A DNA stretch of 64,000 nt from Dendrobates tinctorius (taxonomy: Eukaryota): the NCBI RefSeq assembly GCF_039654945.1, contig NW_027361676.1, positions 41,292,001 to 41,356,000 on the forward strand, in the 5' to 3' direction. A program made the position numbers and the translations under genes. Position 1 is the stretch's first letter. Each line of letters begins with the position of its first letter. The notes beneath the pieces were generated by a model. It made no database searches and was not told the origin of the DNA. It saw only the letters and a list, made by a program, of their open reading frames with translations. Positions 1-64,000 of the stretch are shown here, piece after piece.

Positions 1-725
1 TTAATGTAGAATATTTTGTAAGTCTGTTAAGTCTATTAAATACATTTGCAAATATGTTAACAAGGGCAGTGATATGGCAGTTTTCCAGCTAGAGAATCCA
101 AAATGTACATCAGATGAGATTATGCAGTATCAGATGGGAAGGTATATAAGTAGTAATGAAGCCATGTGGCGATTACTACATTTTCCTATCCATGAAAGAC
201 ATCCGACTGTAGTTCATCTCAGTGTCCATCTTGAAAATGGACGAGTTTATTTTACTCCCAACAATGCAGAGGAAAGAGCTGCTCGACCACCCAATACAAC
301 ATTGACAGCTTTCTTTCTCCTATGTTAAGCAGATCCATTTGCAAGGACTTTATTATATTCAGATGTTCCAAAATATTATACATGGAATAAATCGAGAAAA
401 GTATTTTGCAAGAGTAAACAAGGTGCAAGGGTCCCAAGATTGGACAGATGTTCCAGTGATGCTCTTGGACGTGTGTATACAGTGCATCCAAACAACGCAG
501 AGTGTTACTACCTCCGATTACTGCTTCACTGTCCGTGGGCCAACTTCTTTCACAGATTTGAAAATAGTTGATGGAGAGCTGTGTCAAACTTACAGGGAAG
601 CATGCCAAAAGCGTGGTCTGATCGAAGACCATCAACACTGGGACATGACATTGCAGGAAGTATCTCACTCGCTTTCCACCTTAACTAAGAGACCTGTTCG
701 CTATAATTATAACCTGTGCATCTTC
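1..725 (+). pseudogene. Helitron Rep/helicase (RepHel) fragment with stop and frameshifts
   Basis: Translations SVKSIKYICKYVNKGSD (Rep catalytic YxxKY-type motif), GRYISSNEAMWRLLHFPIHERHPTVVHLSVHLENG, RVYTVHPNNAECYYLRLLL and VRGPTSFTDLKIVDGELCQTYREACQKRGLIED are characteristic Helitron RepHel blocks. In-frame TAA at 326-328 and frame changes; runs off the window start. Confidence 0.9.
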
Positions 726-869
726 CAATCTCTGGCTACTTTCACATTAGCGTTTTTTAGCGCAGCGCTTCGTGCGCAATAGAAACACATGCAAAAAACG
801 CATCATGCGTTTTGCATGTGTTTGCGTTTTTTAGGCGCATGCGTTTTGACCAGTTTCTAGCCATGTTAA

Positions 870-1960
870 CTCTTAAACCCCCCAATTCTAACTCCAACCC
901 TAACCCCAACCCTAACACACCCCTAATCCCATCCCTAACCCTAGTCCCAACCCTAACCTTAATCCTAACTTTAGCCCCAACCCTAACCCTAACTTTAGCC
1001 CCTGCCCTAACCCTCACTATAGCCCTAACCCTAGCCCTAACCCTAATGGGAAATGGAAATATATACACTTTTGTTTATTTTATTATTTTTCCCAAACTAA
1101 ACAGGTGATAAAGTGGGGTATGATTTACTATTTATAGCAGGTTTTTATGTTTGGCAGCTGTCACACACTAAAAGATGCTTCTTATTGCAAAAAATAGTTT
1201 TTGCATCACCACATTTTCAAATCTATAATTTTTCCATATTTTGGCCCACAGAGTCATGTGAGGTCTTGTTTCTTGCAGGACGAGTTGACGTTTTTATGGG
1301 TACCATTTTTGGGCACATGACATTTTTTGATCGCTTTTTATTCCGATTTTTGGGAGGCAGAATGAACAAAAGCCATCAATGCATGAATTTCTTTTGGGGG
1401 GTGCGTTTATAGTGTTCCGCATGTGGTAAAATTGATTATGCAGTTTTATTCTTCAGGTCAGTACCATGACAGTGATACCTCATTTATCGCTTTATTCTGA
1501 GAGCTATAACTTTTTTATTTTTCTGTTGATGGAGCTATATGGTGGCTTGTTTTTTGCGGGACAAGATGATGTTTTCAGCAGTACCACATTCATTTATATA
1601 ATTCTTTTTGATCGCGTGTTATTCCACTTTTTGTTCGGCGGTATGATGATAAAGCATTGTTTTTTTGCCTTGTTTTTTTTTAATGGTGTTCATTAAAGGG
1701 ATTAACTAGTGGGACAATTTTATAGGTCATATCGTTACGGATGCGGCAATACTAAATATGTGTACTTTTATTGTTTAAATTTTTTTGTTCAAATATTGAT
1801 TTAATGATGGAATAAATATTGATTTTTTTTTCATTATTTTTTAATATCTTTACAATTATTTAAAAAAAATATTATTTCATTCTTACTTTTACACCTTGTC
1901 CCACTATGGGACACTCATTTTTTGCAGGCTGATTGCTTATATGGCATGCAGATCTGAACA
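870..1960 (+). mobile_element. Internal fragment of the piggyBac-like non-autonomous repeat family, including a CCCTAA-type array
   Basis: The CCCTAA array followed by ...ccctaatggg...ggtgataaagtggggtatgatttactattt matches 11770-11860 inside the TTAA-bounded element 9186-12127. Termini not seen. Confidence 0.55.
875..1046 (+). repeat. Degenerate telomere-like (CCCTAA/CCCCAA/CCCTAG)n array
   Basis: About 28 hexamer units read directly, e.g. ccctaaccctagccctaaccctaa. Confidence 0.85.
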
Positions 1961-2019
1961 TGTATCAGGCTTTGACTAATTAATTTGTATTGGTTTAATG
2001 ATATTCTGCACCTGATTAA

Positions 2020-2420
2020 GGCTACTTTCACATTTCTGGATTTTAAATCCGGCGGGCTGCGGCGAAAAGTTGTCAAACCTGATCCGGTAGGAGCCGCAGC
2101 CTGCCGGATCATCTGTTTTTGCCGGATACAGTGCAGGAGAGGGAGAGGGAAAGAGAGTCTTTGCGCATGCGCTCTGCAAAAAAGCAGTCCGGCGCTGTCA
2201 AAAAACGTTGCATGGAACGTTTTTTTGCAGACGCCGGACAGGCATTTTTTGCCGTTTCCGGCTAAAGCCGGACACGCCGCATGGCCATCAGGCGCAATGC
2301 GGCGATAATGTAAGTCTATGGGAAAAAAGCCGGATCCGGTGGCAGCAGGCGCCGGATCCGTTTTTTCCATTTTTCACCGCATCGTGCCTGATGCTTCAAA
2401 ACGGAAATGTGAAAGTAGCC
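2020..2420. mobile_element. PIF/Harbinger-type MITE
   Basis: TIR GGCTACTTTCACATTTC...GAAATGTGAAAGTAGCC, flanked by TAA/TTA; internal CCGG/GGATCC-rich subterminal repeats. Confidence 0.85.
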
Positions 2421-3279
2421 TTAGCAACCACTTGTATATAACACTAGCGAAATGGAGTATGTGTAGAATAATGATTAAGAGCTGCTAAGTTCGAAATGCA
2501 TCTGTTCTGTACCACCTTCGGTGGTGACAATATGCTGAGCTGAAGTTGGATTTTATATACTTTGTCCAATAAAGGAAATTTCTCCAGGAACGGAAAGCTG
2601 GATTTCTTCTATTCATTCGGCATATATTAGAGCCCCGTTCTTCAGATGCACATCCAATTGGTGGACCCAAATATAGTCTACATTGATGGGGTATCCTGAG
2701 GATATACTATAACAGTTTAAGGTGGAAATATTACTTTAACATTTTAGGACTACTACTTTCAATGTAGTGAAAAGCTTATCACAAACCTATTGGTACTATG
2801 ATCACCTGTCAATTTACATTGAGGGCCCCTTATTATTGTAGTAGGGGTAAGTTTACCACTGCTCAGACTCAGACATCAGTTTTTCTCTAATATGAGAAAA
2901 ACAAACCAATTATTTTGATCAAAGTGTGATCCGAGTGTCATCAGATTTTCTCATAAGTTGAGAACGAAAAAACAAGTTTCTTCACCTCCTTTTTGACAGT
3001 CTGTCAGTGGCATCACTACACCGAAGAACATGGTCCAGACTTTTACTCTTTAGTGTGCAATAGCTGGGAGTTCATTTGAGGTTGTTTATTACCATTTGTT
3101 TGGCAATATTCTTTTGGGGGCACTACCTATGTGGCACTATTGGTTTCAGGCACACTATCTGTGTGGCTCTCTTTTAGGGGTAAATTAAAATAGCAACACA
3201 ATTTTTGAAGTATTGCGATCGCTGGGCAGCTCAACAGGCGCAGTCATGGTCAAATGGAGAAGCAGCAGGCACAGAATGA

Positions 3280-4250
3280 GGCTGAGTTCACATGTAGCGT
3301 TTTTTTGCGTTTCCGCGGCGGTTTTAAACGTGCGATTGTGCCACGAAAACGCGAACAATAAGCATCCCATGCATTCCTATGGGATTCCGCAATGCTGTGC
3401 TAATGCTGCGTTTTTTTCCGCGGCGGAATCGCTTCGCGGTAAATGCAGCATGCTCATTAATTTTGCGGAATCGCAGCGATCCCGCACCCATAGGAATGCA
3501 TTGTTCTGCTTACTTTCCGCATGTGGCTGTGCACTCCATGCGAAAAGTAAGCAGAACATTTGCGGATGGTACCCACGGTCCGGAGGAGAGGAGACTGTCC
3601 TCCGGGCTCTGGGTACCATATCCTTGTAAAAAATAGAATTAAATTAAAAAATATTGTTATTCTTACCTTCCGGCGTCCCGCGCAGCCTTCCCACCGTTCT
3701 CCACCCTCCCGGTCCCTGTAATCCTTTGTGAGAATGACCGCGATGGCGTCCGTTCTCGCGGGATCGCGACGTCTCGCGGTCATTCGCGATGACGTCAGAG
3801 CGTGACGTCATCGTGAATGACCGCGAGACGTCGCGATCCCACGAGAACGGACGCCATCGCGGTCATTCTCGCAAAGGATTACTGGGACCAGGAGCGTGGA
3901 GAGAGGCGGGACGCCGGAAGGTAAGAATAACAATATTTTTTATTTTTTTTATTATTTTTTACATCCTATCTTTTACTACTGACACTGCATAGGCAGCATC
4001 AGTAGTAAAAAGTTGGTCACACTCGTCAAACACTATGTTTGACGAGTGTGACCAACCTGTCAATCAGTTCTCCAAGCGATGCTACAGATCGCTTGGAAAA
4101 CGCTAGCATTCTGCAAGCTAATTACACTTGCAAAACGCTAGCTTTTCCGTGGCAAAATTGCGGGAATTTAAAATGCGATTTTCCCGCAGAATGGAATCCG
4201 GAATTCTCGCGGTAATTTCCGCGAGAGTTACGCTACGTGTGAACGTAGCC
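3280..4250. mobile_element. PIF/Harbinger-type MITE with internal ~330-bp palindrome
   Basis: TIR GGCTGAGTTCACATGTAGCG...CGCTACGTGTGAACGTAGCC followed by TAA; internal inverted repeat ~3640-3960 centred near 3800. Confidence 0.8.
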
Positions 4251-4390
4251 TAAGAGGTAGCAGCAGGATTGGGAGTTTGTGTATGTTGTGAATAAGTCAA
4301 ATGATTCTGGAAATATCGGGGCTGAAAAAGTTATAATGGTGGACTCAGCCATATGGAGACGATGGGAAAAGTGAATGTGTGCAACCTTTA

Positions 4391-4761
4391 GGGTAAGGTC
4401 ACACCAGGCGTTTTTTCAGCGTTTTTTTCATAAGGAAAAAAGCCGGAGAAAAGAAAACAGGTTTTGCTTGTATTTCTTGCGTTTTTTTGTACATTTTTTG
4501 CTGTGTTTTTTTGGCATACTAGGTTTCTCTTGTGCATGGTAATAAAGTTTAGTGCAGAAAATAAAGTCCAATTCTACAGAATCAGGTTTTTGTATAAAAA
4601 AACACAGCAAAATCTGATACCTTCATTTTTGCTGCTGATTTTCAAAGCACCAAATACTGATGTCAAAAAACCAATGTGAGCGCATGAGTTTCTGAAATCT
4701 CATTGTCATCGCTGAAAATTTGCATAAAAAGCACTGAAAAAAGCCTAGTGTGAACTTATCC
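4391..4761. mobile_element. PIF/Harbinger-type MITE (degenerate)
   Basis: GGGTAAGGTCACACCAGGC...GCCTAGTGTGAACTTATCC, flanked by TTA/TAA. Confidence 0.7.
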
Positions 4762-7700
4762 TAAGAACAGAAGAGGAGAAGAAGAAGGCAGTGAATCACA
4801 GTCAAAAGGGCGCCAAGGATGAGGAGGATGACTGTTAGATCTCTTTGTTCCACTTATCCTAAGAACGACACATGATTCATTGCATATCACTGTATAGCGA
4901 TATATAACTCTATATTCTCTTATATGGTCAGTGGAATCGGTATCTACCATTATATATTCACTGTATGCTGGGTGTATTTTTTTAATATTTTGTTTATTTC
5001 GTAATTCTGCAACAATAGGTATATTATTAGGTATATTGTGGTGTCATTGGCAGTATTTGTCTTTGCACAGTGTGTTTTGTACTGTAGAATAATGGTAATA
5101 TTATTTATTCCCTATAGTGGCAATGGACTGATCGTGGTGAGGTGGTATTATACTGGCCTTGTGTACTGGTGTTATTGGTAATAATGTTCTATGTATAGTT
5201 TGTTTTGTTTAGGAAAGTATGTAGCTAAAATTTGTCCTAGCATAATGGATATATGATAACTATGTACTGGCATTTGCCAGAATTGCCGGATGGCCAGTCC
5301 GGCCCTGCCTGCACCTTACCTGCCCGCTTAGATGGTTCTATACGGAAAGGTTTTCTCAGCTGCATTAGTATTTCATAAGCTCAACCAAGTCTTTAGGATG
5401 TTTTAATTTTCTACATTAAATTCTTAATGTGTATTTTTCTGAGGTTTTTATATAGAGGTTATAAAAGTGAAGCTAAATAAGCTTTTATTGCAGTAAGAAA
5501 TACAGCAGCCATTTACACTATATAGGTTTTTTTCCTGGACATTAGGGTGGAGTATTTTACATAATTGCACCTGAATGGCGCATGACTAAGATTTTATTAT
5601 TCCGGAACTGTAGGTTTTGGCTATGTGATCAGATTTTCACTATTTCAGGCACAATTTGTGTTATACAAATGCATTTTTCTCATTTTCTATGTAATGCCTT
5701 TCCATCAAATCAAGAGTGTAAACGATTGTATTAGTAGATGTACCGGCCATTACTCGTTCATCTCCAGCATACGGAACAGATCATGTTAACTTATAAAATG
5801 TGTCACATTTAAATTACAAACATGGCACTTCAAAGCCACTTTTGAAACCATGTTTAGCGTATTTGCATACATGTTTGCTTTACAAGCACAGTCAGCTTCA
5901 ATTCTCTCCAGCAGGCGGCATAAAGCCTGCCAACATCTGCAGTGCCACACTCATGGCATCAGACAATGACCGGGTATTATGGTGAGTGGCAGGAGTGGAA
6001 ACACCATTGGTGTAACCGGTGCAGTCACACAAGAGGTAAGGGGGCCCCTACCACCTTGGAAATCTGGTGGAATTGTGCCTTATGATGACCTACTGGACAG
6101 GATAGGGCCCATATATTGTTCTTTCACAGGGGTCCTCTTCTGTCTGTGTCCGCCCCGAGTGAGCGGTATACTATTAGTGAATATCTCCCTTCCCTATAAA
6201 CACTAATATAAACAGTCATGTTGGCCAAGTGTAAATGTTTATTTCAAACAGTAGAGCGGTATATAAATCCCTGACAGATTAACCAACAAATCACATCCTG
6301 TATTCTGTGAATGAAATTTCCATTTTATATTATACATGTACATGCTTATTTTTGTTGCTTTCCCAAAACTTTAAAGGTAATCTGTCACCCCATTTGAGCA
6401 TTTTTAGCTAATAATATGGCCTTCTTGATTATACATTGTTCATTAAAAATCTTTTTTTTTTTTGTTTTGATCTTCCAGGCTATGGGGCGTCTGCTGCCCA
6501 GAAGATAAGATTGCCTCCTCTATCATTGTACTGGATTTCTCCTCCCCCTCTTCTCCGCTTGCCTTTTGACGTCACTTCCGGCTCCATTGTTCTCAGGACC
6601 TCTGAAAAGTTTCACACAAGAAACTTAGAATACACTTAAAGAGGAAACTAAAACTAAAAAACAACCTGTCTAATTTTATAAAGAACGCTCTGACTCTTTC
6701 ACAGAGGTTAAAGTGAGGGCTCTCCACAGTATATTTTTAAATCTGTTTGAGACTTCCTGCCACAGAACTAGGCGATGCCACTATCTGTAGGAGAGACTGT
6801 GAGTATGCAACATGGAAAGACAGGAGATATGTGCACTTACCTTACTTCTTACTGGATGTAGTTATGCAAGAAGAGATGTAAGATGTATTCCTGTTTATTA
6901 CGGACCATGAGGAGGTTAGAAATAACAGCTGAGCTAAATCCTATACAGAATGCATTGAGATATTTACGTTACCCTTTTACATGCATCTAATACCTTCTTT
7001 TGCAGAAAGACCCTTTACAAGCTGCTATGTCCTCCACTTTAGAATCAGCTGTATCCCCCTCATTTATCTTAATTGCAAAATACACAGGAGCTTCTTGGTT
7101 GAATATCATCAAATACTATCTAGAGCAAACCAACCCACTTACATAAAAATTTCCAGACTTTATTTCATTTATTAAAAATAAACCCAATGAAGTAATAATC
7201 ACTATATATAGCTATAAACTGAGCTTGGATAATCCTCCAAGCAGGAAGTAACACTAAAGTATGAAAATTAAGGTTCTGTTACCATATTATCAAGAAAAAT
7301 GAGCTTAAAGAAGTTGTCCACTACTTGGACAATTTCTTCTCATACTTCTTGCTTAACCCCCATAAAATAAAAGAGCCTATACTCACCTTCCTTGCTGGCA
7401 CCATTCTCGCGGTGTCGGTACTCTGTCTCCGGGGCTTCTTTGCTGTTGTTGTGACACTGACATCCAATCAGCGCCAATCAATACTGTCACCGTGTCCTTT
7501 CAATTGAGCAGGAAGAGGAAGTCCAAGATCAGCTGTAGCACGGACTTCCTCTTCATATTCATTTTGTCTGAAGGCGGAAACAGTGACGCCAACGCTGATT
7601 GTGCACTTGTCATGTGTGCAATCCTTTTTTTTTTTTTTTTACAGCGGCAGTTATTATCCATTTACAAAACCATTTACAATGTTACAGAATTACAATGTAG

Positions 7701-9192
7701 CCATAAAAATATTTTATTTTTTTGGCTCCATATGACATCCAATTATTTTCGAGCACTCATAGACCTGAATGGGGCAAGTCTCATCCGTTTTATGTAAGAA
7801 ATTAGTGGATGCTGCGATTTGTTTCAAACGCAGATTTGGTCACTGAAAAAAATTGCTCATCTGCACTGCCGCATTGAATACACTGCCCCATTGAATAACA
7901 CTCGCCCGAGTGCAGCTGTTTTATTTTCAGAACTCCACACAAATATACAGTTGTGTGAGCAAGCCCTAATACTGATCTAAATAATCTGACATGCAATTGA
8001 TTTGAAATAGCAGTAATATTTGCTATTGGAGGTGGTGACTGCCACCGTATATGACTGATCACTACTATCAGCCTAAGGTTATTTTTAACTAATGCTGGAT
8101 GTTGCCTATGGTTGGGTGAATTGGGGGGGTGTCCTTGTGGGGTGCACTTATATGGTACTAGGCAGCCCACCTGATCTAATAGCATGGGCATCATCAATTG
8201 GCTGTAAGCCAGATACTGTGCACTACATCTGTGTGACTGGCGCCTTATACAAGCCTCATCTGAGTGCATTTTTAATAACAACCACCTCCTCTATGAATTT
8301 GAAGGTTTGTGAATGATTTCTTCATCAGTATTTTGCACCTGTACTGCCCCTATGAGCGACAACAGATACCCCTTTTCTCGGGGTGTCTTCAGTATCTGTT
8401 ATCCTGGCTGAAGTCTTTTTAGGGTAACAGGTGTTTTCATTTACTCATTTGTCTATCCTATCACATTTTGAGTATGGCTTTATATACTTTCCTATTGCTG
8501 GTATTTCCTGCTGGTGATAGTCTCATTTGGATGTCCATCCATACTGCTGTAGTTTTAAGTCAGTCAGGGAAAGACCAGCTAGGGTTTATTTCTTTGCTGT
8601 TTATGAACTTTTCCCTCCACCTATCTTTTTCCTTTTAGGAAGTAGGCAACATATTTTCTAACAGTACGTACTTAATCCTTTATTTTGTATTTCATGGTTT
8701 GTTTTGCTTACCTTGTAATCTTTTTCAATTTCAGCACACTTTTCCTTCTGTAGGTAATTTGCACTCTGCTTTGCCCTCCCTCTCCAATTCTTTAGGAGGA
8801 ACATGAAGCGCTCAACTTCCTTTCAAGCAACATTGGTCCGAGTTGTAATTGTTTAATTTGTGGTTAGAGCTATATCAGTCCACGCAGGAACCATTATGAA
8901 CTATGCGGGGTCAGTATCTCTAGTCTGTTCAGGAACAGGGTCTGTTGCAGATTTTACTGTTACCCATTTTGCCGAGTGAGTTGCTACACTAACATTCATA
9001 ACAGCCAATTAGTATGCTAAGTACCATTATTTCATGAGTATATTTTGTGTAGCAGTAATCCAGTCTGCGTTTTATATAGGATGTTTGCATACATCTTTGC
9101 GTATAAAATGTGCTGCTGTATCCTCTTGATTAAATTGCTGAAAGTAGCTTTCATGTTTTTCTCATAATTGATAGGTCTTCTTTAACCCCTTA

Positions 9193-9690
9193 GGCCTGTT
9201 TCACACATCAGTTTTTTTGTCAGTCAAAATCCGCTAAAATGACGGATAGCGGATCCGTTCCTGTACTGACCACAATGTTTGTCACCGGACCATTATTTGA
9301 ACGGATCCGTCAAAGGAAGAATTTTAAAGGAACCGCTGGAGGAGGAGGAGGAGGAGGAAGGGAGAGAGAGAGAGAATTTTTCAGCCGCCAGAACAGAGTT
9401 TAGGGTTAAATTTCCAGCTGAGTGAAGTCTTTCAGCCATACGCAGTGAGAAGTGTGGATCCTGCCAGCCGAAGAAAACGTTGCATGGTCCGTTCGGGCAT
9501 GTCGGCGGACGTCAAAATTTTAGCGGATCCGCAAAAAAACGGATCCAACGGATGGCCATCCGTCAAGATCCACCTGTAATGCAACTCAATGGGAAAAAAA
9601 CGAATCCGCCAAGAAAAATGGTGGATCCGTTTTTTTTTGCAAAACGGCGGATTTTGACTGATGGACACAAATGGATGTGTGAAACAAGCC
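9193..9690. mobile_element. Harbinger-type MITE inserted into the left TIR of the piggyBac-like element
   Basis: TIR GGCCTGTTTCACACATC...GATGTGTGAAACAAGCC; perfect TTA TSD (9190-9192, 9691-9693). Confidence 0.9.
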
Positions 9691-10240
9691 TTAGTGACAG
9701 AGCCCATTTTGTACTTAAGGACCAAGCCAATTTTTACAATTCTGACCACTGTCACTTTATGAAGTTATAGCTCTGGAAAACTTAAACATATCCCACTGAT
9801 TCTGAAAATGTTTTCTCGGGACAAATTGTACTTCATGTTGGTGGTAAAAATTCTGCAATATCACTTGCGATTATTTATGAAAAAAATGTAAATTTGGCTA
9901 AAATTTTTAACATTTTGCAATTTTCAAACTTTTAATTTTTGGTCCTTACATCGGAAAGTCATATCACACAAAATAGTTAATAAATAACATCTCCCACATG
10001 ACTATTTTACATCAGCACAATTTTGGAAACATAATTTTTTTTGTTAGGACGTTATAAGGGTTAAAAGTTGACCAGCGATTTCTCATTTTTCCAACAAAAT
10101 TTACAAAATCACTTTTATTAGGGACCACCTCACATATAAAGAGTTTGGGGGGTCAATATAAGAGAAAATACCCAAAAGTGACACCGTTCTAAAAACTGCA
10201 CCACTCAAGCTGCGCAAAATCACATTCAAGAAGTTTATTA

Positions 10241-11232
10241 CCATATATACTCGAGTATAAGCCGAGATTTTCAGCTCAAATTTTTAAGCTGAAAGTGCCC
10301 CTCTCTGCTTATACTCGAGTCACCCCCACCGGTCTGTATCCCCTCTCTTCCCTGGGAGTGTTTCTTACCCCCTCCTTCACAGCAGCAGCGGCGGCAGAGC
10401 AGCGCAATCCTGGCATGTATTGAGTCCCAGAGGTAGCGGCGTGCCGGTAACGTATGGAGCAAGCGGTAGCCGTACAGCAGATGGAGGTTGCGTATTCAAT
10501 CACGTGCTGCTTTGTCACGCAGGTCCTGTCGGCTCCACAGTGCTTAATGCGAGCTACTTGTGCTACTGGAGCTGGGAGTGTTTGGAGCGTCTGAATCCCG
10601 GAGGTACTGGCGTACTGGTAATGTATGCAGCAAGCGGTAGCTGTACAGCAAGTGAAGGTTGCGGGCGGCCTGTATTTTTGTTGCGCACACTTCACTTCCG
10701 ATCCCGCTCATTATGGCTTATGAATATTCGTGATGTCACTGGAAGTGATGCGTGCGGCACTGAAAATACAGGCCGCCCGCAACCTCAGCATGCCATATGC
10801 CTACCGCTTGCTCTATACGTTACTGACATGCCGCTACCTCCGGGACTCAATACATGCCAGGATTGCGCTGCTCCGCCGCTGCTGCTGTGAAGGAGGGGGT
10901 AAGAAGCACCCCTGGGGAAGAGAGACAGACTGGAGGAGAGGGGAGACAGACCTCTTGCCTTCATGACTACTACTGCTGCTCCACATGTTACCGGCACGCC
11001 GCTACCTCCGGGACTCCATACATGACAGGATGGCGCTGCTCCATCACCGCCACTGCTGTGAAGAAGTGGGTAAGAACCATCCCCGTGAAAGACTCGCAGA
11101 CCGACAGGGAGAGGGGATACTCGCGGACCCAGTAGCTGCTGCATCTCCCCCTTGGCTTATACTTGAGTCAATACGTTTTCCCGTTTTCTTAGCTAAAATT
11201 AGGTACCTCGGCTTATACTCGAGTATATACGG
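10241..11232. mobile_element. Tc1/mariner-superfamily (Tc2/pogo-like) non-autonomous element
   Basis: TIR CCATATATACTCGAGTATAAGCCGAG...CTCGGCTTATACTCGAGTATATACGG with TA TSD. The host reads aagtttatTAacccttcag across it (cf. uninterrupted copy at 33114-33132). Internal inverted and direct repeats at 10360-11070. Confidence 0.85.
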
Positions 11233-11499
11233 TAACCCTTCAGTTGCTTCACGAGAACTGAAGCAATGTGGAAGGAAAAATGTACATTTTACTTTTGTCA
11301 CAAAAAATGTACTTTGGAACCTTACTTTTTTATTTTCACAAGGGTATCAGGAGAAATTGATACCCCAGTATGTGGGGGAAAGCCACTATTTGGATGCATG
11401 GCAGGGCTCAGAAGGGAGGGAGCACAGTTTGACTTTTTAAACGCGAAATTAGCTGGAATCAATGGCGGGCCCCATGTCACGTTTGGAGATGTACCTAAA

Positions 11500-11781
11500 C
11501 TCCATCCCTAACACAGTCCTAACTCCAACACACCCCTAACCCTAATCCCAACCCTAAACATAACCTCAACACCACAATGCTAACCCCAACACCACAACCC
11601 TAGCCCCAATACAACCCCAGCCCTAACCTTATCCCCAATCCTAACCCTAGCTCTAGCCCTAGCCCAACCCTAACCCTAGCTCCAACCCCAACCCTAACCC
11701 TAGTTTTAACCCCAACCCTATCCCTTTCCCCAACTCTAACCCTAGCTCTAACCTCAACCCTAGCCCCAACCCTAACCCTAA
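11500..11781 (+). repeat. Degenerate telomere-like (CCCTAA)n array inside the piggyBac-like element
   Basis: About 45 hexamer variants CCCTAA/CCCCAA/CCCTAG/CTCTAA. Confidence 0.85.
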
Positions 11782-12222
11782 TGGAAAAAAATACATTTTT
11801 TTATTTTATTATTTTCACCTAAGGGGGTGATAAAGTGGGGTTTGATTTACTATTTCTTTATTTTGATCGCTGTGATAGGGTCTATCACAGTGATCAAAAT
11901 TAACCAACAGGAAAAATCTCCTATTGTTGCCGGGTGCTGGCCGGCAGTTCTCAGCGGGCGCACTGCGCATGTGCTCGCCATTATCTTTCCGGAAGCCGAG
12001 ACCCCGGAGATTTTCCGACACTGGGGGGAGCTATAACCTTATTTCTCAGCACCGTTAAAAAGCGGCACTGAGGAATAAGTACCCTAAACTGTCGCCGTTA
12101 AAAGGCGTATCAGCGGTCGTTAAGGGGTTAAAGGGACCACACTCAATCTCCTAGCAGATGTTTCCTTGGTTGAAATCCAGCTCAAGTACACTACAGCCTG
12201 TCAGTATTGGGATAATAATATA

Positions 12223-12622
12223 CAGTGGGGAAAAAAGTATTTAGTCAGCCACCAATTGTGCAAGTTCTCCCAATTAAAAAGATGAGAGAGGCCTGTAACT
12301 GACATCATAGGTAGACCACAACTATGAGAGTCAAAATGAGAAAACAAATCCAGAAAATCACCTTGTCTGATTTGGCAACATTTATTTTTCAAATTATGGT
12401 GGAAAATAGGTAATTGGTCATTAACAAAAGTTCATCTCAATATTTTGTTATATGGTGCCTTAGTAAGGGCATTGAAGATGAAAAGTTGACGGGTCTTTCG
12501 GCATGATAATGATCCCAAGCACACCGCCAGGGCAACGAAAGAGTGGCTTCGTAAGAATCATATGAAGGTCCTGGAGTGGCCTAACCAGTCTCCAGATCTC
12601 AACCCCATAGAAAACCTTTGGA
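12223..12622 (+). mobile_element. Internally deleted Tc1 fragment
   Basis: TA|CAGTGGGGAAAAAAAGTATTTAGTC left end fused to C-terminal transposase sequence [40 protein letters not shown]. Confidence 0.85.
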
Positions 12623-14071
12623 GAACCATAGCAGAACTGTATGCAGAAAGAAATAGTAACAAAAACAGGATCAGAGACTCTCTGGTCAGACAGCATACAA
12701 CATTATTTACTTCACTCATTGAAGAACTGGTTCAATGCTAAATGACTTAGGCAACATCCTGAGAAAAGCAAAAGATCAGCCTATCAATTTTTTTTCCTTC
12801 AGTCCTGACAGTTTATAGACATTTGTGTTTAATAACACGTTTTACCCATCTTTGTTCAAGGCTCTTCAATGGGAAAACCCATACAAAATCTACCATGGTA
12901 TATGGATGAACCCCATTTTGATTCTATGAGGTACATTACACAATATATCCGCCATTATAGCTTCCTTTATTGAAATCACAACACAGTAAAGGTTTTTCAC
13001 TTTACTGGAATCTCGACCTGACCAGTTCACAAAGTAATTTGGATTATAGAAAGGTTGCAGTTATGTTATGATACAATTATAATTTGCTAAAAAAGAGATA
13101 AATACCTTGTAAAAATCCCTGAGCTCCCCTTATTCCACTGCCCTTTTTTGTTTTATGCTGTCGCCCCATTGCAGAGATATACACATTTGTTGCTTTTGGA
13201 GGACACTATGTGAAATCTCTACTTGTAGACTAACTGGGCGTTTCTTCGGAATCTTCTCTGCTTGCGTTTTCACCCCTCCCAGATAATGTCAGTCACAGCT
13301 CGACAGCTTTTTAGACTATATGAACAACTTCACAGCTGTGATTGGCAGCATCTGGGAGGGAGGCGAGAAAGCGCACGCCCCTAGAGGAGACTCTGAAGAA
13401 ATGCCCAGTTGATCTGCATTTCACATAGTGCGCTGCAAAAACAACAAATGTGAATATCTGTGCAACATGGTAACCCAACGCAAAATGGAAAAGAGAGACA
13501 GAATCAGGGGAACAAAGGATTGTTTACAAGGTATTTAACCTAATTTTTTGACTGGTCCTTAGTGTTGAGCATTCCGATACCGCAAGTATCGGGTATCGGC
13601 CGATACTTGCTGTATCGGAATTCCGATACCGACTTCCGATATTTTTTCAATATCGGAATTCGGCATCGGAATCGGAAGTTCAGTTGATTGACGGCCTGAC
13701 GTCATCATGATGCGCGGTGTGTGCGCATCATGATGCGCCGTCATTTCGGGCCTTCCGGGGGTCTCTGCCGGCCTGCCGGGGGGCTGTGTGGACTGCCCGG
13801 GGTCTGTACCGGCCTGCCGGGGGGCTGTGCCGGCCTGCCGGTGGTCTGTGCACCCTGTGGGGGTCTGTACCGGCCTGCCGGGGGGCTGTGCCGGCCTGCC
13901 GGGGGGCTGTGCTGATGTCCGGGGGTCTGTGCAAGCATCGTCCGATGGGACTACAAGTCCCATCGGGCGATGCCTGCTACCATGACAGTGATTGACACAT
14001 TAGCCAATGATGGGACAGTAGTAGTCCCATCATCCGGCTAATGTGTTAAATGTTAAAAAAAAAAAAAAAAA

Positions 14072-14800
14072 ATACTACATGCATGCTACATACATACTAC
14101 ATGCATGCTACATATATACTACATACATACTACATACATGCTACATACATACTGCATGCTACATACATACTACATACATACTACATACATACTACATACA
14201 TACTACATATATACTACATACATACTACATACATGCTACATACATACTGCATGCTACATACATACTACATACATACATACTACATACATACTACATACAT
14301 GCTACATACTGCATGCTACATACATACTACATACATACTACATGCATGCTACATACATACTACATATATACTACATACATACTACATACATGCTACATAC
14401 ATACTACATACATACTACATGCATACTACATATATACTACATACATACTACATACATGCTGCATGCTACATATATACTACATGCTACATACATACTACAT
14501 GCATGCTACATACATACTACATATATACTACATGCATGCTACATACATACTACATACTACATATATACTACATACATACTACATATATACTACATACATA
14601 CTGCATGCTACATACATGCTACATACATACTACATACATACTACATACATACTACATGCATGCTACATGCATGCTACATGCATGCTACATACATACTACA
14701 TGCATGCTACATACATACCACATACATACTACATGCTACATACATACCACATATATACTACATACATACAATACATTCATACAATACATACATAGACATA
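14072..14800 (+). repeat. Compound (TACA/TAC/TGCA)n microsatellite, left arm of the palindrome
   Basis: tacatacatactacatgcatgc... read directly; explains the spurious H/T/Y ORFs. Confidence 0.95.
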
Positions 14801-15409
14801 CAGTACATATAACATAGAGTAACATACTTACCAATACTTGTCACATTGTTCCCCGAAGCCATTGTCTATTCCGGGATAAATATTAACATAACAAACCACA
14901 AAAATACTCACCCACGATCCGAAGCAGTCCACGAGTGTGTCCCACGACGATCTTGGGTAGAGAACGGCAGCATCAGATGATGCTGCCGTTCTCTACGGGC
15001 TGCAGGAATCCAATGACGGAAGGTAGGTATCCTTCCGCACTGTATTCCTCCGCCACTTAAAAAAAAAAAGTCCCTAGTCTCACTTTATGCCATTGCTGTG
15101 TGGGAATTTCCCACACAGCAATGGCATAAAGTGAGACTAGGGACTTTTTTTTTTTTAAGTGGCGGAGGAATACAGTGCGGAAGGATACCTACCTTCCGTC
15201 ATTGGATTCCTGCAGCCCGTAGAGAACGGCAGCATCATCTGATGCTGCCGTTCTCTACCCAAGATCGTCGTGGGACACACTCGTGGACTGCTTCGGATCG
15301 TGGGTGAGTATTTTTGTGGTTTGTTATGTTAATATTTATCCCGGAATAGACAATGGCTTCGGGGAACAATGTGACAAGTATTGGTAAGTATGTTACTCTA
15401 TGTTATATG

Positions 15410-16092
15410 TACTGTATGTCTATGTATGTATTGTATGAATGTATTGTATGTATGTAGTATATATGTGGTATGTATGTAGCATGTAGTATGTATGTGGTAT
15501 GTATGTAGCATGCATGTAGTATGTATGTAGTATGTATGTAGTATATATGTAGTATGTAGTATGAATGTAGTATATATGTAGTATGTATGTAGCATGTAGT
15601 ATGTAGCATGCATGTAGTATATATGTAGTATGTATGTAGTATGTATGTAGCATGCATGTAGTATATATGTAGTATGTAGCATGTAGTATGTATGTAGCAT
15701 GCATGTAGTATGTAGCATGTAGTATGTATGTAGCATGCATGTAGTATATATGTAGTATGTATGTAGTATGTATGTAGCATGCATGTAGTATGTATGTAGC
15801 ATGTAGTATGTAGCATGCATGTAGTATATATGTAGTATGTAGCATGTAGTATGTATGTAGCATGCATGTAGTATATATGTGTTATGTATGTAGCATGTAG
15901 CATGCATGTAGTATGTATGTAGTATATATGTGGTATGTATGTAGCATGCAGTATGTATGTAGCATGCATGTAGTATATATGTAGTATGTATGTTGCATGT
16001 AGTATTTATGTAGTATGAATGTAGCATGTATGTAGTATGTAGTATGAATGTAGCATGTATGTAGTATGCATGTTGTATGTATGTAGCATGTA
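15410..16092 (-). repeat. Compound (TGTA/GTA/TGCA)n microsatellite, right arm of the palindrome
   Basis: Reverse-complement counterpart of 14072-14800. Confidence 0.95.
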
Positions 16093-17220
16093 ATTTTTTT
16101 TTTTTTTTTTACATTTAACACATTAGCCGGATGATGGGACTACTACTGTCCCATCATTGGCTAATGTGTCAATCACTGTCATGGTAGCAGGCATCGCCCG
16201 ATGGGACTTGTAGTCCCATCGGACGATGCCTGCACAGACCCCCGGAGCCTGCACAGACCACCGGCAGGCCGGCACAGCCCCCCGGCAGGCCGGCACAGCC
16301 CCCCGGAGCCTGCACAGCCCCCCGGCAGGCCGGCACAGCCCCCCGGCAGGCCGGCACAGCCCCCCGGAGCCTGCACAGCCCCCCGGCAGGCCGGCACAGC
16401 CCCCCGGCAGGCCGGCACAGCCCCCCGGAGCCTGCACAGACCACCGGCAGGCCGGCACAGACCACCGGAGCCTGCACAGACCCCCTGGCAGGCCGGCACA
16501 GCCCCCCGAAAGGCCCGTACAGACCCCAGAGAGGCTGTACAAGGGCAGGAAAGGGTTTTTCTTATTCCGATACCGGAAGTCCCATAGACTTGAATGGGAC
16601 TTCCGGTATCGGAATCGGCGATACCGATACTTTTTTTAAAGATCGGCCGATACCATCCGATACGATACTTTGAAGTATCGGACGGTATCGCTCAACTCTA
16701 CTGGTCCTCTTTAACAATTGTACCCTCCTTAGTATTAGTGAGGTGCAACTGAAACAACATATTATACAGTGTTCTGCATACAAGGAAAGCGAGTTAAGTC
16801 TCTTCACTTTCATTATACCTACCACATAATATACAGACTCTCAGCAGGAATAAGCCTCACTGGTATTAATGCTGTAAATCTGAGGAGGGTGAATACACAA
16901 CACTTTGGCATATATAACCCACTCATATCTAAGCTCAGATCGAGCCACTTGTGCATAATAAAATAACTTGTAAACTCTATAGCCAAGAGCAGAACCACCG
17001 TGTGTATAACAGGTGCACGGCACAGATGCCAAGTGGCTGCATACAGTACAGAAACAATGCAGCTCCGTGCTGCTTCTTATAGAGACATCAAAGTGACACT
17101 CCCCAGGTGTCCTGGCTCCGCTACCGGCAGAATTGCTTTGTGGTAATACACTGCCATCACCTACAGCCCTGCTCATGTTACAGGTCCATTCTATGGCATA
17201 TTAATCAAGAAGTTCATTTA

Positions 17221-17700
17221 CAGTGGGTACAGAAAGTATTCAGACCACTTTAAATTGTTCACTCTGTTTCATTGCAGCCATTTGGTAAATTCAAAAAAGT
17301 TCTTTTTTTTCTCATTAATGTACACTCTGCACCCCATCCTGATGGAAAAAAACACAAATGTAGAAATGTTTGCAAATTTATTAAAGAAAAACTGAATTAT
17401 CACATGGTCATAAGAATTCAGACCCCCTGCTCAGTACAGAGTAGAAGCCCCCTTTTGAGTAGTACATCCATGAGTCTTCTTGGGAATGATGCAACAAGTT
17501 TTTCACACCTGGATTTGGGGATCCTCTGCCATTCTTCCTTGCAGATCCCCTCCAGTTCTGTCAGGTTGGATGGTGAACGTTGGTGGACAGCCATTTTCAG
17601 GTCTCTCCAGAGACGCTCAATTGGGTTTTGGTCAGAGCTCTGGTTGGGCCAGTCAAGAATGGTCAAAAGTTGTTCTGAAGCCATTCCTTTGTTATTTTAT
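17221..17700 (-). mobile_element. Truncated Tc1 copy (one end plus transposase C-terminus)
   Basis: TA|CAGTGGGTACAGAAAGTATTCAGACC; minus-strand ILDWPNQSSDQNPIERLWRDLKMAVHQRSPSNLTELE; parallels the first ~480 bp of the adjacent full copy. Confidence 0.85.
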
Positions 17701-17745
17701 TGCACATACAGTGACAATTTGTCATCTCCTCCTGTATATAGGATA

Positions 17746-19371
17746 CAGTGGGTACGGAAAGTATTCAGACTCCTTTAAATTTTTCACTGTTTCATTGCAG
17801 CCATTTGGTAAATTTAAAAAAGTTCATTTTTTTCTCATTAATGTACATTCTGTACCCCATCTTCACTGGAAAAAAAAACAGAAAAGTAGAAAATATTGCA
17901 AACTTATTAAAAGAGAAAAACTGAAATATCAGTCATAAGTATTCAGACCCTTTGCTCAGTATTGAGTAGAAGCACCCTTTTGAGCTAGTACAGCCATGAG
18001 TCTTCTTGGGAATAATCCAACAAGTTTTCACACCTGGATCTGGGGATTCTCTGCCATTCTTCCTTGCAGATCCTCCCCAGTTCCGTCAGGTTGGGTGGTG
18101 AATGATGGTGGACAGCCATTTTTCAGGTCTCTCTAGAGATGCTCAATTGGGTTTTGGTCAGGGCTCTGGCTGCGCCAGTCAAGAATGGTCACAGAGTTGT
18201 TCTGTGACCATCCTTTGTTATTTTAGCTGTGTGCTTAGGGTCATTGTCTTGTTGGAATGTGGACCTTCGGCCAAGTCTGAGGTTCAGAGCAGTCTGGAAG
18301 AGGTTTTCATCAATGATATCTCTGTACTTGGCTGCATTCATGTTTCCTTCAATTGCAACCAGTCACCTTGTCCCTGCAGCTGAAAAACACCCCCATAGCA
18401 TGATGCTGCAACCATCATGTTTCACTGTTATGATTGTAACGGGCAGGTGATGAGCAGTGCCTGGTTTTCTCCACACATACCGCTTAAAATTATCACCAAA
18501 AAGTACTATCTTAGTCTCATCAGACCAGAGAATCTTATTGCTCATAGTCTGGGAGTCATTCATGTGTTTTTTAGCAAACTCTATGCGGGCTTTCATATGT
18601 CTTGCACTGAGGAGAGGCTTCCGTCAGGCCACTCTGCCGTAAAGGCCCAACTGGTGGAGGGCTGTGGTGATAGTTGACTTTGTGGAACTTTCTCCCATCT
18701 CCCTACTGCATCTCTGGGGCTCAGACACAGTGATCTTGGGGTTCTTCTTTACCTCTCTCACCAAGGCTTTTCTCCCACGATTGCTCAGTTTGGCTGGACA
18801 GCCAGGTCTAGGAAGACTTCTGGTGGTCCCAAACTTCTTCCTTTTAAGGATTATGGAGGCCACTGTGCTCTTAGGAACCTTGAGTACTGCAGAAATTCTT
18901 TTGTAACCTTGGCCAGATTTGTGCCTTGCCACAATTCTGTCTCTGGGCTCCTTGGCCAGTTCCTTTGACCTCATGATTTTCATTTGGTCTGACATGCACT
19001 GTGATTTGTGAGGTCTTATATGGACAGGTGTGTGCATTTACAAATCAAGTCCTATCAGTTTAATTAAACACAGCTGGACTCCATTGAAGGAGTAGAACCA
19101 TTTCAAGGAGGATCACAAGGAAATGGACAGCATGTGACTTAAACATGAGTGTCTGAGCAAAGGGTCTGAATACTTATGACCGTGTGATATTGTAGTTTTT
19201 CTTTTTTTAATAAATTTGCAAAAATTTCTACATTTCTGTTTTTCAGTCAAGGTGGTGTGCAGAGTGTTCATTAATGAGAAAAAAAATGAACTTTTTTCAA
19301 TTTACCAAATGGCTGCAATGAAACAAAGAGTGAAAAATTTAAAGGGGTCTGAATACTTTCCATACCCACTG
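17746..19371 (-). mobile_element. Full-length Tc1 element (IR/DR type), degenerate
   Basis: TA|CAGTGGGTACGGAAAGTATTCAGAC...GTCTGAATACTTTCCATACCCACTG|TA; ~200-bp IRs with an internal AAGTATTCAGACC direct repeat; 1,626 bp. Confidence 0.92.
17956..18974 (-). pseudogene. Tc1 transposase pseudogene
   Basis: MRSKELAKEPRDRIVARHKSGQGYKRIS (paired-like HTH), [21 protein letters not shown]; split over several frames. Confidence 0.9.
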
Positions 19372-20819
19372 TAGAAATTAATTTAAGGAAGCTAATACGT
19401 TTTATTAACTGTCTATTTTCTGTAGCCAAATACATGTGAAGAATATGTATATATATATTGTAAATAATAAAGTGGATTTTACAGTTTTACAGAGCTGTAA
19501 AATTAATAGAACATTTTTAGATGTGGAATCATCAGTATCTGTTCAGGGAGGAGGTGGGAGGATCAACACGTTATTGCCCTTTCACTTGGCTCAGATCTAT
19601 GGGAAGTTGGACCCCCACCTATCAGTTATTGGTGCTCTATCTTAAGGATCCCTTTAATTTGCATTTTAAAACATAATACAAAAAAATCAGTTAGTTAGTA
19701 AGTAAAAGTGATGGAATAATTTTTAGTATTGTATATATTGCATTATCTACTATTTTCTACTGTTTAATAGCCCATGAGTTTCTGTCTCCATCAACAGTGT
19801 TATATTGCCAGTGAAGCACTGTTAAAAAAAAACCCAGAAAGCTCATGTTTAGGCCAGTTTCACAAGTCCGTTTATTTCCTGTACTGGAAAAAACAGTACC
19901 GGAGATGTCCGTGAGTGTATTACTTGCGGCACACTTGTGGCAACCGTGTGCCGTCCGTATGCCGCATCAGTGCCACATGGACGGCCGCCAGAGTAGAAAT
20001 TCTAGTCAGCGCTGTTCCCCAGCAGTGGGTCCTGAAGATGGCTCTCATCATTCTCCCCTGCTCTGCCAGCGATCGGCGCGAGCAGAAGAGAATGATGAGA
20101 GTTATATTAAAGTCATAACGATGACAGCAGGTGGGGGCTTTTGGGACTATTACTGCCATCGTCTGATACCTGCTGCTAATAACAGTGACAGCAGGAGCGT
20201 ATGATTGGGGTATTCCTCACCCGCCACCTGCGATATAACTAAATAAATGAATGAAAAACCCGGAGTGAGTTCCCCCTATTTTCTTTAACCAACCAGGCAA
20301 AACTCATAGCTTGGGGCTGCAACCCTCAGCTGTCAGCTTCAGCAAGGTTCATTATCAAGAATAGAGGGGTCCCTATGCTCTTTTTTAATTATTCAATGGG
20401 TCCCCCCCATTTTTGACAACCAGCCTTGCTAAAGCTGACAGCTGGGGGCTGGTTACAAGCCAGACACTTTGCATCACACTTACATGTGTGACTGGCATCC
20501 TATGCAAGCCTTATCTATGTGCATTTTTTCTACTTGGCATCCAACCCCTCCATGGTCTGGTAGGTGTGGGGTGGTTGTTTTTATCAGTAGTCTGCACCTG
20601 AGCTGTCCCTTGCCTTTATCAGTGGAGGCCTGCTATATGTGCATTTGTCATCAGACAGGGTTTTGGGAAGGCCATATCCTGTGGTATGAGTTTTTTGAAT
20701 TTTTTCTATGTTAGCTGAGATAACTTTGACCAAGGTTTCTGACCTTAATTAGACTGTTAGGGTTATGGCTTCTTCACTATCATCGCTAGGAAAGACCAGG
20801 TGATGCAAATTTTCCAGCT

Positions 20820-22461
20820 TCATAAAAACCCAGCCTCCTTGTGCCAAAAAACAGCAGCCATTGGTTCTTCTAAGCAGCTGCCTAGCACTCTGAAAATGAA
20901 AATGATGGCGGCCCACAAAGCAGGAGAAGGCTATAAGGAGATAGCAAAGCATTTTCAAGTTGCTCTTTCCTCAGTTTGAAATGGCAGTTAACAGGAACAG
21001 TGGACGTCAAGATAAGGTTTGAAAGTCCATGAAAAATTTTAGTGAGACCTGCTTGTAGGATTGCTAGAGAGGTAAATCAGAATCCCCGCTTGACTGCGAA
21101 AGACCTTGAGAAAGATTTAGCAGACTCTGGAGTTGTGGTACATTGTTCTACTGTTCAGAGACACCTGCACAAGTATGGCCTTCATGGAAGTGTCATCAGA
21201 AGAAAACCTCTCCTGCATTTTCACCATAAAATTCAGTGTCAGAAGAATGCAAAAGAACATAAACAAGCCTGATGCATTTTGAAAACAACTACTGTGAACC
21301 GATGTGGTTAAAATAGAACTTTTTGGCCACAATGATCAAAGGTATGTTTGGAGAAAAAAAAAGCACAGAATTTCAGGAAAAGAACATCAAGCCAACCATT
21401 AAGCATGGGGGTGAATCAACCATGCTTTGGGGTTGTGTTGCAGCCAATGGCCTGGGAACATTTCGCAAGTGGAGTAAAGAATGGATTCAATGAAATTTCA
21501 AAAAATTCTTAATGCAAACAAAACACCATCTGTAAAAAGAAAAAAAAGCCGAAGTTGAAAAGAGGATGGCTTCTACAAATGGATAATGATGCTCAACTCA
21601 CATCAAAATCCACAATAAACTTCCTCCAGAGGCTCAAGCTGAAGGTTTTACAATGGCCCTCACAGTCCCCTGATCTGAACATCATTAAAAATCTGTGGCT
21701 AGACATCAAAGTAGCAGTGTACAAATGTCAAATGTCCACTCAAGGTATCTTACCAACCTCAATCTAACCATAATAAACAACATCCCATATACATAAATAG
21801 GGATAAAGAGGCATAGGCAATAAAATACGTTAAAACTGCATATTTTATTCAAAATATATTAAAATATATAATATATCTGACAAGGAAAAATTTGTCAAAC
21901 AGGTTTTTAAGCTGGGAATGAACAAAGGCCAGTAATAGTAATGAAAGGCAGCAGATAAATCGCAAATACTGTATAGTAATGGGACCTTGTGGAGTAATTA
22001 ACTGTTGTGAATCCTGTCTGCAATAGTAAATAAAGTGCATCGTGCTAATACATTGCAAGACTAAATTATCACGGAATTATAACTATGGTCAAAGACAGAG
22101 TATATGAAAAAGACTGAGACATAAGGTGCATAAGTGCATTAAGGTAAAACACTGCCACAAATGAAAATCACAAAATTACCTACATAGATGTCTCTCCTGG
22201 CCTAAGGCACACCGCAGCACCGTTTCGCCTGACCGGCTTCCTCACATATACCCCCATTTGCATTGGTCCATTTTCCTTTTTGTGATTTTTAAAATGTGAA
22301 AGTTGGGAAAAAAAAATATAGATATATATATTGCCTAAAATACAAAGGAAATGTGTCATCTTTAACTTTAGACCTTTTAGAGATCATTTCATCTTCAATT
22401 TGCTAAACTGTTCACAATAACAGTCATTTTGCCCAAGGATGCCCAAACCTTTACGTGCCAC

Positions 22462-22463
<2 letters not shown>
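20820..22463 (+). mobile_element. Degenerate Tc1 element, interrupted at ~21722-22245
   Basis: AHKAGEGYKEIAKHFQV, QNPRLTAKDL, QMDNDAQLTSK, QWPSQSPDLNIIKNLW; right end ...CAAACCTTTACGTGCCACTG followed by TG/(TA)n. Confidence 0.85.
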
Positions 22464-22508
<45 letters not shown>

Positions 22509-22673
22509 TGTTCAGCAGCTGGACAGTACAGAGATTATGGACCCAGAAGCCAAGAAAACAAAAGACATAGAGAACAGCCCTGAGGAGTGAGAACAACAGT
22601 GTATTAAGAAGAAGAAGCAAATATGTCTTCCATCAGCATCTCTGTGAAGTTCACAGTGCCAAATCTGACAAAG

Positions 22674-23067
22674 GGTACCGTTACACTTAGCGATGCACCA
22701 GCGATCCCGACAACGATATGGATCGCTGGTGCATCACTAAGTGGTCGCTAGTGAGCTGTCACACAGGCAGATCTCACCAGCGACATCGCTGGGGTCGGGG
22801 GTCGCTACTTACCTGTCAGACTCGGCGATCCTGACGTCCTCCCGCCCGCGTTCACGCGTCGCTCGTCGGCGCCACAGGAAGCCCAGCAGGAAGCGCCCGA
22901 CAAGAAATGGTCCAGGCCGTTCTTGCGCGATCAGCGATAGCCAGCGGGGGAACTGGTCGGAGGTAAGTATCACATGTAGCGATATCGCTAGCAATATCGC
23001 TGCTACATCACAAAACCAGTGACGTTACAGCGATATTGCTAGTGATATCGCTATGTGTAACGGGTCC
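22674..23067. mobile_element. Harbinger-like MITE (ATCGCT-rich family)
   Basis: GGTACCGTTACAC...GTGTAACGGGTCC|TTA; same family as 57405-57810 (opposite orientation). Confidence 0.8.
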
Positions 23068-23330
23068 TTAACCAGAACTGCCAATCCTGGAATTCAAGTT
23101 AAAGATGCTGCTGATAAGAGAAGGTACGTGGAAATACACACAAGGGTCTAGACCTGACTCACTACCAGAAAACTGGGTAGAGAAGGATCAAAAAGCACAA
23201 ATCTCCCTTAGTAAACATTTTGATCAGATTGTGCATGTATGTAAAGTAAATGTGGAACTGCAAACGAAATGTGGGAACAGCTGTAGAAAGTGTGTAAGAA
23301 GGAAGGCCAGACCACGGTTACCTATACTAA

Positions 23331-23935
23331 AGCCCCCGTTACACATAACAATGTCCCAGCGATCCCACCAACGATCCGACATGATGGGATCGCTGGGTCA
23401 TCGTTAGGGTATGTGCACACGTAGTTTTTAGGTGCTGCGGATTTCTCCCCGCAGATTTTGTAAAATCTGCAGGTAAATTTCAGGTCAAAAGACCTGCGGT
23501 TTACCTGCAGATTAGGCTGCGGTTTTGCCCTGCGGTTTATCACCTCCACAATGGAGGACATGGTAAACCGCAGCATTGTCATTTCTTTCTGCGGATTTGA
23601 AACCGCAGCAAAACCGCGCGGAAAATTCCGCGGCATGTGCACAGCGGTTTCCATTTTACATAGAGTAAAATGGTGCTGTACAACGCAGCAGATTTTGCTG
23701 CGGACCCACAGGGCCAGAAATGCTGTGGATCTGCAGTAAAATCCGCAACGTGTGCACATAGCCTTAGGCTGATCGCTGGTGAGCAGTCACAAGACAGCCC
23801 CTCCAGCGATCAGGACCAGCAACGCTGGATGCTGGTTTCTAATGCAAACGTCGGGTATCCAGGAGCCACGGCCAGCGGGAGACCAGCGATCGAAAAATGG
23901 CCCAGGCCGATGCTGCACGATCAGCGATAACCGGC
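23331..23935. mobile_element. ATCGCT-family MITE fragment hosting a nested MITE
   Basis: TAA|AGCCCCCGTTACACA left end; the sequence resumes after 23766 (gatcgctggtgagcagtcac...). Confidence 0.65.
23407..23763. mobile_element. Harbinger-type MITE (GG.TATGTGCACAC family)
   Basis: GGGTATGTGCACACGT...ACGTGTGCACATAGCC with perfect TTA TSD; same family as 40198-40555. Confidence 0.9.
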
Positions 23936-23989
23936 AGGGGGGGCGGTCGCTGATCCCCGCCACACACAGCGATGGGGGATGGGGCCTTA

Positions 23990-24692
23990 AACCGGGTACA
24001 GAACTGTTGAGGCTGCATCCCATGTTGTCCGGGGGAAGGCAAAAAGGCCCGGACAGATGCTCTGACCCGGAAGCTGGGGGCGCGGTTACAAGTGAAAGCG
24101 CGCGTAGCGTCAGGCAGTTTCCTGCCAGCAGTGACAGAGGCAAGGTGCGTGTGCAGCGTTCTCCGTGGGGTGCGCAGCCAGGCCGTAATGACACGCAGTC
24201 GATCCGACACCAGGACACTGCCAGAGCGCACCGCAGTAGCAGGGAGAGAGCCGGGAGTCCTGTTCAGCTGTGCGCCGCACATCAGCTTAAGAGACAGTGC
24301 AGGGTGCAAGACTGTTTGCTGCTGCCCTCTCTACCGGATATTGCCACGCCGCTCGACCAGGACCCTGACCAGTACTGTGGCCTTCTTTGCGTTGGCCAGA
24401 AGACGGACCACCTTTGCTGCAGGACCTCATTAGACAAGCACCGCACCAGCCGTTGTTGGTGCTACTGACTTCCAAGCATCATCTACAGCCTGAGAAAACT
24501 CTGACGCGATGTGTTTGAAAGAACTGTCGTTGCCTTGTTCATTGTACATAAACTCCGTATATCCTTTACAAATGAGCTTTTCATTCCCTCATTTAACTGT
24601 TTGTCTCCCTGTGAGGAGAATCCCATTGTTAAAATAAATTGTTAACCCTTGCTTTGCCTTTCGTGCATCACTGCATACCGCAACCTGCTCAT
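23990..24692 (+). mobile_element. Possible truncated LTR
   Basis: GC-rich body followed by AATAAA (~24634) and a U5-like tail; no TSD found. Confidence 0.3.
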
Positions 24693-25544
24693 AAGTGCAT
24701 GAAAGGATAAAACTTAGCAATAAGCTCTATTTAATGAGAAAGTGTTATCAGTCTAAGCTAAATAAGGCCAAGATATGTAGTATTACATAAGAAATACTCT
24801 AGAAATTGTGGCGCGCCTGCGGGGCATTGGGGGAACATCTAAAGGATTTCCATGTTGCATTACTACTAATAAGTGAAATGAAAAAAACAAGAAATGGAGT
24901 AATATACAAAATATAAAATGTATCAAAAAACTTTATTGAACAATTATAAATACATATAGAAAATCACTGCAATTTAGGTGTAGCTCATGCTGCCATGATG
25001 TACACAGAGCCGGAGAAGGAACTATCAGGTCCGAGTAAATGATACACTTATATGTCAAAGTGCTTACCCATGATGTGGATATAAGTATGCCAAGGAGCCA
25101 GGCACGATCCCGCCGCGCGTTTCATCTTGGCTTTGTCAAGAAGGGAATTCTTGTTATGTTATGATTAGAGTTGAGCGAAACGGGTCGAAAAAATTCAAAA
25201 GTCGCCGACTTTTGGCAAAGTCGGGTTTCATGAAACGAAACCCGACCCTAGGATGAGGTCGGTCACGAGGTCGGCGACTTACGCACCAAAGTCGCGTTTC
25301 AAAAGTTTGTTTTGCGCTCTTTTTCAGCCAATCAGGATCCACGGACACTGTGGGCAACGTGATGACATAAGCACGGGTCACCACCATCTTTCAGAAGGGC
25401 ATGCAAGTGATTGGCTTGCTTTGGTGGGCGTCACAGGGGGTATAAAAGGGCGTGCACGCCGACCGCCATCTTACTTCTGCCGATCTTAGTATAGGGAGAG
25501 GTTGCTGCTGATTCTGTAGGGAGAGCGTTAGGCAGGGAAGAAGA

Positions 25545-25953
25545 CAAAAAAACTGCTTCTGCTGCTAGCGATTTGGCCTGCACAACACACCAGTCACTGT
25601 GTGTGCAGTGCAAGGGGAGGCTATATAGTGGTGTATCAGTGGTGTTGGTTGTTGGGCTGCCTTTTAAGGCTTCCTGACAGGCTGGCATTGCTGTTTACCC
25701 ACTGCTCCGCAAACTGCTTTTTTAAAAGCAATCCCAATTTTTTTTTTTTGTCCTGCTGAGAAGAAAAAAAACTGCTTCTGCTGCTAGCAATTTGGCCTGC
25801 ACAACACACCAGTCACTGTGTGTGCAGTGCAAGGGGAGGCTATATAGTGGTGTATCAGTGGTGTTGGTTGTTGGGCTGCCTTCTAAGGCTTCCTGACAGG
25901 CTGGCATTGCTGTTTACCCACTGCTCCGCAAACTGCTTTTTTAAAAGCAATCC
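25545..25953 (+). repeat. Two-copy ~219-bp direct repeat in the hAT 5' region
   Basis: aactgcttctgctgctagc... at 25551 and 25770. Confidence 0.9.
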
Positions 25954-26863
25954 AATCTCCCTTATCCTCTAGTCACTTTTGTCACAGCTGTGCCATCGAG
26001 CCTGTCACATAGCGCTCAGATATTCATTGGGCCTCACACAATCCAAAAGTGTCCAGTGTCCAAAAGTGTGTGCAGAGATTCAAAATCTCCCTTATCCTCT
26101 AGTCACTTTGGTCACAGCTGTGCCATCGAGCCTGTCACATAGCGCTCAGATATCAGTGGGCCTCACACAATCCAAAAGTGTCCACTGTCCACAAGTGTGT
26201 GCAGAAATTCAAAATCTCCCTTATCCTCTAGTCACTTTTGTCACAGCTGTGCCATCGAGCCTGTCACATAGCGCTCAGATATCAGTGGGCCTCACACAAT
26301 CCAAAAGTGTCCACTGTCCACAAGTGTGTGCAGAAATTCAAAATCTCCCTTATCCTCTAGTCACTTTTGTCACAGCAGTGCCATCGAGCCTGTCACATAG
26401 CGCTCAGATATCAGTGGGCCTCACACAATCCAAAAGTGTCCACTGTCCACAAGTGTGTGCAGAAATTCAAAATCTCCCTTATCCTCTAGTCACTTTTGTC
26501 ACAGCAGTGCCATCGAGCCTGTCACATAGCGCTCAGATATCAGTGGGCCTCACACAATCTAAAAGTGTCCAGTGTCCAAAAGTGTGTGCAGATATTCAAA
26601 ATCTCCCTTATCCTCTAGTCACTTTTGTCACAGCAGTGCCATCGAGCCTGTCACATAGCGCTCAGATATCAGTGGGCCTCACACAATCCAAAAGTGTCCA
26701 CTGTCCACAAGTGTGTGCAGAAATTCAAAATCTCCCTTATCCTCTAGTCACTTTTGTCACAGCTGTGCCATCGAGCCTGTCACATAGCGCTCAGATATCA
26801 GTGGGCCTCACACAATCCAAGTGTCCACTGTCCACAAGTGTGTGCAGAAATTCAAAATCTCCC
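25954..26863 (+). repeat. 129-bp tandem repeat, ~7 near-identical copies, upstream of the transposase ATG
   Basis: caaaatctcccttatcctctagtcac recurs at 26081, 26210, 26339... (period 129); gives the 43-aa repeat ORF 25979-26995. Confidence 0.95.
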
Positions 26864-26939
26864 CTGTCCTATAGACACCTTGTACCTTGTTTTACATTAC
26901 TATATAGTTTGTTGGATTTTGTCTACATTTCTACCAAAA

Positions 26940-29900
26940 ATGAGGAAGGCTGGTGGAAGAGGCCGTGGAATTGGGCGGGGGTTGGCAGCTGGTAATGATG
27001 GTGTTGGTGGTGGATCTGATGGTAGTGGCAAGAGCAAAATAGGACCGAATGCAGGAGGTGCTGACCCTGCATCATCGTCTGGCTACATAAGGCCTCGAAC
27101 GCTTAGTTTTCTAGGAGTTGGCAAACCGCTTTTAAAGCCAGAGCATCAGGAAAAAGTTTTGTCTTACATTGCTGACTCAGCCTCCAGCTCTATCGCCTCC
27201 TCATCTTCAGTTGTAAAAAGTAAAAGCACTGAGTCGTCATTGGAGGCTCATGTTCATGAACCACACCTTTCCTTGTGTCCTTCACCCCAACCAAGATTGA
27301 AGGATGACACAGGCCATACTACTGATTACTCCATGGAGCTGTTTTCACATACCATGCCTGGATTATCAAGTGAAATGGTGAATTACCCAGGCCAAGATGA
27401 ATCTGACATGGAGTGCACTGATGCACAGCCGCTGATGGATGATTCTGCTGGTACATTCACTCAGAGCACTACATTGTCCTCGCAGTGTACAGAGCCAGAT
27501 TCTGACCCTGATGAGACTCAGGTGCCCCTTCCCGCACACTATACCACCATACACGGTGACACAGAGGAAGGTGCACATGAACTAGAAGAGGAGGTGATGG
27601 ATGACCCAGTTGTTGACCCAGATTGGCATCCATTGGGGGAAGAGGGTGCTGCTTCCAATAGCTCAGATGAGGAGCATCCACAGCAGACATCGACATCGCA
27701 ACAGCTGTTATCTGGCAGGCCCGGAGCACTCCAAAGACAGGTTCCAAACATCAAAAGAGTTGCAGGACAGCTTGTCCAGAGGGTCAAAAGATCACAGCGT
27801 GCTAGGCCGCAAAATGTCTGCCAAAGTAGGAAGAGTGCAGTGTGGCACTTTTTTGAACAAAATCCTCATGATCAGGCCAAGGTTATCTGTAAGAAGTGCG
27901 CAAAGACCTTTAGCCGAGGGAAAAATCTGAAAAATTTGAATACCAGTTGCATGCTTAGACATTTAACCAGCATGCACTTGCAAGCGTGGACACAACACCA
28001 AACCTCAAGTGCCACATGTGCAACTGATCACAACGAAGGTAGTCAGCAACGCTACATTGTTTCCCCCACTGTAAGCCCACCGGTTAGCACAGCAGCAAAT
28101 GTTGAGGTGTCGTTGCAAGACCACAGCAGTCAGGGAATCCCACTGTTATATCAACGAAATACTGATTCTAGGCCATCAGAAAGAACACCAACTCCATCAC
28201 CATCATCAACCCTCTCTCAGTCCGCCCTGTCCACCGCTACTTCCACCATATGCAGCTCTCAAGTCCAGCTCACCCTCCCAGACACTATGAGTAGGTCAAG
28301 AAAGTACTCAGTCTCTCATCCGCGTACACTGGGTTTGAACGCCCACATTGCCAAACTAATCTCGTTTGAGATGATGCCCTTTCGGTTGGTGGAAAGCACA
28401 GCTTTCCACAAACTCATGGCCTATGCAGTACCACGCTATGACCTACCCAGTCGCCACTTCTTCTCTCGCAAAGCCATCCCAGCCCTCCACCATCATGTGA
28501 AAGACCGCATTGTCCATGCACTCAAGCAGTCAGTGAGCGGAAAGGTGCACCTCACAACGGATGCATGGTCCAGTCGGCATGGCCAGGGCCGTTACGTGTC
28601 CATCACTGCGCACTGGGTTAATGTGGTGGATGCAGGGTCTACAGGGGACAGCGGTGGTGGAACAGTGCTGCCTAGCCCACGGTATAGGAAACAGTTGGCT
28701 GTAGGCGTTCGACCATCCTCCTCCTCCACCTCCTCCAGAAGCGAAAGCTCGTCCACAGAGCGCAGTCGTACGAGCACTCCATCTGCAGCTGCCACTGTTG
28801 CACACGATGTGTCCCCCTATCGAGCAGCTAGTGGAAAGCGTCAGCAGGCTGTGTTGCAGATGATGTGTTTGGGCGACAGACACACCGCCGAGGTGCTGGC
28901 CGAGTACTTGAAGCGACAAACTGAGTCATGGCTGGGCAGTGTACATCTTGAGGCAGGCAAGGTAGTTAGTGATAACGGCCGTAATTTTGTGGCAGCCATA
29001 GCCCTTTCAAAACTCAGCCACATACCTTGCTTGGCTCACACCTTGAACCTGGTGGTGCAGTGCTTCCTCAAAAATTATCCGGAGTTAACAGCCCTGCTCC
29101 AGAAGGTGCGAAGACTGTGCGCGCACATCCGCCGGTCGCCTGTACACTCCGTTCGTATGCAGAAGCTGCAGCGATTGCTCCACCTTCCCAACCACCGCCT
29201 CATTATCGACATTGCAACAAGGTGGAACTCCACCCTGCACATGGTGGAGCGGCTGTGCGAGCAGAGGCAGGCCATAATGCATTTGTGGGAGGATACACGG
29301 CCAGGCACTTTGAGAGCAGACATGGAGTTGACAGGTGTGCAGTGGTCGAAGCTGAAAGACCTTTGTAAAGTCCTTCAGTGTTTTGAGGAATGCACACGGC
29401 TGGTAAGCGCAGACGACGCCATCCTAAGCATGAGCATCCCACTTATGCGTCTGCTCATGCAAACTTTGACGCACCTTAAGGAGCAGGCGTCTGCAGCCAA
29501 TGTTGATGAGGAGGAAGAGGAGGAGGGAATCCTTGATGACATTCAGCCATTGTCTGCTCAGGGACCTCTCCTGGACGAGGTGGAGGAAGAAGAGGAGGAG
29601 GAGGAGGATGATGGGGATGATTACTTAGGGGAGGAGGATGCATCTCGTGGGACAAGTGAAAATGTTGGCGTGGCAAGGTCTGGTACAGGGTTTGTGCGTG
29701 ACTGGAGGGATGTGGATTTGCCAGAAAGTGCTCCTCCACCCAGCACTCACAGTGCATCATTGACACCGGGAACATTGGCCCACATGTCAGATTATGCCTT
29801 GCGGATCCTAAAAAGGACCCCCGCATTGCCAAAATGATGAACGATGACGACTACTGGTTGGCCAGCATCCTGGATCCACGCTATAAAGGCAAATTACAAA

Positions 29901-30481
29901 ACATCATGCCACAGGAGAACCTTGACCTAATATTGGCTAATAAACAAGCAACTCTGGTAAATCGGTTGCTTGAGGCATTCCCAGCACACAGCAGCGGTGA
30001 TGGTTCTCACACGAGCCGTACGGGCCGGGGGCAGCTTGGCAGAGGTGTTCGTGGTGCACACAGCAGAAGTGGCATTGGAGACAGGGGTTTCATGACAATG
30101 TTGTGGACTGATTTTTCAAATACCGCTCACACAACTGGTAATACTGCATCGATGGAAAGTGACAGGAGACAGCAGTTGTCAACTATGGTAACAAACTACT
30201 TTTCCTCCCATATCGATGTTCTCCCACACAGGTCATTCCCCTTTGACTATTGGGCCGCTAAACTGGACACCTGGCCTGAATTGGCCCAATATGCCTTACA
30301 GGAGCTCGCTTGCCCAGCTGCAAGTGTGCTATCGGAAAGAGTCTTCAGTGCAGCTGGATCAATCCTGACAGAAAAAAGGACCCGTCTGTCAACCCAAAAT
30401 GTGGATGATCTAACCTTCATTAAAATGAACCACGCATGGGTTTCCAAGGATTTTGTCCCACCTTCCCCTGATGACACATAG
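26940..30481 (+). CDS. hAT transposase (BED zinc finger, DDE, hATC dimerisation domain), ~1,180 aa if one 1-bp frameshift at ~29810-29816 is corrected
   Basis: ATG 26940 (MRKAGGRG). BED finger SAVWHFF...ICKKC...MLRHLTSMH; TTDAWSS (D1); VVSDNGRN (D2); CLAHTLNL (CxxH); TRWNS; second frame LDPRYK...CPAASVLSERVFSAAG (E)...RTRLS. Adding one base gives ...ILK(R/K)DPRIAKMMNDDDYWLA and joins ORFs 26754-29837 and 29834-30481. Confidence 0.93.
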
Positions 30482-30900
30482 GGTGACAGAAAAATGGCTT
30501 GCTTTGGTCCACCTCTTCCTGGTACTTCACCTATTTCGCCTTTTGCATCAGCTGAATGTCCAACATCAACATATGCCACTTTCTAAAACTCCCTAACTGT
30601 GCTGCCTCCCCCCCATGGCCGGGGTCACCACCTACCGCACGACACCCTGCGAGTGCCGTTGCCCTGGACAGGTGGGTAGGCCGACTCTTGGGCGCGGGCA
30701 CTGGCACAGGGTCCCTCATAGTGCAATCAAGTGTCTCTGACGGTGGTGGTGCACACCCGCCGTCAGACACACCGCTGTACTATGAGGGGCCCAGTGCCAG
30801 TACCGACGCCCACGAGTGGGCCCCCCTTGCTTGGGCAGGGCCCCAGCATTTGCAATCTTTACCTCTCCCTGCTCCTCCGCTGTGTAATCTGGGCCGTCAA

Positions 30901-31290
30901 ATCCATACTGTGCCTGACACCGTCTGAGCCTGCCTCCTGAGACATATATTTTGAATGTGTACGCTATCCATACATGTTATCCAGGGATACGGTACCCTTT
31001 CTAACCTTTGTGCAATCACGTGCAATCCATACTGGGCCTAACACCGTCTGAGCCTGCCTCATGCTGTATAGACATATATTTTGAATGTGTACGCTATCCA
31101 TACATGTTATCCGGGGATACGGTACCCTTTCTAACCTTTGTGCAATCACGTGCAATCCATACTGGGCCTAACACCGTCTGAGCCTGCCTCCTGAGACATA
31201 TATTTTGAATGTGTACGCTATCCATACATGTTATCTGGGGATACGGTACCCTTTCTCACCTTTGTGCAATCACGTGTAATCCATACTGGG
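30901..31290 (+). repeat. ~124-130-bp tandem repeat, 3 copies, hAT 3' region
   Basis: atccatactg recurs at 30901, 31025, 31155 and 31279. Confidence 0.9.
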
Positions 31291-32589
31291 CGTGAGAACG
31301 GCTGGCGAGCTGTTAAGCAAGCTACAGCACCTGTCCAGACAAGTACAGGGATTCCCTAGCGAGGAGACTTATTTGATTGTTTTCAATGTTGGGACAGCAA
31401 TTTTTGGGGAGCACTATACTCTGGAGAATGATAGATGGGGCCCACCATACACTGGAACATTCCAAAGGTGGACATCAGACACTGGAGCAGCATTTACAGG
31501 GCCCATTATACACTAGAGCATTAGAAATGGGGCCCATTATGTTTGGAGCATTATTTGGGCCCATAAGACAGTGGAGCTTCATCCATGGGGACCAACATAT
31601 ACTGTAGCATTATGTGGAGCTCATCATATACTGTTTCAAACATTATATGGGACCAATGATTCTGTATGGAGAAATAGATGGGCCTCGTCATGAGATGTAA
31701 AAAGTGAGGTATTTTTCATTGTACTATACCGCTATTTCTCTGCCGTATCGGAGCATGATGAGTTGTGGTATGTGTTAAAGGGGCGCTCTTTCGCCCAGGG
31801 CACATGAAAACCTGGAGCCAGCCCTCCTCCCCCACAGTTTGTAGCCAAATAACCCCCATTTTTCAGTGCGTAACTTGTATTATGAAGTTAATTAAGGTTG
31901 ACAAGCTTAAGAAAGAAGAATTGATGCTTTTGGCATTCAAATGGGCACTGTAGGTGTGTTTCCTGTCCTCCTCTCACTGCCGACTTTTATTCCCCATTGA
32001 CTTACATTGGGTTTCGTGTTTCGGGACGACCCCGACTTTTCCCTATAATCGGACGGTCTTGCTCGATCCGACTTTTGGAAAAGTCGGGTTTCACGAAACG
32101 AAACGCGACCCTAAAAAACCAAAAGTCGCTCAACTCTAGTTATGATACCTTAAACTGATACTTGGAGGCAGGTTTCAGATAGTCTGGTCTCCAGCTCTGT
32201 GTACATTATGGCAGCATAAGCTACACCTAAATTGCATTTGCTTTGATACCCTGATATTGTTTTTCATATTGCTGCCTTGGCGCGCATGTTTCTGGGGACC
32301 AATTGTCTTAATAATTTCTACCATGATGTTTTCATTATGACTGTATATATGCTATTATGTATGCCCTGGACCCATGCTTTTTACTAGGGTGATGTGTCCT
32401 CTTTGTGCTACTTTTTTGTGAACAGTGATTTTCTATATGCATTTATAATTGTTAAATAAAGTTTGATACTTTTTATATTTTGTATATTACTCCATTTCTT
32501 GTTTTTTGCTTTTTTTTTTCATATTGTGTAGGCGTATACAACTACCTTCCATGCTCAATTACATGGGGAAATACAAATACTGTATTTAA

Positions 32590-33236
32590 CCCCTTTGAGA
32601 CGAAGCCTGTTTTCACCTTAATGACCTGGCTAATTTTTACAATTCTGACCACTGTCACTTTATAAGGTAATAACTCTGGAATACTTCATTGGATCCCGGT
32701 GATTGAGGCTGTTTTCTCATGACATATTGTAGTTTATGATAGCGGTAACATTTCTTCGGTATGATTTGCGTTTATTTGTGAAAAAAATGGAAATTTCGCA
32801 ATTTTCAAGCTTTTAATTTTTATGCCCTTAAATCAGAGCGTCATATCAAACAAAATAGTTAATAAACAACATTTCCCACATGTCTACTTTACATCAGCGC
32901 AATTTTGGAACCAAAATTTTTTTTGTTAAGAAGTTATAAGGGTTAAAAGTTGACCAGCGATTTTTCATTTTTCAACAAATTTTACAAAACCATTTTTTTT
33001 AGGGACCTCCTCGAATTTGAAGTCACTTTGAGAAGTCTATATGAAAGAAAATACCCAAAAGTGACACCCTTCTAAAAACTGCACCCCTCAAAGTACTCCA
33101 AACCACATTTAAGAAGTTTATTAACCCTTCAGGTGATTCACAGGAATTTTTGGAATGTGGGAGGAAAGCATAAACATTTACTTTTCTTTCTCAAACATTT
33201 TCCTTTAGACCAATTTTTTTTTAACTTTTGCAAGGG
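32590..33236 (+). mobile_element. piggyBac-like non-autonomous element, left part (host of the Harbinger composite)
   Basis: TTAA|CCCCTTT start; colinear with 9694-10240 and 50119-50767; breaks at caagggTAA. Confidence 0.85.
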
Positions 33237-33616
33237 TAAGGCCGGAGTCACACTGGCGAGGAATACGGGTGCGTGAGAGGCGCAAAAAGCACGCATTAGA
33301 CACGGACCAATGATTCTCTATGGGGTCACTCGCACCAGGCGTATATTTCTCCTCCGTATCCTCCGCTCCGTGCCACTCGCAGCATGCTGCAATTGTCAGC
33401 GTACTACGCCCGTAGCACGCCAATGCAAGTCTATGGGTGCGCAAAAAATACCGATTACACACTGAACACACGTGTGACCTGCGAGCAATACGCAGGTCTT
33501 TTGGCTGGTGACCAGGAAATGGGCCAATCCATCATCAGGAAGCGTAGACATGCAAATGAGCTCAAAAAGCGCTCCAGACATCCAGGAAGTCAGCCTCCAC
33601 GGAGTACAGCAGCAGC

Positions 33617-35387
33617 ATGGCGTCCACTTACATAAATGTGGAGATGCTAATTGTGCTGGTGCAGGAGCGTTCAGAAATATGGGACCCACGCGACGCAAAC
33701 TATGCGAACCGCACAAGAAAGGAGGCGTCATGGAGGCGCATCTGTCGCCAGATGTACCATGACTTCGGTGACAGACCACGTGATGAGCAGCAGAAAATTC
33801 GTAAGTGCACCCATAAAAATGTAATTAACGTTAGCGCGCGCTATAAGATGACTCTACAATCAGCCCCACCCCCACCTTCCTGGGCATGTAATTTTAGCCT
33901 CATGAGGCCGTTACATTAGGATGTGACACGTGGCTTCACACAGCCATAATTAGGGGTTTAGGCCACAAGCTCCTCATCCTCCTAGCCACAAAAATTAGTT
34001 TCAGGGGAGCTAATGAGACCCTGGGTATCGGCCCAATTACATATGCCACCATGGGTAGAACGCACACCCCATAAGGCCCCATGCCTAGACTACTGTTTGA
34101 AAATGTGACCTCTCAAATATGTGATTTTGACAATCTTTCCTGTCACATTGCAGTGGAAGATGTGATGAAACGGTGGAGAAGCATCCGGGACCAGTACCGC
34201 CGGGAACGCCAGCAGCGGTCCAGGAGTGGGGATGCTGGCCATGTCAAGCGGAAATATATATATTATGACCGGCTGAACTTCCTCGCCCCAATTCTGGCTC
34301 TGAGACCGTAAGTACATACCTCACACCACATGACACAAAAACATTACACAAATACTTTACAGGGACAAAAATATTGATGTATTTTTGCCTCTGTTCTATT
34401 TCATAACAGAACTCAATCCAACCTTACGGATCGAGGAACGGCCTCAGAGGCAGAGCCCGTTATTGATCCTGTAGGGGATGAGGTGGCTGGCCCATCTTCT
34501 CCCCCTACAAGAAGGATGTCTGAAGAGGAGGCATCACAAGAGCACACAATGGCTGCCCGACACAACACACCACCAGGACGGTCTGCAGCTGCAACCTCAC
34601 CCATCCTGGAAGAGATGGGCAACTTGAGCAGCAGCCCAACTGCCCAGATCAGGCCCTCCCCACAGGCTGCTCTAGCAACACGGCGAATAAGAAGAAGGCG
34701 CCAGGTCGCCATTCAAGAGAGCAGGACCAATGTGGACACTGGGGTGCTGAATTACTTGTCCAGAGTCACTACAGATGATGGTGAGGAGGCCTATGCACGT
34801 AGCCTCACCCTTTATCTCCGTGCCCTTACCCGTGAGGTCAGGCTCCGTATTAGGGGGTGTATTCAGATCCTGCTTGATGCAAGCACCCCCCCAATACCCC
34901 ATATGAGGTGTTTGAATTTCTGGAGAGGTGGCAGCTGTCACCAAGAAATTTAATGCGCATGAGACCATCCACACAGATGCTTGCTCAAGCAGGGTCTGAA
35001 CAGCCCCTAATACGTGGGCCAACACCTCAACCCCTTCCTCCCCCTACCCATCCTTCTATTCCGCAGCCCCAAATGTCTTCATCAAGCCAACCCCACCAAT
35101 ATGGCCACTTGTACCCACCCAGTGTTGGAGGCTGGTCCCAACCTGGTTGGGGACGATCTGGCTATCTTGGTGGGTATGAGCCACGGGCCTACCATAGCCA
35201 ACAAGAAGCCCCTCACCATCATCATTATTACTCTGGCCAGTATCACCAACAGGCCCAGGAGGCTGGACAACAACAGCATCATGGGCAACAGTATGGCCCC
35301 ACACAGGGCGATGTTGGCCACAATGTCCAGCAGCACCCACAGGCTGTTCCTCCCCGTTCCCCTTCCCCTACATATGAGGATTTATGA
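33617..35387 (+). CDS. Harbinger DNA-binding protein (MADF/Myb-SANT plus BESS-like motif); exons 33617-33800, 34154-34307, 34410-35387; one frameshift in the C7 run 34886-34892
   Basis: MADF-type tryptophans LIVLVQERSEIWD...EASWRRI...VMKRWRSIRDQYRRE...YIYYDRLNFL. GTAAGT donors at 33801 and 34308 and CAG acceptors ending 34153 and 34409 keep frame. BESS-like DDGEEAYARSLTLYLRAL...RLRIRGCIQILL. ~438 aa if one C is added. Confidence 0.88.
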
Positions 35388-36313
35388 ATCAAAACTTTGG
35401 AGATGTCCAGTGACATGTAACTGGTGCTTCTAATCTAGACAAAAAAACAGGTGTTCTCCTTCACCAACATTTAGAACATAATTTAACACTCACATTTGTA
35501 AACAATGTTTTCCAAACATATGAAACAATCCATCATGACAGGCAACGCTACCTCACGCCTTTCACACAGATATTACATGTGTGTATAAAAGAGAATATTT
35601 AAATGCGCTATACTGTTACCTGAAAGGATGAAAATACACTAATCACTTGTTAATGCATAGGAAAGGTGTGCTTGCCTTTAGTTAAGTAGTCAACTTTGTT
35701 ATTAGCATTCTTTAGTAAACCAATTTGAGGCGACCAGCATTCACAATATCACGCTCTCTCTATGTCTTAACAAGTGAGTTTTGTATTTTCATCCTTTCCA
35801 GTATAGCATGCTTAAATATTGTCTGTTCTACAGACAGGTAATATCTGTGTGAAAGATGTGAGGTAGCCTTGCCTGTCATGGTGGAATCTTTCTATGTTTG
35901 GAAAACATTATGAGGAAATGTGAGTGTTATCTTATTGACTTTATTTTGGTGATGGAGCTAACCCTTTGTTGCCTAATCCAGGTTAATGTAGGCATGCAGC
36001 AATGTTGTTATTGCATAATGTTTGTTGCAGTTTTTTTCTGTTATGTTAATGTTACATCAAGTTAACGAAGGCCCAAAGGGTCATTTTGGCCATTGCCAAA
36101 TTTGTGTTATGGCAAAATTATGTTTGCCTTTAAGCAAAACCCAAAAAAAAAAGGCAAAACTAAAAATTTGTCTACTCTAGTTAACGTCTCTGTGTGATTT
36201 CTCACTATCCCTCACAACATACTAACAGACACCAACCAATGCAAAGAAACACTCATAGAATCATAAAAAGGCTTGAGTAATATATATTTAGACACACTTT
36301 GACCAAAAAAAAA

Positions 36314-37830
36314 TTAGAACATAGACACAGCATTCTCTTGCCAAGAAGTAGCCCCCTCAGGTGAGATAAAGTAATTAGTGAATATATCACGCACTTTGAG
36401 GCCAGAGAGCGGTCTACGTTGAGGGATGATAGGTGGTCTCACCCTGCGCACATTGTCCGGCCTACGCACAACACCATCAGAGGAGGAGCAATCATGTATC
36501 CTGGTGAAGTTATGCAGAACAACACAGGCTTTCACAACTTCATTCACATTTTGCTCACTCAACTGAATGGCAGACTGGAGTACCCGCCATTTGGCACAAA
36601 GAATCCCAAAGGAACACTCCACCAGTCGCCTAGCACGTGATAGGCGCAAGTTAAAAATTCTGCGCCTGTGGTCAAGGTTGCGCCGGGGATATGGCCTCAT
36701 GACATTACGTGATAACTGAAAGGCCTCATCTGCCACAAGGACATAAGGGACTGATTGTTCGGGGGAGCCTGGTAGCTGGCGTGGTGGTGGTAGATCCAAC
36801 TGGTTGGTGCGTAGCCGCCGACCCATTATGGAAGTATTGAAGACTCTAGAGTCTCCCGTCCTTCCATAGGCCCCAATGTCAACAATTATAAACTTGTATT
36901 GAGGGTCTACCAGAGCCAACAATACAACAGAAAAGTATTGCTTATAATTGAAGAATTGTGACCCTGAGTTCGGCGGCTTACGCACCCTGATATGTTTGCC
37001 ATCCAGGGCCCCAATACAATTTGGAAACTGGCAGTCCTCCTCAAAGTCCCTTGAAATCCTTAACCAGTCTTCCATCCTGGGCTCTGGTAGGACCACCTGA
37101 TGGAGTCTTGTCCAGATTTGTGCACATGTAGACCTCACTATGCCTGAAATGGTGGACTTTCCAATGAGAAACTCATGGTGGAGGGCGGCATAAGACAGGC
37201 CAGTGGACAGGAAGCTGTAGAACAACAGAAATAGTCCAGGTTAGAATGGCTAAAGTAAAAAAAAATCAGTTACATGCCGACCAAACTTGGTAGGAAATGA
37301 GAGAGAACAACACACACATATTTGGTGGCACAATGACTAAGTGATATGCAGTACATATTAGATGTAACATTGTGCTGTGTCAGGTGAAACATATTTTGAG
37401 TAAGATGAGGGTATTAAACATTGTCCAAGAAGGCCAAAAAACATAAATTAACACACACATTATGAACATAGAGAATGTGGTTGTGGAGTACATACCGTAT
37501 TGTGAGTAGAAGTCGCTCCTCTGCAGATATGGCTTGGCGCATCCTAGTGTCCTGAAATGTGATCCCAGGGCGCACTGTCTCCAAGAGGCGATCAAATGTG
37601 GAAATGCTCATTCGACAGTACTGGTAAAATTTGTCCGGATGCTCCCGCAGAGACGAATAGAGGCGGTGAAAATGCCCTCTTGTGAGTCGTTGCCTCAAAA
37701 GTGGATGTACCCACATGCGTCTCCTCCTCCGTGGATCCACTATCACAGGATATGGTTGGCCAAAGCGCCGTGACAAAAGCCAGGTAAAGAGAACCTGCTC
37801 GGTTGTATTGAATGTCAGACCCTCTGACAT
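36314..37830 (-). CDS. Harbinger DDE nuclease/transposase (HARBI1-like); exons 37830-37496 and 37214-36314; 411 aa, apparently intact
   Basis: MSEGLTF...WVHP...YCRMSISTFDRLL...ISAEERLLLTIR|FLSTG...CIGALDGKHI...LVADEAF...RRLVECSFGIL...ACVVLHNF; GT-AG intron 37495-37215 preserves frame; 1,236 nt. Confidence 0.93.
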
Positions 37831-38820
37831 GCTGCACAAAGAACACCAACACACCTCGTGAAAGCAAGGTGAGAAATGTACAGAATGTAGGCAGCCACCT
37901 GTTTCTGAGTGTCTAAATAGGGTGCAGGCTAATGATTTAAATTGTTTGCAGGCCTCAAAACCGTTAAATGTCCATTTTGCAAGGCTGCGAGAAACTCTCG
38001 CCATACGGATTGCATACGGATTGCATACGGAGACATACATGCGCAAAATACGCGACCTCACCTTGCTTACGGATGACCTACGGACCACTATTTAGTGGTC
38101 ATTGATCCGTATTACGCATGTAAAATACGGAGCGTATTTTGCGCAGGTTAGTGTGACTCCAGCCTTAATATAGGGCACACAAGTTTGCGCTTAGTGCTCA
38201 AATGGTGCGACTAACATTAAATTCTAAGCTATACTCCTGGTGACTGGAGAATAATGTAATTTATCACTAACTACTACATTGTTCAGTAAATGCAATATAA
38301 AGCTATTTTAGGATAATCGAAAAAGCAGTGCTAGTTGTGTGCTTCTTTGAAATGTCCAGGGGATCTGAACTTAGCAGCAAGACTGTAGAACCGACCAAGA
38401 AAAATAGACAGTGAAGCCAGTGCTTGTAGAGAAACACTTTTCAGCTACTGGAAGTTCATGGTGTCCCAGGTGAGACCTTGGAAGCTCAGGGCGGATATAC
38501 AATTTACTGTTTTTGGACAATATAATATTACTGGATAGTCGAGATATGGGTTTCATATGGGCTTAATGGTAAACTACTGTATAAAGACCACAGTATGTTC
38601 AGAGCTTTCTTGGAGCATTAAAATATACCTGGACAGTGCTCAACTATACTACTGTGTGTGCCGGAAGGGCTTCATTTGGTCAAGATACCAGTGGACTTTA
38701 TTCACACAGATACATGCAATGTGTCCTGCATGAGAACAGCTTCAAATGTGAAGCTGAAAGATCACATGTATCTGTGTGATATCATGATATTAGGGGCTGA
38801 CATGCCATATGTTCAACCTT

Positions 38821-39832
38821 TGTAAGGAGGTGGCAGAGAACCTCACATGCCTCCTCTCCCTTGGACGTTGTCTGCACGATTACAAGTGGCATTGTTCTTT
38901 AATGTGAAACGTAATGTTTATGTACTGTGATGTCATGTATTTGAAATGTATTGCGTATATGTTTAGGATTAGGGAATGAGTTAGCATAGAATAATAGCGG
39001 GGTTAAAATAGAGGGGGGCACATTAGAGAATAGGATAGATAATAGTGTCAGTTTAGGCACAGGCAGGAAGGGGTTAAGCAAATGGGAGGGGTCACAGTGC
39101 AGAGCAGCACAGAGCAGGGAGATATAGGACTGGCACTTCCTGATTAGAATAGGGACCCGGGCAGCCTGTCCAGGGCAGGTTATATGAGTAGTGGAGCAGA
39201 CAGTGGCTGGCTGTGGAGATGTCTTCTTTGAAAGTAAGGGGCCCCAAGTGGAGAACAGTGCAGTCAGGCAACAGCTCAACAGGACCATCCTCAAGAAGGA
39301 TCCAGGGTCTAAGACCAGGCGGAAGCAACCGAGATGGCATTCCCGGCACCTTTCTCAATTGGAACCAGACGAGGGGCTGACAGGTAGCTGGTGACGTGGA
39401 AGGCACAGATGGAACATGGACTGTCCAAAGAGATTGCCCGGATGGCAAGGAAAATTAAGGCACGGACAGAACAGAGTCTGGCTAGAAGTATGGTCGTGAA
39501 CGCCGGGAGGAAAGAAAGAGAGATTACAGAAGGAATACAGTCTGCCCAGAAGGAAGTTCAGGATACATGGCTCTGTGTGAATTGTGCTGCCAAGCTGATG
39601 AGTGCCGTTTCGATAAGTAAAGTTGAACTGTTGGAAAAAGACTGACTCTGGAGTGTTTTGTGGAACTGGGAAAACAGAAGCCGGAGTGGCAGAACTGGAA
39701 GGAATCCTGACAGTAACCGTGAGTGTTCTGCTGCACGCACTGCACATGTAGCAAAAAGGACACTGTATTTCATTTGTGGAGTGCCAGGGTGTGGGGGCTC
39801 ATTGCCACGACTACCACCGTGGCCGCCTTACA
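38821..39832. mobile_element. Solo LTR (Gypsy/ERV-type), 1,012 bp
   Basis: TGTAAGG...CCTTACA termini with a 4-bp TSD CCTT (38817-38820, 39833-39836). Confidence 0.85.
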
Positions 39833-40197
39833 CCTTCACAGCTGTGCAGTAGGCTTAGTTGGTAGTGGGCCCTCTGCACCCAAAAAGCAGCTTATTACTG
39901 TCTATAAGATTACATGTAAGGGACTGAACAAGGAGTTTCATGATCTGTATTTCCAAACTTTGCCGGTTAAGACTTTATGAAATGGGTCGACCACTTTGGA
40001 TAATTCCTACCTGATGGAAGGGTCCATTAGAAGTCAGCTTATTGTCAAAGTGCCCCCCCAAGCTGGTACAAATCACCAACGGATATTATCTGTGGGGTCA
40101 CTATAACGGCATTTACATGGAGTGTAAATGGGCTACCGATCACCCTATGTACAAGCAAAATGCTCGTTAATGGGGTGAAATGATCTATGCACACTAA

Positions 40198-40555
40198 GGC
40201 TATGTGCACACACTGTGGAATCACCTGCGAGTTTTTCCCCGCAGAACCGCAGGTAAAACCGCAGGTAAAATGACCTGCGGTTTTGCTGCGGTTTGGCCTG
40301 CGCTTTTGCCCTGCTGTTTCACACCTCTACTATGTTAAAGGTGTGAAACCGCAGCGGAATCCGCAGAAACAATTGACATGCTGTGGTTTATAAACTGCAG
40401 CAAATCCGCGCGGAAAAAACCGCAGCGTGAGCACTGTGGTTTTGAAAACCCATAGGGTTACATGGTACTTTACCATGTCTGCGGAACTGATGCGGTTCCG
40501 CAGGGCCAAAACCGCAGCGGAACCGCAGCAAAAACCGCAGCGTGTGCACACAGCC
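40198..40555. mobile_element. Harbinger-type MITE
   Basis: TAA|GGCTATGTGCACAC...GTGTGCACACAGCC; same family as 23407-23763. Confidence 0.85.
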
Positions 40556-40614
40556 TCTATTACAGATCACTCAATGCATATTACTTACCATGGCCTGCCT
40601 GTGCAAAAGGCTAT

Positions 40615-41255
40615 GGCTGGAGTCACACTAACCTGCGCAAAATACGGTCAGTATTTTACATGCGTAATACGGATGACAGACCCCTAAACAGTGCTCCGTA
40701 TGTCATCCGTAATCAAGGTGTGGTTGCGTATTTTGCGCATGTCAGCATCCGTATGTATTCCGTATGGCATCCGTATGGTGAGATTTTCTCGCATTCTTGC
40801 AAAATGGACATATAATGGAGCCCTATGACAGTTTTAATAAAGAAATGAAAGAATAGATATAGACACATAGAATGCATATATATATATATATATATGTATT
40901 CTATGTGTCTATATCTATTCTTTCATTTCTTTATTAAACCTGTCAGTGTGAGTTTACTGTATCGCGCACTGAATTGCCGGCTTTGCTAAAAGACACCTGG
41001 TGTGTATTTCTCGCAAGTCACACGTGTGGTCTGTGTGTAATCCGTATTTTTTGCGCACCCATAGACTTGCATTGGCGTACTACGGGCGTATTACGCTGAC
41101 AATCGCAGCATGCTGCGAGTGGCACGGAGCGTAGGATACTGAGGAGAAATATACGCCTGGTGCGAGTGACCCCATAGAGAATCATTGGTCCGTGTCTAAT
41201 GCGTGCTTTTTGCGCCTCTCACGCACCCGTATTCCTCGCCAGTGTGACTCCGGCC
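40615..41255 (-). mobile_element. Non-autonomous derivative of the Harbinger at 33240-38164, inverted orientation
   Basis: The reverse complement of ~40995-41255 matches 33240-33500 almost exactly; 40615-40815 matches the right end 37965-38164 with more mismatches; the middle is a short (TA)n-centred palindrome. Confidence 0.93.
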
Positions 41256-41258
41256 TTA

Positions 41259-42155
41259 CAGGAAAAAATGGACCATACATTTTGCTGTGCCATTTCTCCT
41301 GAGCATGCTGATACCCCATATGTGAGGGGAAATCTACTGTTTGGGCACAAGGCAGGGCTTGGAAGGGAAGGAACGCCATTTGACTTTTTGAATGTAAAAT
41401 ATGCTGGAAAAATTAGCAGTTGCCATGTCACATTTGGAAAGCCCCTGATGTGCCTATACAGTGGAAACCCCCCACAAGTGACACCATTTTGCAAACTAGA
41501 TCCCTTAGGGAACTTATCTAGATGTGTATTGAGCACCTTGAACCCACAGGTGTTTCACAGAAGTTTATAACGTAGAGCTGTGGAAATAAAAAAATCAAAT
41601 TGTTCACAAATAAATCTTTTAGCTCCAAATTTTGCCTTTACATAAGGGTAAAAGGAGAATTTGCGCAATACAATTTGTTGTGCAATTTCTCCTGAGTACT
41701 CCGATACCCATTATGTGGAGTAAAACAACTGTTTGGATGCACAGCAGGGCTTGGAAGGGAAGGAACTCCATTTGACTTTTGGAATACAAAAATTGATTGA
41801 ATAATTAGTGAAAGCCATGTCACATTTGGAGAGCCCCTGATGTGCCTAAACAGTGGAAACCCCTCACAAGTGACACCATTTTGGAAATTAGGCCCCTTTA
41901 GAACTTATCTAGATGTGTATTGAGCATCTGGAACCCACAGGTGCTTCACAAAAGTTTATAGCGTAGAGCCATGGAAATAAAAAAAAAAAATCACATTTTT
42001 TCCAAATAAATCTTTTTTAGCTCCATATTTTCCATTTTCATAATGGTAGTAGGATAAATTGCTCTATACAATTTGTTGTGCAATTTCTACTGAGTACGCC
42101 GATACCCCATATGTGGGGGAATACTACTGTTTGGGTGCCTGTCAGGGCTTGGAAT
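41259..42155 (+). mobile_element. piggyBac-like element, continuation of 32590-33236, with ~380-400-bp internal tandem units
   Basis: Resumes caggaaaaaatgg...tttctcctgagcatgc as in the uninterrupted copy (50762-50820); the unit repeats at ~41260, ~41650 and ~42050. Confidence 0.85.
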
Positions 42156-42750
42156 TTTGAATCAGTTTGGAATGTCAATGGAACCATCCTACGTAAAGTT
42201 GGAAGCAGAAGATCTGTTACCTAACAATGAGAAATACAGAAAGGCAATGGGGGAACTTCTACACATAGGAACTATGACTCGACTGGATATCGCAGCAAAG
42301 ATTGGAATTTTCTGCAGATATGTGGAAAAACCATGCCAAAAAGACTGGAATGCCGTTAAGTGAGTTTTTCGATATTTGAAAGAGGCTCAAGACATAAATT
42401 TAAGGATATCTGCAACTAGAGATCTAAAACTCACAGCCTAGCCTAATGCAGGCTGGACTCGTGACTAAAATGAACATAAATCGACAAGTGGTTATTTGTT
42501 CAAGCTTGGAGAAAGTTAAATTTCTTGGTCTAGCAGAAAACAGGTGTCTGTAACTTTATCATCTACAGAAGTAGAGTATGTGTCTGCAACCCACGCAAGT
42601 CAAGAGGTCATTTGTTTAAACCAATTGTTAGGCGTTCTTGGTAAGCCACCAACTCCTCCAACAGTATGAAGACATCCAAGGATGCATTAAACTTGCATGC
42701 AGTGAGAAGATCAATGTGAGAACAAAACACATTGACGTTAAACATCATCA
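42156..42750 (+). pseudogene. Ty1/copia pol fragment (RT C-terminus and RNase H)
   Basis: YRKAMGELLHIGTMTRLDIA, KSTSGYLFKLG, ISWSSRKQVSVTLSSTEVEYVS, RTKHIDVKHH; multiple stops. Confidence 0.92.
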
Positions 42751-42894
42751 GTAGGGGTGTTGGAATAATGCTTATTATTGTATATACTGCATCAACTACT
42801 AGTTACTACTGTTTAATAGTGCATGAGTTTCTGTCTCCATAGTGATATATTGCCAAAAATACATTGTTAAAAAAAAAAAATTCAGTAAGTTCAT

Positions 42895-43571
42895 TGTCAC
42901 GGGACTACTGCAACAGACAGGTGTCAGAAGACTGCAACTTTGAATATCCTGTACTCCTTCACTGATTAGAAGCACCTCTCCATCATAATAAATGGTGCAG
43001 GTTTCTTCTAGCAGTGCAGAGGGTAAACTATTCTGTTGAGAGCTTCTAGAGCTTTCCAGCGTTGATGGTCTTAGCTGTTCAGTGTTGGCCACTCTTCCCT
43101 CCTATATATACTCGCTTCTGGCTATAAGGGATGTCAGTGTTAGTTTTTTGCCTCCTGGCTCTAGAGCTGGACTAGATGCTTGTTTGAGGAGGCATTTGGA
43201 GTGCTTATCTGAAAACCGTTGCTTGTTATTCAGTTGTTTGCATTTCCTCATCCTCTCCTACTTGTTTTTTTCTAACCTTTACTCTCCTGTTTTCCATTCT
43301 GTTGTTTGTGAGTGCATGTTAGTGTGATTGGTATTTTCCTTTATCCCAGTACCTATTCCCTTGTTAGTCTGGTTTGTGTATTTTCATATGCTACTACTAC
43401 CCACTTCTCTGGGTCTGGGAGAGAACAGATTAGGGGCGGATTCAGGATCACAGCAAGGTACGTGGCCCTGGCATCTTGACCATTAGAAGTAATCTGGGGA
43501 GCAGGGATAGCTAGGGCACCCATAGCGCTAAGGACAAGGAAGGAGCCCCTGGTCCCGGGATATCCACAACA
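42895..43571 (+). mobile_element. Probable LTR fragment
   Basis: Starts TGTCACGG, has a TATA-like cctatatata at ~43101, ends ...CAACA; no TSD confirmed. Confidence 0.5.
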
Positions 43572-43949
43572 TTCCTGTTTACTTTCACTTTGCTGAAGCT
43601 CAGCTTTTACTTTCACTTTGCAAGCTGACAGTTAAGATGTTAAGATCCTAATCTGCAAGAAATGCCAGTTGTAAGCTGTGTTATCTTTGTTCTAGAATAA
43701 ATTTATATTCACTGTTGAATGGCTGGACAGTACAGAGATTAATCCGCTGCCAACAACCAGAAATGTTATTTTATTTGTATTGCACCAACATCTTATATCG
43801 CAGTGCTATACCGAGGTTGCCATCAATTACATGGGGCCCTCTCACCATCAATTCCTATAACATGAATTCTAAATTAATAGGTGTAGTGAAAATACAGTAT
43901 GTATTCGTAGGCAATGTATGGCCAGCATTCAACTAGCATCTGTCCTTAG

Positions 43950-44777
43950 GCGGCAGGTCTCACAAAGGTGATGGCATATCTTATCCTGAAAAAAGGTAGT
44001 TTTAAACCCCAGAAGTCCTTCCTGAGAGCACACGGAATTGGAGACATTTGACACCTTCTGGTGCCTGTGAAGGGAGATGCCAAATTGCAGCCTGATACTG
44101 TATATTTACTAATCAAAAGAAAGGTTACACAATGAGTGTTCAGAGGAAAATAATGTGTTCATTGGTAAAATAGCCATGGTCCAGTCACAAACCAGGAACT
44201 AGAATATTAACATGAGAGACTGGTCTAGAAATCTGATCTGCAGGCTAAACATATAAATTAGGCCCACACACAAAGAAAGTTGTTCACAGACTGAGGGACA
44301 GCCAAGCTGATGTGATCCATTTCATATTCATCCCTCCCTCAGGGAACAGAATACCAGACTTCAAGGTTTAGATATTTCTGTAAGTTTCTCCCTTTTATTT
44401 TTATAACCATTTTGCATATTTGTATGTCACTTTTTATTTCCATATCCTTTTATTGTAAGCACTGTACCTTTTCTATTAAAGCTTAAAACTTTAATAATAA
44501 GTTTGAACCTTGTATACTCTAAAAGAATCTATAGTCTTAGAGTGTGTAACCCTGCTGATTGGCAGACAGTAGTAGTAGTACTTCCAGGACTCATCGCCCG
44601 TGTGTTCGGTGAGTGTTGGCAGCGTGTATGAGCGAGGTGTGTGTGCTGTGTCGGGGTGTGATTTATGCGCCTATTGCAGCATAGGACAGAGGTTGAATTC
44701 TGGACTGAGTGAGAGGAGATAGATTAACCCTTGCAGGCGCAACCCCAAGTCACGTCCAGAGAAGCGGGTACGTGACA
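43950..44777 (+). mobile_element. Probable 5'-truncated LTR
   Basis: TATAAA at ~44252, ATTAAA at ~44475, ends ...CGTGACA; left boundary not found. Confidence 0.45.
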
Positions 44778-45315
44778 ATAGGGTTCATAAAAGGCTAAAA
44801 TTATAAATGTGATTTTAGAAACAAGCAGAATTGCCATTTAGTTATTAAAAATACTTTCTGTTTGCAAGATTGGTGGGATTTTTAATGTTATAGTTTACTG
44901 CTTGTTGCCTAGTTTCCAACCACCTGTGAATGGACAGTTTTCTAGGCAAGGAGCATCAGCTTGTATTCTACATCTTGCGGCCAGCCTAAGTGCCCCTGTG
45001 CTTCTCCCATGTTTCAGAAACAAAGCTGGCATTGCTTGCAACTTTGGAGGGTGCACAGTTTGAGCCACCAGATCAATTATCATGCTTGCCAAACAATCAA
45101 TGTTCAGGAGCTCATTTCCTCACCCCCATCACTTGTAAACAAGCTGGGAGGCAGAGAAGGCTAGGAAGTAGAGGAGCGGAGCCCACCTGAAGAACAACCA
45201 CAAGACAACCCTTTTAGTCTATAAGCATAGATGTAAATACTTATGTCCACCAAAAAATTGAGAAAAGTATTCAAAGAGTGATACCTTTATTGGCTAATCA
45301 GAGAAATTATATTTG

Positions 45316-45358
45316 CAAGCAAGCTTTCAGGGCTCAGAAGGCCCCTTCATCAGGCTAG
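45316..45358 (-). ncRNA. Minimal type I hammerhead ribozyme motif (Penelope-like element type)
   Basis: Minus strand CTAGC-CTGATGA-AGGGGC CTTCTGA GCCCT-GAAA-GCTT-GCTTG: intact CUGAUGA/GAAA core, stem II, palindromic AAGCUU stem III, short stem I AGC/GCU. Confidence 0.7.
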
Positions 45359-45545
45359 ATTACAAGTCTATAAGCATGGATGTTCTTTGCTGTGGGAGGA
45401 AATCTGAGTGTGCTCACAGAGGGGGAGCTCACAAACGCCATGCCAAAGTCATTGATCTGATTTAAAACCAGAATCCCAGCTCTCTAAAGCAACATTGCTA
45501 AACACTGAGTCACTGTGTTGCTTGCCGATCATTCATCACACTTAA

Positions 45546-45680
45546 AGGCGTTATCCACTATTGTGACAATCCCTTCTTAAATACTGACATCACTATAGTG
45601 ATGCAGGTGCGGAAGGTGAATATCTGTTGTTTTTACTTTACACTGGGGAGTACAGGTTCTCCAACTAGTGAATAACCCCT
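45546..45680. mobile_element. T2/Kolobok-like MITE, 135 bp
   Basis: TTAA|AGGCGTTATCCACTA...TAGTGAATAACCCCT|TTAA. Confidence 0.8.
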
Positions 45681-46021
45681 TTAATTTTTACCCAGGGGCT
45701 AAGTATTGATATTGCAGATGTTGCAATTACACCACAGGGACTCAAATGGCCACTCCATGACATAAAGAGTATTGCAGCAGCTAATGTTGGGAGAGAATAG
45801 GACCTGGCCCCATGAATTTCAGCTGCCGATCTTCTTATTCTCTCTGGATACCATCCGAGGCTAGAGCTCCTGTGTATGGAATCAGGAGATATAACCATCT
45901 GCTGAACAATCATATGTCATAGGGTTAATTATCTGTGTCCTGTCTGTGATCACGTCATTATCTCTGTACTGTGACATCACTACCGGCTTTTAGTAGTATT
46001 CTTTTTTTATTATATATGCTA

Positions 46022-46118
46022 TCATAGAATGTTAGAGTTGGAAGGGACCTCCAGGGTAATCATGTCCTACCCCCGCTCAGTGCAGGATTCTCTAAACCAT
46101 CTCAGACAGATGTTTGCC
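46022..46118 (-). mobile_element. CR1 LINE 3' end fragment
   Basis: tcatagaatgttagagttggaagggacct... matches the CR1 3' end at 51922-52030. Confidence 0.8.
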
Positions 46119-49100
46119 CATGACATCACCGCTATGACATCTCTGTGCTTCATCTTCCTGTTCGGTGACATCACTGCTAGATAAACAAATCCACAAAGTT
46201 TTATTCTCACCATTTTGAGCCCGGGACTGTGTTGATCCTGGTGTTTAGTGTAATGTAATGGTTGAGACGGCTGCTACCTCTTATTTCCTAAGCAAGTGAG
46301 GACAACCAGGGCCAGAAGTGAAGCAGTGAAAAAGATCATTCAACTATAAAGAAAGCAATTGATTAACTGCACTGAGCTTCAATTCATGAGACACAGTCCA
46401 GAACAATAAAACACCAGAGTTGTAAGTGACTACCACAACCGGCACCAAAATCTCACTGGTGAGTGTTGTCAGACATAATGCTCTTGGAGGCGTCCTTAGT
46501 TACACAGCCAAATAAGAGAAGTAGAGAAGTGGAGATGGCTTCTTATACACACCGCAGTCTACTTTTTTAATTTAAGTCTTTTCAAAATGCCAATTACTAA
46601 TTTTGGACCTTGAAGACCTAACGCAAACAGCGACTGTTATATATGCTTCATTTCTTGGGAAGTGACAAATGCTCGATGTTTAGTATCACAAAAAGGTTAA
46701 TTCTACCAGATGAGGCTTACGTTAGACACTAAATAGACGGAGAAATAAAGGAGGTTATTTGGCCGGGGGCCTCCCAGGACAGGCCAGATGGATGGCAAAT
46801 TTATTAGTGCTGGGAATGAACGAGGTTACATGGAATGAAACGAAACAATGAAATAACCCATCTGTGCATTTGCTCTTAATGAAAGCAGAAATTGCAGAAT
46901 AATTGGCCCTGACCCATATGCTGTCCCATAACATGTAATGGGTGTCATTATTTTGGCTCCAGATTTACTATTAAATGAGAGAAAACGCCTGTTAAAGAAC
47001 AGTCAGACAGCATGGGGCGCTTCAGAGAATTTATTACGTTATTGCCTTTTGTATGGAGGAGAAAACTGCATTTATACTATTGAAATACACAGTTTATAGA
47101 ATTAAAACTGCAATCAAAATGTCATGTGAAAAATGTACTGAAATATTAACGGTAAGAGACAGGTATCAATTGTTAGAATAACATTTTTATATAGACTCCA
47201 TCATGTAATATTTTCTACCAGGTCCACTTATGCATTGTTGGGGAGTTTTTTTTTATTTCAATATATTTAATCCTAAAAAATTGGATTTCCTAATACCAAT
47301 ATCAATCATCCATTTACAAAGGCCACGTGGGTTTTTCTTTATTTATGTGTCTCCAGAACAACACAGGCAGTTTTTTCACATTATTATGTTTACAGCTCTA
47401 TCTATCTATGTTCACATTGCTGTATGACAGCTTTTTTTTTTTTTTTGTGAGACTAGTTGTAGAATGACGCCATTCATTTTACCATTCAATGTACTGTAGA
47501 AAAAAAAGTATGGTGATATTAGGAGAAAAAATGCAATTCAGTCATGTTTGTTGTTTTTTTTGTTTTTTTTTATCGGCGTACATTCTGTGTTAAGAGTTAC
47601 TGTGAATCCTGATACTCCAGTGCAGTACAATTATGCTGATATCAAACCTATGTACATTTTATTTAAAGGGGTTTTCCCATGAATGAAGGACACTTTAATC
47701 AATAGATCTGTGAATAAAAATAAGTTTCTCAATTGGATATGTTAAAAAAAAAAAAAGACCTGTGCGTGGACTTTTATGAATGCGGCTATACGAAATATAT
47801 TTATCTTAATTTCTTTATTTTTAGTGAAGAAAAAGAACTGAATCCATTTAGTTGTGCCTTTTGCCGTTCACCTTTCACAAAAAGTATGTAAGTGTGATGG
47901 ATGGGTTTGTATAAATAACTTTTAGGCACCTGATTATTGTTGATCTGGTTGTGAAATATATTTATTATCTTAATTTCTTTTTTTTCAGTGGATAAAAAAG
48001 GAGTGACTTGAACAATTGTAGTATTTTTTACATTTTTATATATTTTTAATAATTCAGCTTTTTACATTTTTAGTCCTTTAGGCTACTTGAACCTGTGATT
48101 GTCCATTTGTATATATTATATACTGCAATACCACAGTATTGCAGCATGTAGTATAAAGCTCAGCCTCCTTTGAAGCTCAGTATATAGCTAAACTTTAGAG
48201 GAATACCATGATGGTGGTGATGCGGACCTTTAGCACGCCCCCCAGCTGTCATAGTAACCCATCACTTTCTTACACTTGCGGCTCAGGACCCTGATGAGAG
48301 CTGGTAAGCACAAGCAGCGGAGCACGTTCCATTTAAATGCCACTGTCAGAGGTTGACAAATTGCTAACTACCCGCCTATTCTTCTGTACAATGCTTTTTC
48401 TGTGATGTCAAGCCATCAGAGCAGTTCCTTCTCTTCCGCTCTGCTCTGCTGACTGGTCATTACTGCTGCAATCATATTGAGAGCCGGCTCCCCCCCGCCT
48501 AGCTAGCAATGCTTCCTGTTCTGTAACACTCAATGCTGGGTCAGCGCTATGTATACAGAGATGGAAAAGGTAAACATGGTAATAAACGATGTTAATCTTT
48601 TCTATACGGGGTCTGGCTGTGTCTGATAGTCGGTTCCCTTCCTCCGCAACTCTACAGTCTTCTGCCAGCTCCATACACTGTATTGACATTTTAGAACGTC
48701 AGTGCAGAGTAAAATGAGGACTGCCTGGATGGGTATAGTCCATGGGCAGTCCAGAAGTAGTGAAGCCCCATAGCCACAGCAACTCAATTCACAATACATT
48801 GGACTGCTTGTCTCGATGCATAGACTGGACCAATATCTTCTCCCTTGACTTGGAAATAGATGACGCTCTTAAGTAAGACTGAGCACTAGGGGGCTTTGAA
48901 TTCAGTATTATAGCCCAGCTTACATGCTTGGACCTTATAACACATAATGCTCTTACCCAGTTATATGTTCTCACCCATATAAATGCCACCATCTCAGTAA
49001 CATTGCTGCTGAGGCGGGCAGCAGCATCCGCTGCCATATTGTAGCGCTGCACAATTTGACTGTTCACTTTTTTTGAGCTGCCTTTCTTCCATTGAGAACA

Positions 49101-50118
49101 GATGTTTGGCAGCCTGTCTCTTCTACTTATCGTCCTCTCTTCAAGGAAAAACAAATGTGCACAAAGCGTTACTCTCCGAGCTTCTCCTATTCTCTATCTG
49201 GAGTGTTGTTAGGGTTGTATGTCTCGGAGTTTGCCAGTTGCCCCCACTGGAATGAACTCGCACAGCTGGAGGTAAAAGGACACAAACATTTTACAATTTT
49301 ATTGACCAAAGAAAAGCGGAGTACAATTCCAGAGTAAAGACGGAAAGTGAATAAAATAAAGGTTTACTGCCCATATCAGTTAGGATTTAATTAAGCCTCA
49401 GTTTCTCCTGTTTACATGCACGCAAATGTTGTTTAATTTATGAATAGTACAAAACATCAGAAAAATTGTAGGACATAAAACAAAAATAACAAAACAATAA
49501 GAAATTAATCAAAAATCACACTGTAAGCCACAGGTAAAAAAAAACCTTGATTTCTTTTTTTCTTTCACTGTCAGTAAAGGCTCATTCGGATGTCCAATTT
49601 TCATGGATAGCACTTGTACCTGTGATAGTCTGTAGGGCCATTCATGCACCAGTGATTTTTCACAGACTGAGAGGTCCGTGGAAAATATCGGAGACACGTT
49701 CGATTTCGATCTGGGGGTCGGATGAAAATCAGCAGTGCAAGTCAATCTGTTTGTGAAAAAATTGGACTGTCAGAATGGAGAAGATGGAGAATTTATTTAT
49801 TTATTTCTCAAGAAAAACACATGACACTCGGATCACGCTCTGGTCTAACTCTGTCCAAAGTCTGATTAGAATAATCAGTTCGTTTTTCTTGTACGTGAAA
49901 AAAATCAGACATATGAATGATCCCGAAGACAAAAAGAGGATATAAGGGAACTTTTTCCTTAATGTGAAACGCTGAGAAAAATGTTTTGCTAGTCAAAGTG
50001 AACCTTTAAGGGTTTAGGAAGATATCTAGACAGTTAAAGGGGTTTTCCCACAAACAAAATTAAATTTTAATCAATAGATTTTTAAATAATAATAATTTTC
50101 ACAATTGGATGTGTTTAA

Positions 50119-50832
50119 CCCCAAGGGTGGTTTGGATGTTAATGACCGGGCCAATTTTTACAATTTTGACCACTGTCCCTTTATGAGGTGATAACTCTGG
50201 AACGCTTCAAAGGATCTTGGCGATTCTGAGACTGTTTTTTCATGACATATTATACTTCACGTTAGTGGTAAAATTTCTTTGATATAACTTGCGTTTATTT
50301 GTGTAAAAAAACAGATTTGGTGAAAATTTAGCAATTTTCAAATTTTGAATTCTTATGCCTTTAAAACAGAGAAATATGTCACACAAAATAGTTAATAAAT
50401 AACATTTACCACATATCTACTTTACATCAGCATAATTTTGGAACCAAAATTTTTTTTCTTAGGAAGTTAGCAAGGTTAAAATTTGACTAGTGATTTCTCA
50501 TTTTTACAACAAAATTTACAAAACCATTTTTTAGGGACCACCTCGCTTTTGAAGTCACTTTGCGCGGTCTATAAGGCAGACAATACCCAAAAGTGACACC
50601 ATGCTAAAAACTACACCCCTCAAGCTGATCAAAACAACATTCAAGAAGTTTATTAACCCTTCAGGTGCTTCACAGGAATTAATGGAATGTGAAAAGAAAA
50701 AATGAACATTTAATATTTTTTCACTAAGTTGTCACTTTAGACTAAATTTTTTTTAATTTCACAAGGGTAACAGGAAAAAATTAACCCCAAAATTTATTAT
50801 ACAATTTCTCCTGAACATGCCAATACCCAATA
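50119..50832 (+). mobile_element. piggyBac-like non-autonomous element, left part
   Basis: TTAA|CCCC start; colinear with 32590-33236 and uninterrupted at caagggtaacaggaaaaaa. Confidence 0.85.
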
Positions 50833-50834
50833 TA

Positions 50835-51110
50835 CAGTACAGACCAAAAGTTTGGACACACCTCATTCAAATAGTTTTCTTTATTTTCATGACTAGAAAA
50901 ATTGTAGATTCACTCTGAAGGCATCAAAACTATGAAATAACACATGTATAATTAACAAAAAAGTGTGAAACAGCTGAAAATATGTCTTATATTCCAGGTT
51001 CTTCAAAGTAGCCACCTTTTGCTTTGATTACTGCTTTGCACACTCTTGGCATTCTCTTGATGAGCTTCTAGAGGTAGTCACCGGAAATGGTTCTCACTTC
51101 ACAGGTGTGA
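50835..51110. mobile_element. Tc1 terminal fragment
   Basis: TA|CAGTACAGACCAAAAGTTTGGACACACC, followed by Tc1-like ...ttcttcaaagtagccacctttt. Confidence 0.7.
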
Positions 51111-51111
51111 A

Positions 51112-51490
51112 CTAATGAACTGCGTCACTAATCAAAGCTCGGTGGCTGCTGGATATGCACACGGGGTGGCGCAAGGGGGGTGAAAAAGAAAAGTTGAAAA
51201 CAGAAGGCACGAGCTCTGATGAGTGAACTGCATCACTCATCAAAGCTTGGCGGCTGCTAGATGTGCGCATGGAGGTGCCGCAAGTGGGTTCAAAAAGAAA
51301 AGTTGAAAACAGCAAGCACGAGCTCTGATGAGTGAACTGCGTCACTAATCAAGGCTCGGCTGCTGCTGGATGTGCGCATAGAGGTGGCACAAAGGAGGGT
51401 GAAAAAGAAAAAACGAGAGTTGATTGGCGAACTGTTAACAATCAACGCTCGGCGGCTGCTAAATGTGCACATGGAGGCGGCGCAAATGGG
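51112..51490 (+). repeat. ~108-bp minisatellite, ~3.5 diverged copies
   Basis: gaactg-initiated units at ~51117, 51225, 51334 and 51429 (last most diverged). Confidence 0.8.
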
Positions 51491-51921
51491 GTGGAGGGGG
51501 TAAAAAGGGAAAGGGAAGGGGGGATTGGGGTGGATTGGGGTGGATGAAGAGAGATCGGGCAGGTATCAGGAATCAAAAAACTTACAGTTGTCTCTCCTCT
51601 TTCTTCTGTCTTGTCTTCTTCTCTGTTCTTTGTTCAGCAGGGATTGTGGTGTCACAGGCCTCTGTGGCACTACAAGGCCCAGCACCACAGCAGATCCTGT
51701 AGCATGACCGCTCTTCAGAATACCTCAGCAATGATCCTAGGCGGGTCATATCCGGAGCACAGCCAGGTCACAGCACGGTCACACCACAGATGTGCCCTGT
51801 GATTGGCGCGATCGATGTAATCAGCAGGTACTGGCCATGCCTGGTGTTGCTAGGCACCAGTCTAGGATCGGTGGCCTTACAGCTTTGATCCTAGGCAGGT
51901 CACAGGCAGGGCACAGCGCAG

Positions 51922-53905
51922 TCATAGAATCATAGAATCGTAGAGTTGGAAGGGACCTTCTGGGCCATCTGGTCCAACCCCCTGTTGAAAAGCAGGATTC
52001 GCTAAATCATCCCAAACAGATGTCTGTCCAGCCTCTGTTTGAAGACTTCTATTGAAGGAGAAGTCACCACCTCTCGTGGCAGCCTGTTCCAATTATTGAT
52101 CACTCTGTCAAAAAGTTTTTTCTAATATCTAATCTGTGTCTCCTCCCATTCAGTTTCATCCCATTGCTTCTAGTCTTTCCTTGTGCAAATGAGAATAAAG
52201 ATGATCCTTCTACAACGTGACAGCCCTTGAGATATTTGTAGACAGCTATTAAGTCTCCTTTCAGTCTTCTCTTCTGCAAGCTAAACATTCCCAAATCCTG
52301 CAACCTTTCCTCATAAGACAGGGTTTGCAGACCAGTCACCATTCTGGTCGCTCTTTTCTGAATTTGCTCCAGTTTGTTGATGTCTTTTTAAAAATGTGGT
52401 GCCCAAAACTGGACACAGTATTCCAGATGAGGTCTGACCAAAGAGGAGTAGAGGGTAATAATGACTTCAAGTGATCTAGACTGTATGCTTCTGTTAATAC
52501 ATCCTAGAATTGCATTTGCCTTTTTTGCTGCTGCATCACACTATTGACTCATATTCAGTCTGTGATCTATTAGTATACCCGTCTTTTTCACATGTGCTGT
52601 TGTTTAGCCCTATTCCTCCCATTCTGTATATGCTTTTTTCTTTTTATTGCCCAGATGTAGTACTTTGCATTTTTCCCTGTTAAAAATCATTCTGTTAGTT
52701 GCTGCCCACTGCTCCAGTTTATTTATATCTTTTTGAATCCTCTCTCTCTTCTCTAGTATCAGCTATCCCTCCTAGCTTTGTGTCATCAGCAAATTTAATC
52801 AGTTTACCCTCAATTCCTTCATCTAAATCGTTGATAAAAATGTTGAACGATACAGGGCCCAGGACAGAGCCCTGTGGTACGCCACTTGAGACATTCTTCC
52901 AACTGGATGTGCAGCCATTTACGACCACTCTTTGGGTCTGATCACTAAGCCAGTTATGAATCCACCTAACAGTTGCCTTGTCCATTCCATACTTAGCCAT
53001 TTTTTAAGTAAGGATTGTGTAAGATACTTTGCCAAATGCTTTGCTGAAGTCAAGATATACTATATCTACAGCATTTCCCTGATCCACCCAATCAGTGATT
53101 CTGTCATAGAAGGAAATTAAGTTAGCCTTACATGACTTATTAGTTACAAACCCATGCATACTCTGTTTAATCACTTCATTCTTATCCAGGTACTTACATA
53201 CATGTTATTTAATAATTTGTTCAAAGATTTTTCCTGGTATAGAAGTCAGATTCACCGGCCTATAGTTGCCTGGGTCCACCTTCTTCCCCTTTTTGAAGAA
53301 AGGAGCATTTGCTCTTCTCCAGTCTTCTGGGACTTCTCCTTTTCTCCAAGAATTTTCAAAGATTATGGAGAGGGGTTCAAAAATTTCTTCTGCTATCTCC
53401 TTCAGTACTCTGGGGTGTAATTCATCTGGACCTGGAGACTTTAATTCATTTAGGTTAGTTAAGTGTTTAGTTAAGTGTTTCCTCACTATTTTTCTGTTTA
53501 TAGATATCCTGGATTCTTCTATTCCCTTAATAGGACAGTGAAGAACAGTTGATGTTACATTTCCTTTCTGAGAGAAAACAGATGCAAAATAGGAATTTAA
53601 AAGTTCGGCATTCTCAACATCCTGTCTTACCATTTCATCATTTTCATCCTGTAAAAATCCGATAGCATCTTTGACTTTTCTTTTATTTTTGACATATTCC
53701 CAAAATCCTTTATTATTGCTTTTGACGTCTCTTGCAAGCCTCAATTCATTGACAGCTTTAGTAATCTGATTTGTGCCCTGCAAGTTCTGCAAACAGCATT
53801 ATATTCTTCTTTAGATATGCCTCCCTCTTTCCATTTTATAAACATTTCTTTCTTCTGTTTTAGCATGTGCTTAAGTTCTGAGTTCATCCATCCTGGTTTC
53901 CTTAA
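51922..53905 (-). mobile_element. 5'-truncated CR1 LINE (ORF2 reverse transcriptase pseudogene plus 3' tail)
   Basis: Minus-strand [72 protein letters not shown]; 3' (ATTCTATG)n tail seen as catagaatcatagaat. Confidence 0.93.
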
Positions 53906-54247
53906 ATGTAGCTGTACTCTGTGTTTGGCGGAATCGATGTAATCGGCGACCGCGCCAATCAGAGTCGGCTCAGGCGATGCCAGTTCAGCAGGCAAATTAT
54001 CTAGAACAAAACAACTTAATTTTTCCACATGAGTAGAACCCACTTTCAGAGAAAAAACTTCAGACATGAACAAATTCCGTCCCGGATGAAAGGAGATGAG
54101 TCAATAGTCACAATTGATGCGAGTGAACCAGGGCTTGCTGCTCCATAGACAGCTTTTGCATCATCTGAGCGAGGCTATTCACCTGCTCAGAGAGAGCATG
54201 CAGCGAATCCATGACCAGGGGAAAAAAAAGGTGCAATCCCATTTAAA

Positions 54248-54864
54248 TGTTATGGTCAGTTATAATGTCAGGAGACAGACACTGTGTGCGGTGCATACAC
54301 ACTAGAGAGAGAAAGGACAGTACCGTACAGTACAGAGGGGGAGGGATGGAGAAAGTAGCAGGCAGAAACGACGGTATGCAGAGACACAGACAAGGACCTA
54401 GCGGGTCACGTGACCAGAGCAGGAAGGTTCTCAAGCCTAGAACTAGTACTCGTGCGAACTGGGGAGCACGAGGCGGAAAGTAAGAATCGGCAATGCCTGG
54501 AGCGGGGTCGGACTAGCCAAGGTCAGTAACAGGAGGACAGCACAGGACAAAAGGAGTGAGACAAAAACGTAGTCAGGAGACAAGCCGAAGTCAAGTACCA
54601 AAAGAGCCGAACGAGGTACAGAATCAACAGGCAATAGCAAAGTGAGGGACAGACTGGATCACAACCAGAGAACATACACGCAGTGCAGGCACAAGGCACA
54701 AACACACAAAACACCAGGGTCAACTTAACTCAGCCGAGGGCAGGAGTATAACTGACAGTGAACCCTATTCCAGCGTGGGTATAAATATCCCTCCCAGATC
54801 CAAAAGGAGGCCACAACAATTAACCCTAAGAGGGCAGGGCACTAACCCTGTCCAAACCATGACA
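54248..54864 (-). mobile_element. Probable solo LTR
   Basis: TGTTATGG...CCATGACA inverted termini; TSD not matching. Confidence 0.5.
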
Positions 54865-56301
54865 ATGAGGTCACAGCTGATTTTTTTTGTGAGGTAAAAC
54901 ATTTCCCTGTCTGTTTTTAAACAAAGTTTTACTTCAAAGAAAGAATCAGCTGTGATCCCATGCTGTAATGTCTGTATACCTTTTTTTCTTTCCCACCCTG
55001 CCCAGGAGATGTGGTATGATCATGTTCCTGCACGGTCAGACACAGCCATTACATAGTACACAGCAGGGGTACATTTATAAGATTACCTCAGCACAGGAAC
55101 ATTATTTTTAAACACATCCAATTGTGGAAATTATTATTACTCGAAGATCTCGTAATTAAAATCAACTTTTGCTTGTGGAAAAACCCCTTTAATGCTTTCT
55201 CTCTGTTCCATTAGTTTCAAGGTGTACTGTTTAGAGTAGGTACTTACCACAGCAGGACATGACAAATACTGCGCTGCACAGCAGAGGTTTCCCAAACCTT
55301 GCCTCCTTCTCTGACATCATTTCCTGATCTATAGCTATTGCCTGGAGCTGCTCTTCCAGACTTCACGCTCTGAATGCATTTACTCTCTGCTTCCTGTCAA
55401 GGAATTCTTCCTGTTTTCTAAAATAAAGAGGAGACAGGTAAAATGGAGCAGAGAGCTCCAAGTGTTACCAGTGTTATGTGCAGAATGACTGCAGGTCAAG
55501 TGTGCAGAGCAAGGACTATATAAGGGGAAACTGCAGCCAATCACATGCAGCTCTTCTATTTCCTGCTGTGTAAAAAATCAAGAGTGTATATTGCGCCTTG
55601 GACACTTGAATATGAGGGAAAAGGGTAAAAGAACTAACTACATTGGTCTGGTTATTACATGACCTAATTAGCTTCACTTTACTAAAACTTTCCTGCTTTT
55701 TGTGTTTGTAGCTTCACAGTTTTTCCCCAGAATAACTAATACAGAAAACAAGAACATATCAATTTAAAATAAAATAAAAAAAATAGCATTTCTTGCATGC
55801 ATGGCAGTGATGTGACTTTCCATAGAATTAGTTGTAAAAACATTTATTTTAGAAATGCCTCTTTAAGAAAAAACAAAGAATATGGTACATCGTAGCTAAG
55901 CTAATAGGACACTGACTGTGAAAAAAATGTGCAGAATTCATAAAAGCTAGTCTATATTTACTGGCTAATTGTATTTATCTACAGTTTATACAAGGACACA
56001 TCACACCTAACTTGGATTTTAATTAGTAGAAACTCAGCTTGCCATCTATAATAGGCCGTTAAACAAGAGGTGAGATTCTCCATAAAACTGATAACTATTT
56101 GCGAAACGTGGCAAGAATTATAGTGGTACAGATATTTTGGATACATGAGTTATTTTTGTGTATACAGCTACAGAAGAAAAATAACGCATGTATCCAAAGT
56201 ATCTGTACCGCTATAATTCTTGCCACATTTTGCAAATTTGTAGACTTCTGGATGTTTGTGTGGTGTCAGAAACAGAACTCTAGTTATAAAATACCAGCCT
56301 A

Positions 56302-56351
<50 letters not shown>

Positions 56352-56354
<3 letters not shown>

Positions 56355-58107
56355 TGCTCAAAAAATAAAGGAAACGCTAAAATACCACATCCTAGATATC
56401 ACTGAATTGAATATTGCCGTTGCAAATCTTTGTTCATTACATAGTAGAATGCCTTGAGAACAATAAAACATAAAAATGATCAATGTAAATCAAAACGAAT
56501 ATCCCATGGAGGTCTGGATTTGGAAAGATACTCAAAATCAAAGTGGAAAATCAAATTACAGGCTCATTCAACTCTAGTAGAAATGCCGCAAAACAAAGGA
56601 AATGATGCTCAGTAGTGTGTGTGGCCTCCACCTGCCTGCATGACCTCCCTATGCCTGGGCATGGTCCTGATAAGGCGGCGGATGTTCTGAGGGGTCTCAT
56701 CCCAGACCTGGATTAAAGCATCAGTCAACCCCTGAACAGTCTGTGATGCAACGTGGCATTTTTGAATGGAACGAGACATGATGTCCCAGATATGCTTGAT
56801 TGGATTTAGGTCTGGAGAATCGGCAGTTCAGTCCAAAAAGTCATTCCCGTTATCATGCAGGAACCGCTGACACACTTCAGCCACATGAGGCCTAGCATTG
56901 TCATGCATCAGAAGGAACCCAGGGACCAGTGCACCTGCATATGGTCTCACAATGGGTCTAAGGATCTGATTCCGGTACCTAATGGCAGTCAGGGTACCTC
57001 TGGCTAGCACATGGAGGCCCTCCAAAGAAATGCCTCACCACACCATGACACATTGCCAAACCTGTCATGCTGGAGGATGTTTCAGGTAGCAGAACATTCC
57101 CCACATGCTTAGTGTGAACCTGCTCTCATCCATGAAGAGCACAGGGCGCCAGTGTCAAATCTGCCAATCTTGGTGTACTTTGGCAAATGCCAATCGCCCT
57201 GCACCCACTTGTGGACGTCACGCCCATATACCACCCTCATGGAGTCCGTTTCTGACAGTTTGAGCAGACACATGGATGTTTATGGCCTGCTGGAGGTCAT
57301 TTTGCAGGGCTCTGGCACTGCGCCTCCTATTACTCCTTTCAAAAGGAGGAGTTAGTGGTCCTGCTGCTGTGTTTTTGCCCTCCTACGGCCCATTCCAAGT
57401 CTAAAGCCCCCTTCACACATAGCGAAATCGCTAGCGATATCGCTATAGCGTCACCGATTTTTTGACGCAACAGCGATATCGGTAGTGATCTCGCTACATG
57501 TGACCCGTACCTGCAACCCGGTCCCCCGCTGGATATCGCTGATCGCACGAGAACGGGAAGGCCCATTTTCTTCTCGCTGGCTTCCCGCTGACATCCCGCT
57601 GCCACCGCCGAGCGACGCATGGACGCAGGCGGTAGACGCCATCATCGTTGCGTCTTACAAGTAAGTAACGACCGCCGACGGGCTGCTGCGTCGCTGGTGA
57701 GATCTGCCTGTTTGGCAGCTCAATAGCGACCATTTAGCGATGCACCAGCAATCCTGACCGGGTCGTATTGTTGTTGGGATCGCTGGTGCATCGGTAAATG
57801 TAACGGGACCTTAATGGTATCTTCTCCATGCTCTGGAGACTGTGCTGACAGACACAGCTACCCTTCTTGCCACAGCTCGCAATTATATCACATCCTGGAT
57901 GAGCTATACTACCTGAGCAACTTCTGTGGGTTGTCTTACTAAGTGCATATCATTTCTACCTGTTGTCAGTTCCATTTGCACAACAGCAGGAGACATTGAT
58001 TCACAATCTGTGTTGCTTCATAACTGGACATATTGATTTCATAGAAGTGTGATTGACTTGGAGTTACATTTTTGTTTAATTGTTCCCTTTATTTTTTTTA
58101 AGCAGTG
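56352..58107 (-). mobile_element. Degenerate Tc1 element (same family as 60970-62543) with nested MITE
   Basis: TA|CACTGCTCAAAAAATAAAGG...CCTTTATTTTTTTTAAGCAGTG|TA; minus-strand LLMHDNARPHVA. Confidence 0.9.
57405..57810. mobile_element. Harbinger-like MITE (ATCGCT family) nested in Tc1
   Basis: TAA|AGCCCCCTTCACAC...TGTAACGGGACC|TTA; homologous to 22674-23067. Confidence 0.85.
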
Positions 58108-60969
58108 TATATATACAGTACTGTGCAAAAGATTTAGGCAGATGTTGAGAAAATGCTGCATAGTAAGAATACTTTCAAAAATAGAAGTGTTAATAGTTTA
58201 TTTTTAGCAATTAGTAAAATTCAAGTGAATGAACAAAATATCAAATCTAAATCAAATCATGATTTGGTGTGACCAGCTTTTGCTGGTGATACACAACTTT
58301 ACCAGGTGAGCAATTTCCTGTACCTTATTGTCTTTTACATCGGATAAGACCCTATTGCGCTTTTTGCTCAACTTTCCTGAGATTATATGATGAGACAGAA
58401 GGATTTGCACAAACCTGCATTCACTGAAGATCTGATCTTAGTTCTCCAAGATGTTTGGATCTACACCCATGCCAAGTTACTTCAAAATTTGTCTGCAAGT
58501 GTACTACTTATGTTAGTTTGAAGGTATATGGTGGTTATTCCAAATATTGATTATATGTAGATTTCTCGTTATATACTGTATATAAACAAACATTAAGCAA
58601 TGACCTATAGAAAAAAAGGTATACAAATTGGCTTTCTTCCTGATAAAATAAAACATTCTATATAGTGCCACCCATAGAGGGTTGCTACTCTACAGGTTTG
58701 ATTCATCAAAGTTTTCATGCCAGAATTCTGGCATAAAAGTTTTGAATAGTCGTAAAATTTAGGGGGAAATTAAAGTTGTGCAAAAATGTTTCAAATTTTG
58801 GCGCTTTCTCCCAGCGCCACCTAATGGGTGGAACTGGGGCAGGACAGGGTGTGGCGAGGGCATGACATTACACCTCGTCTAATTCATGAGCGTTCCATAC
58901 CCAAGAAATCTCACTCCATTCTTTGAGAGGATTTCTGGCATGGCGCACGTCACCCCAGATTCATAAAGAGGCGGGCAACTATTCATAGATCTGGAGTGTC
59001 TGACTCTAGCACACCGCCTTATCAAGACCAGTGTGATCAGTGCCGGTCTGGATGAATCAGGCCCTAAATGTTAATATTTACCCCTTGAGGAAGCACATTG
59101 TGAATTTTATTCCGCTTCCTATGACCTACATGCCCATATGGACGACTACATAGGGTTGATCCTACTGTCCGATTCCCATTAAGCCATACAGCATGGGACT
59201 CTGGGAATAAATGCAGACAAGAGTCCCAGTACACTTCTTTTGTAGCTGCGCCCATGGCAGTAGGGTTGCTGTCATCAGCTGTATTGCTCGCGCACTTGTT
59301 CTGTTGTACATTAGATCACCGTGTTTGGTGCCCTCCAGGATAAGACATATGTTTTTACTCTTTTATCTAACAGGAATGACTGCTTTTATGGTATTGCATT
59401 TCTTAATTTTTGTGAGTTTTGAACACAGGTTCTGTAGGATAATCTTCCTTAGTTCAGCACATCCTCCAGCTGTTATCCACCCATGTAGACATGAAGCAGC
59501 TGTATAGAAATATCCTCAAGCTTGATACGATGGGTAACCGTAATTATAGCTTGCAAAGTTAATGTCAGCTGTTTGCTGCCGCTCAGTAGTCTGATCTTCA
59601 GGGGTCAAAGGTGCAAACCGCTGAGGCGGCTCTGTCTTGAATATAGTGGGCTCCAGTAATAAGTACTTGTCACCTCGAGGCTGTTTGGCGGTATTATTAG
59701 ATTTTATTTATAATGTCTCAGAATACTCCCTGGAGCTGAAAAAGGTAGAAAAGGGGCACAAAGGCTGGGATCGGTGGTCACAGAATGACAGTAAAGACAT
59801 ATTTATGTACTAACGGCCCTTTGTTGTTACGATGTTTTTGTTGTACGTTTGCTCTGCATTAATTTATTTAAAAAACCACTCCAGTGATTTTTTTTCCCTG
59901 TGCTCTAGGTATCATATATGTAAGTGTAATTAGTGTAGTAAATAACTGGGGAGAATCTAGCTCCAACAGGGTCTCATCCAACAATAAGATTTATCAGATT
60001 GTGCTAACCTGATCCGTCATTGCGTTTTTCAGGTGTTGTTTTCCTGCTGCGGATCTACGGGTCGTCAGACTGATCAAATGAAGATATGGAGAGTTTGTGG
60101 ATATTTTCTGCGCTGCCAATTACTGAAGACATCAGTTCTCAAGAATTTACTAAATATGCGGTTTTTATTCAAAGTGCACTTCTTCCTCCAGACACAGGTT
60201 GTTTCCTGGGAAAGACGTGGATGTCACTTTGAAACTCAATGAATAAAACCGCATGTTTAATTGATTTTTGCCGGAGTGCTGGATACAATCTCCATGTAAG
60301 TCTATAGGACTGAGAACACAACCTCAGAGCCGCCTCTGAATTCCCATAGACTTACATTGAGAATATTCACAAAGTGACCTGACATCCGAGTGCAGTCCAA
60401 TTTCTGTGGACTCACATAATGCAGAAATCTTGTTCTCCATCTTCTCCACACCTGTGCTAAGGTTCTCTCATCTAAGCGATTCAGATCACACTAAGCGGAC
60501 ACTCAGATCAGAGTTTGATCCGCGTGGCATTTACGTAATTGATCCAATTTTCTCGGAGGAGAGAACATACGCTCGGGTGACCCTGGCCTTATAGATATTT
60601 GGGGGAGTTGTTTCCTGGATTTATGGCATATTTTTTATGGATTCATTTAACAATATTGTACTTTGTTTTGGGGCTTTTCCCCCAATTTCTCACAGATTTC
60701 CAGACAGTATAACTATATTATTCTCTTCACTAATGCATACTAACATTTCCAATGTATCCTTTACTGAAGTAGTTAAATGAATGTGTATTGGAATATTATG
60801 TCCTGTTCTTGTAGCAGCAGCCAGAAACAAACATCTGGATTTCCCAAGAAGACTGCAATCTTTACTGTTTACTTTAATGGGATGAAGCTAGTAAAATGTG
60901 ACAAGTTACTTCCTTTCCACTTGAAGAATGTAATGAAGAGATTATATATTCTGTATGTGTGCATACATA

Positions 60970-62543
60970 CACTGCTCAAAAAAATAAAGGGAACACTTAA
61001 ACAACCGAATATAACTCCAACTTAATCAAACTTCTGTGAAATCTAACTGTCCACTTAGGAAGCAACACTGATTGACAATCAATTTAACATGCTGTTGTGC
61101 AAATGGAATAGACAACAGATGGAAATTATTGGCAATTATCAAGACACTCAATGAAGGAGTGGTTCTGCAGGTGGGGACCACAGACCACATCTCAGTACCA
61201 ATGCTTTATGGATGATGTTTTGGTCACTTTTGAATTTTGGTTGTGCTTTCACACTCGTGGTAGAATGAGACAGACTCTACAACCCACACAAGTGGCTCAG
61301 GTAGTGCAGCTCATCCAGGATGGCACATCAATACGAACTGTGGCAAGAAGGTTTGCTGTGTCTGTCAGCGTTGTGTCCAGAGGCTGGAGGCGTTCCCCGG
61401 AGACAGGCTAGTACACCAGGAGATGTGGAGGCGGCCATAGGAAGGCAACAACCCAGCAGCAGGACCGCTACCTCCGACTTTGTGTAAGGAGGAACAGGAG
61501 CACTGCCAGAGCCCTGCAAAATTACCTCCAGCAGGCCACAAATGTGCATGTGTCTGCACAAACGGTTAGAAACAGACTACATGAGAATGGTCTGAGTGCC
61601 TGATGTCCACAGATGGGGGTTATGCTCACAGCCCAACACCGTACAGGAGGCTTGGCATTTGCCACAGAACATGAGGATTGGCAAATTCGCCACTGGCGCA
61701 CTGTGCTCTTCACAGATGAAAGCAGGTTCACACTGAGCACATGTGACAGATGTGACAGAGTCTGGAGACACCATGGAGAGCGATCTGCTGCCTGCAACAT
61801 CCTTCAGCATGACCGGTTTAGCAGTGGGTCAGTAATGGTGTGGGGTGGCATTTCTTTGGAGGGCCACACAGCCCTTCATATGCTCGCCAGAGGTAGCCTG
61901 ACTGCCATTAAGTACCGAGATGAGATCCTCAGACCCCTTGTGAGACCATATGCTTTAGCGGTTGGCCCTGGTTCCTCATAATGCAGGACAATGCCAGACC
62001 TCATGTGGCTGGAGTGTGTCAGCAGTTCCTGCAAGATGAAGGCATTGAAGCTATGGACTGGCCCGCCCGTTCCCCAGACCTGAATCCAATTGAGCACATC
62101 TGGAACATCATGTCTCGCTCTATCCACCAATGTCACGTTGCATCACAGATTGTCCAGGAGTTGGCAGATGCTTTAGTCCAGGTCTGGGAGGAGATCCCTC
62201 AGGAGACCATCCGTCGCCTCATCAGAAGCACACCCAGGCATTGTAGTGAGGTCATACAGGCATGTGGAGGCCACACACACTACTGAGCATCTTTTCCTTG
62301 TCATGAGGCCTTTCCACTGAAGTTGGATCAGCCTGTAATTTGATTTTCTATTTTGATTATGAGTATTATTCCAAATCCAGACCTCCATGGGATATTCATT
62401 TTGATTTACATTGATAATTGTTATGTTTCATTGTTCTGAACACATTCCACTATGCAATGTATAAAAATTTGCAACTGAAATATTTCATTCAGAGATATCT
62501 AGGATGTGGTATTTTAGTGTTCCCTTTATTTTTTTGAGCTGTG
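60970..62543 (+). mobile_element. Full-length Tc1 element, 1,574 bp
   Basis: TA|CACTGCTCAAAAAAATAAAGGGAACAC...GTGTTCCCTTTATTTTTTTGAGCTGTG|TA. Confidence 0.93.
61265..62286 (+). pseudogene. Tc1 DD34E transposase pseudogene
   Basis: [75 protein letters not shown]; in-frame stops (e.g. ~61389, ~61601) and a break near 61980. Confidence 0.92.
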
Positions 62544-62710
62544 TATAATAAACATAAGAACCAGTAATGCTGAGCCAGATCTTTCCTACATTGGCTCCTA
62601 CTGACCAATAATGGGGGTGTTAAGGTATCGCAAGGTTCCCTCCTTGGCTTTCTGATGGCTAGGATACTGTGGACACCAGTACACCGACACCTTCAGTCAG
62701 TTATAATGTA

Positions 62711-63050
62711 CAGTTAGGTCTATATATATTTGGACAGAGGCAACATTTTTCTAATTTTTGTTCTAGACATTACCACAATGAATTTTAAACTAAACAATTC
62801 AGATGCAGTTGAAGTTCAGACTTTCAGCTTTCATTTGAGGATATCCACATTAAAATTGGATGAAGGGTTTAGGAGTTTCAGCTAAATCCTAAATCCTTCA
62901 TCCAATTTTAATGTGGATACCCTCAAATGAAAGCTGAAAGTCTGAACTTCAACTGCATCTGAATTATTTTGTTTAAAATTCATTGTGGTAATGTCTAGAA
63001 CCAAAATTAGAAAAATGTTGTCCCTGTCCAACTATATATGGACCTAACTG
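62711..63050. mobile_element. Tc1-derived fold-back MITE (near-perfect 340-bp hairpin)
   Basis: TA|CAGTTAGGTCTATATATATTTGGACAG...CTGTCCAACTATATATGGACCTAACTG|TA; ~163-bp arms around a short spacer near 62880. Confidence 0.9.
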
Positions 63051-64000
63051 TATCTATTGTATGAGAAGTCCTGCTCTGCACTGTGGCGTCCATTAAGAAC
63101 AGACTCCATGACACACATATGAACAGAGGGACATAGAAGACTTTCTTCATGCAGACATAATGCGTATGAAAGATGATTGATCAGGACAGATTATCATTAA
63201 ATTATCCTGGTATTACTATTTTATGCTGGATACAATACTGTAGGATGTTACACTAATCTGACCTTCAGGGAGCTACTGAATCCTGCCAGAGGAAAACATG
63301 AAACTATTACTCTAAAGTTTTAAATGGGTTAAATTGCAAATTGATTATAAAAACAAGAAACTTTGCAATTTAAGTCTTATTAGAAATCCTCTCTGTTCTC
63401 GAAAAAATGAGGAATTTTTGCTCTTTTTTACATATTGTTGTCTAGACTACCGGCCACCACTGCAGTCTATCAGCGGTGGCCAGTCTCCTAGGCAAGGAGT
63501 GTAGCGCTTGCAAACTCTCCCCCTGCGCTCCTCCGATGCTATAGGGGTAAAGCTGCAACATCGGAGAGTTCACAGTTCAGGCCAGCAACACACCAATACC
63601 GCTAGTCTAAGCTGTCAATCAAGAGCATAACGCCCACCCACCGGCAAGCTGGAAGCCATGAGGCAGGTACACTGCTGAAACACCAACATGAGGCAACTCA
63701 TGTAACACAAATGTGCACAGGGCCTAATAATAGGTGTACTGATCCATGTCTGTTCTATATCTGGTACGTAGTGTATTATACAACCTGTATACACACTAAC
63801 ACACACAGGCGCACTATTGGCAATACACAGCCTCACCAGGACCAATGATCATGTGTAGGGATCAATCCAAATGCCACGTTCGCCTCACAGAAGCTTTATC
63901 GTAATAAAAAGAAGAACACAGAAAAGTTTTCAACTAACTTTATTCTCAATGAAAAAGTTGAATCCAATCTTTTTAGAATTGTAACTGTGCAACAAATCCT

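What the first reader, a model, noticed from the sequence alone, without database searches (positions are those of the whole stretch)
13560..16700. 3.1-kb hAT element that is essentially one giant palindrome with a 1-nt spacer and satellite-filled arms
Seen: clean TIRs and an 8-bp TSD enclose inverted arms centred on T15107 (...tgtgggaa T ttcccacaca...). The inner ~300+ bp unique segments appear identical apart from an A-run length. Each arm then carries ~700 bp of TACA microsatellite, a poly-A, small hairpins and a GC-rich ~21-bp minisatellite, with different repeat arrangement in the two arms. Known: long spacerless palindromes extrude cruciforms and are fragile, and transcription gives long dsRNA. 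Inference: arm-to-arm conversion homogenises the core while the satellites slip independently; this is a Foldback-like architecture in a hAT.
Basis: partly seen in the sequence, partly recalled or inferred. Interest (0 to 1): 0.7.

Follow-up and report, generated by a model that had tools for sequence, protein, structure and literature searches.

The report
Gene-less hAT transposon carrying giant palindrome
A 3.1-kb gene-less jumping element of the hAT type in a poison-frog genome has an interior that is an almost spacer-free 2.8-kb mirror-image palindrome filled with simple repeats; it is real and unusual for hAT, but whether its two halves actively correct each other could not be tested here.

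Summary
Window 13560-16700 is a 3141-bp insertion with 11-bp terminal inverted repeats (10/11 match) and a perfect 8-bp target-site duplication, CTGGTCCT.

About 2.78 kb of its interior (13749-16527) is an inverted duplication centred on T15107:
- The 367 bp on each side of the centre are identical except for one homopolymer length (A11 versus T12).
- A 136-bp outer unique block differs by one substitution.
- Between these lie an 11-mer (TACA-type) array, 738 versus 680 bp with scrambled unit order, an A18/T17 run, and a 21-bp GC minisatellite (8 versus 14.7 copies).

The last ~190 and ~170 bp are ordinary asymmetric hAT ends, packed with CCGATAC motifs. A separate 7-kb element in the same window has the same TIR and encodes BED-finger and hAT-dimerisation domains.

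Reading: this is a young copy of a non-autonomous hAT family that is moved in trans and carries the palindrome as cargo. "Foldback-like" fits the architecture; the element is not a member of the Foldback family. Arm-to-arm conversion is neither needed to explain this copy nor excluded.

This scan has already noted the same family at several other places in this genome.

The parts
13552..13559 (.). left copy of the 8-bp target-site duplication, CTGGTCCT
   Evidence: identical to 16701-16708
13560..13570 (+). left terminal inverted repeat, TAGTGTTGAGC
   Evidence: matches the reverse complement of 16690-16700 at 10 of 11 positions
13571..13748 (+). left subterminal region: CCGATAC/GTATCGG and TCGGAAT motif cluster arranged as small hairpins (13571-13621, 13620-13672), then a left-specific hairpin segment (13703-13735)
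   Evidence: motif positions, local inverted repeats, and only ~70% gapped similarity to the right end
13749..13932 (+). left 21-bp GC-rich minisatellite, 8.0 copies, 61-bp higher-order period
   Evidence: unit listing
13933..14053 (+). left outer unique block with two local hairpins (13931-13977, 14007-14033)
   Evidence: one substitution (A13934 versus G16230) against its mirror 16111-16231
14055..14072 (+). left A18 run
14072..14809 (+). left tandem array, period 11 (ATACTACATAC; reads as a TACA-type microsatellite), 738 bp
14740..15106 (+). left arm of the identical core, including a perfect 19-bp-stem hairpin at 14957-14996 and an A11 run at 15059-15069
15107..15107 (.). centre of symmetry (T) in the context GGGAA-T-TTCCC
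   Evidence: perfect complementarity for 48 nt on each side
15108..15474 (+). right arm of the identical core (mirror of 14740-15106), with a T12 run at 15145-15156
15413..16092 (+). right tandem array, period 11 (TGTATGTAGTA), with a 29-bp higher-order period, 680 bp
   Evidence: unit order largely different from the left array
16094..16110 (+). right T17 run
16111..16231 (+). right outer unique block with two local hairpins (16131-16157, 16187-16233)
16228..16527 (+). right 21-bp GC-rich minisatellite, 14.7 copies, 61-bp higher-order period
   Evidence: unit listing
16528..16689 (-). right subterminal region: CCGATAC/GTATCGG motif cluster and hairpins (16564-16615, 16648-16690)
16690..16700 (-). 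right terminal inverted repeat (TAGAGTTGAGC on the minus strand)
16701..16708 (.). right copy of the 8-bp target-site duplication, CTGGTCCT

Best explanation
This is one recently inserted copy of a non-autonomous hAT-superfamily DNA transposon in a poison-frog genome.

**How it moves (inferred).** It is cut and pasted in trans by a hAT transposase. That transposase would recognise the 11-bp TIRs TAG(T/A)GTTGAGC and the two asymmetric ~170-190-bp subterminal regions, which are dense in CCGATAC/GTATCGG motifs. This is the kind of subterminal repeat that BED fingers bind in Hermes. Integration made the 8-bp duplication CTGGTCCT.

**The interior.** Positions 13749-16527 carry no gene. They are an inverted duplication of one ~1.39-kb module: GC minisatellite, two hairpins, A-run, 11-mer array, 367-bp unique core. 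The two copies are joined head to head at T15107. The palindrome is cargo, not the transposase substrate.

**When the palindrome arose (inferred).** It most likely existed in the master copy and was transposed as such. This rests on unverified scan notes of other copies with the same design.

**Differences between the arms (shown).** They are the ones that arise fastest: reshuffled tandem arrays, homopolymer lengths, and a single point change. That fits a young copy and does not require arm-to-arm conversion.

**Expected consequences (inferred, not tested).** Single strands and transcripts should snap back into a stem of several hundred bp. That makes the element a potential source of dsRNA and small RNAs, and a cruciform or replication hazard.
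For: - **Insertion signature:** TSD and TIR.
- **hAT link:** the same TIR, identical over 11-13 nt, ends an independent 6973-bp element (25166-32138). That element has its own perfect 8-bp TSD, GTTATGAT, and ORFs matching zf-BED (1.5e-11) and Dimer_Tnp_hAT (2.4e-12).
- **Subterminal motifs:** 12 of the window's 16 CCGATAC/GTATCGG copies lie in the two ends of this element.
- **Known hAT requirement:** Hermes needs ~220 bp of asymmetric, STR-bearing ends, and Tol2 needs 200/150 bp (PMC10368747).
- **No coding capacity:** all ORFs of 60 aa or more are read-throughs of the satellites or of the palindrome, and the 69-aa centre ORF has no relative.
- **Palindrome metrics:**
- **Youth:** perfect TSD; 0/367 and 1/136 substitutions between the arms; CpG observed/expected of 0.86 in the core and 1.5-1.85 in the ends, against 0.51 for the window and 0.18-0.52 in the flanks.
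- **Against an assembly fold-back:** the flanks are not mirrored. The two ends are different sequences. The arms differ by many indels.
- **Possible high copy number:** 37-43% of the sampled 31-mers occur in very small runs (8-165 Mb) of the same species from four further studies. This fits a high-copy family, although microsatellite words could contribute.
Against: - No second copy could be read, so family membership, copy number and the age of the palindrome relative to transposition rest on unverified notes of this scan.
- The matching transposase is not identified. The 7-kb hAT in the window shares the TIR but has different subterminal motifs (CGACTT/CGAAAC type), so it is probably not the direct partner.
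- One TSD position (C at position 7) departs from the nTnnnnAn preference of Ac-type hATs (my own knowledge).
Confidence: 0.8

Rival explanations
1. One reading: the arms are kept identical by recurrent intramolecular gene conversion (arm-to-arm copying), as in large sex-chromosome palindromes, while the satellites slip independently.
For: - The unique parts of the arms are 99.8-100% identical, while the arrays between them are thoroughly rearranged.
- The outer unique block, 1.05-1.19 kb from the centre, is as well preserved as the core.
- An earlier follow-up on another copy (s1-366803) reached this reading. That is unverified and is not independent evidence.
Against: - Tandem arrays and homopolymers mutate orders of magnitude faster than single bases (established knowledge). 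The same pattern is therefore expected in a young palindrome without any conversion.
- The A11/T12 difference sits inside the otherwise identical core, 38-49 nt from the centre, so no conversion tract has crossed it since it arose.
- The perfect TSD and high CpG content also point to youth.
Confidence: 0.3
2. Assembly or read artefact: a fold-back chimeric long read, or a mis-join, created a palindrome that does not exist in the animal.
For: - Spacer-less palindromes are a known product of fold-back chimeric reads (my own knowledge).
- Read-level confirmation failed here.
Against: - A fold-back artefact mirrors everything up to the break. Here the two flanks are different unique DNA sharing only the 8-bp TSD.
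- The two ends are distinct left and right hAT ends.
- The arms differ in array length and order, in minisatellite copy number and in homopolymer lengths.
- The scan notes the same design at several other loci (unverified).
Confidence: 0.04
3. Two separate elements lying head to head, or one inserted into another, rather than a single element with an internal inverted duplication.
For: Each half carries the same module order.
Against: - There is no TIR-like sequence and no TSD at or near the centre. TAGWGTTGAGC occurs only at the two outer ends of this region.
- The join is base-perfect for 48 nt on each side.
- The single 8-bp TSD brackets the whole 3141 bp.
Confidence: 0.03
4. The palindrome was born from a hAT excision hairpin.
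1. A nested hAT excised from a non-palindromic progenitor.
2. The transposase-made hairpin on the donor flank was not opened at its tip. It was instead copied round.
3. This gave an inverted duplication with the hairpin's single unpaired apex base at the centre.
4. The copy-back strand rejoined the other side within the GC minisatellite.
For: - hAT transposases leave hairpins on the flanking DNA (PMC5499845).
- In Kat1 the hairpin forms 1 nt from the TIR (PMC4763223). By my recollection of Zhou et al. 2004 (not held in the library), the Hermes nick is 1 nt into the flank, which would leave one unpaired apex base.
- The centre is an odd palindrome.
- The inferred 8-mer GTGGGAA+A fits nTnnnnAn (direct reading; about 1 in 16 by chance).
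- The outer boundary of the high-identity palindrome falls in the minisatellite, whose copy number is unequal (8 versus 14.7).
Against: - The centre is AATTT, so a one-base slip in an even palindrome gives the same picture.
- No progenitor or nested element was seen.
- A template switch during gap repair would also produce such a join.
- The model needs a progenitor with inverted minisatellites at both ends, which is not shown.
Confidence: 0.15

Closest known systems
Non-autonomous hAT elements (Ds of maize Ac/Ds, deletion derivatives of Tol2 and Hermes; vertebrate hAT-N families)
   Same: - 8-bp TSD.
- Short TIRs beginning TAGNG.
- ~170-190-bp asymmetric ends full of short subterminal repeats.
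- No transposase gene, so mobilised in trans (PMC10368747).
   Different: Usual non-autonomous hATs are internal-deletion derivatives or short MITEs. Here nearly 90% of the element is a 2.78-kb near-spacerless inverted duplication filled with two kinds of tandem repeat, and it shows no similarity to the hAT coding element in the window.
Foldback elements of Drosophila (FB) and Tetris of D. virilis
   Same: - Long inverted arms built largely of tandem repeats, with variable array sizes.
- No coding capacity in most copies.
- Snap-back behaviour.
- Tetris has 8-10-bp TSDs (PMC4079207).
   Different: - In FB and Tetris the arms are the terminal inverted repeats and reach the tips, and there is usually a middle domain. 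They are assigned to the Mutator superfamily (PMC4079207).
- Here the tips are short hAT TIRs with asymmetric ends, the palindrome is internal, and there is no middle domain.
Galileo (P superfamily) of Drosophila
   Same: It shows that a foldback-like architecture can arise independently inside a superfamily that normally has short TIRs (PMC3688188, PMC4168063).
   Different: Galileo has long TIRs up to ~1.2 kb that carry transposase (THAP) binding sites, and full copies encode a transposase. It is also in a different superfamily (P, not hAT) and, by my own knowledge, makes 7-bp TSDs.
Mu killer of maize (an inverted duplication of part of MuDR); from my own knowledge
   Same: An inverted duplication of transposon sequence whose transcript is a long hairpin. 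This is the model for how such a palindrome could feed small-RNA silencing.
   Different: Mu killer is a single rearranged locus of a Mutator element and is not itself mobile. Here the palindrome sits between working-looking hAT ends, and no transcription has been shown.
Palindromic transgenes and long inverted repeats studied in mouse and yeast
   Same: Near-spacerless inverted repeats hundreds of bp to kb long.
   Different: Those are reported to be break-prone and to be stabilised by spacers of tens of bp or by asymmetric central deletions (PMC8701086). This copy keeps an intact centre with at most one unpaired base.

Membership tests
hAT superfamily (non-autonomous member) | 8-bp target-site duplication | tested here: met
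   CTGGTCCT at 13552-13559 and 16701-16708
hAT superfamily (non-autonomous member) | short terminal inverted repeats (about 10-25 bp) beginning (C/T)A(G/A)NG | tested here: met
   TAGTGTTGAGC and TAGAGTTGAGC, matching at 10/11 positions
hAT superfamily (non-autonomous member) | termini shared with an element that encodes a hAT transposase | tested here: met
   The first 11-13 nt are identical to both ends of the 25166-32138 element (8-bp TSD GTTATGAT), whose ORFs match zf-BED and Dimer_Tnp_hAT. The subterminal motifs differ, so that element is a relative, not a proven partner.
hAT superfamily (non-autonomous member) | asymmetric subterminal regions with multiple short repeats (transposase-binding type) | tested here: met
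   12 of the window's 16 CCGATAC/GTATCGG copies lie within 13571-13689 and 16564-16689. The two ends are only ~70% alike, with indels.
hAT superfamily (non-autonomous member) | actual mobilisation by a hAT transposase (excision footprints, polymorphic empty sites) | not testable with these tools
Foldback elements (FB/Tetris type, Mutator superfamily) | long inverted arms that are themselves the terminal inverted repeats and reach the element tips | tested here: not met
   The high-identity arms stop ~190 bp (left) and ~170 bp (right) from the tips. The tips are short hAT TIRs with dissimilar subterminal DNA.
Foldback elements (FB/Tetris type, Mutator superfamily) | arms composed largely of tandem repeats | tested here: met
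   About 920 bp (left) and 980 bp (right) of each ~1.39-kb arm is tandem array
Foldback elements (FB/Tetris type, Mutator superfamily) | Mutator-type ends and TSD (9 bp in FB, by my own knowledge) | tested here: not met
   8-bp TSD and hAT-type TIR
MITE | miniature size (under ~800 bp) | tested here: not met
   3141 bp
Known RNA families (miRNA precursors and others, Rfam 15) | match reaching the family's gathering score | tested here: not met
   Best hit is 61.7 bits against a gathering score of 74 (MIR6288, across the centre). All hits are generic perfect-hairpin matches below threshold.

The most novel reading that the evidence does not exclude
The single central base may be the apex nucleotide of a hairpin that a hAT transposase made on donor DNA. 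On this reading the family is a heritable record of an unopened excision hairpin copied into a 2.8-kb palindrome. That palindrome then became mobile and multiplied in a vertebrate genome, even though long spacer-less palindromes are expected to be unstable. Its arms may in addition be kept alike by intramolecular conversion.
Probability: 0.12. Interest if true: 0.75.

Novelty: new variant of a known kind. Interest (0 to 1): 0.5.

Why it matters
Foldback-type architecture has been tied to the Mutator and P superfamilies. My text searches of the held literature found no hAT element described this way, including in the poison-frog genome papers.

A multi-copy family of kb-sized, nearly spacer-less palindromes in a vertebrate would be useful in three ways:
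- It would be a natural test bed for how long palindromes survive replication and repair.
- It could show whether intramolecular conversion acts on small mobile palindromes as it does on sex-chromosome palindromes.
- It could show whether such elements feed dsRNA-based transposon silencing in giant amphibian genomes.

For this single copy the practical value is modest. It is one clean, young, well-delimited example, and it sets out exactly what has to be measured next.

Tried and rejected
The filter says this is no evidence of anything. Rfam, repeat, fold and findings look-ups were run beside them, and only local alignment scripts read the arrays.
2. **Other copies inside the window:** blastn of the element against the window found none outside 13560-16700.
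4. **Exact-pattern scans** of metagenome contigs and genome contigs, using the centre and two internal hairpins, gave 0 hits in all four. Those collections are essentially microbial, so this says nothing about frogs.
5. **The search of earlier findings by sequence** came back blank.
6. **Rfam:** only sub-threshold generic hairpin hits, so I rejected a known RNA gene.
7. **Head-to-head pair of elements:** rejected, because there is no TIR or TSD at the centre.
8. **Assembly fold-back:** rejected as unlikely, because the flanks and ends are not mirrored.
9. **The 7-kb hAT at 25166-32138 as the direct autonomous partner:** not accepted. The TIR is identical, but the subterminal motifs differ and there is no internal similarity.
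10. **Hermes structural papers** (PMC6212770, PMC4105704) are not held. The 1-nt offset of the Hermes nick therefore rests on my memory and on the Kat1 paper.
Full report
**What is there**

Reading 13400-16900 and checking it by script shows a 3141-bp insertion at 13560-16700.
- It starts with TAGTGTTGAGC and ends with the reverse complement of TAGAGTTGAGC, a 10/11 match.
- It is bracketed by a perfect 8-bp direct repeat, CTGGTCCT (13552-13559 and 16701-16708).
- In the whole 64-kb window the TIR pattern occurs with no mismatch at only four places. Two are the ends of this element. The other two are the ends of a second element at 25166-32138.

**The palindrome**

- Around T15107 the sequence is perfectly self-complementary for 48 nt on each side. 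No neighbouring centre gives more than 2 nt.
- Continuing outward, 14740-15106 and 15108-15474 are identical but for one homopolymer length: A11 at 15059-15069 versus T12 at 15145-15156.
- Next comes a tandem array in each arm: 14072-14809 (738 bp) and 15413-16092 (680 bp). TRF's best period is 11 (ATACTACATAC), which also reads as a TACA-type 4-mer.
- I split the arrays into units and compared their order. The two arms are largely rearranged relative to each other. The observed global score is 860, against 789 +/- 19 (maximum 850) when the right-arm units are shuffled. Left- and right-specific higher-order patterns are visible.
- Outside the arrays lie an A18/T17 run and a 136-bp unique block holding two local hairpins. 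That block differs between the arms at one base, A13934/G16230.
- Then comes a GC-rich 21-bp minisatellite with a shared 61-bp higher-order period: 8.0 copies on the left (13749-13932) and 14.7 on the right (16228-16527).
- As single-stranded DNA, 14740-15474 folds into one ~366-bp stem of -470.7 kcal/mol, z = -65 against shuffles.

**Where the palindrome stops**

The outermost ~190 bp (left) and ~170 bp (right) are not part of the high-identity palindrome.
- Aligned in inverted orientation, they share the TIR and a series of short modules (TCCGATAC, GTATCG, GGTATCGGCCGAT, ATTCCGATACCG).
- Their similarity is only about 70%, with many indels.
- Each holds an end-specific stretch of 45-65 bp before homology resumes at the first minisatellite unit.
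- Twelve of the window's sixteen CCGATAC/GTATCGG copies sit in these two ends, mostly arranged as small hairpins.

This is what hAT ends look like. Hermes needs about 220 bp of each end, with asymmetrically arranged subterminal repeats bound by BED fingers. Tol2 needs 200 and 150 bp (PMC10368747).

The element thus has two tiers: ordinary, old, asymmetric hAT ends, and a much more uniform interior inverted duplication.

**Why hAT**

- The element codes for nothing. Every ORF of 60 aa or more is a read-through of a satellite or of the palindrome. The 69-aa ORF across the centre has no relative in the word-indexed protein collection.
- The superfamily assignment rests on the 8-bp TSD, the TAGNG-type short TIRs, the subterminal repeats, and a relative in the same window.
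- That relative is the 6973-bp element at 25166-32138. It has the same terminal 11-13 nt at both ends and its own perfect 8-bp TSD, GTTATGAT. Its ORFs match zf-BED (E = 1.5e-11) and the hAT C-terminal dimerisation domain (E = 2.4e-12).
- Its subterminal motifs are different (CGACTT/CGAAAC type), and it shares no internal sequence with the palindromic element. I therefore treat it as evidence for the superfamily, not as the partner transposase.

**Real or artefact**

There is therefore no read-level proof for this locus.

The structure itself argues strongly against a fold-back chimera:
- The flanks are not mirrored.
- The ends are distinct left and right ends.
- The arms differ in array length and order, in minisatellite copy number and in homopolymer lengths.

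The run index adds weak support. Four runs of one sample hold 90-91% of the sampled 31-mers; this is probably the source animal. Very small runs (8-165 Mb) of the same species, from four other studies, hold 37-43%. That is hard to get from such thin data unless much of the stretch is high-copy. Microsatellite words may contribute, however, so I do not lean on this.

**Family context (leads, not tests)**

Earlier notes of this scan describe the same design elsewhere in the same poison-frog genome: hAT ends, a giant palindrome, a 1-nt centre and satellite arms. At least seven other places are noted, with sizes of 2.3-3.8 kb. One follow-up called the family very high-copy and read the arms as kept alike by copying.

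I could not read any of those copies. All of the following failed:
- in-window search;
- exact-pattern scans of the metagenome and prokaryote genome collections;
- the findings look-up by sequence.

The scan has therefore found this family before on other DNA. My report adds this copy's exact anatomy and a critique of the conversion inference.

**How it most likely works**

*Shown:* the insertion signature, hAT-type ends, the absence of genes, and a 2.78-kb interior inverted duplication with near-identical unique blocks and rearranged arrays.

*Inferred:*
- It is moved in trans by a hAT transposase acting on the ~180-bp ends, with the palindrome riding as cargo.
- The palindrome predates this insertion, because other copies reportedly share it.
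- This copy is young. The TSD is perfect. There are 0/367 and 1/136 substitutions between the arms. CpG observed/expected is 0.86 in the core and 1.5-1.85 in the ends, against 0.51 for the window and 0.18-0.52 in the flanks.
- With roughly one substitution in ~500 bp between the arms, a vertebrate-like rate of about 1e-9 per site per year (my assumption) puts the arms' common state on the order of a million years ago, with a wide error.
- Arrays of ~60 units and homopolymers mutate orders of magnitude faster than single bases. Scrambled arrays beside identical unique DNA are therefore what a young palindrome should look like without any conversion.
- The A11/T12 difference sits in the middle of the identical core, so no conversion tract has crossed it since it arose.

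Arm-to-arm conversion thus stays possible (I give it about 0.3), but nothing here demonstrates it.

**Origin of the palindrome (speculative)**

- hAT transposases excise by making hairpins on the flanking donor DNA (PMC5499845). In the domesticated hAT transposase Kat1 the hairpin forms 1 nt from the TIR (PMC4763223).
- By my recollection of Zhou et al. 2004, which is not in the library, the Hermes nick lies 1 nt into the flank. That leaves one unpaired base at the hairpin apex.
- Copying such a hairpin into duplex would give exactly an odd palindrome with one central base.
- The 8-mer implied at the centre (GTGGGAA plus A) fits the nTnnnnAn target preference.
- The outer limit of the high-identity palindrome lies in a minisatellite with unequal copy numbers. 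That is where a copy-back strand could rejoin the other side.

Against this:
- The centre reads AATTT, so a one-base slip in an even palindrome would look the same.
- A template switch during gap repair could also produce the join.
- No progenitor was seen.

I give this origin about 0.15.

**Comparison with known systems**

- Foldback architecture is documented for FB and Tetris, assigned to Mutator (arms are the TIRs, tandem-repeat domains, a middle domain; Tetris TSD 8-10 bp; PMC4079207).
- It is also documented for Galileo in the P superfamily. The literature already suggests that the architecture evolves independently in different superfamilies (PMC4079207).
- My searches found no hAT element described this way. 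The two poison-frog genome papers mention hAT only as a bulk class (3.91% of the D. tinctorius assembly; 255 Mb in O. pumilio) and mention no palindromes.
- This element works like a foldback element in its snap-back arms and satellite content, but it fails the membership test for that family. Its arms do not reach the tips, its TIRs are hAT-type, and its TSD is 8 bp.
- It passes every hAT test I could run.
- Long near-spacerless palindromes are reported to be break-prone in yeast and mammalian cells, and to be stabilised by spacers of tens of bp or by asymmetric deletions (PMC8701086). An intact centre in a mobile, multi-copy family is therefore the most interesting aspect.
- Frog embryos do make small RNAs from transposon remnants (PMC3875865). 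Whether this element is transcribed was not tested.

**Verdict**

The element is a real, young, gene-less hAT carrying a giant internal palindrome. It is a new variant of known kinds (non-autonomous hAT combined with foldback-like architecture), and this scan has already met the family elsewhere in the same genome. The conversion claim and the origin of the 1-nt centre remain open, and both can be tested directly by a genome-wide comparison of copies. Interest is 0.5.

Noticed in passing
window 25166-32138: A 6973-bp hAT element with the same 11-13-nt termini (TAGAGTTGAGCGA) and a perfect 8-bp TSD, GTTATGAT. ORF 26754-29837 carries a BED zinc finger, and ORF 29834-30481, in another frame, carries the hAT dimerisation domain. 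The coding region is therefore split at ~29.83 kb by a frameshift or an intron (not resolved). Its subterminal motifs are of the AAGTCGG/CGAAAC type, unlike those of the palindromic element.
   Followed up: partly
window 18624-19037 (minus strand): A 137-aa ORF matching the Sleeping Beauty-type transposase HTH domain (E = 6.5e-25) and HTH_Tnp_Tc3_2: a Tc1/mariner fragment about 2 kb downstream of the palindromic element. The neighbourhood is transposon-rich, and no host gene was recognised in the ORFs scanned between positions 1 and 25000.
   Followed up: partly
window 13749-13932 and 16228-16527: Nearly every 21-bp minisatellite unit carries a run of 5-6 G: 7 such runs on the plus strand in the left arm and 11 C-runs in the right arm. 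Each arm therefore has G-quadruplex potential on opposite strands.
   Followed up: no
window 13931-13977 and 16187-16233: The local 22-bp-stem hairpin in the outer unique block keeps the same internal T/C mismatch in both arms. The only arm-specific substitution (A13934) adds a second mismatch in the left copy only.
   Followed up: partly
The filter message says it also trips by chance. They were left alone in all later searches.
   Followed up: no
window 12800-17400 (run index): Two other coded species hold 16-18% of the sampled 31-mers, and four more hold 6-7%. This could mean that relatives of the family exist in related frogs, or merely that microsatellite words are shared.
   Followed up: no

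What the first reader, a model, noticed from the sequence alone, without database searches (positions are those of the whole stretch)
33237..41258. Composite Harbinger macro-transposon: autonomous element, 2.45-kb cargo and inverted MITE moved as one 8-kb unit between two LEFT ends
Seen: the host repeat breaks at ...caagggTAA (33231-33239) and resumes at TTAcaggaaaaaa... (41256 onward); the uninterrupted paralogue reads caagggtaacaggaaaaaa (50762-50780). Between the breaks lie L-[autonomous Harbinger]-R, then 38165-40614 (unrelated DNA including a TSD-flanked solo LTR and another MITE), then R-[non-autonomous copy]-L. Both outer ends are the same left end (GGCCGGAGTCACACTGGCGAGG, near-identical for ~255 bp). 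The inner flanks (TTA at 38165, TAT at 40612) are not continuous with the host. Simple inversion between the two copies cannot explain contiguous outer flanks. Inference: a Tn10-like composite transposition capturing genomic DNA, analogous to Ac/Ds macrotransposons but using two identical ends; I do not know of this being described for vertebrate Harbingers. Caveat: the outer trinucleotides are TAA/TTA (central mismatch), as also seen for several MITEs here.
Basis: partly seen in the sequence, partly recalled or inferred. Interest (0 to 1): 0.85.

Follow-up and report, generated by a model that had tools for sequence, protein, structure and literature searches.

The report
Composite Harbinger transposon carrying foreign DNA
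In a poison-frog genome, a complete Harbinger jumping gene, 2.45 kb of unrelated DNA and a small inverted relative sit together as one exact 8-kb insertion; most likely the pair moved, or was copied, as one unit, which is known in maize and inferred in rice but not reported for vertebrate Harbingers.

Summary
Removing 33240-41258 (8,016 bp plus one 3-bp duplication) joins the two host halves into a sequence that aligns without a gap across the joint to four paralogous units.

Both outer termini are the same "left" end: 255 bp at 95.7%, with the first 115 bp identical. Both "right" ends face inward onto 2.45 kb of non-coding DNA that is single- or low-copy apart from a repeated block and a MITE. 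Element A has an intact spliced transposase and MADF exons. B is a 641-bp non-autonomous copy.

The best explanation (about 0.6) is a transposase reaction on the two left ends of two linked, inverted elements. This is either a macrotransposon jump or a maize-style composite insertion.

Short-read contigs confirm the A/cargo joint. They also show the cargo's left edge, from TTA at 38165, in a second context without A. That context could be the native locus or an A-less allele; I could not read it.

The donor locus, spanning long reads and an allelic empty site remain untested. The right-hand duplication is TTA where the host consensus is TAA.

The kind of event is known: Ac/Ds macrotransposons, and an inferred mPing "megatransposon" excision in rice. 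This scan also flagged composite candidates elsewhere in this genome.

The parts
32592..33236 (.). Left half of the interrupted host repeat
   Evidence: Aligns to 50139-50767 and 9689-10240
33237..33239 (.). Left target-site trinucleotide TAA, equal to the host family consensus
   Evidence: consensus from loose ends
33240..38164 (+). Element A: 4,925-bp autonomous Harbinger, oriented L to R
   Evidence: TIRs and arms; two genes
33240..33494 (+). Left-end arm of A; 255 bp, 95.7% identical to B's left arm, first 115 bp identical
33617..34311 (+). MADF/Myb-like partner gene: two ORF pieces with MADF_DNA_bdg hits (33617-33919 and 34081-34311). Further open frames run to about 35387; full splicing was not reconstructed
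36314..37830 (-). Transposase gene: exon 1 ends at 37496, GT-AG intron 37495-37215, exon 2 is 37214-36314. About 411 codons from the Met at 37830; complete DDE_Tnp_4 domain
   Evidence: DDE_Tnp_4 E=9e-34, profile 1-158/158; splice join ..LTIR|FLSTG..
37961..38164 (+). Right-end arm of A, with six copies of the TCCGTA motif in its outer 160 bp
38165..40614 (.). Cargo: 2,450 bp of non-coding DNA foreign to the host repeat, bounded by TTA (38165-38167) and TAT (40612-40614). 38165-38784 and 39979-40177 lie at unique-sequence depth
38862..39804 (.). Moderately repeated block inside the cargo. Contigs of another organism break at both of its edges. Its identity as a solo LTR was not verified
   Evidence: depth bins; X9 records 29 and 32
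40197..40556 (.). Unrelated Harbinger-type MITE nested in the cargo, with a CTA/CTA duplication; a relative lies at 23407-23763
40615..41255 (-). Element B: 641-bp non-autonomous copy, inverted (R to L on the + strand). R arm 40615-40818, AT-rich palindrome at about 40836-40935, L arm 41001-41255
41256..41258 (.). Right target-site trinucleotide TTA; differs from TAA at the central base
41259..42154 (.). Right half of the host repeat: tandem units of about 393 bp, each carrying the same ..aagggTAAcagg.. site
50768..50770 (.). Uninterrupted paralogous target TAA, serving as a paralogous 'empty site'

Best explanation
Two members of one young Harbinger family sat 2.45 kb apart in inverted orientation at another locus, with their right ends facing each other: an autonomous element (A) and a short non-autonomous one (B). 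The family's transposase, recruited by its MADF partner protein, paired the two outward-facing left ends instead of the two ends of one element. It cut out (or, in S phase, copied) A + intervening DNA + B and integrated the 8,016-bp block at a TAA inside a host repeat, duplicating the trinucleotide. Shown: the exact 8-kb interruption of a repeat whose paralogues are continuous at that TAA; identical left termini at both outer joints; right termini facing inward; cargo foreign to the target and at unique-sequence depth in its non-repeated parts; an intact transposase in A; and the A/cargo joint present in reads. Inferred: that the block arrived in a single transposase-mediated event using two left ends; that the inner TTA is the remnant of A's own duplication at the donor; and that the second context of the cargo's left edge is the native (A-less) cargo locus or an allele from which A was lost.
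For: Precise, gap-free continuity of the flanks against four paralogous units, with family consensus TAA at the site. Both outer joints are trinucleotide + GGCCGGAGTCACACT..., and the L arms are identical for their first 115 bp. The cargo shares nothing with the host repeat. Its unique parts lie at depth about 13 in run X1, against 10^4-10^5 for the Harbinger arms, so this is not a multi-copy chimeric family. A is structurally competent: complete DDE_Tnp_4 domain, a clean GT-AG splice and MADF exons. The A-R|cargo joint is held in 6 of 6 sampled words by two runs of the probable source sample, and in 4 of 6 by two more. An 879-letter contig in X1 starts exactly at 38165. A 1,081-letter contig in X2 matches 38165-38850 without a mismatch but carries 395 other letters to its left. 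So identical cargo, TTA included, exists without A's right end, as expected if A had inserted at a TTA of a native cargo locus. Precedent in the superfamily: linked mPing pairs excise as a 'megatransposon' (PMC7584900). Parsimony on the duplications: with target TAA, this model needs one base change (41257), whereas the sequential model needs two.
Against: Only one locus was examined. No donor, allelic empty site or spanning long read was seen, and the hostL|A and B|hostR joints were not checked in reads. The outer trinucleotides differ (TAA/TTA), and they are equally A's own flanks. B's inner flank is TAT, not TWA. The two ends of this family are not equivalent: R arms carry five or six TCCGTA motifs in their outer 160 bp, L arms at most one. 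A left-left pair may therefore be a poor substrate, and no assay exists for this. The second context of 38165 could instead be an A-less allele of this same locus, which would also fit the sequential model.
Confidence: 0.6

Rival explanations
1. Composite insertion by reversed-ends transposition with re-replication, as for maize Ac/fAc. At the donor the two left ends faced each other. They were cut and inserted at the TAA during S phase. On this reading the cargo is two donor flanks fused by end joining, not the DNA that lay between the elements. This is a sub-variant of the best explanation: it still requires a left-left reaction.
For: It yields exactly the observed topology: L ends out, R ends in, flanking DNA in the middle, and one target duplication. 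The mechanism is documented for hAT elements (papers listed: eLife 2014 PMC4270019; bioRxiv 10.1101/2020.08.10.245175). Contigs of another organism break at 38861/38862 and 39804/39805, so the cargo may not be one colinear piece.
Against: No end-joining junction was identified. The breaks at 38862 and 39804 are as well explained by a repeat inserted in this lineage. It has never been shown for PIF/Harbinger.
Confidence: 0.12
2. Two sequential events. First, 'cargo + B' (38168-41255) was mobilised alone, using B's left end and a cryptic end at 38168, and inserted at the host trinucleotide. Later, A inserted exactly into its left duplication (or the reverse order).
For: A's own flanks (TAA/TTA) fit a simple insertion as well as they fit the composite. 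38165-38167 and 41256-41258 are both TTA, which would be a perfect duplication for 'cargo + B'. The cargo's left edge exists without A in the same individual. The first 30 nt of the cargo weakly resemble a Harbinger-type MITE end (p about 0.006 before correcting for 9 comparisons). Another reader noted MITE-Harbinger-MITE trains elsewhere in this genome.
Against: It needs two rare events, including an insertion at one exact trinucleotide. 38168 has no real TIR and no TCCGTA motifs, and the similarity is not significant after correction. With host consensus TAA, it needs two independent central A-to-T changes.
Confidence: 0.1
3. In-situ origin. A and B inserted independently at the same TAA with their right ends abutting. 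A transposase cut at the two facing right ends made a break, which was repaired with 2.45 kb of filler DNA copied or captured from elsewhere.
For: It explains a surviving native copy of the cargo (the second context) with no further event. Break repair with filler DNA at mPing break points is reported (PMC7584900).
Against: It needs two same-site insertions plus an unusually long filler. The shared sequence with the second context starts at TTA (38165). That is what A's own duplication at a native locus would give, whereas a random capture end point would coincide with it only by chance.
Confidence: 0.07
4. Assembly artefact: a false join through Harbinger repeats placed the cargo and B between A and the right host half.
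For: The family is extremely abundant. Two of the four joints were not checked in reads. A second context for 38165 exists.
Against: The A-R|cargo joint is present in four runs. A false structure would need two exact chimeric joins at element termini that, by accident, restore a perfectly continuous host repeat with a flanking trinucleotide pair. The arms that could mislead an assembler are inverted and only 87-96% alike.
Confidence: 0.04

Closest known systems
Ac/Ds macrotransposons of maize (hAT superfamily; Huang & Dooner 2008 from my own knowledge; discussed in PMC9910405 and PMC3260210, listed, which I did not open)
   Same: Two linked elements and the DNA between them move as one unit. 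One target duplication flanks the whole, so genomic DNA is relocated.
   Different: Ac/Ds uses a 5' end and a 3' end of elements in direct orientation. Here the elements are inverted, so two like (left) ends are used. The superfamily, the two-protein transposition machinery and the host (a vertebrate) also differ.
mPing 'megatransposon' in rice (PIF/Harbinger; Chen et al. 2020, PMC7584900)
   Same: Same superfamily. The transposase is inferred to act on the distal termini of two linked elements, taking 8.1 kb of intervening DNA with them. Linked elements also excise more often.
   Different: In rice only the deletion at the donor was seen, never a reinsertion. Here only the insertion product is seen, never the donor.
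Composite insertions from reversed-ends transposition in maize (PMC4270019; bioRxiv 10.1101/2020.08.10.245175)
   Same: The final anatomy is identical: element termini outward, element bodies, then donor flanking DNA fused in the middle, with one target duplication.
   Different: The mechanism copies rather than moves, and the cargo is two flanks joined by end joining. It is shown only for hAT.
Bacterial composite transposons Tn10/Tn5 and the engineered Sleeping Beauty 'sandwich' vector (own knowledge)
   Same: Two inverted copies bracket a cargo, and the two equivalent outer ends are the ones used.
   Different: These are prokaryotic IS elements or an engineered Tc1/mariner vector, with different transposases. 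They are stable, repeatedly mobile units, whereas this one is at most a one- or two-copy product.

Membership tests
PIF/Harbinger superfamily (element A) | DDE transposase of the DDE_Tnp_4 / Plant_tran type | tested here: met
   PF13359 E=9e-34 covering profile 1-158/158; PF04827 E=4e-9; the spliced frame is open from 37830 to 36314.
PIF/Harbinger superfamily (element A) | Second gene for a Myb/SANT/MADF DNA-binding partner | tested here: met
   MADF_DNA_bdg hits on 33617-33919 (E=3e-8) and 34081-34311 (E=6e-9), on the strand opposite to the transposase. The complete exon structure was not rebuilt.
PIF/Harbinger superfamily (A and B) | Short TIRs and a 3-bp TWA target duplication | tested here: inconclusive
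   The 15-bp TIR GGCYGGAGTCACACT is at all four ends. Flanks of A are TAA/TTA and of B are TAT/TTA, so all are TWA-like but neither pair is identical.
Macrotransposon / composite transposon | Two complete elements of one family bracket unrelated DNA, with transposable termini facing outward | tested here: met
   L arms at both outer edges, R arms facing the cargo; the cargo is unrelated to the elements and to the target.
Macrotransposon / composite transposon | The whole block is one insertion: flanks are contiguous at an empty site, with one target duplication | tested here: met
   Gap-free continuity against four paralogous units. The duplication is TAA/TTA, with one central mismatch. The empty sites are paralogous, not allelic or orthologous.
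Macrotransposon / composite transposon | A donor locus, or a second copy with different outer flanks, showing that the block moved | not testable with these tools
   No genome-wide search of this frog was available. The only hint is that contigs show the cargo's left edge in a second, unread context.
Macrotransposon / composite transposon | The transposase can pair the two ends used (here left with left) | not tested
   Needs a transposition assay. The sequence shows asymmetric subterminal motifs: TCCGTA 5-6 times in R arms, at most once in L arms.

The most novel reading that the evidence does not exclude
A vertebrate Harbinger transposase can pair two left ends of separate elements and thereby relocate kilobases of ordinary genomic DNA, very recently in this lineage. 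The cargo copy without A is identical over at least 686 bp, and A is intact. The resulting block can then shed its autonomous half by precise excision. That would leave 'one real end + captured DNA' units, a route by which odd cargo-bearing non-autonomous elements could arise.
Probability: 0.3. Interest if true: 0.65.

Novelty: new member of a known kind. Interest (0 to 1): 0.5.

Why it matters
Macrotransposition is one of the few ways in which cut-and-paste elements move host DNA, including genes and regulatory regions. It has been shown mainly for hAT elements in plants. For PIF/Harbinger, only the donor-side deletion has been inferred, in rice.

A clean insertion product in a vertebrate, with paralogous empty sites as an internal control, would show that the reaction completes. 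It would also show that two like ends suffice. The poison-frog genome holds thousands of young Harbinger copies and other candidate composites, which makes it a natural place to measure how often this happens.

The claim is testable with data that already exist: long reads and haplotype assemblies of this individual, and genomes of relatives.

Tried and rejected
1. Retrieving the second context of 38165. I looked up two ORFs of the unique cargo (61 and 58 aa) in the contig collection, hoping to fetch the contig; neither is on record.

2. Searching earlier scan notes by sequence for the cargo gave blanks.

3. Solo LTR. A scan for TG..CA ends with a 4-6 bp duplication gave only chance-level candidates, for example 39083-40153 with AGCAAA, which conflicts with the depth profile. 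Not verified.

4. Genes or RNAs in the cargo. There were no Pfam hits above cut-off and no Rfam hits.

5. A cryptic Harbinger end at 38168. It shows weak likeness to one MITE end only, not significant after correcting for 9 comparisons, and has no TCCGTA motifs.

6. A multi-copy chimeric 'L...L' element family. Rejected, because the unique cargo lies at depth about 13 against 10^4-10^5 for the arms.

7. Rejected on logic:
   - Inversion between the two copies, because recombination between the inverted L arms leaves the same topology.
   - Insertions of A and B into homologous TAA sites of different tandem units, because host units, not foreign DNA, would then lie between them.
   - Gap repair or template switching after excision, because it would place a right end, not a left end, next to one host half.
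   - A Hi-C ligation artefact at the TTAA of 38165-38168, because it would branch one base further in and would not give a 395-letter contig at normal depth.

8. The TAA/TTA mismatch as a family habit. Only six Harbinger-type elements with readable flanks lie in the window: two perfect TTA/TTA pairs, one CTA/CTA, two TAA/TTA and one TAT/TTA. That is too few to conclude anything.


Full report
**What is there**

A self-comparison of 32,000-43,000 against the window shows two inverted repeat pairs:
- 33236-33494 against 41259-41001 (95.8%).
- 37961-38167 against 40818-40612 (87%).

Direct alignment refines this.
- The 'left' arms are 255 bp, 244/255 identical and gap-free. Their outermost 115 bp are identical.
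- The 'right' arms are 204 bp at 87.3%, with the outermost 24 bp identical.
- All four termini carry one 15-bp TIR, GGCYGGAGTCACACT.

So 33240-38164 is an element A written L to R, and 40615-41255 is a 641-bp element B written R to L. The 2,450 bp at 38165-40614 lie between their two right ends.

**Element A is an autonomous Harbinger**

- On the minus strand there is a transposase with a complete DDE_Tnp_4 domain (E=9e-34, profile 1-158/158).
- Its upstream exon joins through a canonical GT-AG intron (37495-37215) to give ...LTIR|FLSTGLSYAAL..., open from the Met at 37830 to the stop at 36314.
- On the plus strand, two ORF pieces carry MADF_DNA_bdg.
- Earlier notes of this scan name the genome as the dyeing poison frog and describe young, multi-copy Harbingers there.
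- Summed contig depth on the arms is 10^4-10^5, against about 13 on unique DNA. This agrees in kind, although the tool warns that depth is not copy number.

**The block is one precise insertion**

I joined 32400-33239 to 41259-42600.
- The joined sequence aligns as a single 698-bp block (81.4%) to 50139-50833, running 63 bp past the joint.
- It also aligns across the joint to the copy at 9689-10240 / 11233-11487.
- In a multiple alignment with four paralogous units there is no gap at aagggTAA|caggaaaaaat.
- Loose-end consensus from 28-30 contigs of the host family in two organisms reads ACAAGGGTAACAGGAG. The target was therefore TAA, and the right-hand TTA (41256-41258) is the deviant copy.

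The host repeat contains tandem units of about 393 bp that each carry this site. But two insertions in different units would leave host units between them, and the cargo has no similarity to the host repeat.

**The cargo**

- There are no Pfam or Rfam matches.
- 38165-38784 and 39979-40177 lie at unique-sequence depth.
- About 38.86-39.80 kb is moderately repeated.
- 40197-40556 is an unrelated Harbinger-type MITE with a CTA/CTA duplication.
- I could not verify the 'solo LTR with TSD'.

**Evidence from reads**

All available runs are short-read contigs.
- The A-R|cargo joint (38138-38197) is held in 6 of 6 sampled words by two runs, and in 4 of 6 by two more, all from the probable source sample. 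That joint is therefore real.
- In run X1 an 879-letter contig begins exactly at 38165.
- In run X2 a 1,081-letter contig matches 38165-38850 with no mismatch using its letters 396-1081. Its first 395 letters fit nothing in 35800-41750.

At the neighbouring MITE boundary, unique contigs run 27 bp into the repeat, as expected for 31-mers. A break exactly at 38165 therefore means that the word starting at TTA has two different predecessors. The same individual carries identical cargo, TTA included, without A's right end.

I could not read those 395 letters (reads tools exhausted). Two readings remain:
- The native cargo locus in its state before A inserted at that TTA. The composite model predicts this locus should exist.
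- An A-less allele of this locus, arising either by precise excision or as the state before A inserted. Precise excision is typical of the superfamily: 109 of 110 events in PMC2836001. Excision is also raised for linked pairs (PMC7584900).

Another organism's run holds the unique cargo at about 96%. Its contigs break at 38861/38862, 39804/39805 and 40195/40196. The repeated block and the MITE may therefore be younger than the surrounding cargo, but I could not see that organism's flanks.

**Mechanism**

Each of these alternatives fails on the anatomy:
- Inversion between the copies.
- Template switching during gap repair.
- Insertions in different tandem units.
- A multi-copy chimeric family.

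The details are under Tried and rejected.

What remains is a transposase reaction on the two outward-facing left ends. It could take either of two forms:
- A macrotransposon jump of A + intervening DNA + B.
- The maize-type 'composite insertion', in which left ends that face each other at the donor are inserted during S phase and the donor flanks are copied in and fused.

Both need left-left pairing, and the sequence alone cannot tell them apart.

The main non-composite rival is sequential. 'Cargo + B' would move on B's left end plus a cryptic end, and A would later land exactly in its duplication. That requires all of the following:
- Two rare events.
- A cryptic end with no real TIR.
- Two independent central A-to-T changes, given the TAA consensus.

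**Weak points**

- The evidence comes from one locus.
- The outer trinucleotides differ (TAA/TTA), and they are equally A's own flanks.
- B's inner flank is TAT.
- Two of the four joints, the donor locus and an allelic empty site are untested.
- The ends are asymmetric: five or six TCCGTA motifs in the outer 160 bp of the R arms, against at most one in the L arms.

In zebrafish Harbinger3_DR, the Myb-like protein binds a 9-bp subterminal motif (as summarised in PMC9710019). If TCCGTA is the equivalent motif here, a left-left pair may be a poor substrate. That is either evidence against the model or the most interesting point of the finding.

**Comparison and novelty**

- Macrotransposons are established for Ac/Ds.
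- For PIF/Harbinger, Chen et al. 2020 (PMC7584900) inferred a 'megatransposon' excision by two linked mPings with 8.1 kb between them, but saw no reinsertion.
- My literature searches found no vertebrate Harbinger case.
- Use of two equivalent outer ends is normal for Tn10/Tn5 and works for engineered Sleeping Beauty sandwich vectors (own knowledge).

This is therefore a new member of a known kind, not a new kind. The scan has flagged similar candidates elsewhere in this genome: a hAT macrotransposon, a MITE-Harbinger-MITE train, and a Harbinger-centred palindrome. I did not test any of them.

**Verdict**

- Observation: confirmed.
- Interpretation: the best available, at about 0.6 for the simple composite jump; the composite-insertion variant carries a further 0.12. 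It is not proven.
- Interest: moderate, 0.5.

Noticed in passing
window 38165 (contigs of runs X1 and X2): The cargo's left edge occurs in a second context in the same sample. One contig starts exactly at 38165. Another carries 395 unmatched letters before it and then matches 686 bp with no mismatch. The unmatched letters could not be read.
   Followed up: partly
window 37865-38164 and 40615-40830 versus 33240-33539 and 40990-41255: Subterminal motif asymmetry. TCCGTA(T) occurs five or six times in the outer 160 bp of both right arms but at most once in the left arms. All 11 copies in the 64-kb window lie in these Harbinger arms. It is a candidate MADF-protein binding site.
   Followed up: partly
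window 40836-40935: The middle of element B is a long AT-rich perfect palindrome with an (AT)n centre. The reads tool notes that reads seem cut at 40865-40908.
   Followed up: no
window 2020-2420: Another Harbinger-type MITE (TIR GGCTACTTTCACAT) also has TAA on one side and TTA on the other. An extra matching left end lies at 734. Central-base mismatches in TWA duplications may be recurrent here. One speculative cause: the excised element carries a flanking overhang from its donor site, giving a heteroduplex at the middle base.
   Followed up: partly
window 39176-40238: Run X8 (another sample of the same organism, kind unknown) covers this part of the cargo at depth about 100-130 and about 98% identity, but has zero depth on 38188-38784. 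This may be a transcribed or amplified relative of the repeated block.
   Followed up: no
window 38861/38862, 39804/39805 and 40195/40196: Contigs of another organism (run X9) match the unique cargo at about 96% but stop matching at these points. The repeated block and the MITE may be insertions younger than the split of the two organisms.
   Followed up: no
window 41259-42154, 50139-50833, 9689-11487: The host repeat ends in tandem units of about 393 bp. Each unit repeats the same ..aagggTAAcagg.. target. The copy at 9689-11487 is itself interrupted at 10241-11232 by other DNA.
   Followed up: partly
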